NCBI GenBank assembly: GCA_043815885.1 | Contig: JBDRIL010000020.1 | Location: 1-27,040 of the forward strand | DNA: 27,040 nucleotides | Direction of reading: 5' to 3' | DNA from: an archaeon | Lineage (GTDB): Archaea > Iainarchaeota > Iainarchaeia > Iainarchaeales > 1-14-0-10-31-34 | Part shown: one piece after another, positions 1 through 27,040 of the stretch | Position numbering within the stretch: position 1 is the first letter of the stretch | Layout: every line of letters starts with the position of its first letter | Translations under genes and position numbers: made by a program | The notes under the pieces: generated by a model | Told to the model about the DNA's origin: nothing | The model's database searches: none | Seen by the model: the letters and a program-made list of their open reading frames with translations, nothing else

Positions 1-1
1 A

Positions 2-136
2 GGAATGTTAAAGTCCTTTGACGTCCACATGAACATCGTATTAGAGAACGCAGAAGAACTTCTTGACGGACAACCAAAAACCAAGTACGGCAAACTGATT
101 CTCCGAGGCGACAACGTAATACTAATCAGTCCTTAA
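2..136 (+). CDS. Sm-like archaeal protein (Lsm/SmAP), 3' part; truncated by the window edge
   Basis: Manual translation GMLKSFDVHMNIVLENAEELLDGQPKTKYGKLILRGDNVILISP* contains the Sm1 (FDxHMNxVL) and Sm2 (IxRGDNV) motifs. Not in the ORF track. Confidence 0.93.
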   Translation, partial: GMLKSFDVHMNIVLENAEELLDGQPKTKYGKLILRGDNVILISP

Positions 137-270
137 ATAAAGCCCATTTAAATAATTTTTGCATTCTATTTATTTAACTGATTTGAAATGAATTCAAGTG
201 AGTGTCTTTGGCTTAACTGATTTTTTTCTTCACTTGAATATTCATCAGAATATCTTGCCTTATTCTTTTT

Positions 271-331
271 CATTGTATACCGAAGGCATACAATGTTTTT
301 TTGATAAAACTTTTCTTAAAAGTTTTTTTTT
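271..331 (+). repeat. Short copy of hairpin repeat family A
   Basis: cattgtatacc-gaa-ggcatacaatg hairpin followed by tttttttgataaaact...aaaagtttttt. Matches both ends of the element at 17175-17290 but lacks its internal double hairpin. Confidence 0.75.
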
Positions 332-427
332 GTGGCTGTGGCCAAGAAAATGGCTTCATTAAATTAAAACTGATTTTTTTTTGGAGCCAATCCTTAATTT
401 CACGTTAATTAAATCTAAAAAAAAATT

Positions 428-433
428 GGAGGT
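428..433 (+). promoter_or_regulatory. Shine-Dalgarno sequence for ATG 443
   Basis: GGAGGT ends 9 nt before ATG 443. Confidence 0.7.
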
Positions 434-442
434 TGATAAAAA

Positions 443-487
443 ATGAAAAACAAAAAAACAAATAGAAGGGATTTACTTTGGCAGTAA
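443..487 (+). CDS. 14-aa leader [17 protein letters not shown] upstream of and overlapping the trpB2 frame
   Basis: SD-led ATG 443, single Trp codon at 479-481, TAA at 485-487. The trpB2 frame is +1 relative to this ORF. Confidence 0.55.
467..482 (+). promoter_or_regulatory. Candidate prfB-like +1 ribosomal frameshift site AGG GAT TTA CTT TGG C
   Basis: Same codon register as E. coli prfB AGG GGG TAT CTT TGA C. A CTT-to-TTT slip enters the trpB2 frame at GGC 480. Confidence 0.45.
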
Positions 488-515
488 ACAAAAAATAATT
501 CTTCCAGAAGAAGAA

Positions 516-1754
516 TTGCCTAAATATTACTATAATATTTTGCCTGACCTGCCAAAAGAACTCCCTAAACCGGAAGGAAATCTGGAAGTACTTCCAAAAA
601 TCTTTGCAAAGAGTTTGCTGGAACAGGAATTCTCTCCTGAAAGAAGGGTTAGAATTCCGGAGGAAGTAAGGGAACTCTACTTCAAGTGCGGAAGGCCTTC
701 TCCAATTTACAGGGCAAAGAAATTAGAAGAATTTCTTAAGACCCCTGCAAGGATTTTCTTCAAGAGAGAAGACCTTTCTCCGACAGGATCACATAAACTC
801 AATACAGCTTTAGCCCAAGCATACTATATTGCAAAAGACGGTTTGGAGGAGGTGACAACAGAAACAGGGGCAGGCCAGTGGGGTTCGGCTCTGAGCTTAG
901 CTGCTTACTTTTTTGGATTGAAATGCAGGGTATTCATGGTTAAAGTAAGCTATCAGCAAAAACCCTACAGGAAGTATGTAATGAATTTCTTTAATGCAGA
1001 AGTTATTCCTTCTCCCTCCAGTGAAACCAGTGCAGGAAAAAAAGCCTTAAAAGAAAATCCAAATCATTTGGGTTCTCTTGGGCTAGCTATTTCAGAAGCA
1101 ATAGATTTCGCCTTGCAGAGTGACTCCAGAGCCTATTCTCTTGGTTCAGTGTTAAACCATGTTTTATTGCATCAGACAGTTATTGGAGAAGAAGCACTAA
1201 AGCAAATGCAATCCATTGAATTAATGCCTGACTATGTGATTGGATGCGTTGGAGGAGGAAGCAATTTTTCAGGTTTGGCCTATCCTTTCATTCGCCAGAG
1301 ACTGAAAAAGAAAGAGGAAATTAACTTCATTGCAGTTGAACCAAAGGAAGTCCCTTCTCTAACCAGAGCTCCATACATATTTGATTACGGAGACGAAGCA
1401 GAGCTAACACCAAAACTTAAAATGCATTCTTTGGGGCATAAATTTGCTTCTCCCCCAATCTATGCCGGAGGCTTGCGCTATCATGGATGCGCTCCAACAC
1501 TCTCCTTACTCAAAGAAGAAGGCATAGTGAGAGGAAAAGCCTATCCTCAGAAGGAGTGCTTTGATGCAGCAAAATTATTCGCAGAAAACGAAGGAATAAT
1601 TGTGGCTCCAGAAACATCCCATGCAGTAAAGGCAGTAATAGAAAAGGCACTGGAATGCAAGAGAAAGGAGGAAGAGAAAACAATTCTCTTTAATCTTTCA
1701 GGGCATGGATTACTGGACTTACAGGGGTATGCAGATATACTGAAATTCAAGTGA
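516..1754 (+). CDS. trpB2: TrpB2, stand-alone tryptophan synthase beta-like PLP enzyme. The frame is open from 447 and the conserved N-terminus begins upstream of TTG 516.
   Basis: GSHKLNTA (PLP lysine), [47 protein letters not shown] motifs. No trpA adjacent. Confidence 0.95.
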
Positions 1755-1761
1755 TGCAAAA

Positions 1762-2166
1762 ATGAGAAAACCATTCACCCTAACACTGGACTTCATTGAA
1801 GCAAGCAAACTAAGAAGCCATGAAAAAACCTCAGAGAAAAGAATGAACAGGATTGCAGAAGAAATCAACCAGGATAACTCTATTGTTCCAATCCTGGTTG
1901 ATTCCTCCTTTCTTGTTGTATTGGACGGGCACCACAGACTAAATTACTTGAAGAAATTGGGTTTCAAGAAGATTCCAGTACTGCTTACAGACTACTTCTC
2001 TGATAAATTAACTCTTTTCCCGAGAAGAAAAAAAATAAAATTAAATAAAAGGAAAGTAATCGAAAACGCTTTCTCTAATAGATTATTTCAATTCAAAACC
2101 ACAAGGCATTCAATTAAGGGAAATTATTTAATCAAGGTTCCACTGAATTTCATCAAAAGAAATTAA
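1762..2166 (+). CDS. ParB/sulfiredoxin-fold protein, compact SerK/SbnI-like free serine kinase candidate
   Basis: SHE, PILVD..VLDGHHR, DYF and C-terminal KTTRH motifs in the order recalled for Thermococcus SerK. Starts 7 nt after the trpB2 stop. Confidence 0.7.
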   Translation: MRKPFTLTLDFIEASKLRSHEKTSEKRMNRIAEEINQDNSIVPILVDSSFLVVLDGHHRLNYLKKLGFKKIPVLLTDYFSDKLTLFPRRKKIKLNKRKVIENAFSNRLFQFKTTRHSIKGNYLIKVPLNFIKRN

Positions 2167-2194
2167 AAGAGTTTCATAATTAATGTCTTTTGAT
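2152..2194. repeat. Palindromic repeat family B, copy 1
   Basis: atcaaaagaaatta...taatgtcttttgat; related copies at 4260-4301 and 24569-24611. Confidence 0.75.
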
Positions 2195-2222
2195 ATAACT
2201 TTGTGTTGAAATGATTCTTTAT

Positions 2223-2322
2223 GGGCCCTTAGCTCAGCCTGGTAGAGAAGAAGGTGAAATTCTTCCCAGTAAGCGTATCCTTGGCATGGATGAGGTCGCG
2301 CGTTCGAATCGCGCAGGGTCCA
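2223..2322 (+). tRNA. tRNA-Ala(GGC) with a 26-nt non-canonical D-arm intron (about 2246-2271)
   Basis: Acceptor stem GGGCCCT/AGGGTCC with G3:U70; anticodon arm TATCC-TTGGCAT-GGATG; T arm GCGCG-TTCGAAT-CGCGC. Removing 26 nt restores the D stem GCTC/GAGC. CCA is not encoded. Confidence 0.92.
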
Positions 2323-2374
2323 CTCTTTTCTTTCCAATAAGTTTAAATTGTTTTAATGCGTTATTTTTCTGTTT

Positions 2375-4222
2375 ATGCCTGCAGATAAGAAACAAATACT
2401 GATGCAAAGCATAGAGAAATTGCTTGCCTTAAAGGTTTCAGACGAAGAGATAGTGAAGGAATTAGTTGCTGTTGGATTGAGAGAGGATGATGCGAAATCG
2501 TTTTTAAAGCAGGCAAAAGAAAGCTACACTGGAATGAGCAGGCTGGACCAGAGAAAACTTAAAAGAGGCGGCGGGCCAGAAGAGATAGTCCTTCCTTCGA
2601 AGGAATCAGAAGAAACTAAAAAGGAAGTTGGCGAAGAAAAGGTAAAAAAATTAGAGGAAGAATTAAAGAAGGGAAGGGAAAAGAAAGAGGAAAACACCGC
2701 TTTTAAAAAAAGCAGTGGCGCAAAAACTGAAGATTTTAAAAAAAGCAGTGGCGCAAAAGCAGAAAAACCCGAAACAAAAAAGAAGGAAAAACCGGTAAAA
2801 GAAAAAAAAGTCAAAAAGCTTGCTCCGATAAAGAAGAGTGATGTGTGGGAGCAGGGAATCCTTACCACAATCAACCAGAAGATAGAGGAAATAGAGGACG
2901 TTCAAAGGGAATTGGATGAAGTCATTGATTCAAAGGTCCAGAAGCATTTAGAGGAAGAGAAAAAGAAGATGAATGCCTTGATTGAATCACAGTATTCCCT
3001 TCTCTATGAAAAAATTAATTCTGCTCTGGATGAAAAAGTGAATGAATTAAATAATGCTCTTGAAGAAAAAACAGAGAAATTCAATAAATTAAGCAAGAGT
3101 GTTGCTTCAGGCATTGCAAAACAGGCAGAGGAAAAAGCGTCATACGAACAATTACTGGAAGAAATAGAGAAAAGAATTGAGGATCTGCCTGATTTAAAGA
3201 AGCGGTTGGTTTCAAAGGTAGAGGAAGAAACAGAGCAGATGAAGAATTCATCCAAAAAATTCATTGAGGAAGCAGAGGAAGGCATGAATGAAATGGATGA
3301 AAGAATAAACAAGGCACTGGAATTAGAGACAAAAATCATTGAAGGTTTGGTTAAAGACACTGAAGAAAGAATACAGGAAATGGCTGAAAAGAGAAGCAAT
3401 TTTCTTTCAGGGGAATTAAAAGTAAAACTTGATGAATTAACTGAATTAAAGAAAAGCCTTACTCCTGGATTCGTTCAGGAAAAAACAAAGGAACTGTCAG
3501 TAAAAATGGAGGCAAAGATGCAGGAAATGATTTCATTAAAGGAAAGAGAAATAGACGAAGCAATAGAGATAAAGACAAAGGAACTGGATTCATTAAAACA
3601 GAAAATGGCTGGAGCAGAACAACTGACTAAAGCTGCTGCAGAAATAGAGAAGCTTTCTTCCTTCAAGGAGGATTTACAGAACCAATTGAATCAATCAAAA
3701 CAGGAAATAGAGAATTTAAAGGGTGAACTGAAGAAGTTTATTGGAGCGCAATTGATTGAAGCAAGCTCTGAAACAGAAGAAAAAATAAATGAACTATTTG
3801 AAAGAAGAAAGGATGAACTGGCTTTATTCCAGAAAAAATCGCAGGGCATTGATGTAGAGAAGTTTGAACAAAAAATGCAGGAACTCGATTCATTTAAAGA
3901 GCAATTCACTGAAATAATCCAGAAAAACATTTCCTCCATTAAGCGCACAAGAGAGGAAATGATCAGTGAACTGGATACAAAGGGAAGTTTAATTGATGGC
4001 AAGATTAATCAGATTAATTCAAAAATGGAAGAACTCAGTGCTTTTGAGAAAAACTTTGCAAGAGAAATGGGTTTGGCGGTAGAAAAACTGATTGAAAAAA
4101 AGAAGGTAATAAAGCCCTCCCAGCCAAAACCAAAGCCTGCTTCAAAGAAAAAGGAAGAAAGAGATGACTACATTAGGAAAGCATTTAAGGAAAGAATAAG
4201 AAAAGCAAAAAAAGGAAGATAA
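2375..4222 (+). CDS. Long Glu/Lys-rich coiled-coil protein of unknown function (615 aa)
   Basis: Long ORF with heptad-like E/K/L composition; no recognisable catalytic or Walker motif. Confidence 0.8.
   Translation: MPADKKQILMQSIEKLLALKVSDEEIVKELVAVGLREDDAKSFLKQAKESYTGMSRLDQRKLKRGGGPEEIVLPSKESEETKKEVGEEKVKKLEEELKKGREKKEENTAFKKSSGAKTEDFKKSSGAKAEKPETKKKEKPVKEKKVKKLAPIKKSDVWEQGILTTINQKIEEIEDVQRELDEVIDSKVQKHLEEEKKKMNALIESQYSLLYEKINSALDEKVNELNNALEEKTEKFNKLSKSVASGIAKQAEEKASYEQLLEEIEKRIEDLPDLKKRLVSKVEEETEQMKNSSKKFIEEAEEGMNEMDERINKALELETKIIEGLVKDTEERIQEMAEKRSNFLSGELKVKLDELTELKKSLTPGFVQEKTKELSVKMEAKMQEMISLKEREIDEAIEIKTKELDSLKQKMAGAEQLTKAAAEIEKLSSFKEDLQNQLNQSKQEIENLKGELKKFIGAQLIEASSETEEKINELFERRKDELALFQKKSQGIDVEKFEQKMQELDSFKEQFTEIIQKNISSIKRTREEMISELDTKGSLIDGKINQINSKMEELSAFEKNFAREMGLAVEKLIEKKKVIKPSQPKPKPASKKKEERDDYIRKAFKERIRKAKKGR
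2695..2759 (+). repeat. In-frame palindromic repeat family C (33-bp-period dimer), copy 1
   Basis: 57/65 nt identical to 20533-20597 by manual alignment; encodes TAFKKSSGAKTEDFKKSSGAK. Confidence 0.9.
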
Positions 4223-4259
4223 TCAAATTCTATTTAATTCTATGAATTGCATCAAAGCC

Positions 4260-4301
4260 ATCAAAAGACGTTAATTATTAAACTTTTTAATGTCTTTTGA
4301 T
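4260..4301. repeat. Palindromic repeat family B, copy 2 (opposite orientation)
   Basis: atcaaaagacgtta...taatgtcttttgat. Confidence 0.8.
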
Positions 4302-4372
4302 GTTAAATTAAAAAAGAAAACCAGCGATTAATATATATTGCAATTTAATTTAATTCATAAAGGTCTTAATTA

Positions 4373-7300
4373 ATGAATTTAAGGATTCCATGGGAATTAT
4401 TCATTCTTGCTTCAATCCTTTTATTCATTACAATCTTTTTTGTTCCGGTTCCTTTCAGCCCAGTAGGAAAAGCAATCTATTTTGATGCCCCAATAGCAAT
4501 GTATCATTTTGATGAGGGAAGCGGAACAGTAGTATATGATTCAAGTGACTATGGAAACAATGGAACTGTTCATGGAGCGGGATGGGTTGCAGGCTATGAC
4601 GGGACTGGTTATGCACTAAGCTTTGATGGAATTAATGATTATGTTAGTGTTTATGGTTCAACTGGCTTGAACCTGCTTCAAGGGGAGGGAACAATTTCGG
4701 CTTGGGTTTATACATTGGATTCAACTACTGCTTATGATCAAAGATTTGTAACAATGGGAGAAAATGATTTCTGGATTGGGACTTCAGCTGAAGGACCTAA
4801 TAGTAGGATCATGCTTAGGGGTTGGAATAGTGTTGAAGGTAATGTAGATGTTTTCTCAAATAAAACACTAAGTCTGTATGTGGGGGCTTGGCATCATGTT
4901 GCAGGCGTAGCTGATGGAAGTAATCTAAAACTGTATATTGATGGAGTTCTACAGAGTTCTGCTCGATTTAATGGTGTTGAAGTATTAGATAATTCGGTTT
5001 GGATAGGTAGTTGGTATTCTCCTGGAAATGGTTTTTTTCATGGAATGATTGACGAAGTAGTTATTTATGATTACGCTAAAACAAGTTTTGATATTTCTAT
5101 TCCTCCTACAGCCGAAGCAGGAGGACCTTACAATGGAGTAGTGAACCTAGCTTTTAGTATAACTGGAACAGGGCATGATGGAGATGGGGTAATTAGCAGC
5201 ATTCAATTTGGGTGCAGTAGCGGGGATGCTTCATGTAATTCCTATTGTATTTTGGAACCAGACCTGTTTCCAAACTGCCTTGTTACTGGCACTGGAACTC
5301 CAGACGCCAGTAGTCAATGTGGTATTTTATGTTCTAGAGCGGGAACATACACTTTTACTTTGACTGCAACAGATGATGACGGAGCAACAGCAACAGACAA
5401 TGCTACTGCAACTATTGTTGCAAATAATCCTCCGACTGCAAACGCAAACGAACCGTCAGGAGGCTATAAAGGAAAAGTTAATTCAAATATAACATTGCAT
5501 GGAACAGGAACTGATTCAGACGGAACAGTCAGTGAAATTTATTGGCATTTAGGTTCTGGAGGTGGAATCTGCAATCTTTCAAATGGAACCCCAACAGGGA
5601 TTGGAACAAAAACTGCAAATATTTATTCAACTCTCAATTGCTCTGCTGAAATAACATTTCAGGCAATATTGACTGTCAATGACAATTATTATGCAAGGGA
5701 CACAAAAACCGTAAATGTAGTTGTTTCAGTAAATGTTCCTCCAACAGCTGATGCAGATGGTTTTGTTGAGGGAGACCATTATGTTGGGCAAGTTAATTCA
5801 AATATTCAATTGAATGGTTCTGGTTCTGATTCTGATGGAACAATAAAGTCAATTAAATGGCAGACTACTGCTGCAGGTTGTACTATTACCCAGCACCAAG
5901 TCGGCCTTAACACCAACCATGCAACAAATGATGGAACAATCAGATGCAATTCCACTGGAAGAAAAGACATTGACTTGAATGTAACGGACAATTATGATGA
6001 TTCAACTATTGTTTCAACTTATGCTGGAGTCACTCCTGCAACTCCAACCGGACTGCAGGCAACAGGAGAAAATGCCAGGGTTGTTATTGCATGGTATGCG
6101 TCCACTGGAGCCATTTATTACAAGCTTGCCTGGAGAAAAGAAGGAATGTCAACTCCAGTAGTAATTCAAGTTAATTCCACTTCTTACACTCACACTGGAT
6201 TGACTAATGAAGTTCAGTACTGTTATTCTGTTGCTGCATGCAATTCTTTTGGCTGCAGTGGTTTTTCTTCCGAGGCCTGCGCTACTCCAAGCGCTCCATC
6301 AAATCCCGGCACTCCCCCAACGATTACTTCCTTTAATGCCATTGGAGGGAATGCTCAAGTCAGTTTGAGCTGGAGTGCTTCAGGTTCAACGCCAATAAAA
6401 TTTAACTTGGAGAGAAAATTGGGTTCAACAGGAACTTACGCTGTAATTTTATCCAATTCCACTTTGTATTCATTTCTTGATTCAGGGCTGGAGAACGAGA
6501 AAACTTATTATTACAGATTGACTGCATTCAATGATTATCCGCCTGACGCAACCAGAGAAACTTATGCGCAAACCCATTTGACTGGAACCAGCCCAAACAT
6601 CACCTTGTTTATTGTAATTGAAGGAGACCAAAAAGTTGAATTGAGCTGGACTGCAACAGGCACTTCTCCAATAAAATACACTTTGAGCAGAAAGATCGAA
6701 TCAACCGGAACATATTCAGCAATTCTCACAGATTATAATGGAAATTCCTTCACTGACTCAAATTTAACAAACAACAAAACTTACTACTACAAACTAAATG
6801 CAGTTAATCTCTTTGGTTCAGCCGAAAAAACCCTTACAGCTACCCCTCATATTGGAGAATGCGGGAATGAAAAACTTGAATCTGGAGAAGCCTGTGAGGT
6901 TGCAGAGGATTGTGATGACCCAAGAACTCAATGCGATTTAGTGAATAAAAGGTTTGGAGAGACAACAATTTCCTGTACCAAGTGTGAATGCATTGCCGGA
7001 AGCTGGAGCTGGAGCTACAGTAATTCAATTGGTTCTGATTACTGCATTAACTGCCAGTATTGCGGTGACGGGGAATGTAATTGCGGAGAAACAACTGACA
7101 CCTGTTCAGGAGATTGTGGAACGGGAGAGGATTTAACTCCTCCTTATGCTCCAAGAAACCCGAAGGCAACTCCAGGAGACGGAAAGATATTGCTTGAATG
7201 GACTGAAAACACTGAAATTGATTTAGATAAATATATAGTGTATTATGGTGCTACAAGTAAAGCGTATGACTTCAATGAAACTACCACTCATAATTATCTT

Positions 7301-7945
7301 GAAATCCATGGATTGATTAATGGATTAAAGTATTATTTTGCAGTAAAGGCAGTTGATTTCAGCGGCAATGCAAGTGATTTCTCCAGAGAGGTTTCTGCAA
7401 CTCCAGAAGAGGAGGAAGTACTCCCCCCAACCGATTTAGAGGTTTCAATTTCTGCAAAAAAGGTAAAGCTTTCATGGAAGCATGCTTCCCCCAGGCCCAA
7501 ACATTACGATATCTATAGAGATGGAGAATTTTTGGATTCCACTTCAGGCAGTTATTATTACGATGAAAGTGCTGAAGCCGGAGAAACCTATTCTTATTAC
7601 CTTTTAAGTGTTTCAGAGGAGGGAAAGGAAAGCAATAAATCAATGACTGTTGAGTTTGAGGTTCCAGGGAGTGATGCATGCAAGAAGGACGGTAAATGCA
7701 ATAAAGAAGAATGTGAAAGAACTGGCGATCCAGACTGTATTTGTAATTATGATGGAATCTGTGAAGAGGGAATAGAGAATGAATTCAATTGTCCTGATGA
7801 CTGTGAAGAAGTAGGAATTGATTGGGTTACTGGAGCCACAATTGGTTTAATCATTCTTGCGATCTCTGCTGCAGCAGCAGTATTTGTTTATAAGAAGAAG
7901 AAAGAGGAAGAAGGCTCAGAAGAACAAAACTTTTTCAAGTTCTGA
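4373..7945 (+). CDS. Membrane-anchored surface protein: LamG-like, PKD/Ig-like repeats, FN3 repeats, Cys-rich modules, C-terminal TM
   Basis: N-terminal hydrophobic helix; YHFDEGSG..DSS, WHHVAGV, LYIDG, GMIDEV (LamG); PPTAEAGGPY and D.DG.I repeats (PKD-like); L.W...YYY.L.A.N (FN3); CGN..LE.GE.CE; C-terminal TM followed by KKKK. Confidence 0.88.
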   Translation: MNLRIPWELFILASILLFITIFFVPVPFSPVGKAIYFDAPIAMYHFDEGSGTVVYDSSDYGNNGTVHGAGWVAGYDGTGYALSFDGINDYVSVYGSTGLNLLQGEGTISAWVYTLDSTTAYDQRFVTMGENDFWIGTSAEGPNSRIMLRGWNSVEGNVDVFSNKTLSLYVGAWHHVAGVADGSNLKLYIDGVLQSSARFNGVEVLDNSVWIGSWYSPGNGFFHGMIDEVVIYDYAKTSFDISIPPTAEAGGPYNGVVNLAFSITGTGHDGDGVISSIQFGCSSGDASCNSYCILEPDLFPNCLVTGTGTPDASSQCGILCSRAGTYTFTLTATDDDGATATDNATATIVANNPPTANANEPSGGYKGKVNSNITLHGTGTDSDGTVSEIYWHLGSGGGICNLSNGTPTGIGTKTANIYSTLNCSAEITFQAILTVNDNYYARDTKTVNVVVSVNVPPTADADGFVEGDHYVGQVNSNIQLNGSGSDSDGTIKSIKWQTTAAGCTITQHQVGLNTNHATNDGTIRCNSTGRKDIDLNVTDNYDDSTIVSTYAGVTPATPTGLQATGENARVVIAWYASTGAIYYKLAWRKEGMSTPVVIQVNSTSYTHTGLTNEVQYCYSVAACNSFGCSGFSSEACATPSAPSNPGTPPTITSFNAIGGNAQVSLSWSASGSTPIKFNLERKLGSTGTYAVILSNSTLYSFLDSGLENEKTYYYRLTAFNDYPPDATRETYAQTHLTGTSPNITLFIVIEGDQKVELSWTATGTSPIKYTLSRKIESTGTYSAILTDYNGNSFTDSNLTNNKTYYYKLNAVNLFGSAEKTLTATPHIGECGNEKLESGEACEVAEDCDDPRTQCDLVNKRFGETTISCTKCECIAGSWSWSYSNSIGSDYCINCQYCGDGECNCGETTDTCSGDCGTGEDLTPPYAPRNPKATPGDGKILLEWTENTEIDLDKYIVYYGATSKAYDFNETTTHNYLEIHGLINGLKYYFAVKAVDFSGNASDFSREVSATPEEEEVLPPTDLEVSISAKKVKLSWKHASPRPKHYDIYRDGEFLDSTSGSYYYDESAEAGETYSYYLLSVSEEGKESNKSMTVEFEVPGSDACKKDGKCNKEECERTGDPDCICNYDGICEEGIENEFNCPDDCEEVGIDWVTGATIGLIILAISAAAAVFVYKKKKEEEGSEEQNFFKF

Positions 7946-7997
7946 TTATTTTTTTGCGTTAAATTAAAAAACAAGGACTAATATATTAATTATTAGA

Positions 7998-10900
7998 ATG
8001 AATGAATCACTTCCTGTAAAGTTGCTTTTAATATCTTTTGTGTTAATCGTAGTTATTTCTATTGCAGTTTATTTTTCTTTTTCGGGCTTATCAACTCCTG
8101 CAGGAAAAGCAATCTATTTTGATGCCCCAATAGCAGTTTATAATTTTGATAATGATACTGCACAGGATTCAAGCGGTAATGGATTGCATGGAGTAATTGA
8201 AGGGAATCCTGTTTTTGTTGGCACAATTCACGGGAAAGGATTGAGTTTTGATGGAACCGGGGATGATGATTATGTTGGGGTTCCTGACAATTCCTTGTTT
8301 GATGTCCAGAATTTCACTATTGAGGCTTTCATTAAGCCTGCTTCAGATCCCAATGGCTGGGGGGGATATCATACAATTGTTTCAAAGCAAAGCCAATTCA
8401 TTTTTAGATTTGGGGGTTCAGGGCTTTACGGAATTACTAACTGCGGTTTCGCGAGCTTGCTTGGAAATGACTTTGATTGGATTGCAGGAAGATGGTATCA
8501 TTTGGCCTTTACTTATGATGGAAGCTTTTTGAGGCTTTACGTTGATGGAACAGAAAAAGCTTCCACTCCTTGCAGCACTCCGCCAGGCCATTCAGACCAC
8601 ACTTTGTTGATAGGCAATCATTTTGGCAGCTTAAACAATGAATTTGATGGAGTAATAGATGAAGTGGTTATTTCTAATTACGCCAAGACTTCATTCATTA
8701 TCCCAAACACCCCCCCAGAAGTTAATGCCGACGGCCCTTATTCTGGGGAAGTGAATTCAAATATTCAATTGAATGGTTCTGCAACAGATGATGAAAGCAT
8801 TGCTTCAATTGTTTGGTCCACAAGCGCTTCTGACTGCACCATAAATCAAAACCCGATTATTATTGATTACACTGCAACCAACAATGGAACAATTAATTGC
8901 TCTACTGTTGGCGCAAAAAACCTCACTTTAACTGCAACAGACAACACTGGATTAACTTCAACTGCCAATTCAACAGTGAATGTAACAGAACAGCAGAAAA
9001 CAATTGCATTATATCACTTAAATGAAGGAAACGGCACAATAATAAATGATTCAAGCGGAAACAATTTGAATGGAAACATTGTTGGTTCCCCAACTTTTGT
9101 TGGCACTCCCTGGGTTGCAGGATTAAATTTTAATAGAAGCGGAGGAAATTACGCTGAAGTTCCGGATGATGATTTGTTTGATATAAACAGTTTTACTATT
9201 GAGGCTTGGATTAAGCCTGCAACAAACACTTCTTCTTGGAGCTACTACCACACAATTGTTTCAAAAGATGCCCAATATATTTTGGGATTCCGTGACAATC
9301 TCATTCAAGGAATTGTTAATCCATATGCAATTGAAGCCCCCTTTAATGGAACCGCCGGAAATTGGTATCACATAGCGTTTACTTATGACAGTATTACCAA
9401 AAGAATGAAATTATATGTTGGAAATACTGAAGTGGCTGCTTCAAATCCTTTATCGCATGGCCCTATTCCATCGAGTGGTTCTCTGAGAATTGGAAATCAC
9501 TCTGTTGCAGACAACCATAATGAATTTGATGGAGTAATTGATGAAGTGATTATTTCCAATTACGCCAAAACATCTTTTGATGTCTCAATTCCTTCTGATT
9601 CAATTCCTCCAGCAAAAATCACAGATTTAGGCATGAATTGTTCCTGGGCTCCAGTAGCAATGTCATGCATTCTTAATTGGACTGCTCCAGGAGATGACGG
9701 CAGTTCAGGCTTGGCTTCATCTTATGATATAAGGTTTTCCAGTAGCAATTTTCCTCCAACTACATGGGATGGGGCCCTGAAAGTAAACCATGAACCCCTT
9801 CCAGTTCCAGCAGGAACCCCACAGTCAATGACTGTAGATGGATTAGTTCCCCGCGATGCTTATTATTTTGTGATGAAAACAGGGGATGAAGTACCTAATT
9901 GGTCAGAAATGTCAAATGTAGCTGTCTGGACCAGAACTTCTTCCGACACAATCCCTCCATCTGCAATTACCAATCTTTCAGTTCCCTCATGCAGCAATAA
10001 TTCCTGTTCTTTGAGTTGGACTGCTCCTGGTGATGACGGAAGTTCAGGCACTGCTTCTCAGTATGATTTAAGGTATTCTATTTCAAATATCACTGAGTCT
10101 AATTGGAATTCAGCAACCCAAGCTACTGGTGAGCCTTCACCGCAGATTGCAGGTACAACTCAGTCAATGAGTGTAACTGGATTGAGTCCTTCAACTACTT
10201 ATTATTTTGCGATTAAAACTGCGGATGAAGTGCCTAACTGGTCAGCTATTTCCAATGTTCCAAGCAGAGCTACTGGTTCAACTTCTGATTCAACCCCTCC
10301 AACTGTTTCAATCACTTCTCCTTTGAATGGTGCAACTGTTTCTGGGGTTGTTTCTGTTTCAGCTACTGCTTCAGATAATGTTGGTGTAACTAAAGTGGAA
10401 TTTCATGTTTCAAACAGTTTAAAGTCAACTGATAATTCTTCTCCTTATTCTTTTGACTGGAATACCTTGCAGTATGCCAATGGAAATTATTCTTTGAAAG
10501 CAGTTGCTTTTGATGCAGCGGACAATAATGCTTCTAGTTCAATTAATGTTGATGTGAATAATAGTTCTTCTTCTGTTGTTTTTTGCGGTAATGGAGTTTT
10601 AGAACTAGGAGAAGCCTGTGAGAATGATTCTCATTGCAGTCCTGAAACACAGTGTGATTCAGCGAATAAGAGGTATGGAGAAAGAACTGCAAGTTGTAGT
10701 GCATGTGAATGTGATTATGGAAGCTGGAGCTGGAGCTCTACCTCTTACTGCAGTAATTGTAATTCTTGTGGGGATGATTCCTGTAATTGCGGGGAAACCT
10801 CTACGACTTGTTCTGGAGACTGTGGAGGGGGGGATGATACAATTCCTCCTTCTAGGCCTATTGGATTGACTGCCACAAGTGGAGAGCAAAAAGTTGATTT

Positions 10901-11606
10901 GGACTGGAATGATAATTCTGAAGCAGATCTTTCCCACTACATTGTATTTTATGGTTTGTCTTCTGGTTCCTATGACTGGAATGTAATGGTAACGAGTTCA
11001 AGTGCAACAATTCTGGATTTAGGGGAAGAAGTAAGATATTATTTTGCTGTAAAGGCAGTTGATTACACTGGAAATAAAAGCACTTTCTCTGACGAGGTTT
11101 CTGCTGTAACTTCAGCAGTTTCACTCAAGCCTCCAAAAAACATTAATATCTCTCTTACAGATGAAAAAATCAGGGTTAATTGGTCTTTTGCTGTTCCTGA
11201 ACCAGACCATTACGATGTATACAAGAATGGAAAGTTTGTTACTGCTACAACAGAAAATTATTACCTTGATTCCAAATACGAGAAAGGAGAAACTTATTCA
11301 TACTATGTAAAGAGTATTGCAATAGACGGTTCTGAGAGCGATAAATCAAAAACAGTGAGTATTTCAATTCCAGGGGAAGATCCATGCAGAAAGAACGGAG
11401 AATGTAATGAAGATTGCAATAGAACTGAAGACCCTGACTGCTTATGCATTGAAAACGGAATATGTGAAACTGAATTCGAGAACACAGAAAACTGTCCAGC
11501 TGACTGTGAAGAAATGCCAATAGATTATTACACTAATTTAAGTATTGGATTAGGGTTAGTGATTGTTTCAGCAGTAATCGCAGTAATCTTCTTCAAGAAA
11601 GCCTGA
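7998..11606 (+). CDS. Paralogous membrane-anchored surface protein: two LamG-like, PKD-like, FN3, bacterial Ig-like and Cys-rich modules, C-terminal TM
   Basis: Two WYH.AFTYD/FDGVIDEV units; two WTAPGDDG FN3-like units; PPTVSITSP..ATASDNVGVTKVEF Ig-like unit; C-terminal ~330 aa collinear with the preceding gene. Confidence 0.88.
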   Translation: MNESLPVKLLLISFVLIVVISIAVYFSFSGLSTPAGKAIYFDAPIAVYNFDNDTAQDSSGNGLHGVIEGNPVFVGTIHGKGLSFDGTGDDDYVGVPDNSLFDVQNFTIEAFIKPASDPNGWGGYHTIVSKQSQFIFRFGGSGLYGITNCGFASLLGNDFDWIAGRWYHLAFTYDGSFLRLYVDGTEKASTPCSTPPGHSDHTLLIGNHFGSLNNEFDGVIDEVVISNYAKTSFIIPNTPPEVNADGPYSGEVNSNIQLNGSATDDESIASIVWSTSASDCTINQNPIIIDYTATNNGTINCSTVGAKNLTLTATDNTGLTSTANSTVNVTEQQKTIALYHLNEGNGTIINDSSGNNLNGNIVGSPTFVGTPWVAGLNFNRSGGNYAEVPDDDLFDINSFTIEAWIKPATNTSSWSYYHTIVSKDAQYILGFRDNLIQGIVNPYAIEAPFNGTAGNWYHIAFTYDSITKRMKLYVGNTEVAASNPLSHGPIPSSGSLRIGNHSVADNHNEFDGVIDEVIISNYAKTSFDVSIPSDSIPPAKITDLGMNCSWAPVAMSCILNWTAPGDDGSSGLASSYDIRFSSSNFPPTTWDGALKVNHEPLPVPAGTPQSMTVDGLVPRDAYYFVMKTGDEVPNWSEMSNVAVWTRTSSDTIPPSAITNLSVPSCSNNSCSLSWTAPGDDGSSGTASQYDLRYSISNITESNWNSATQATGEPSPQIAGTTQSMSVTGLSPSTTYYFAIKTADEVPNWSAISNVPSRATGSTSDSTPPTVSITSPLNGATVSGVVSVSATASDNVGVTKVEFHVSNSLKSTDNSSPYSFDWNTLQYANGNYSLKAVAFDAADNNASSSINVDVNNSSSSVVFCGNGVLELGEACENDSHCSPETQCDSANKRYGERTASCSACECDYGSWSWSSTSYCSNCNSCGDDSCNCGETSTTCSGDCGGGDDTIPPSRPIGLTATSGEQKVDLDWNDNSEADLSHYIVFYGLSSGSYDWNVMVTSSSATILDLGEEVRYYFAVKAVDYTGNKSTFSDEVSAVTSAVSLKPPKNINISLTDEKIRVNWSFAVPEPDHYDVYKNGKFVTATTENYYLDSKYEKGETYSYYVKSIAIDGSESDKSKTVSISIPGEDPCRKNGECNEDCNRTEDPDCLCIENGICETEFENTENCPADCEEMPIDYYTNLSIGLGLVIVSAVIAVIFFKKA

Positions 11607-11624
11607 TTCTTAGAATTTATTAGA

Positions 11625-11697
11625 TGGGCCTGAGGAGAATTGAACTCCTGATCTTCACGATGTCAACGTGACGTCCTAACCACTAGACTACAGGCCC
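11625..11697 (-). tRNA. tRNA-Val(GAC)
   Basis: Reverse complement folds as GGGCCTG/CAGGCCC acceptor, TCACG-TTGACAT-CGTGA anticodon arm, AGGAG-TTCAATT-CTCCT T arm. Confidence 0.95.
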
Positions 11698-11876
11698 AAT
11701 CAGAACCTACGGTTCCGATACCTCCCTTATGAGGTATCGTTTTTTCGCCAGCCTTTTCCTAAAAGGCTGTCCGATACCCCCCCAATCAGAAAAACTACGT
11801 TTTTCCGATACCTTTTCCTTTTCACTACTACCTCACTTTGTTCGGTAATAGGATTTCCTCGCTTAATGCTCGGAAA
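11698..11876. repeat. Cluster of short hairpins and direct repeats 5' of tRNA-Val
   Basis: gaacc-tac-ggttc; cgatacctc-ccttat-gaggtatcg; cagcctttt-cct-aaaaggctg; gaaaaac-tac-gtttttc; ccgatacc three times. Confidence 0.7.
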
Positions 11877-11916
11877 CAATCAATAACTAATATTCTTATT
11901 AGCTTAAAGAATTCCT

Positions 11917-12855
11917 TTAAAAAAGTTTTTTTAATTGAATGCATGTCTTGCAAACCTTTCCTCCTGTTGGAGCACCGCATTCCATGCATTCCTTTACCTC
12001 CCATTCAATGAATTTCTTTTCCATTAATGGTTTGATTTGGAGGAAGGTTTTAAGGATTGAATACTTTGTTCCGGGGAATTTTGCCTCAAATTCATTAAGC
12101 ATTTTCCTGAATGAATTCCTTTTAGCCTGCCAGGAAAAAGGACAGCATTCCTCTTCATAATGCTTTATTCCTTTAAAGCCAGCATAAGCAATTATCTCTG
12201 TCTCAGGGCACTCGTATAATGGCTTTATTCTCGGAATGAATTGCTTGAATGATTTAAGTCCTGCTTTAGGCCCTAACCTTGCCATTCTCACTAAATCATT
12301 ATCAAAGAAATTCATTACAATGCTCTGTGTTTCATCATCCAAATTATGCCCAGTAACAAGCTTGTCTGCCTTTAATTCCTTGCTTACTTCATTCAATAAA
12401 TTCCTTCTCATTGGACCGCAAAAAGAACAGCTTGAACCCAACTCCTTTTTCTTTTTCAGTTTCTTCATTATTTCAAGCATTGTAATTCCAAACCTCTTCC
12501 TGAAGGAAATCACGGTAAAAGGAATATTCCATTCCCTGCAGTTCTTCTTTGCAATCTTTAATGCTTTATCCCTGTATCCAGTAATTCCTTCATCCAGCAT
12601 CAATGCATGAATTTCATTCGAAGAAGAATAAAATTTATCCAATAAATAAAGTGCAGTAAGTGAATCCTTTCCTCCCGAAACCCCTACAACTATTCTTTCT
12701 CCCTTACCTAAAAGCTTGAATTTCCTTATTGTTTTCCTTACTCTTTTCTCAAAGAATTCAGTGAAATGCTTTTCGCATAAGTAATGCGGTCCATAGGAGA
12801 GAAAGATTTTGCTCTTTAAACTGCATCTATCGCACTTCTTTTTTGTTCTAACCAT
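11917..12855 (-). CDS. TtuA/Ncs6-family tRNA 2-thiolation protein (PP-loop ATPase)
   Basis: N-terminal CxxC..CxxHF, SGGKDS, CSFCG..RR, TGHNLDDE, CP, and C-terminal CxxC..CxxC. Confidence 0.92.
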   Translation of the reverse strand: MVRTKKKCDRCSLKSKIFLSYGPHYLCEKHFTEFFEKRVRKTIRKFKLLGKGERIVVGVSGGKDSLTALYLLDKFYSSSNEIHALMLDEGITGYRDKALKIAKKNCREWNIPFTVISFRKRFGITMLEIMKKLKKKKELGSSCSFCGPMRRNLLNEVSKELKADKLVTGHNLDDETQSIVMNFFDNDLVRMARLGPKAGLKSFKQFIPRIKPLYECPETEIIAYAGFKGIKHYEEECCPFSWQAKRNSFRKMLNEFEAKFPGTKYSILKTFLQIKPLMEKKFIEWEVKECMECGAPTGGKVCKTCIQLKKLF

Positions 12856-12940
12856 ACTTTTAAATCCCTTTTCTTCTAAGAATTTAATAATAAATTAGGT
12901 ATATAAAGCCTATTTTTTTAATGAATTTAAGGTGCAAGAA

Positions 12941-13540
12941 ATGAGTTACTTGAAATCAGTGAAGGAAGTGTTCCAGAAGGAATTCGCTGGAAAAAAAGAT
13001 GAATTCTACGACTACAAGAAAATTCAAAGCGACAGGCTTATTGAATACAGGAAAGAAAAGAATGCAATAGTTAAACTTGAAAGGCCAACCAATCTGTCAA
13101 GAGCAAGGGAATTAGGCTATAAAGCAAAACAAGGTTTGGTAGTAGTCAGGGTTAGAATAAGAAAAGGAACAGGCCTGAAGAGAAGGCCTTCCAGAGCCAG
13201 AAGACCCAAAAGAATGGGAGTAAAAAAATTAACCCGAAGAAAGAGCATTCAGGCAATAGCAGAGATTCGAGCTTCAAAAAAGTACAGGAACCTTGAAGTA
13301 CTGAGTTCTTACTGGATTGGAGAAGACGGAAAACACAAATACTTTGAAGTAATTCTGGTTGACCCGCAACATCCAGTAATTAAGTCCGATAAGGAATTGA
13401 ACTGGATTTGTGAGAGAGGCCAAAAAGGAAGAGCAGAAAGAGGCCTTACCTCAGCAGGAAAAAAGAGCCGAGGCCTGACCAGAAGAAGAAGCGCAGAAAA
13501 AGTAAGGCCCTCAAGAAGAGCCCACGATAGGAAAGCATAA
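12941..13540 (+). CDS. rpl15e: 50S ribosomal protein L15e (start ATG 12941 or GTG 12932)
   Basis: RPT..RAR.LGYKAKQG, SYWIGEDG.HKYFEVILVDP, RGLTSAGKK.RGL. Confidence 0.96.
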   Translation: MSYLKSVKEVFQKEFAGKKDEFYDYKKIQSDRLIEYRKEKNAIVKLERPTNLSRARELGYKAKQGLVVVRVRIRKGTGLKRRPSRARRPKRMGVKKLTRRKSIQAIAEIRASKKYRNLEVLSSYWIGEDGKHKYFEVILVDPQHPVIKSDKELNWICERGQKGRAERGLTSAGKKSRGLTRRRSAEKVRPSRRAHDRKA

Positions 13541-13590
13541 AACCAATAGCTTTATTTTAACTTTTTAATCTTATTCTTTGAGGAAAAAAA

Positions 13591-14217
13591 ATGATTGACT
13601 TAATTTACTTCAATGAAAAAGCTTTTCCTGACTTAAAGGAGTTAATTGATTTAGAGAAAAGAATAGGCAATAAAGGAGTAATTCTCGCAAAAAAATTTTC
13701 CTCAGAAAAAGAGGCAAAAGAATTAAAGGAAAAAACAGAAAAAACAATAAAAGAATTAAAGATTAAAGGATTTGATTTAAAGCTAGCTCATTTAATTACC
13801 AAAACAGATGCAAAGGAAACAAGAAAATTCAAGGGAAAGATTGACTTAATTGCAGTTGAAGGAGGCGATGTAACGATAAATAAGTTTGCAGTTTCTACTG
13901 CAGGAATTAACTTACTCTTAAACCCTTATAAAGAAGGAAAGCTTTCCTTTGATACAGCGATTGCGAGAATTGCCTCAGAAAACAAGGTTGCAGTAGGAAT
14001 AACCTTTTCCCACTTTCTTCAATCAAGAGGATTCAACAGAATTAATTCATTCAAAAACTATTCATTCATTGTAAAATTAATCCAGAAATTCAAGATTCCA
14101 GTAAACGTTTTCTCCGGAGCCACCGAATTGAATGAAATCCGTTCAATAAAAGACTTAAATGCATTTTTGGTTCTGCTTGGCTATTCAAGGGAAAAACTGA
14201 AAAGTGATCTGGAATGA
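13591..14217 (+). CDS. rnp3: Ribonuclease P protein component 3 (Rpp30)
   Basis: DLIAVEGG...NKFAV, A.ENKVAVGI.F, SGA....EIRS..DL; canonical position between rpl15e and pop5. Confidence 0.85.
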   Translation: MIDLIYFNEKAFPDLKELIDLEKRIGNKGVILAKKFSSEKEAKELKEKTEKTIKELKIKGFDLKLAHLITKTDAKETRKFKGKIDLIAVEGGDVTINKFAVSTAGINLLLNPYKEGKLSFDTAIARIASENKVAVGITFSHFLQSRGFNRINSFKNYSFIVKLIQKFKIPVNVFSGATELNEIRSIKDLNAFLVLLGYSREKLKSDLE

Positions 14218-14564
14218 AGGAAAAACTTTCTTTAAAACCAATTCCTCTCTCCCTGAGGGAAAAAAAGAGATACATTGTATTTGAATTAATCAGTAAAGAG
14301 AGATTCAATTTCAGGAACGTGAGAAGTGAATTGAATAGAATCCTCTTTGATTTATTCGGTGAAAAAGGAGTGAGTGAATTAAGCTTTAACTTCATTCTAT
14401 TCAATGAAAAAAACAGCAAAGGCATTATCAGGTGCAGGCACACAGAAACAGAAAAAGCAAAGACAGCAATCCTCTTCCTCAAAGAAATTAATTCTATTAA
14501 AGCAATCCCAAAAATAGTCAGGGCTTCTGGTTCCATCAAGAAAGCGAAATCATTCGTTCAATAG
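14214..14564 (+). CDS. rnp2: Ribonuclease P protein component 2 (Pop5/Rpp14)
   Basis: LKP.P.SLREKKRYIVFE, GIIRC.H, SGSIKKAK. Confidence 0.93.
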   Translation: MKEKLSLKPIPLSLREKKRYIVFELISKERFNFRNVRSELNRILFDLFGEKGVSELSFNFILFNEKNSKGIIRCRHTETEKAKTAILFLKEINSIKAIPKIVRASGSIKKAKSFVQ

Positions 14565-15447
14565 GCTTCCTTGCTTTATCCATAATCTCTTTTGGCAATA
14601 CTACTTCGATCCTCTCTTCTTCCAATGCCCTCAGAGTCAATTCAAGTGAATTCTTCTTCATCTGCAGACAAGTAGCCCCAGGAGGGGCAGCATAAAACAC
14701 TTTTTCTGGTGCCACTATTTTCAATCTATTAATCATTCCACTCTCTGTCCCGATAATGAATTCCCTTGCATCTGTTTCCTTTACATACTTCACCATTCCC
14801 TCAGTTGAATGCACTGCATGAGCCAGCTTAATTACTTCCGGCCTGCATTCAGGATGCACCACTACTTTTGCTTCGGGATGTTCTTTCATTGCTTTTTCAA
14901 GCAGTACTGCATCAATCTTGTCATGCACATAACAATATCCATTCCATGGAATAATCTTTTTTTCAGGCAGCTTGCTCTGAACATACAGAGCCAGGTTCTT
15001 GTCAGGAACAAAAATAATTTCCTTTTCAGGAATAGAAGAAATCACTTTCACTGCATTGGCTGAAGTGCAGCAATAATCTGATTCAGCCTTTATCTCAGCA
15101 AGAGTATTCACATAAGAAACCACTGCTGCTTCAGGATACTTTTCCTTTTCCTTCTTTAATTCCTCTGCAGTAATCATTGCAGCCATAGGGCATTTAGCTT
15201 CTTTAGTTGGAATCAATACCTTTTTTTCCGGGCTCAATACCTTTGCTGTCTCAGCCATGAAATCAACGCCACAAAAAACAATTATGTCTGCTTCAGTCTT
15301 AGAGGCTTCCCTGCTTAACCCCAAACTGTCTCCAATAAAATCCGCCACTTCATAAATCTCCGGCTTCTGGTAATTGTGAACGAGCATTACTGCATTCTTT
15401 TCCTTCTTCAATTCATTAATCTTCTTCTGCAATTCTTTTGTATTCAT
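14536..15447 (-). CDS. nadA: Quinolinate synthase
   Basis: HNYQ, GDSL.L, FCGV.FMAETAK, CPMA, YVNT, CTSANA, PD.NL, C.VH, HPEC, C.QMK. Confidence 0.97.
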   Translation of the reverse strand: MNTKELQKKINELKKEKNAVMLVHNYQKPEIYEVADFIGDSLGLSREASKTEADIIVFCGVDFMAETAKVLSPEKKVLIPTKEAKCPMAAMITAEELKKEKEKYPEAAVVSYVNTLAEIKAESDYCCTSANAVKVISSIPEKEIIFVPDKNLALYVQSKLPEKKIIPWNGYCYVHDKIDAVLLEKAMKEHPEAKVVVHPECRPEVIKLAHAVHSTEGMVKYVKETDAREFIIGTESGMINRLKIVAPEKVFYAAPPGATCLQMKKNSLELTLRALEEERIEVVLPKEIMDKARKPIERMISLS

Positions 15448-15462
15448 AAAAAAAAGCTTCCT

Positions 15463-16272
15463 TTAAGTACCAATTACAATGCTTTCATTTAAATTCTTTA
15501 ATGTCCTGACTGCAGAGAGTGCTGCAAGAAATGAAGTCCTTGGGTTTTCAGGAAAAGGAATATTCTCAGTTCTGGTATAAAGTTCTCCAAATTCTCCTTT
15601 AACTTTAATTTCATGCCTGTTTATTTTAATTGAAGGATCCACAACAATCCTGACTTTAGTATTCTTTACCCCGATTCCTGCAAGAGACAAAGCAACTGAA
15701 ACGTTGATATTCTTTGGAAAGAATTTTGCTGCCTCTAATGCATTTCCCTCAAAAACAATTGTCGGCTTCCTTATTTCCTTTAAATCAATCTTTTTTTCCT
15801 TAAAGAACGGAGCCCCCTCAAGTGATTCAGGAGACTTGGTTGAAGTAAGCATAACTTCCTCAATTCCTGCTTCCATTGCTGCCTTCACTGCATCCAGTCC
15901 GGCAATCGCTCCAGAAGGAAGGTAAATCTTTTTCCCCTTGCTTTCAGCTTTCTCCCTTAATTTTTTTAATAATCCCTCTTCCTTTAATGCCCCGACAGAC
16001 ATAATCATTAAATTGCATTCTTCAAGAATCCTTTCAGCATATTCTTTCACTGCTTCCTGTGAAGCTGCTTCAACAATTAAATCGCATTCAAGCATTTCTT
16101 CCACTGAATCAACGATTTTAGGCTTTTCCTTTAATTTCCCAATTAATTCCTCGCATTTGCTTTTATTCAAATCAAGCACAAAACCCAATTCCATTCCTTT
16201 TTCTTTCTCCAGTGCCTTTGCAATAACGCTTCCGATTGCTCCGCATCCAATCAATCCAATCTTGATACCCAA
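15463..16272 (-). CDS. nadX: L-aspartate dehydrogenase (likely start TTG 16272)
   Basis: IGLIGCGAIG, VEAAS, SVGAL, PSGAIAGLD, FP.NINV, N.HEI, NPRTS.LAALS; lies directly upstream of nadA. Confidence 0.94.
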   Translation of the reverse strand: MGIKIGLIGCGAIGSVIAKALEKEKGMELGFVLDLNKSKCEELIGKLKEKPKIVDSVEEMLECDLIVEAASQEAVKEYAERILEECNLMIMSVGALKEEGLLKKLREKAESKGKKIYLPSGAIAGLDAVKAAMEAGIEEVMLTSTKSPESLEGAPFFKEKKIDLKEIRKPTIVFEGNALEAAKFFPKNINVSVALSLAGIGVKNTKVRIVVDPSIKINRHEIKVKGEFGELYTRTENIPFPENPRTSFLAALSAVRTLKNLNESIVIGT

Positions 16273-16435
16273 ACACCCCTTAAAAAAGAAATAAAAGCTT
16301 CCAGATACTCTAATATTAACCAAAAATAAGGTTAAAAAAGAATTCTTTTGTCAATCAAGGGAAACAATTAAGTTTTAAAAGCTATTTATATTATTAATAA
16401 TAAGAACAGGAGAAAGAAGGACAGGAGGATTTTTT

Positions 16436-17167
16436 TTGTATCCGATTTCTAGGGCACAGACAGGGGCATATGATAGGGTAGCAACAATGTTTTCTCCCGA
16501 TGGGAGATTGTATCAGGTAGAGTATGCTTCAAAGATAGTTGAGCAGGGCACTCTTGGAGCGGCATTGATTTACAATAAAGGAGTTCTTTTTGGTGCAGAC
16601 AAGAAAGTGTCATCTCCTTTAATTCTTTCAGAATCAATTGAAAAATTATTTGTTGTTGACGACCATATTGGAGCAATTTCTTCCGGTTTGGTTGGAGATG
16701 CAAGGAGATTAGTCCAGATTGCAAGGCAGGAGGCGCAGGGAAACCAGATGTATTACGAGGAACCAATTGAAGTGGAAGCATTAGTGAAAAAGGTTTCAGG
16801 CATAATGCAGTTATTCACTCAATACGGCGGAATGCGTCCGTTTGGAGTGAGCCTGATTATTGGGGGAATTGATAACAGCAGTGAAAAGAAATTGTTTGAA
16901 GCCGAACCTTCCGGAGCTTTAGCTGAATACAAGGCAGTCGCAATAGGAAAAGGAAAAAAGGAAGCAATGAAGTTCCTGGAAAAAAATTACAGGGAAGGAA
17001 TTTCCTTTGATGAAGGAGTAAAGCTCTTGACTGGAGCAATTGAAACGAGTTTAGAAGAAAAGGAAAAAATTGATGTTAACAGAGTGGATTTTGCTTTCAT
17101 TGAGGACGGAAAAAAGATAAAGGTAATGAATAAAAACGAATTGAAAGCAGTTCTATCCAAGAAATAA
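16436..17167 (+). CDS. psmA: Proteasome subunit alpha
   Basis: YDR..TMFSPDGRLYQVEYA, SGLVGDAR.L, TQYGG.RPFGVSL; SD GGAGG precedes the TTG. Confidence 0.97.
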   Translation: MYPISRAQTGAYDRVATMFSPDGRLYQVEYASKIVEQGTLGAALIYNKGVLFGADKKVSSPLILSESIEKLFVVDDHIGAISSGLVGDARRLVQIARQEAQGNQMYYEEPIEVEALVKKVSGIMQLFTQYGGMRPFGVSLIIGGIDNSSEKKLFEAEPSGALAEYKAVAIGKGKKEAMKFLEKNYREGISFDEGVKLLTGAIETSLEEKEKIDVNRVDFAFIEDGKKIKVMNKNELKAVLSKK

Positions 17168-17174
17168 TTTTTTT

Positions 17175-17290
17175 ATTGTATCCCGAAGGGATACAATGTT
17201 TTTTGATAAAACTCCCAATTTGAGTGGAACTCAAATGGGCCCCTTTGAATCCTTGGATTCAAATAGGGTTTAGAAAAAGTTTTTTTAATT
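17175..17290 (+). repeat. Multi-hairpin repeat family A, long copy 1
   Basis: 17197-17290 is the exact reverse complement of 22552-22645 (94 bp); preceded by the hairpin attgtatccc-gaa-gggatacaat. Confidence 0.92.
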
Positions 17291-17308
17291 TAACTTAAAG
17301 GCTTTTTT

Positions 17309-18004
17309 ATGGTTAAAGTTGGGGAAGCGGTAATAGCGCGCTACGAGCATTCAGGAGAAAAGTTTGAAGTACTTGTTGATCCTGACCTCGCAATGGAGTT
17401 AAGGAAAGGAAAGGAAGTGAATTTTGATGAACTCCTTGCATATGAATCAGTATTCAAGGACGCAAACAAGGGCCAGGAATCCTCTCCGGAAACAATGAGA
17501 AAGGTTTTTGGAACAACAGAACTAAAGGAAGTAATAAAAAAAATAATTACTGAAGGAAGAGTGCAGCTGACAACAGAACAAAGAAAGAAAATGCTGGAGC
17601 AGAGAAGAAAGGAAGTAATTTCATTGATTGCCACAAATGCGATTAACCCCCAAACAAAGACACCACATCCTCCGCAAAGGATTGAGAATGCATTAGAGGA
17701 AACAAGAATCCAGATTGACGCAACAAAGAGTGCTTCAGAACAGATTCCAGCAATACTGAAGGAAATAAAGAAATTGATTCCAATTTCAATGGAAAAATTA
17801 AGGATTGCAGTAAAGATTCCTCCAGAGTATGCAGGAAAAGCGGAATTCATTCTGCACAAGTATGATTTAAAGAAAGAGGAATGGCAAAAAGACGGTTCAT
17901 TGGTTGCAGTTTTAGAATTGGCTGCAGGAGTAAAGGCAGAATTATTCAATGAATTAAATAATTTAACCAAAGGAGAAGTAGAAACAAAGATAATAGAGGA
18001 GTAA
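17309..18004 (+). CDS. Ribosome maturation factor SBDS/Sdo1
   Basis: GEKFEVLVDPD, G.VQLTTEQR, INPQT..PHPP.RIE.A, EEWQ.DGS. Confidence 0.96.
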   Translation: MVKVGEAVIARYEHSGEKFEVLVDPDLAMELRKGKEVNFDELLAYESVFKDANKGQESSPETMRKVFGTTELKEVIKKIITEGRVQLTTEQRKKMLEQRRKEVISLIATNAINPQTKTPHPPQRIENALEETRIQIDATKSASEQIPAILKEIKKLIPISMEKLRIAVKIPPEYAGKAEFILHKYDLKKEEWQKDGSLVAVLELAAGVKAELFNELNNLTKGEVETKIIEE

Positions 18005-18016
18005 AGGTGAAAATTA

Positions 18017-18628
18017 ATGACTAAAAAAATTGTTGTTCCGGGAGAACTTGTAACAACAGAGAGAAAGAATTTAGGAGAACACGTTTTCGTCAGAAACGGA
18101 AAGATTTATTCAGATGTAATCGGCTTAGTGGAGGATGATTCAAAGATAGCTAATGTCGTTCCATTAGAGGGATGCTATAAACCCAAAGTAAACGATACAG
18201 TAATTGGAGTGGTTTCAGCAGAAACTTTTTCTGGATTGCTTGTTGACATTAATTCCTTTTATCCATCCTATCTTTCAAAGGAAGCTGTGAGGGAACCATT
18301 AAAGCCAAGCTCAATTGTTTATGGAAAGATTTTTTCAGTGGATGAATTAAATGAAGCAAAAATGGATGAAGTAAGGGTATTTTATGGAGGCCAAATCATA
18401 ACGGTTTCTCCAGTAAAGGTTCCAAGACTCATTGGAAAGAATGGTTCAATGATTGAAGTGCTGAAGAAAGGAACCAACACTAACTTTATGATTGGAAGGA
18501 ATGGATTTATTTGGGCTAAAGGAGGAAACATTGATTTATTTGTTAAAGCAGTCAAAAAAATCGAGAGGGAAGCCCACCTTTCAAATTTAACAAATAAAAT
18601 GACTGATTTTTTGGCTAAGAACAGATAA
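18017..18628 (+). CDS. rrp4: Exosome RNA-binding protein Rrp4
   Basis: IVVPGE, PLEG.Y.PK..D.VIG, KVPRLIGKNGSMI, G.NG.IW. Confidence 0.95.
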   Translation: MTKKIVVPGELVTTERKNLGEHVFVRNGKIYSDVIGLVEDDSKIANVVPLEGCYKPKVNDTVIGVVSAETFSGLLVDINSFYPSYLSKEAVREPLKPSSIVYGKIFSVDELNEAKMDEVRVFYGGQIITVSPVKVPRLIGKNGSMIEVLKKGTNTNFMIGRNGFIWAKGGNIDLFVKAVKKIEREAHLSNLTNKMTDFLAKNR

Positions 18629-19390
18629 ATGGTGAGTGAGTTGAAAATGAAGAAAAAAGAAGAAAAAATTGAATACGTGAATTCAGAAGGAAAAAGACTG
18701 GATGGAAGAAAGATAGATGAATTAAGACCAATTAAAATCGAGGTAGGAGTACTTCCTCAGGCAAGAGGCTCTGCTTACCTTGAATGGGGGCAAAACAAGG
18801 TTATTGCCGCAGTACAAGGCCCAATGGAGGCAATCCCAAAACATATTGCATCTCCTTACAAGGCAGTAATAAGGTTTGATTACCGAATGTCAACCTTTTC
18901 TGTTCCAGACAGAAAAAACCCCAAACCAGGAAGAAGGGATATAGAGATTTCAAAGGTATGCGGGGAGGCATTAGAGAAAGCAGTGTTTGTTGAACAATTC
19001 CCTAATACAATTATCCGTATATGGGCACAGCTTTTAGATTCCAATGCAGGAAGCAGGGTAGCAGCATTAAGTGCTGCTTCAGTTGCTTTGGCTGATGCAG
19101 GAATTCCAATGCATGATTTAGTCAGTGCGGTAGCAGTAGGAAGAGTCGGAGGAAACCTTGTACTGGATTTAAACAAAGATGAAGAAGACGCTGAAGATGC
19201 AGTGGACATGCCTGTAGCGATTCTTCCAAATACAGAGGAAATTGTTTTGCTTCAAATGGATGGATTAATTACTAAGAAGGAAGAAGAGCAATTAATTGAA
19301 CTGGCATTAAAAGGCTGTAAAGAAGTCCACGAAAAACAAATGGAAGCCCTAAAGAAAAAATATGAGTTAGTAGAAGAGGTGAAAAAATGA
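18629..19390 (+). CDS. rrp41: Exosome exonuclease Rrp41 (start may be ATG 18647)
   Basis: RLDGR..DELRPI, GSAYLEWG.NK, P.RR..EISKV, GSR.AA, DMPVA, LLQMDG. Confidence 0.96.
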   Translation: MVSELKMKKKEEKIEYVNSEGKRLDGRKIDELRPIKIEVGVLPQARGSAYLEWGQNKVIAAVQGPMEAIPKHIASPYKAVIRFDYRMSTFSVPDRKNPKPGRRDIEISKVCGEALEKAVFVEQFPNTIIRIWAQLLDSNAGSRVAALSAASVALADAGIPMHDLVSAVAVGRVGGNLVLDLNKDEEDAEDAVDMPVAILPNTEEIVLLQMDGLITKKEEEQLIELALKGCKEVHEKQMEALKKKYELVEEVKK

Positions 19391-20169
19391 GTTCAGAAGG
19401 CTTATTGCAGTTAAAAGCAGAGAATGTAGTGAATTCCTTAAAGGAAGGAAAGAGACTGGATGGAAGAAAGATAGATGAATACAGAAAAATAGTCTTAGAA
19501 AAGAATGTATTTGCTAATGCTGAAGGCTCTGCAAGAGTTTCTTTTGGAGAAACAGTTGTTGCAGTAGGAGTAAAGTTTGTTTTAGGGGAGCCCTTTCCTG
19601 ATTTGCCTGATAAAGGCACAATTGCTGTTGGAGCAGAATTGCTTCCGCTTGCTTCCCCTACATTTGAGTCAGGCCCTCCAAACAATAAATCAATTGAACT
19701 GGCAAGAGTAGTTGACAGAGGAATTAGAGAAAGCAAGGCAATTGACTTCGAGAAACTGTGTGTGGCAGAAGGAGAACTGGTTTGGATTGTATTTATTGAC
19801 ATCTATGCAATAAACTTTGATGGAAACCTGTTTGACGCCAGTTCTTTCGGGGCAATGGCAGCAATGCTTAATGCAAGGATTCCAAAACAGGAAAAAGGAA
19901 AGATAATCAAAAACGAGTACTCAGGGGAATTAAAGTTAAACAGGAAACCATTGCTTTCCACCTTTGCAAAAATAGGTAATAAAATGGTTTTGGACCCGAA
20001 TCTGTTGGAAGAAGAGGCAATGGATGCCAGATTCAGTGTAGCAACAACAGAAGACGATTTTTTGAGCGCTTTCCAGAAAGGAAAAGGCGGTTCTCTAACC
20101 AAAGAAGAAGTGGATTATGCAATTGATACTGCCTTAAAGCAATCAAAGGAAATAAGGAAACTACTGTAA
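19387..20169 (+). CDS. rrp42: Exosome subunit Rrp42
   Basis: AEGSA.V.FG.T, PFPD.P, FESGPP, ELARVVDRGIRES, DGNLFDA. Confidence 0.96.
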   Translation: MSSEGLLQLKAENVVNSLKEGKRLDGRKIDEYRKIVLEKNVFANAEGSARVSFGETVVAVGVKFVLGEPFPDLPDKGTIAVGAELLPLASPTFESGPPNNKSIELARVVDRGIRESKAIDFEKLCVAEGELVWIVFIDIYAINFDGNLFDASSFGAMAAMLNARIPKQEKGKIIKNEYSGELKLNRKPLLSTFAKIGNKMVLDPNLLEEEAMDARFSVATTEDDFLSAFQKGKGGSLTKEEVDYAIDTALKQSKEIRKLL

Positions 20170-20182
20170 GGAGAAAGTCAGG

Positions 20183-20782
20183 ATGGCTAAAACAAAAAAG
20201 GTTCTCAGCACCGGAAGATTCGGAGTAAGGTATGGGGTAGGAATAAGAAAGAGACTGCTGAAGATAGAACTAAAGCAGAGAAAAAAGCATGTCTGTTCTA
20301 TTTGTGGTTTTGGAAAGCTAAGGAGAACCAGTACAGGAATTTATTACTGTAAGAAATGCGACAAAGACTTTTCAGGAGGAGCCTATCTCCCTGAAACAAT
20401 GACTGGGAGAATAATCAAGAAAATGGTCATCCAAAAAAAGTTTTTACCACAGTTAGGGGAATTGATTGAGGCAAGAGAAAAACCGTTTGAAGCAGAAAAA
20501 GTAGTGGAAAAGAAAGAAGAGAAAAAGGAAGACACCGCTTTTTGGAAAAGCAGTGGCGCAAAAGCTGAAGCTTTTTGGAAAAGCAGTGGCGCAAAAGAAG
20601 AAAAGAAAGAAATTGAATCCAAAAAAGACAAGGAAAAGAAGAGAAAGGACTTAAGGGAAACGCAAAAGAAGAGGAGAGAAAAGAAGAAATCAGAGAAAGA
20701 AAAGAAGAAAGACAAAGGAATATTTAAGAGTGTTATCTCTAAATTAAAGAAGGATGAGAAAAAAGGAGTGAAGGCAAAATGA
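20183..20782 (+). CDS. rpl37ae: 50S ribosomal protein L37ae with a long Lys/Glu-rich C-terminal extension
   Basis: GRFGVRYG..IRK, CxxC..TGIY.CxxC..FSGGAY.P within the first ~72 aa. Confidence 0.93.
   Translation: MAKTKKVLSTGRFGVRYGVGIRKRLLKIELKQRKKHVCSICGFGKLRRTSTGIYYCKKCDKDFSGGAYLPETMTGRIIKKMVIQKKFLPQLGELIEAREKPFEAEKVVEKKEEKKEDTAFWKSSGAKAEAFWKSSGAKEEKKEIESKKDKEKKRKDLRETQKKRREKKKSEKEKKKDKGIFKSVISKLKKDEKKGVKAK
20533..20597 (+). repeat. In-frame palindromic repeat family C (33-bp-period dimer), copy 2
   Basis: caccgctttt-tgg-aaaagcagtg hairpin plus gcgcaaaag, partly duplicated; encodes TAFWKSSGAKAEAFWKSSGAK. Confidence 0.9.
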
Positions 20783-20925
20783 AGAAGGGAGGAAGATACA
20801 GGTGCCCAAAGTGCGGGGAAACATTTGATTCTATGCCTGCAACAGTAATTAGGTGCCCTGTCTGCGCCAACAAGATTCTTTTAAAGGTAAGACAGCCAGT
20901 GGCAAAAAATTTAAAGGCACGATAA
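20779..20925 (+). CDS. rpoP: DNA-directed RNA polymerase subunit P (Rpo12), 48 aa
   Basis: Manual translation MKKGGRYRCPKCGETFDSMPATVIRCPVCANKILLKVRQPVAKNLKAR*; ATGA overlap with the rpl37ae stop; canonical position. Not in the ORF track. Confidence 0.93.
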   Translation: MKKGGRYRCPKCGETFDSMPATVIRCPVCANKILLKVRQPVAKNLKAR

Positions 20926-20927
20926 AA

Positions 20928-21179
20928 ATGAAAGAATTTCCTTTTTTTCTTGACCTTGAATTATTTTTTCCAAGCAAGGAAAAAGCAGAAAAGGCATTCA
21001 GGGCAGTGAATCCGGAATTAAAAAGCGAGAAAATGAACAGAAGCACTACAAAAGTAATACTTAAAAAGAATAGTTTTTCCATTAATATTAAGGCAAAGGA
21101 TAAAACAGCATTAAAGGCATCAATTAATTCCTTAATGAAATCAATTAATTTATCATTTTCATTGATTGGAGGAAAATAA
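20928..21179 (+). CDS. pcc1: KEOPS complex subunit Pcc1
   Basis: A...F.AV.PE...RS......I.I.A.D..AL.AS.NS pattern; located between rpoP and pfdB. Confidence 0.88.
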   Translation: MKEFPFFLDLELFFPSKEKAEKAFRAVNPELKSEKMNRSTTKVILKKNSFSINIKAKDKTALKASINSLMKSINLSFSLIGGK

Positions 21180-21180
21180 A

Positions 21181-21531
21181 ATGAATGGCGAACAACAAGA
21201 TATAATGGAATTTGAAAAAACAAGAAACCACTTAATCAATATTTCTGGCCAGAAACAACAGCTTCAATTCCAGAGTACTGCAATGAAGGATGCATTGGAA
21301 GAATTGGAAAAGACAAAGGAAAAAAAGGTTTACAAGGCAGTAGGGAATATCCTTGTCCTGTCTACAGTTGAAGGAGTGAAAAAGGAACTAACACAACAAA
21401 AGGAATCAGCTGATTTACGGGTTAAAACCCTGCAGAAACAGGAAGACCTGACAGTTGAAAAACTGAATAAATTGAGAGCCAGGCTTGAAGCAGGCAGTAA
21501 ACCAGATAAACCCGAAAAAGAAGAAAAGTGA
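21181..21531 (+). CDS. pfdB: Prefoldin subunit beta
   Basis: ALEELE....VYKAVGNILV hairpin flanked by coiled coils; canonical position. Confidence 0.93.
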   Translation: MNGEQQDIMEFEKTRNHLINISGQKQQLQFQSTAMKDALEELEKTKEKKVYKAVGNILVLSTVEGVKKELTQQKESADLRVKTLQKQEDLTVEKLNKLRARLEAGSKPDKPEKEEK

Positions 21532-21535
21532 TTTA

Positions 21536-22553
21536 ATGAAAAAGTTTCCTCTTTTTCTTCATTCACTTAAAGGAAAAAAAATACTCATAATGCCTCATGC
21601 AGGGGCAGACGTTGACGCAATTGCTTCAGCAGGAGCACTCTTTCTTGCACTAAAAAAAAAAATTCAAGCCAAGCATAGTCGTTCCAGAACACATTTCATT
21701 GAATGCAAGGTTCCTAGCAGAAAAATTAAATATTCCTTTTGAGGTGAACACCGATAAAATTGAATTATTTGACGGAATGATTCTTGTTGACTTGAATTCA
21801 GAGGAAATGCTTGGTTCAATGAAGAAAGCAGTTCTTTCCTCCAAAAAACCTGTTTTCTTGATTGATCATCACCTTAAACCAAAAAAATTATTTCTTCCAG
21901 AGAAATTCTCTTTAATAAATGAAAAAAGAGTGAGTTCAACAGAAATAGTTTTTGAATTGCTTAAAGAAAACCATTTTCCAATTGATTCAAAGACTTCATC
22001 ATTGCTTGCCTGCGGCATAATAACTGATTCAGCCGGATTCACTGTTGCGGACAGCAAGACCTTTTCCATGATGTCTTTACTGCTTAAAAAAAGCAATCTC
22101 TCTTTCTTTGAATTGAAACAGTTATTCTTTGTTCCAATGGATGAAAGCCAAAGAATAGCAAAACTAAAGGCAGCAAAGAGGCTCAATCTGCTTAAAATGG
22201 GAAAACACTTAATTGTAACCACTACTGTCGGTTCCTTTGAGGCAGATGCTGCCTCTGCGTTAATCAGGCTTGGAGCATCCCTTGCATTTGCAGGAAACAG
22301 CGATAAAGGCAGAATACGAATCAGTGCCAGAGCAAACAATGCATTTGTAAACGAGACAGGAATAGATTTAGTGAAAGACGTTTTTTCAGTAATTGAAAAA
22401 GAATTCAAAGGCAATAGCGGAGGCCACAGGGCAGCTGCAGCATTCAACGGAAAAGGAAAAGAAATAGAAACCCCCTTAAAGCGATGCATTGAATTAACTG
22501 AAAACTACTTCAAGAAAAAGTCAATTAATTCAACCAAAAAATACTATGATTAA
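21536..22553 (+). CDS. DHH/DHHA1-family phosphoesterase, split by a one-base frameshift in the A11 run at 21652-21662
   Basis: First frame carries PHAGADVDAIASA; second frame carries LVD, IDHH, GI.TDS, SARA, GGH..AA. Deleting one A joins them as LKKKFKPSIVVPEHISLNAR. Confidence 0.88.
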
Positions 22554-22667
22554 TTAAAAAAACTTTTTCTAAACCCTATTTGAATCCAAGGATTCAAAGG
22601 GGCCCATTTGAGTTCCACTCAAATTGGGAGTTTTATCAAAAAACAGTTTTATGCCTTTGGCATAAAA
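22552..22667 (-). repeat. Multi-hairpin repeat family A, long copy 2 (inverted)
   Basis: 94-bp exact match to 17197-17290; terminal hairpin ttttatgcc-ttt-ggcataaaa differs in sequence but keeps pairing. Confidence 0.92.
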
Positions 22668-22702
22668 TAAAAAAATAGAAAAGAAAAAACTTATTCCTTT
22701 TC

Positions 22703-22939
22703 TTAGCAGTTTTTTCCTTCCATGCATGTACTGTGGCACTGCACCCAGTCAGGGCAGTCTGGCGTAGGAGTTACAAGTTCATCACAGGTTTTCGTGCATT
22801 CCTTTGATTTCTGTTCCTGTTGAAGGTAATCTGTTGCAGCTCCTTCTGCTCCAGATCCATTCGTAAAAGCCATTACTATTACGACCCCTACAACCAGCAC
22901 TACTGCGAATATAATGCCCAATCTAATTTTCTTATCCAT
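22703..22939 (-). CDS. Small membrane-anchored or secreted Cys-rich protein (78 aa)
   Basis: SD AGGAG, N-terminal hydrophobic helix, six Cys in the last 30 aa. Confidence 0.7.
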   Translation of the reverse strand: MDKKIRLGIIFAVVLVVGVVIVMAFTNGSGAEGAATDYLQQEQKSKECTKTCDELVTPTPDCPDWVQCHSTCMEGKNC

Positions 22940-23000
22940 TGTTTTTCTCCTCTTAAGTTATATTAATATAATTTAATTATTAAGTTTATAAATACTTTTC

Positions 23001-23306
23001 TCATGCGTTTTTAAAGGAAACAAAGGAACACTTCCTGCATTCCTCTGACTTTTCTGTCAGATACCATCCTTCCTTTAGTTCATCACTGCCTTTAAAGTAA
23101 AAATGAAGGTTTCCCCCTGAATCACAGTATGCATCAGGTAATTCTCCATTGTACTTAAAGCAGTTTTCCGGGGTTACTTGAACTGTAGGAATCATTCCAG
23201 TGGAAGTAGTGGAAAGATAGATTGAAGTAAAATATCCCGCCAAAAAACCAATAAATAAGGCAGCAAAACCAAACTTCCACTTGCCTAATTTTTCTCTTCC
23301 AAACAT
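23001..23306 (-). CDS. Small membrane-anchored hypothetical protein (101 aa)
   Basis: N-terminal TM; SD AGGTGA at the end of the upstream gene; four Cys. Confidence 0.65.
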   Translation of the reverse strand: MFGREKLGKWKFGFAALFIGFLAGYFTSIYLSTTSTGMIPTVQVTPENCFKYNGELPDAYCDSGGNLHFYFKGSDELKEGWYLTEKSEECRKCSFVSFKNA

Positions 23307-23315
23307 TTAACTAAT

Positions 23316-24425
23316 TCACCTCTGTAATCCCTTTAATTTAATGAAAATAATTACTCCAACCAATACAACAAGAATCACTCCAGTGATTACCCCTAAAATA
23401 GATTCGTCTATTTTTATTTTTTGTACGCAGTCATCAGGGCAATTCTCTGCGTTCTCTATTCCTTGCTCGCAGACTCTATCGTAATTGCAGATGCAATCCA
23501 GATCCTCTGTTCTTCCGCACCATGAATTGCAGTGGCCGTCCTTCTTGCAGGTGTTTTTCTCTGGAACAGATATCTGTGTTGTAACTGAATCCTTGCTCTC
23601 TACTCCTTTTCCGGAAACCCCTCTCACTGCATAAGAATAGGTTTTTCCTTCCTCAAAATCCTTATCCAAAAAATTGTTGTCAGAAGTACTTCCAATTAAT
23701 TCGTTTTCCTTGTAAACATTATAACCGAAAGGGACTGTCTTTGAATCCGTCCAACTAATAATTATTCCCTTCTCTGTTATTTCAGCATTTACGTCTTCTG
23801 GAGATTCAACAACTTCCTCCAGTATTACGTCAGCAGGGCAGTCATAAACTGTCTCTCCACAATTCTCCACTCCATCACCGCAGTGAGCACAATTACTGCA
23901 ATATCCTTCCTCTTTATCCAAAGACCATTCCCCTACTACACATTTACAGGAAGAACACTCAACAATCCTTGTTCCATACCCTCTCTTATCCAGATCACAG
24001 GAAGCAGCTTCCTTATTGCAGTCACTTATTTTTTCGCATTCCTCTCCAAACTCTAATTCATTGTCTCCGCACACTGCTACAGATGAAGCCACAGCCACTT
24101 CACTGTAATCAATTCCATGTTCATTTGTTGCTTCAACTTTATAATAATAGATTTTTCCTTTGGCTACCGTTGAATCAGTGTAAGAAGTATAAGCAATATT
24201 CTTTGCATCACTGATTTCTGCATAATTATCGGTTTCATACATTTTCTTGCTTACAGTGAAACGAAGAGGAGTGTCTCCTTCAGCACTCCAATACAAGACA
24301 ATCCTTCCGCTCTTTGGTTCTCCTGTAAAAGAGGTAATCTTTGGAGCATTGTCCTCATCCTGTGCATAAGCCATTCCGCTGAATAAAATCAATACCAAGA
24401 GAATTATTGTCTTTTTCATACCCAT
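23316..24425 (-). CDS. Short FN3/Cys-rich surface protein, paralogue of the C-terminal parts of the two large surface proteins
   Basis: Signal peptide, PKITSF FN3 unit, CGDNELEFGEECE, YCSNCAHCGDG, CKKDGHCN..DCICNYD..NCPDDC, C-terminal TM. Confidence 0.85.
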   Translation of the reverse strand: MGMKKTIILLVLILFSGMAYAQDEDNAPKITSFTGEPKSGRIVLYWSAEGDTPLRFTVSKKMYETDNYAEISDAKNIAYTSYTDSTVAKGKIYYYKVEATNEHGIDYSEVAVASSVAVCGDNELEFGEECEKISDCNKEAASCDLDKRGYGTRIVECSSCKCVVGEWSLDKEEGYCSNCAHCGDGVENCGETVYDCPADVILEEVVESPEDVNAEITEKGIIISWTDSKTVPFGYNVYKENELIGSTSDNNFLDKDFEEGKTYSYAVRGVSGKGVESKDSVTTQISVPEKNTCKKDGHCNSWCGRTEDLDCICNYDRVCEQGIENAENCPDDCVQKIKIDESILGVITGVILVVLVGVIIFIKLKGLQR

Positions 24426-24523
24426 TCAATAAGAATATACTCGTTTAATATTTATTTTTATCCTTCTATTATTGCAATAACTTCCAGAAAACTTTAAATA
24501 GAGAATAATGCTTTAATAAGTAT

Positions 24524-24611
24524 ATCAAAGGACCAAACTATAAAAACAAAATTAGTCCTTTGATAGCTATCAAAAGACATTAAAAAAGTTCCATAACTAA
24601 TGTCTTTTGAT
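24524..24611. repeat. Palindromic repeat family B, tandem degenerate copy (24524-24564) and full copy (24569-24611)
   Basis: atcaaaggac...gtcctttgat followed by atcaaaagacatta...taatgtcttttgat. Confidence 0.8.
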
Positions 24612-24641
24612 ATTAGTCTGAAAGAAAAAAAGGTCTGAATT

Positions 24642-25148
24642 ATGAATGAAAAAGCTTTTTACTTTGATTGGGTAATGCTTGTTCCAATACTGTTAATTGT
24701 ATTTGGCTTGATTGAAGTATTTTTTCTGGCGGTCATTTCTCCATTCAATTATTTGTTTGCATTGATTATTTTTGCTTTAGCCGGATTTATGTTCTGGAGA
24801 ATGCACATGTTTTCCCGCCAGCCCTCCCCAAAAGAATCCTTTCAGCCTTCAAGAGAAGAACCCTTTGCCAGAATTGAGCGAGACACTCCAAAACCTCCCC
24901 AAGTTACTCCTTTAGAGGAAGAAGAAGACGGAAAAAAGAAAATAAGCCTTGATGAATTCATTCTTTCTTCCCCAAAGGAATTCATGGAAAAGACTCCTGC
25001 AGAAAAAGCTCCAAAAAAACACTCCGGAAAAGACTACAAAAAAATGAAGGAAGACGCATTCAAGGAACTACAGGAAGTAGTAAAGCCATCCAAGAAAAAA
25101 ACCCAAGAAGAACTTGAAGAAATCGAAGAAGAAGACGAAGAATTTTAA
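24642..25148 (+). CDS. Hypothetical membrane protein: two N-terminal TM helices and a charged tail with an acidic end
   Basis: Hydrophobic residues ~7-51 followed by a P/E/K-rich region. Confidence 0.75.
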   Translation: MNEKAFYFDWVMLVPILLIVFGLIEVFFLAVISPFNYLFALIIFALAGFMFWRMHMFSRQPSPKESFQPSREEPFARIERDTPKPPQVTPLEEEEDGKKKISLDEFILSSPKEFMEKTPAEKAPKKHSGKDYKKMKEDAFKELQEVVKPSKKKTQEELEEIEEEDEEF

Positions 25149-25153
25149 CTATA

Positions 25154-26107
25154 TTAATCCAGACTGAATTCTTTTTCTTCCACTGATTTTAATTGCATTA
25201 TTGGAGTGCCTTGGGTTACTAATTCTATTAATATGTAAGGGGCTTCTGTTGAAGTGAAAAGCAGTATTCCTCCGCCTGTTTCAGTGCTTGCAATGGATAT
25301 TTTATGGGAAAGCCATCCATTTTTTACTATTGTTCTTTCTAATTCGAATTCAACTCTTGTGTCGGCTTCTCCAGTGAAACTGCCTTTCTTTTCCTTAATT
25401 AATTTCTCTACATCCAATCCTATTCCGCCGTAGACCATTAAAGTGAATGGAAGAAGGAATTCTCCTGAAGCAACTTCATTTGAAGGGGAAAATTTAGTGT
25501 CCTCCTTCATTACATCCTCTTTTCCAAGAACTTCTGTAGCTCCGATCCTCAATACATCCCTGCTTATCCTGAATTTAATGAATCCAATTTTTTCTTCCCC
25601 GGGAAAACCATTGATTACTTCAATGCCTTCCCATTCTCCATCGCTTTCTCTGGTAATGTATGCGTCAATCAATATTTTTTCCTTGCTTTCAGATAACGGT
25701 CCTGGTTCGAGTTCATAGAAGAAGGCTTTTCCTTTCTTGAATTCAATTAAAGGGATATTGAATTCAAATTCCTTTGTCTTTTTTTCTCCTTCTGGAGGCG
25801 TTACAGAAAAGGAAAGCTTATCACTGAACTCACATTTCAATTCCTTTTTATTGTCTCCTTTCCCCAAATCAAGGTATTTAATGCAGAGGCTTTCTCCCTC
25901 TTCATTCAATAACTCAAATTTCGCGTCCTCTACCTCCATACTGCTCCAAATCGAACACTCCAGGACATCTCCTTTTATTTCAAGGGAATCAATCCTTGCC
26001 TCTGGAATTTCTTTTTGTGGCTGACTGCATCCAATTAAAAACAGGATTCCGGCTATTAAAAAAAGCAAACCAATTTTTTTTACATTAAAATTCATTTTAA
26101 TTCTCAT
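25154..26107 (-). CDS. Hypothetical lipoprotein-like secreted protein
   Basis: KK, hydrophobic stretch, then LIGC lipobox-like motif. The start may be the second Met. Confidence 0.72.
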   Translation of the reverse strand: MRIKMNFNVKKIGLLFLIAGILFLIGCSQPQKEIPEARIDSLEIKGDVLECSIWSSMEVEDAKFELLNEEGESLCIKYLDLGKGDNKKELKCEFSDKLSFSVTPPEGEKKTKEFEFNIPLIEFKKGKAFFYELEPGPLSESKEKILIDAYITRESDGEWEGIEVINGFPGEEKIGFIKFRISRDVLRIGATEVLGKEDVMKEDTKFSPSNEVASGEFLLPFTLMVYGGIGLDVEKLIKEKKGSFTGEADTRVEFELERTIVKNGWLSHKISIASTETGGGILLFTSTEAPYILIELVTQGTPIMQLKSVEEKEFSLD

Positions 26108-26427
26108 CCTAAATTCTTTAATTCAATAAAGCATCTCTCGCAAATATATTTATTATTGAAGTAGACTCCTATCTCGTCTCTTTTCCCGCACAAAACGCAT
26201 AAGTCAGGCTTTTCCTTTTTTCTTTTCTCCTGAGCCCAGCTCAATAATAAATCCCATGAAACCCATTTTGGAATCACTACTTCATTCAATACACTTTTAT
26301 CGTTTGAAATAATCCTGTCAATCATGCTTTCCCTGATATGCTTGTCAATGTTTTCCATCCAATTAATCTTTTCTGCATCGCCTTTTCTCTTTAAGTCCAG
26401 GTATTTTTCCTCAAAATAACTCTTCAT
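26104..26427 (-). CDS. Hypothetical protein with a C-terminal Zn ribbon (CVLCG..ICERC)
   Basis: Two CxxC pairs; ATGA overlap with the downstream gene. Confidence 0.7.
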   Translation of the reverse strand: MKSYFEEKYLDLKRKGDAEKINWMENIDKHIRESMIDRIISNDKSVLNEVVIPKWVSWDLLLSWAQEKRKKEKPDLCVLCGKRDEIGVYFNNKYICERCFIELKNLG

Positions 26428-26582
26428 TTAGCCGAGCGAAAAAGACCCCCTTTCTTTAGAAAGAATAGAGGCTTGCTCTTCCCTCCTTTTCTTTTGTAGG
26501 AGAAATTGTTTGTGGGAAAAAGTTCACAGGCAATCTACTCTCTCCCGAAAAAATATTTAAGGAGAAATATTCTTTTTTTATT

Positions 26583-27040
26583 ATGTTGGATAATCGTGTC
26601 GTTTGTTTGAATGTTTTACCTTTAACTAATATAAAACAATCTTTATTAGCTAATTTGACTGAGGAGTATTCTCGCGTTGCTAATACTATTCTAGGTGTTT
26701 TTAATTCTAAAAAGTCTTCTTCATGCACCAAATTGCATCACCTTGTTTATAGCAGGATGAGAGAAGATAGTTGGTTGTCTTCTCAACACATAATTTATGC
26801 TATTAGGCAGGTCTGGAGCCAAAGGAAACAAAGACCCAAAGAGTTTAAGAGACTTCCAGTAAGGTTTGATAAAACTCGTTTGTTTACTACTGATAAAACT
26901 GTTCATGGAACACTTGTTTTTAATGTGACCGTTAAGCCTAAGCAAAGGATTGCCTTGCCTATTGCTAAAGATGGTGCTTTTCAGCGTTTTAATTCTTTTT
27001 TGGGTGAAGGATATGTTTTTGAAACCATTTACTTGAAAGA
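26583..27040 (+). CDS. tnpB: TnpB-family (IS200/IS605 OrfB or Cas12f-like) protein, N-terminal 152 aa; truncated by the window edge
   Basis: Manual translation MLDNRVVCLNVLPLTNIKQSLLANLTEEYSRVAN..LHHLVYSRMRE..LSSQHIIYAIRQVWSQRK..PVRFDK..QRIALP is open to the window end and resembles archaeal TnpB N-termini; T-rich third positions. The RuvC region is not visible. Not in the ORF track. Confidence 0.65.
   Translation, partial: MLDNRVVCLNVLPLTNIKQSLLANLTEEYSRVANTILGVFNSKKSSSCTKLHHLVYSRMREDSWLSSQHIIYAIRQVWSQRKQRPKEFKRLPVRFDKTRLFTTDKTVHGTLVFNVTVKPKQRIALPIAKDGAFQRFNSFLGEGYVFETIYLK

Follow-up and report, generated by a model that had tools for sequence, protein, structure and literature searches.

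A predicted +1 frameshift at a tryptophan codon as a candidate tryptophan sensor in the trpB2 gene of small-genome archaea

The window, as we call the whole stretch of 27,040 nucleotides of archaeal DNA that was analysed, contains a trpB2 gene whose leading translation start lies in another reading frame, which raises the question of how the full-length TrpB2 protein could be made. Direct reading of the sequence bears out the layout that the preliminary description had given, with a Shine-Dalgarno (SD) site at 428-433, a 14-codon leader beginning with ATG 443, and trpB2 in the +1 frame relative to the leader, open from 447 and without an ATG, GTG or TTG before 516.

428..433, + strand: Shine-Dalgarno site GGAGGT, 9 nt 5′ of ATG 443, read from the sequence
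443..487, + strand: zero-frame leader ORF, 14 codons plus stop, with ATG at 443-445
480..1754, + strand: trpB2 CDS in the +1 frame, 424 codons plus TGA 1752-1754

The leader codons are ATG AAA AAC AAA AAA ACA AAT AGA AGG GAT TTA CTT(476-478) TGG(479-481) CAG TAA(485-487). The trpB2 frame is shut by TGA 444-446, and the earliest canonical start codon that it offers is TTG 516. The duplex predicted between GGAGGT and the anti-SD amounts to -12.8 kcal/mol, the 3′ end of the host genome's own 16S rRNA being ..GGAUCACCUCCU.

The downstream gene is clearly a trpB2. The model NF009057 scores its ORF at 646.6 bits (cut-off 366), which assigns it to TrpB2, and TIGR01415 at 626.8 (cut-off 518.85), whereas the TrpB1 model TIGR00263 gives the same ORF only 171 (cut-off 392). 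The solved TrpB2 chains 6hul, 4qys and 6hte align end to end, with E values against the PDB down to 5e-147, and the motif of the PLP-binding lysine (S91-H92-K93), TETGAGQW and CVGGGSNF show little or no variation across a 20-sequence alignment (A1). TrpB2 itself has a single Trp codon. The resemblance to a TrpB2 N-terminus that had been claimed for the segment upstream of 516 holds as well, with the solved chains aligning from residues 16-20 of the 447-frame translation. As an outgroup, a profile scan of genome contigs gave 80 distant TrpB2 loci among the matches listed, 57 of them with a motif anchor. All 57 anchored loci among those matches have an in-frame canonical start 11-20 codons 5′ of the P..WYN motif, and an in-frame ATG of their own is present in all seven loci inspected by eye out of the 23 non-anchored ones among the matches listed. 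Two Thorarchaeota trpB2 loci that were inspected (L048 and L086) also start with an in-frame ATG. The sole in-frame canonical start of the window is located at -1 codon relative to the P..WYN motif.

The explanation that we prefer, with a probability of about 0.62, is that full-length TrpB2 is produced by a programmed +1 frameshift at a 'hungry' UGG codon, predicted from the sequence and presumably raised when charged tRNA-Trp is low. Two further elements are needed to describe it.

476..482, + strand: proposed +1 shift site CTT_TGG_C, placed by the conserved heptamer form and the stop-codon limits
467..471, + strand: internal SD-like element AGGGA, weak, 4 nt 5′ of the slip codon

Ribosomes would initiate at the SD-led ATG 443 and read 12 leader codons, the last of which, CUU (476-478), would then occupy the P site while UGG enters the A site. 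Prompt delivery of Trp-tRNA(Trp) would let Trp, Gln and the stop codon be read, with release of a 14-residue peptide. If charged tRNA(Trp) is scarce, the A site would stay empty and the peptidyl-tRNA(Leu) could slip from CUU to UUU, after which Gly-tRNA would read GGC and translation would continue into a 436-residue TrpB2 with the predicted junction DLLGSK. The first 12 codons of the leader are accordingly proposed to encode the TrpB2 N-terminus, and the size of 436 aa that had been predicted for the product is correct, at 12 + 424 aa. Such a shift would constitute end-product feedback via charged tRNA(Trp).

The arrangement recurs in relatives whose TrpB2 proteins are ~56-69% identical to that of the window. 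An SD and ATG leader with trpB2 in the +1 frame is found at 14 of the 20 loci of the order having a 5′ end (13 of 19 genomes), and at three of seven metagenome loci, which represent two distinct sequences; the 16 out-of-frame loci discussed below are those 14, the window included, and the two distinct metagenome loci. Since the layout is found again in 15 other distinct loci, it is far beyond chance. Class- and phylum-level searches (215 genomes, the same 21 matches) yielded no TrpB2 genomes beyond the order. An SD is present at all 16 leader ATGs, with duplexes of -8.1 to -12.8 kcal/mol, and each leader, 11-36 codons long in the 15 other loci, contains exactly one Trp codon (16/16 with the window). 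The number of leader codons preceding the slip codon takes nine different values between 8 and 18, and in every locus TGG stays in the frame of the SD-led ATG. Related archaea therefore do possess the out-of-frame leader ending in CUU-UGG that the preliminary description had envisaged, ten loci having CTT at the P-site position and the others GCC (4) or CCC (2). Plain in-frame trpB2 genes are found at six of the 20 loci of the order and in one metagenome relative.

Relatives with in-frame starts lacking CUU-UGG had been considered as possible counter-evidence; the in-frame relatives that were found encode the predicted trans-frame fusion itself, carrying RRDL-x-GSK in one uninterrupted ORF. 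The +1 product of the window aligns from Met1 with the continuous ORF of the locus L118 (MENK---RRDLTGSK) at 58% identity over 113 columns (E 4e-42), and in the in-frame homologues the N-terminal extension runs colinear with the leader-frame peptide. Substitutions among relatives at codon positions 1/2/3 number 68/67/96 in the leader frame upstream of the site and 138/78/249 in the trpB2 frame from the GGN codon on, and the stretch from the junction to any downstream start evolves as trpB2-frame coding sequence, with indels in multiples of three. Comparison of the loci shows the two-frame layout to be conserved, together with the position of the predicted shift and its fusion product, and from these alignments a +1 frameshift, as a predicted event, is strongly supported.

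The site is kept as (CTT, GCC or CCC)_TGG_(C or A) in all 16 out-of-frame loci. While the P-site codon varies, UGG and the Gly codon of the +1 frame are fixed; the A-site codon is UGG and never a stop, the zero-frame stop follows 1-21 codons later, and the T of TGG never changes, although in the trpB2 frame it occupies a third codon position that is free to vary. In the out-of-frame loci, the stop codons of the two frames restrict the shift to the four codons -1 to +2 around the site, and in three loci a TAG lies directly 5′ of the +1-frame entry. In the window, CTT_T at 476-479 places a P-site CUU before a U and allows re-pairing on UUU, as in ten of the 16 loci, the others having CCC_T (2) and GCC_T (4). 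We infer slippage as the mechanism, together with its dependence on Trp-tRNA and its efficiency; GCC re-pairs poorly on CCU, and the four GCC loci would therefore need a shift without slippage, or would shift poorly. Avoidance of the heptamer in ordinary genes was not seen among the long ORFs of the host genome, where CTT-TGG is mildly depleted (30 seen, 46.5 expected) and CCC-TGG (20 versus 8.6) and GCC-TGG (22 versus 14.6) are enriched, so the heptamer alone cannot be strongly shift-prone. The usage of UGG in the host genome is ordinary, at 8.5 per 1000 codons.

The internal SD-like element had been described as weaker than that of prfB, and indeed AGGGA pairs with the anti-SD at -5.8 kcal/mol, a value matched or beaten by 23% of control positions in the same gene. 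Much stronger forms occur in relatives as GGGAGG, GAGGTGA and GGGGTGA. The pairing falls within the top 3-4% of controls in six of the 16 loci and at 6-8% in three, and is no better than background in the remaining seven (23% in the window, 13-41% in the six others). A candidate 3′ element was also considered.

496..518, + strand: 9-bp hairpin, 14 nt 3′ of the A-site codon, specific to the window

The region 483-560 folds with z = -2.9 relative to shuffled sequences; the hairpin has no counterpart in L006 or L030, the two relatives that were also folded, and was not counted in the mechanism as a stimulatory structure.

The alternative that survives best, though we consider it unlikely, is a real but constitutive +1 shift, which would either provide a fixed low yield of TrpB2 or represent an old frameshift mutation rescued by leaky slippage, with UGG as a convenient slow codon and without a useful response to Trp. 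The comparative evidence for a shift fits this explanation equally well, and six in-frame relatives live without the device. However, all 16 loci retain UGG, whereas three different codons occur in the P site, and variation would be expected if any slow codon sufficed. Next, tryptophan is the product of this gene, and the layout occurs only where trpA is lacking: trpA scores above cut-off in none of the 13 genomes with the layout, and the only trpB2 of known 5′ end to neighbour trpA is an in-frame gene. Finally, a shift at UGG with an empty A site would on kinetic grounds have to depend on the supply of Trp-tRNA. In the host genome, a 62-contig draft of 92% completeness, trpA, IGPS, a chorismate-binding enzyme and trpB1 were not found, and TrpRS is present; with the rest of the trp pathway missing from this genome, TrpB2 would therefore be an indole-salvage enzyme. 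A tRNA-Trp gene located 25-131 nt upstream on the same strand in six of the 16 loci may be co-transcribed with trpB2, and no tRNA-Trp gene was found by ARAGORN in the 92%-complete host genome. That the site is a natural amino-acid sensor, in which the level of charged tRNA(Trp) would set the +1 slip fraction at (CUU, CCC or GCC)_UGG across an order of small-genome archaea, appears somewhat favoured.

It is improbable that frameshifting is not involved at all and that the leader is an independent uORF, possibly a Trp-sensing peptide, with TrpB2 starting at its own downstream or non-canonical codon, such as TTG 516 in the window, a GTG, TTG or ATG upstream of the junction in some relatives, or an internal ATG in the GCC group, where it is conserved at a distance of 7 codons 5′ of the P..YYN motif. 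Control of trp genes by leader peptides that contain Trp codons is known, and nine of the 16 out-of-frame loci have a canonical trpB2-frame start upstream of the junction, two of which (L030 and L115) share the SD of the leader and could bypass the shift. In the other seven, however, this start has no SD, and a further seven loci, including the window, have no such start. Initiation at TTG 516 would cost the protein a stretch matching N-terminal residues that are ordered in solved TrpB2 structures, and its position of -1 codon contrasts with -11 to -20 in 57 of 57 distant homologues among the matches listed. The trpB2-frame coding signal past the junction, with its indels in threes, and the union of the leader-frame peptide with the post-junction stretch in one ORF of the in-frame homologues likewise argue against separate initiation, as does the lack of a terminator, antiterminator or Rfam family in the searches made of the region.

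Three more specific candidates were rejected. The non-canonical ATA 462-464 is not retained as a start in the strain variant from sequencing run X2, which alters the ATA and puts a TAA in that frame. The third-frame TTG 478, 6 nt after AGGGA, opens a frame of only 2-7 codons in relatives, with no conserved slippery run seen. Transcription attenuation of the trpL type is contradicted by the one Trp codon per leader, the lack of a terminator-like site on the + strand within 100-600, the lack of an Rfam match within 100-700 at E up to 1, and the fold of the leader region, which is no better than that of shuffles (z -0.01).

The leader is rich in A, which forms runs of 5-7, and comes from a draft genome, but a homopolymer error in sequencing or assembly, a pseudogene, or transcriptional slippage on A runs that restores the frame is scarcely credible, since contigs from other sequencing runs match across 384-635 or differ by an in-frame insertion, the same layout occurs in 15 other distinct loci, the trpB2 ORF is unbroken across all 424 codons, and trpB2-frame stops lie between the A runs and the junction in L022, L026, L027, L028 and the X2 strain. 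The Logan contigs of run X1, which may be the source sample, show one substitution and no gaps over 401-635, and those of run X3 two substitutions and no gaps over 384-534, whereas the X2 variant has a 9-nt in-frame insertion in the leader, which also places a TAA in the trpB2 frame two codons 5′ of GAA GGG, and is identical from 464 to 606; contig depths are low (2.2-2.7). No A-run indel is present in the contigs of the three runs and the A6 run at 490-495 is reproduced, which speaks against two caveats raised at the outset, namely that the frame could be restored by an extra A in the runs at 446-458, or by a missing A at 490-495 combined with a start at TTG 478. Transcriptional slippage on the A runs is excluded for the loci with trpB2-frame stops after the runs, because it could not give TrpB2 there. 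The metatranscriptome X5 contributes just two 31-nt contigs, both on the A-rich 436-465.

The proposed tryptophan-responsive shift shares features with several known systems. In bacterial prfB, encoding release factor 2, an autoregulatory +1 frameshift takes place at CUU_UGA_C with the aid of an internal SD. As in prfB, a short zero-frame ORF opens the gene with the main body in +1, a P-site CUU would slip to UUU, the slow A-site codon would be decoded by means of the gene's own end product in a negative-feedback logic, and an SD-like element precedes the site in many trpB2 loci. The differences from prfB are the sense codon UGG instead of a stop in the A site, charged tRNA-Trp instead of a release factor as the presumed sensor, an archaeal host, an internal SD that seven of the 16 loci, the window among them, have weakly or not at all, and the additional use of GCC and CCC in the P site. 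Bacteria sense Trp through translation or tRNA by trpL attenuation, by a Trp T-box before a lone trpB2 and by TnaC. In these systems, as would be the case here, the occupancy of UGG by ribosome or tRNA reports the tryptophan supply to a trp gene, whereas the trpB2 leader has one Trp codon and gave no terminator, antiterminator, T-box or Rfam match in the region searched, and its output would be a change of reading frame inside the gene itself.

Ty3 performs a +1 shift at GCG_AGU_U without P-site slippage, and the sites of ABP140 and EST3 resemble that of yeast Ty1. The GCC_UGG_C variant of the four loci may be of the Ty3 type, its Ala P-site codon being likewise unable to re-pair in +1, with a different A-site codon and host. 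At CUU_AGG_C of Ty1, the +1 shift occurs at a 'hungry' sense codon for which the decoding tRNA is in short supply, as described in the part of a recoding review that deals with it (PMC5009743). The trpB2 site has the same heptamer form of CUU, a slow sense codon and C, and a single slow aminoacyl-tRNA would drive the shift, with no need for a 3′ structure. In Ty1 it is gene dosage that makes the tRNA scarce, and no role of the shift as a metabolite sensor is known; at trpB2, the level of the scarce tRNA would follow the supply of tryptophan and be restored by the gene product. Given that the internal SD is weak in the window and strong in only six of the 16 loci, the trpB2 site appears closer to the Ty1 type of hungry-sense-codon shifting than to prfB. 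The antizyme +1 frameshift serves in polyamine sensing, according to the relevant part of the same review (PMC5009743). It is similar to the proposed one in being a sensor within a feedback loop on a small-molecule pathway; however, antizyme shifts at a stop codon and is stimulated by high product, while trpB2 would respond to low product via tRNA charging.

Release factor 2 and antizyme are known cases of regulation by +1 frameshifting, and starvation-induced shifting at 'hungry' codons has been seen for decades in laboratory constructs. With regard to the use of hungry-codon shifting for starvation-specific trans-frame proteins, the corresponding passage of the 2016 review states that 'no examples are known' (PMC5009743). 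The literature searched yielded no account of a frameshift in trpB2, and in the available portion of a preprint (10.64898/2026.05.13.725050) programmed frameshifts are mentioned only generically. The trpB2 locus would fill this gap with a natural example, in which an enzyme is controlled through the codon for the very amino acid that it produces and that is in short supply. Should this be so, the locus would have no known precedent among programmed frameshifts in linking the supply of an amino acid to its own synthesis, and would be a rare case of chromosomal +1 recoding in Archaea. Together with the bacterial T-box control of lone trpB2, it would suggest that stand-alone TrpB2 is placed under control by Trp-tRNA status in several different ways. 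Gene callers will truncate the start or flag such a trpB2 as broken, and tryptophan salvage would be missed in these archaea. The cassette of ~60 nt is also a candidate portable sensor of Trp-tRNA.

Directly downstream, trpB2 is adjoined by a small gene.

1762..2166, + strand: gene for a 134-aa ParB-fold protein like free serine kinase (SerK), adjoining trpB2

The 134-aa protein matches the PDB entry 5x0b 'Free serine kinase' with an E value of 2.4e-9 and the SerK model NF053625 with an E value of 5e-15, at a score far under the cut-off of the model. A SerK-like gene adjoins trpB2 in five of 22 other loci, all of which belong to the family of the window, and may be an operon partner of trpB2.

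The left-end gene of the window encodes TrpB2, a tryptophan synthase beta chain of the stand-alone type, with a profile score of 646.6 bits (NF009057, cut-off 366) and with Sulfolobus-type TrpB2 chains as the top PDB matches (E-values down to 5e-147). It belongs to a 1.16-Mb archaeal draft genome (62 contigs, 92% complete), and the remaining genes of the window form the usual archaeal housekeeping set (L15e, RNase P subunits, proteasome alpha, SBDS, exosome Rrp4/41/42). The following features surround trpB2, those of the leader being read directly from the sequence.

428-433, + strand: Shine-Dalgarno (SD) sequence GGAGGT
443-487, + strand: leader ORF of 14 codons, from ATG 443 to TAA 485-487, ending AGG GAT TTA CTT TGG CAG TAA
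496-518, + strand: 9-bp hairpin (AAUUCUUC..GAAGAAUU), 14 nt past the A-site codon of the proposed shift; z -2.9 for 483-560
1762-2166, + strand: ParB-fold, SerK-like ORF of 134 aa, starting 8 nt past trpB2

The SD, the leader ATG, the leader end, the +1 relation and the lack of a start before 516 had all been reported in the preliminary description, and direct reading reproduces them exactly. The trpB2 frame is +1 to the leader and open from 447, its first ATG, GTG or TTG is the TTG at 516, and the alignment of solved TrpB2 chains starts at residues 16-20 of the translation from 447. The comparison set of distant TrpB2 genes comprised 80 loci among the matches listed, with the P..WYN anchor located by script in 57 and not located in 23; in all 57, from Bacteria and Archaea, a canonical start lies in frame 11-20 codons before the anchor, and the seven viewed by eye of the other 23 each have an ATG of their own. 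The sole canonical trpB2-frame start of the window lies at -1 codon from the anchor, against -11 to -20 in these homologues, and the normal start is thus missing.

The out-of-frame layout is not an artefact. The caveat raised earlier, that a miscounted A-run could restore the frame, was checked against Logan contigs of two sequencing runs, both of low depth, which reproduce the region with no indel: 401-635 with one substitution in run X1, possibly the source sample, and 384-534 with two substitutions in run X3. A strain variant in a third run, spanning 348-606, carries a 9-nt insertion directly past the ATG and three substitutions, at 451, 459 and 463; from 464 to 606 it matches the window fully. 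The insertion preserves the leader frame and creates a TrpB2-frame TAA located two codons ahead of GAA GGG, so that in this strain the ATA at 462-464 cannot act as a hidden start.

The layout is conserved across the order. Among 196 species genomes, TrpB2 (E <= 1e-100) was found in 21, at 22 places, 20 of which include the 5′ end; an SD-led ATG with a short frame and trpB2 in +1 is present at 14 of these 20 loci, in 13 genomes of three families, and trpB2 is in frame at the other six. A metagenome scan yielded seven loci, three of which have the out-of-frame design and represent two distinct sequences (protein 66-69% identical to that of the window); the remaining four comprise one in-frame gene and three distant, in-frame genes. 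Class-level and phylum-level searches found nothing further. Both trpB2 copies of one genome, G007 (L003 and L018, on different contigs), have a frameshift leader; its contamination is 3%, and the pair may be a strain mixture. Two distant TrpB2 genes from long-read MAGs, L040 and L046, change frame about 20-35 codons into trpB2 without the conserved leader design, and these changes look like assembly errors.

Across the 16 distinct loci with leader and trpB2 out of frame, the window included, the slip codon is preceded by 8 to 18 leader codons, with nine different counts represented, while every leader ATG shares its frame with a TGG, which is the only Trp codon of the leader. An out-of-frame leader ending in CUU-UGG, suggested earlier as the feature to seek in related archaea, is indeed present there: TGG is preceded by CTT in ten loci, GCC in four and CCC in two, and followed by C or A, giving GGC or GGA in the +1 frame. 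With the stops of both frames intersected over the 16 loci, the shift has room only in the four codons at -1 to +2 relative to CTT/GCC/CCC, and in three loci the last base of a TrpB2-frame TAG is the first base of the P-site codon. In the TrpB2 frame the T of TGG falls at a third codon position (of TTT or CCT), where it could vary freely, yet it is invariant; the constraint thus comes from the leader-frame UGG.

The 16S rRNA 3′ end of the genome reads ..GGAUCACCUCCU, and an SD precedes the leader ATG in all 16 loci (predicted duplex -8.1 to -12.8 kcal/mol). A canonical TrpB2-frame start upstream of the junction is absent in seven loci, the window included, and seven others have one without an SD (duplex no better than -1.7). 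In L030 and L115 a TrpB2-frame ATG lies 7 nt past the leader ATG and has the SD in common with it, which could allow the shift to be bypassed in these two loci.

The N-terminal extension of in-frame relatives is colinear with the leader-frame peptide followed by the TrpB2-frame peptide, most clearly so in the metagenome locus L118, which groups with the frameshifted L021 as its sister in the TrpB2 tree and has an uninterrupted ORF that begins MENKRRDLTGSK. The window product obtained by a single +1 step at CTT_T can be aligned with L118 over 110 residues, starting at Met1 (58% identity, E 4e-42). Substitution patterns among close relatives, as pairwise and non-independent counts, agree with such a fusion: TrpB2-frame positions 1/2/3 have 138/78/249 from the GGN codon on, and leader-frame positions have 68/67/96 upstream of the junction, the latter giving modest support. 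From the junction to the conserved core, indel lengths are divisible by three. A quick maximum-likelihood tree (30 rows: 23 order and metagenome loci and seven outgroups from the 80 distant loci; without L119, a duplicate of L115, L116/L117 and the 5′-truncated L020/L033; SH-aLRT support only) has frameshifted genes in each of the two major TrpB2 clades of the order, and in-frame genes branch among these at four points. Parsimony on this tree is neutral between gains and losses; the cassette sequence common across clades, for instance AGAAGGGATTTA in L001, L021, L022 and L027, would favour a single origin with repeated loss.

Taken from these sequence comparisons, a programmed +1 frameshift at trpB2 is very probable, and a response to tryptophan supply is the best-supported inference, since the UGG is invariant and the gene function and kinetic reasoning point the same way. 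While CUU occupies the P site and UGG the A site, late Trp-tRNA would give peptidyl-tRNA(Leu) time to re-pair on UUU, after which GGC would be decoded and the ribosome would run on into TrpB2; with ample Trp-tRNA, Trp, Gln and the stop would be decoded. To the full statement, a programmed +1 frameshift at a hungry UGG that raises TrpB2 when charged tRNA-Trp is low, we assign a probability of roughly 0.6; the several relatives without the device are a point against it.

Re-pairing would be equally good at the CCC_U sites. At GCC_U good re-pairing would not be possible and a shift without slippage would be needed, as in Ty3, where +1 shifting proceeds without slippage. An SD-like purine tract before the site is strong in six loci (GGGAGG, GAGGTGA, GGGGTGA, AGGCGGT; top 3-4% of same-gene control positions), moderate in three and at background level in seven, the window included, where the AGGGA tract, already regarded as weak in the preliminary description, is equalled or beaten by 23% of control positions. 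No counterpart of the 496-518 hairpin was seen in two relatives folded. ARAGORN predicts tRNA-Leu(GAG) and tRNA-Leu(CAG) in the genome and found no tRNA-Trp in its incomplete set of 28 tRNA genes, many with predicted introns. Avoidance of the heptamer was not found in the other genes of the genome: the 672 ORFs with 200 or more codons contain 30 CTT-TGG pairs where 46.5 would be expected, and CCC-TGG and GCC-TGG are enriched, so context must matter or efficiency must be low.

Folding, Rfam and terminator checks found neither a trpL-type attenuator nor a T-box at the trpB2 leader. The device resembles prfB in its working, but the A-site stop that defines prfB is absent, its place being taken by a sense codon. 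In this respect Ty1 CUU_AGG_C is the closer match; there, according to a 2016 review, the A-site codon is 'hungry' because its tRNA is scarce (PMC5009743). Of hungry-codon frameshifting for starvation-specific trans-frame proteins the same review states that 'no examples are known', and the archaeal cases it names are few, namely viral tail genes, magnesium chelatase and a possible Sulfolobus case (PMC5009743). A full-text literature search found no report of frameshifting in trpB2; the device would be a form of regulatory +1 recoding, which is known as a kind.

In the source genome (92% complete) TrpRS is present, and no trpA, indole-glycerol-phosphate synthase, chorismate-binding enzyme or TrpB1 was found; with the rest of the pathway missing, TrpB2 is a salvage enzyme for indole. 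Throughout the order its N-terminal motif (window 519-540) reads P..YYN or P..FYN, against P..WYN in other lineages, which leaves a single Trp codon in the whole enzyme (1 in 435 in the window). Above the cut-off, trpA occurs in 54 of the 196 genomes and in none of the 13 with the frameshift layout, which are few and related; the sole trpB2 with known 5′ end that adjoins trpA (genome G144) is in frame.

A same-strand tRNA-Trp(CCA) lies directly upstream of trpB2 in L021, L024, L026, L030, L031, L032, L115 and L118, that is, in six of the 16 frameshift loci and two in-frame loci, and the 25-131 nt from tRNA end to leader ATG in the six frameshift loci measured suggest a tRNA-Trp-trpB2 transcription unit. 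Upstream of the window trpB2 there is an LSM gene and no tRNA-Trp. At the usual tRNA-Trp place in L022, L027 and L028, all GCC-type, ARAGORN finds a tRNA whose anticodon is UUU (Lys) or whose anticodon loop is odd.

The 134-aa ORF past trpB2 resembles the free serine kinase SerK (PDB 5x0b, E 2.4e-9; NF053625, E 5e-15, far under the cut-off), has about half the archaeal SerK length and keeps the DGHHR and KTTRH motifs. A SerK-like gene adjoins trpB2 in 5 of 22 other loci, all of the window's family, and is upstream there. Some TrpB2 enzymes use O-phosphoserine, and the SerK-like protein may be its source. Elsewhere in the window, two adjacent proteins of about 1200 aa (4373-7945 and 7998-11606, + strand) with LamG, fn3, PKD and Big_7 domains are probably surface proteins, and a 199-aa ORF (20183-20782, + strand) with a ribosomal L37ae domain in residues 3-83 only may be a fusion or the second frame problem mentioned in the preliminary description.

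What the first reader, a model, noticed from the sequence alone, without database searches (positions are those of the whole stretch)
516..2166. trpB2 coupled to a minimal SerK-like kinase: possible two-gene phosphoserine-dependent Trp salvage pathway
Seen: a 134-aa ParB/Srx-fold ORF starts 7 nt after the trpB2 stop and carries SHE, DGHHR, DYF and KTTRH motifs; no trpA or other trp genes are nearby. Established: characterised TrpB2 enzymes condense indole with O-phospho-L-serine, and Thermococcus SerK and staphylococcal SbnI are ParB-fold free-serine kinases that make O-phosphoserine. From recall, SerK has these motifs in the same order plus an inserted domain that is absent here. Inference: the small protein supplies phosphoserine to TrpB2 so that scavenged serine and indole give Trp. 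Automatic annotation would probably call it a ParB-like nuclease.
Basis: partly seen in the sequence, partly recalled or inferred. Interest (0 to 1): 0.75.

Follow-up and report, generated by a model that had tools for sequence, protein, structure and literature searches.

The report
Lidless serine kinase beside TrpB2
A very small relative of the archaeal free-serine kinase sits next to a stand-alone tryptophan-forming enzyme in a tiny archaeal genome, probably feeding it phosphoserine, and the enzyme's own start looks as if it is switched on by a ribosome slipping frame at a tryptophan codon.

Summary
Window 516-1754 is a TrpB2 (NCBIfam NF009057, 638 bits, cut-off 366). Seven bases later, 1762-2166 encodes a 134-aa protein whose best sequence and fold matches are the free serine kinases SerK and SbnI (Z 16-17 against 8 or less for ParB/Srx). 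It keeps the catalytic Glu and all four motifs and lacks only the inserted SerK_C domain.

The family is large, and its active-site residues are invariant in 89 of 89 distinct members. Members recur beside or fused to enzymes that use O-phosphoserine: TrpB2, SepRS-SepCysS and CysK/M.

The window's genome (1.16 Mb, 92% complete) shows no trpA, trpC, trpE, SerA, SerC or SepRS. TrpB2 is its only PALP-fold enzyme. No activity was measured.

One unexpected result: a Shine-Dalgarno site and ATG (443) open a 14-codon leader in another frame. Its single Trp codon lies in CTT TGG C (476-482), after an internal SD-like element. This matches the prfB frameshift site with UGG in place of UGA. The layout recurs in 19 archaeal trpB2 loci of two phyla. 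It is a candidate Trp-sensing +1 frameshift (about 0.5).

The parts
428..432 (+). Shine-Dalgarno GGAGG serving the leader ATG, 10 nt upstream of it
   Evidence: Read from the sequence. A comparable SD lies before the leader ATG in all 19 loci that carry the signature.
443..487 (+). Leader ORF of 14 codons. Its frame is one base behind the trpB2 frame. It holds a single Trp codon (479-481) and stops one codon later (TAA 485-487).
   Evidence: The ATG overlaps a TGA (444-446) that closes the trpB2 frame. Contigs of two other runs reproduce the stretch without indels, and a third carries only a 9-nt insertion.
464..471 (+). Internal purine-rich SD-like element AGAAGGGA, 4 nt upstream of the CTT codon
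   Evidence: G-rich SD-like elements lie 3-7 nt upstream of the site in the related loci. The prfB architecture is described in PMC12421855 (passages read).
476..482 (+). Candidate +1 frameshift site CTT TGG C. In the leader frame it reads Leu-Trp. In the trpB2 frame it reads TTT GGC.
   Evidence: It is the only site of this kind in the genome whose main frame is closed upstream.
477..1754 (+). trpB2 reading frame from the candidate shift site to the TGA stop. The first canonical in-frame start is TTG 516.
   Evidence: NF009057 638.5 bits. Best PDB hits are 6hul_B, 6hte_B and 4qys_B. It is the only PALP-fold match in the genome. The N-terminal stretch 477-515 is conserved in relatives.
1755..1761 (.). 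7-nt spacer between the trpB2 stop and the kinase ATG. It holds no SD-like sequence, so translational coupling is likely (inference).
   Evidence: Read from the sequence.
1762..2166 (+). 134-aa short SerK-like protein. It has the ParB/Srx-type core plus the C-terminal KTTRH strand and lacks the SerK_C insert.

Best explanation
The module is a self-contained tryptophan salvage unit in a reduced archaeal genome.

Step 1 (inferred from homology, fold, conserved active-site residues and gene context). The 134-aa protein is a free L-serine kinase of the SerK/SbnI kind. It is reduced to the nucleotide-binding and catalytic ParB/Srx-like core. It phosphorylates scavenged serine to O-phospho-L-serine.

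Step 2 (TrpB2 family membership shown here; substrate preference taken from characterised TrpB2 enzymes). The adjacent stand-alone TrpB2 condenses phosphoserine with scavenged indole to give L-tryptophan.

Step 3 (inferred). The kinase ATG lies 7 nt after the trpB2 stop and has no SD, so it is probably translated by coupling to trpB2.

Step 4 (a separate inference, about 0.5-0.6 on its own). Ribosomes load at the SD and ATG of a 14-codon leader and enter the trpB2 frame by a +1 slip of tRNA-Leu from CUU to UUU. The slip would happen when the next codon, UGG, is slow to be read because charged tRNA-Trp is scarce. This would couple synthesis of both enzymes to Trp starvation, as RF2 shortage does at the prfB site.

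The confidence figure is for steps 1-2.
For: Kinase identity.
- NCBIfam ranks SerK first, then SbnI, then ParB. PDB phmmer puts SerK first.
- The AF2 model has pLDDT 93.6. VIA-align gives Z 17.6 to 1vk1 and Z 16.5 to SerK 5x0j (rmsd 2.3, 128 of 134 residues, model 5-132 on chain 14-242). SbnI scores Z 12.8-15.8. Srx, ParB and Noc score 8 or less. Foldseek TMq is about 0.80 against about 0.45.
- H20, E21, D55-R59, Y78, K96 and H116 are invariant in 89 of 89 distinct short-form sequences.

Family size. The profile search found 4330 cluster representatives at E<=1e-3, 1602 at E<=1e-10 and 101 at E<=1e-30.

Gene context.
- TrpB2 is adjacent in 5 of 29 genome loci and 8 of 80 metagenome loci.
- In the window's phylum, all 5 genomes with a short-form match have it next to TrpB2. 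Order is inverted in 4 of them.
- SepRS plus SepCysS are adjacent in L002 and L004 and in 8 of 80 metagenome loci.
- CysK or CysM-like genes are neighbours in L009, L010, L012, L074, L103, L104 and L108.
- A fusion to CysK/M exists (P0077, 395.7 bits, cut-off 344).
- On a tree of 94 sequences, context labels cluster (19 changes against 62 when shuffled). Fourteen of the 17 TrpB2-linked rows fall in one group with the window (SH-aLRT 90).

Own genome.
- TrpB2 is the only PALP match, and no SepRS is found.
- The Aminotran_5 hits are SufS, NifS and a sugar aminotransferase. The only 2-hydroxyacid dehydrogenase-type hit is AhcY.
- No trpA, trpC or trpE match is found.
- A strong short-PGDH match is present in 9 of 17 TrpB2-bearing genomes of the phylum that lack the small gene, and in 0 of the 5 that have it.

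TrpB2 chemistry. PMC11917138 states that TrpB2 enzymes use O-phospho-L-serine, citing Busch 2014 (passage read).

Frameshift layer.
- The nearest SD+ATG upstream of 40 archaeal trpB2 genes needs a +1 shift in 19, is in frame in 15 and needs a -1 shift in 1. Five have none.
- All 19 leaders (9-36 codons) hold exactly one Trp codon, placed where the trpB2 frame opens.
- 9 of the 19 have no canonical in-frame start between the upstream stop and the site. In G126, G135 and G120 the stop abuts the site.
- The codon before TTT ends in C in 14 of 15 CTT/GTT-type sites, although it encodes V, Y, A, G or H.
- Independent contigs rule out an assembly indel.
- tRNA-Leu(GAG) is present.
Against: Kinase and pathway.
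- The SerK_C domain (PF18231) is absent, and the whole-protein SerK score is 55 bits against a cut-off of 380. In SerK the active site is said to lie between the two domains. That is my recall; the structure paper was not available. So activity of the core alone is unproven.
- An archaeal SerK-like protein was reported to bind CTP rather than ATP (PMC12704722, passage read), so the phosphate donor is open.
- 17 of 22 TrpB2-bearing genomes of the phylum lack the small gene. Eight of those also lack a strong PGDH match. TrpB2 therefore often exists without a visible phosphoserine source.
- Family members also occur in contexts with no evident phosphoserine user. These include cobamide genes (probably threonine), V4R and PRC-barrel neighbours, and NTP-transferase, methyltransferase and SET fusions. 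Substrate may therefore vary within the family.
- This TrpB2's nearest solved relative is 6hul_B. I could not check its substrate preference.
- Related genomes are not independent samples.

Frameshift layer.
- 10 of the 19 loci have an in-frame ATG, GTG or TTG 1-12 codons before the site.
- The P-site codon varies (CTT, GCC, GTT), and the spacing of the SD-like element varies from 3 to 7 nt.
- The leader-frame TGG partly follows from a T-ending codon plus a Gly codon in the trpB2 frame.
- No expression or proteomic data exist.
Confidence: 0.6

Rival explanations
1. The small protein is a small-molecule kinase or nucleotide-binding protein of the SerK/SbnI fold, but L-serine is not its substrate here. 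It could instead act on threonine, homoserine or another hydroxy compound, or serve as a nucleotide-dependent regulatory partner of TrpB2.
For: The family occurs in cobamide clusters after CobD, CobS and CbiB (L006, L011). It is also fused to nucleotidyltransferases, a methyltransferase and a SET domain. The lid domain that may help bind serine is missing. A SerK-like protein was reported to bind CTP.
Against: The window's protein groups with other TrpB2-linked members and not with the cobamide clade, which is separate at 100 SH-aLRT. TrpB2, SepRS and CysK/M all share phosphoserine as a substrate. T. kodakarensis SerK was reported to be specific for free serine (PMC5120207 abstract). The genome offers no other plausible user.
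Confidence: 0.2
2. The small protein is a ParB-like nuclease or DNA-binding protein, unrelated to metabolism. Its place beside trpB2 is chance.
For: There is a weak Pfam ParB_N hit (16.5 bits, below the 26.3 cut-off). The close SerK relative PF0380 was once reported to be a nuclease (PMC5120207 passage). NCBI names a homologue as a ParB N-terminal domain protein.
Against: It has no HTH or dimerisation domain in its 134 aa. Fold scores to ParB and Noc are Z 8 or less, against 16-17 for SerK. Linkage to TrpB2 survives gene-order inversion and spans two domains of life.
Confidence: 0.03
3. For the 5' end: no frameshift occurs. TrpB2 starts at TTG 516 or at a near-cognate codon such as ATA 462. 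The SD+ATG leader is an ordinary upstream ORF that delivers ribosomes by termination-reinitiation. Alternatively, it is a Trp-sensing arrest peptide of the TnaC kind that blocks the downstream start when Trp is plentiful.
For: 10 of the 19 loci keep an in-frame ATG, GTG or TTG shortly before the site. The leader stop lies 1-21 codons past the Trp codon, close to possible internal starts. The Trp residue near the leader's end resembles arrest peptides (my recall of TnaC).
Against: 9 of the 19 loci have no canonical start upstream of the conserved N-terminal stretch, and in 3 a stop abuts the site. The stretch between the site and the internal start is conserved at protein level. For example, Ser is AGT in the window and TCA in G113. 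The G125 and G127 homologues with normal starts translate the same stretch. The internal starts have no SD. The nucleotide pattern (SD-like element, 3-4 nt, CTTT, then C after the codon) matches prfB. The third-position C is kept across five different amino acids.
Confidence: 0.3
4. The out-of-frame ATG is an artefact. Either an assembly indel in the A7 run (452-458) or transcriptional slippage on A runs restores a plain ATG-initiated trpB2.
For: Removing one A from 452-458 would put ATG 443 in frame with trpB2 (read). Many of the leaders are A-rich.
Against: Contigs from two other runs cover 401-635 and 384-534 with no gaps. A third differs only by a 9-nt insertion. The same frame relation holds in 19 separately assembled loci. 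The leaders of G135, L005, L145, L149 and L150 have no A run between the ATG and the site.
Confidence: 0.03

Closest known systems
Thermococcus kodakarensis SerK (TK0378; PDB 5x0b, 5x0e, 5x0j) and Pyrococcus PF0380 (1vk1), ADP-dependent free L-serine kinase
   Same: Best sequence and fold match. The motifs occur in the same order. The catalytic Glu of the HE motif is kept (SerK E30 = E21), as are DGHHR (SerK 69-73), DYF (91-93) and KTTRH (221-225). Both are linked to enzymes that consume phosphoserine.
   Different: The window's protein is 134 aa against 242. About 87 residues (roughly SerK 117-203, Pfam SerK_C) are absent. It scores 55 bits against a family cut-off of 380. Its partner here is TrpB2 rather than CysK or serine catabolism. 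Its donor nucleotide is unknown. Makino 2016 reported clear homologues only in Thermococcales and Desulfurococcales, whereas this short form is spread over DPANN archaea, other archaea and several bacterial phyla.
Staphylococcus SbnI (PDB 5uje, 5ujd, 6nr6), ATP-dependent free serine kinase for staphyloferrin B
   Same: Same fold (Z 12.8-15.8; top Foldseek hit). Like the window's protein, it supplies phosphoserine to a neighbouring PLP enzyme (SbnA).
   Different: SbnI is about 254 aa with the extra domain and also acts as a regulator, according to its NCBIfam name. Sequence similarity is weaker (E 1.1e-6). The SbnI paper was not held, so its details are my recall.
Characterised TrpB2 enzymes (Sulfolobus 6hul_B, 6hte_B, 4qys_B; Thermotoga; Thermococcus)
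   Same: Full-length member of the same family. In this genome it stands alone without TrpA, as expected for indole salvage. Phosphoserine use is stated for TrpB2 enzymes in PMC11917138, which cites Busch 2014.
   Different: No pairing of TrpB2 with a serine kinase was found in print. A search for 'TrpB2' plus 'serine kinase' returned 0 papers, and Makino 2016 contains no 'tryptophan'. Here the genome lacks all other trp genes.
Bacterial prfB (RF2) programmed +1 frameshift site
   Same: An internal SD-like element is followed a few bases later by slippery CTT T. The next codon is slowly read and is followed by C. The main product lies in the +1 frame, and the short 0-frame product ends soon after. 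The element sits near the start of the gene (for prfB; for this site). The logic is the same: shortage of the factor that reads the A-site codon raises synthesis of the protein that relieves the shortage.
   Different: The A-site codon is the sense codon UGG, not the stop UGA, so the sensed quantity would be charged tRNA-Trp. The host is archaeal. Spacing is 4 nt in the window, against 3 nt in prfB. A second variant of the site, GCC TGG C, exists. It has not been shown experimentally.
Yeast Ty1 (CUU AGG C) and antizyme +1 frameshift sites
   Same: In Ty1, CUU sits in the P site, a slowly read sense codon ('hungry' codon) sits in the A site, and GGC is the first +1 codon (PMC5009743 passage). 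The GCC TGG C variant resembles antizyme's UCC UGA U (my recall).
   Different: Those sites are eukaryotic. Ty1 relies on a rare tRNA, not on amino-acid supply. Neither controls an amino-acid biosynthetic enzyme.

Membership tests
SerK, ADP-dependent L-serine kinase (NCBIfam NF053625) | Whole-protein score above the curated cut-off (380 bits) | tested here: not met
   55.2 bits. The match covers model positions 18-113 of 244.
SerK, ADP-dependent L-serine kinase (NCBIfam NF053625) | ParB/Srx-like core with the catalytic Glu of the HE motif (SerK E30) | tested here: met
   E21 aligns with E30, the residue changed in the E30A and E30Q entries. H20 and E21 are invariant in 89 of 89 family members.
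SerK, ADP-dependent L-serine kinase (NCBIfam NF053625) | DGHHR, DYF and C-terminal KTTRH motifs in SerK order | tested here: met
   Residues 55-59, 77-79 and 112-116 align to SerK 69-73, 91-93 and 221-225.
SerK, ADP-dependent L-serine kinase (NCBIfam NF053625) | Inserted SerK_C domain (Pfam PF18231) | tested here: not met
   There is no PF18231 hit. The alignment jumps from SerK 116 to 204. A longer relative, P0157, does carry the domain.
SerK, ADP-dependent L-serine kinase (NCBIfam NF053625) | Phosphorylates free L-serine | not testable with these tools
   This needs an enzyme assay.
SerK/SbnI structural family | Fold match that stands clear of generic ParB/Srx proteins and covers the whole chain | tested here: met
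   Z is 16.5-17.6 over 128 of 134 residues, against 8.0 or less for Srx, ParB and Noc.
TrpB2 (NF009057 / TIGR01415) | Score above both curated cut-offs | tested here: met
   638.5 bits against 366, and 627.8 against 518.85.
TrpB2 (NF009057 / TIGR01415) | PLP-binding Lys in the GSHK motif | tested here: met
   G91, S92, H93 and K94 are invariant in 14 aligned TrpB2 sequences. That this Lys binds PLP is my recall.
TrpB2 (NF009057 / TIGR01415) | Prefers O-phospho-L-serine over L-serine | not testable with these tools
   Only a citing statement was seen. The residues that bind the phosphate were not checked.
prfB-type programmed +1 frameshift site | Slippery CTT T with an SD-like element a few bases upstream and C after the A-site codon | tested here: met
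   The window has AGAAGGGA (464-471), then TTTA, then CTT TGG C (476-482). The same pattern is found in 14 further CTT/GTT-type loci.
prfB-type programmed +1 frameshift site | The A-site codon is the stop UGA read by the encoded factor | tested here: not met
   The codon is UGG (Trp). The site would work like prfB but is not a member of that class.
prfB-type programmed +1 frameshift site | Main frame closed upstream, 0 frame closed soon downstream | tested here: met
   The trpB2 frame is closed by TGA 444-446 and has no canonical start before the site. The leader stops at 485-487.
prfB-type programmed +1 frameshift site | A frameshifted protein is actually made | not testable with these tools
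   No RNA holder or proteome was available.

The most novel reading that the evidence does not exclude
Expression of a stand-alone Trp-forming enzyme in DPANN archaea is gated by a programmed +1 ribosomal frameshift. The site is built like the prfB site, but the stop UGA is replaced by the Trp codon UGG (CUU UGG C, with a variant GCC UGG C). The ribosome itself would therefore sense shortage of charged tRNA-Trp. Only then would it make TrpB2 and, by translational coupling, a lid-less serine kinase that supplies phosphoserine. This would be an amino-acid-sensing frameshift switch and a cellular +1 frameshift in Archaea. It would drive a two-gene salvage pathway whose kinase is the smallest known form of the SerK fold.
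Probability: 0.45. Interest if true: 0.92.

Novelty: new variant of a known kind. Interest (0 to 1): 0.8.

Why it matters
1. The finding widens free-serine kinases from two studied lineages to a large family of about 130-aa proteins. These occur in Archaea and Bacteria and are mostly named as ParB N-terminal domain proteins or hypothetical.

2. The family gives a candidate answer to where phosphoserine comes from in organisms that have TrpB2, SepRS-SepCysS or phosphoserine-type CysK but lack SerA and SerC.

3. Two genes plus scavenged serine and indole would give a reduced symbiont its own tryptophan. That bears on cross-feeding models for DPANN and CPR organisms.

4. If the frameshift is real, it would be a direct translational sensor of one amino acid and a rare case of recoding in Archaea. 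It also means gene callers give these trpB2 genes wrong starts. The 2021 review of archaeal recoding lists a single demonstrated -1 case and never mentions tryptophan or trpB (passages read).

5. The shift site is short and portable, so it is easy to test with reporters.

Tried and rejected
- Physical complex of TrpB2 with the small protein. Complex prediction on alignments A2 and A1 gave no verdict (score 0.00, mark 0.32). It is not used either way.
- Expression. The look-up of sequencing runs listed no RNA holder. The RNA run X5 gave only three 31-letter pieces. It is not used.
- Earlier notes of this scan. A look-up by sequence returned nothing.
- SbnI paper (PMC5912478). It is not held. 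The SerK structure paper was also not available. So I could not check which SerK residues touch serine or nucleotide, or how much of that lies in the missing domain.
- A second site in the genome. A census found one other locus (contig C7) passing my three-part filter, but it lies inside an ordinary open frame with in-frame starts. Rejected.
- TrpRS label. I first called the class-I synthetase downstream of the small gene in L042, L061, L063 and L089 'TrpRS'. NCBIfam shows the two full-length ones tested (L042, L063) are TyrRS. Only L003 has TrpRS. The tree group label 'TrpRSorTrpR' is therefore a misnomer.
- 'SerA' label. The dehydrogenase upstream of many metagenome copies scores best as glyoxylate reductase-like, below cut-off (L067), not as PGDH.
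- Transcriptional slippage and assembly error. Both rejected; see the rival explanations.
- Neighbour scan. Of 89 neighbour ORFs listed, I scanned 72. The 17 dropped looked like duplicates of scanned ones by position and length, but I did not verify that.
- tRNA-Trp. ARAGORN found 28 tRNAs and no tRNA-Trp in the genome. This is taken as incompleteness or intron-bearing genes, not as absence.
- Trp content. The window's TrpB2 has one Trp in 412 aa, but 61 of 303 long ORFs in the genome have one or none, so this is not unusual.
- Searches behind the 'not in print' statements.
Full report
WHAT IS THERE

The window comes from an archaeal genome of 1.16 Mb in 62 contigs, 37% G+C, estimated 91.7% complete. 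Its other genes include the proteasome alpha subunit, exosome subunits, RNase P proteins and ribosomal proteins L15e and L37ae.

ORF 516-1754 (+) is a TrpB2. NF009057 scores 638.5 bits (cut-off 366) and TIGR01415 scores 627.8 (cut-off 518.85). The ordinary trpB model reaches only 171 bits. The nearest solved chains are 6hul_B, 6hte_B and 4qys_B.

Seven bases after its TGA, ORF 1762-2166 (+) encodes 134 residues carrying SHE, DGHHR, DYF and KTTRH.

THE SMALL PROTEIN

- Pfam gives only a sub-threshold ParB_N hit.
- NCBIfam ranks SerK first (E 5.3e-15), SbnI second and ParB third.
- Against PDB sequences the T. kodakarensis free serine kinase is first (E 2.4e-9). Residues 10-102 align to SerK 19-116. 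A second short stretch aligns residues 95-120 to SerK 204-229, including KTTRH.
- E21 aligns with SerK E30, the residue replaced in the deposited E30A and E30Q mutants.
- An AlphaFold model built on 14 homologues is confident (pLDDT 93.6).
- VIA-align gives Z 17.6 to Pyrococcus 1vk1 and Z 16.5 to SerK 5x0j (rmsd 2.3 A). In that match, 128 of 134 residues align, spanning chain residues 14-242. SbnI scores Z 12.8-15.8. Sulfiredoxin, ParB and Noc score 8 or less. Foldseek agrees.

The protein is therefore SerK with the inserted domain (Pfam SerK_C, roughly SerK 117-203) cleanly removed. It fails formal SerK membership on the score cut-off and on that domain. It meets every motif and fold criterion.

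THE FAMILY

- A word-indexed search found 13 relatives of 127-161 aa.
- A profile search of 1.84 billion cluster representatives found 4330 at E<=1e-3, 1602 at E<=1e-10 and 101 at E<=1e-30. Most of the 150 listed are 112-180 aa.
- In 89 distinct short-form sequences, H20, E21, D55, G56, H57, H58, R59, Y78, K96 and H116 are invariant. K112 is kept in 88. That pattern indicates a conserved active site, not a decaying fragment.

GENE CONTEXT

In one genome per species (29 loci):
- TrpB2 is the immediate neighbour in 5: Gracilibacteria, Microgenomates, Micrarchaeota, a Symbiobacterium MAG and a Eubacteriales MAG.
- Two Micrarchaeota loci have SepRS (508 and 497 bits, cut-off 381) and SepCysS next to the small gene.
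- One locus is flanked by CysK-type genes.
- Two Desulfurococcales loci have a CysM-like gene two genes downstream.
- Two Ignisphaera loci place it after CobD, CobS and CbiB.

In 80 metagenome loci:
- TrpB2 is adjacent in 8, and SepRS-SepCysS in 8.
- CobD/CbiB are adjacent in 3, and CysM-like or CysK genes in 5-6.
- Identical sequences occur between the two scans: L041=L001, L047=L004, L066=L006.
- Of the remaining loci, many sit between a 2-hydroxyacid dehydrogenase and the glycine-cleavage H protein. Others face a V4R-domain gene (72 of 89 neighbour ORFs were scanned).

Longer proteins in the family include a fusion to CysK/M (P0077, 395.7 bits, cut-off 344) and one to a CysM-like domain (P0021). 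Other fusions are to nucleotidyltransferases, a methyltransferase, a SET domain and an oxidoreductase domain.

On a quick maximum-likelihood tree of 94 sequences (131 columns), context labels cluster strongly: 19 changes against 62 when shuffled, and never as low in 200 shuffles. Fourteen of the 17 TrpB2-linked rows, including the window, fall in one group (SH-aLRT 90). The SepRS, cobamide and dehydrogenase/GcvH groups are each well supported. Short alignments and long branches limit this tree.

THE WINDOW'S PHYLUM

- Of 215 genomes held, 22 have a TrpB2 above cut-off.
- Five have a short-form match at E<=1e-32. All five are in one family, and in all five it lies next to trpB2.
- In the four relatives the small gene is upstream of trpB2. 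In the window it is downstream. Linkage has therefore survived a rearrangement.
- The other 17 TrpB2 genomes have no such gene. Nine of them have a strong short phosphoglycerate dehydrogenase match (E about 1e-120), while none of the five with the small gene does. This fits alternative phosphoserine sources, but eight genomes have neither, and the five are close kin.

THE WINDOW'S OWN GENOME

- It has no match to trpA, trpC or the anthranilate synthase fold.
- It has exactly one PALP-fold enzyme, this TrpB2.
- It has no SepRS; the only hit is PheRS alpha.
- It has no SerC; the Aminotran_5 hits are SufS, NifS and a sugar aminotransferase.
- It has no SerA; the only hit is adenosylhomocysteinase.

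Within what is assembled, the small kinase is the only visible source of phosphoserine and TrpB2 the only visible user.

MECHANISM PROPOSED FOR THE PAIR

Serine is phosphorylated by the short SerK-like kinase. This is inferred, and the donor is unknown. TrpB2 then replaces the phosphate with indole to give Trp. Family membership is shown here. Phosphoserine use is taken from characterised TrpB2 enzymes, seen here only as a citing passage in PMC11917138.

The literature searches found no paper linking TrpB2 with a serine kinase. Makino 2016 reports clear SerK homologues only in four hyperthermophile genera and does not mention tryptophan (passages and abstract read). GapMind 2026 and the 2025 ParB-CTPase survey mention SerK and SbnI but not this pairing or a short form (passages read).

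THE 5' END OF trpB2

TTG 516 is the first canonical start. However, the frame is open from 447, and the stretch 477-515 encodes sequence conserved in relatives. No ATG, GTG or TTG lies in that frame between the TGA at 444-446 and 516.

Instead the sequence reads as follows:
- A GGAGG (428-432) and an ATG (443) open a different frame.
- That frame reads 14 codons and stops at 485-487.
- Its only Trp codon (479-481) follows CTT (476-478).
- AGAAGGGA lies 4 nt upstream of the CTT.
- A +1 slip from CTT to TTT puts the ribosome on GGC (480-482) in the trpB2 frame.

According to PMC12421855, the prfB site is an SD-like AGGGGG, three bases, CTT T, then TGA followed by C (passages read). The Ty1 site is CUU AGG C (PMC5009743, passage read). 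The window's site has the prfB architecture with UGG in place of UGA.

RECURRENCE OF THE LAYOUT

I fetched the 5' ends of the other TrpB2 genes.
- In the window's phylum, 21 of 23 loci could be assessed; two are cut by contig ends. Fourteen show the layout. Ten have CTT TGG C (one with A after TGG). Four, all of one genus, have GCC TGG C. Seven have ordinary in-frame SD+ATG starts or no leader.
- In the phylum of the Micrarchaeota locus L005, 18 of 19 loci were assessable and 4 show it.
- One metagenome contig has GTT TGG C.
- None of 9 bacterial trpB2 genes beside a short-form gene shows it.

An unbiased test asked which frame the nearest upstream SD+ATG occupies. In 40 archaeal loci it needs a +1 shift in 19, is in frame in 15, needs a -1 shift in 1, and is absent in 5.

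Further points in favour:
- All 19 leaders hold exactly one Trp codon, at the junction, and stop 1-21 codons later.
- Nine of the 19 have no canonical in-frame start before the site. In three the trpB2 frame's stop codon abuts the site.
- The trpB2-frame codon before TTT ends in C in 14 of 15 cases while encoding five different amino acids. That indicates selection on the nucleotide.
- Five leaders have no A run, which excludes A-run slippage as the general mechanism.
- For the window itself, contigs from two other runs cover the region without gaps. A third differs by a 9-nt insertion just after the ATG and is unchanged across 464-487.
- In the window's genome, this is the only SD-like-plus-CTT/GCC-TGG site whose main frame is closed upstream.
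- tRNA-Leu(GAG) is present. By my recall of prfB, this tRNA can re-pair on UUU.

Points against:
- Ten loci keep an in-frame start a few codons before the site.
- The leader-frame TGG follows partly from a T-ending codon before a Gly codon.
- The lineages are related, so the loci are not independent.
- Nothing shows that the shifted protein is made.

A reinitiation or arrest-peptide reading remains possible (about 0.3).

VERDICT

- The kinase is a new, domain-minimal variant of a known enzyme kind, and the TrpB2 pairing appears undescribed.
- The candidate Trp-codon frameshift at the start of trpB2 is the most surprising element. It deserves its own test.

Noticed in passing
window 2223-2322 (+): Rfam finds a tRNA of 100 nt (46.1 bits, full model), so it carries an intron. 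ARAGORN missed it. By eye it looks like tRNA-Ala(GGC) with a G3-U70 pair and an insert in the D-arm region. That reading is unverified.
   Followed up: partly
L006, L011, L066, L087, L094 (Ignisphaera and metagenome loci): A distinct, well-supported clade of the short SerK-like family lies directly after CobD (threonine-phosphate decarboxylase-like), CobS and CbiB. It is a candidate archaeal L-threonine kinase for cobamide synthesis.
   Followed up: partly
L002, L004, L050, L052-L054, L060, L062, L072 (Micrarchaeota-type loci): The short SerK-like gene is convergent with SepRS and SepCysS, about 50 nt away. It is a candidate phosphoserine supply for tRNA-dependent cysteine synthesis.
   Followed up: partly
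L061; also L042, L063, L089, L016: In L061 a tryptophanase/tyrosine-phenol-lyase family gene, the small kinase gene and a class-I synthetase lie in a row. In L042 and L063 the synthetase is TyrRS (371 bits). L016 has a true tyrosine phenol-lyase 2 kb from the trpB2-kinase pair. This may be an analogous phosphoserine-dependent tyrosine salvage route.
   Followed up: partly
About 25 metagenome loci, e.g. L067, L081, L095, L101, L105: The largest context group has a glyoxylate-reductase/PGDH-like dehydrogenase upstream and the glycine-cleavage H protein downstream. The P protein, ACT-domain proteins or an aminotransferase are sometimes nearby. This resembles the serine-assimilation clusters that Makino 2016 noted for full-length serK.
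   Followed up: partly
P0116, P0126, P0121, P0155, P0083: Fusions of the short kinase core exist to nucleotidyltransferases, a SAM methyltransferase, a SET domain and an NAD-binding oxidoreductase domain. Several longer proteins have two copies of the core.
   Followed up: no
L010, L012, L103, L104, L107, L108: A conserved 121-aa protein with no Pfam or NCBIfam hit sits between the small kinase gene and a CysM-like gene in Desulfurococcales-type loci.
   Followed up: no
L048, L056, L058, L065, L073, L075, L077, L083: One clade of the family always faces a V4R-domain gene, often with a PRC-barrel gene upstream. No phosphoserine user is visible there.
   Followed up: no
Short-form alignment position 88 (window residue R88): This position is Trp in most clades but Arg in the TrpB2-linked group. 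Twelve of 17 TrpB2-linked copies contain no Trp at all, against 0 of 62 in six other context groups. The cobamide, TyrRS/TrpR and ASS-context groups also lack Trp. The copies are kin, so this is a lineage trait at least.
   Followed up: partly
G126, G124, G135, G120 (loci L124, L128, L133, L134): In one genus the candidate shift site is GCC TGG C and not CTT TGG C. In three of the four, the trpB2 frame's TAG lies immediately before it.
   Followed up: partly
window 2375-11606 and 14536-16323: A 615-aa Lys/Glu-rich, probably coiled-coil protein is followed by two proteins of about 1200 aa with repeat domains; these look like surface proteins. Further on lie NadA and aspartate dehydrogenase, then a proteasome, SBDS and exosome gene row.
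   Followed up: no
L038:464-748: A 95-aa TrpR-like protein (Pfam Trp_repressor 52 bits; NCBIfam TrpR 46 bits, below cut-off) lies just upstream of a short-form kinase gene on a short contig.
   Followed up: no
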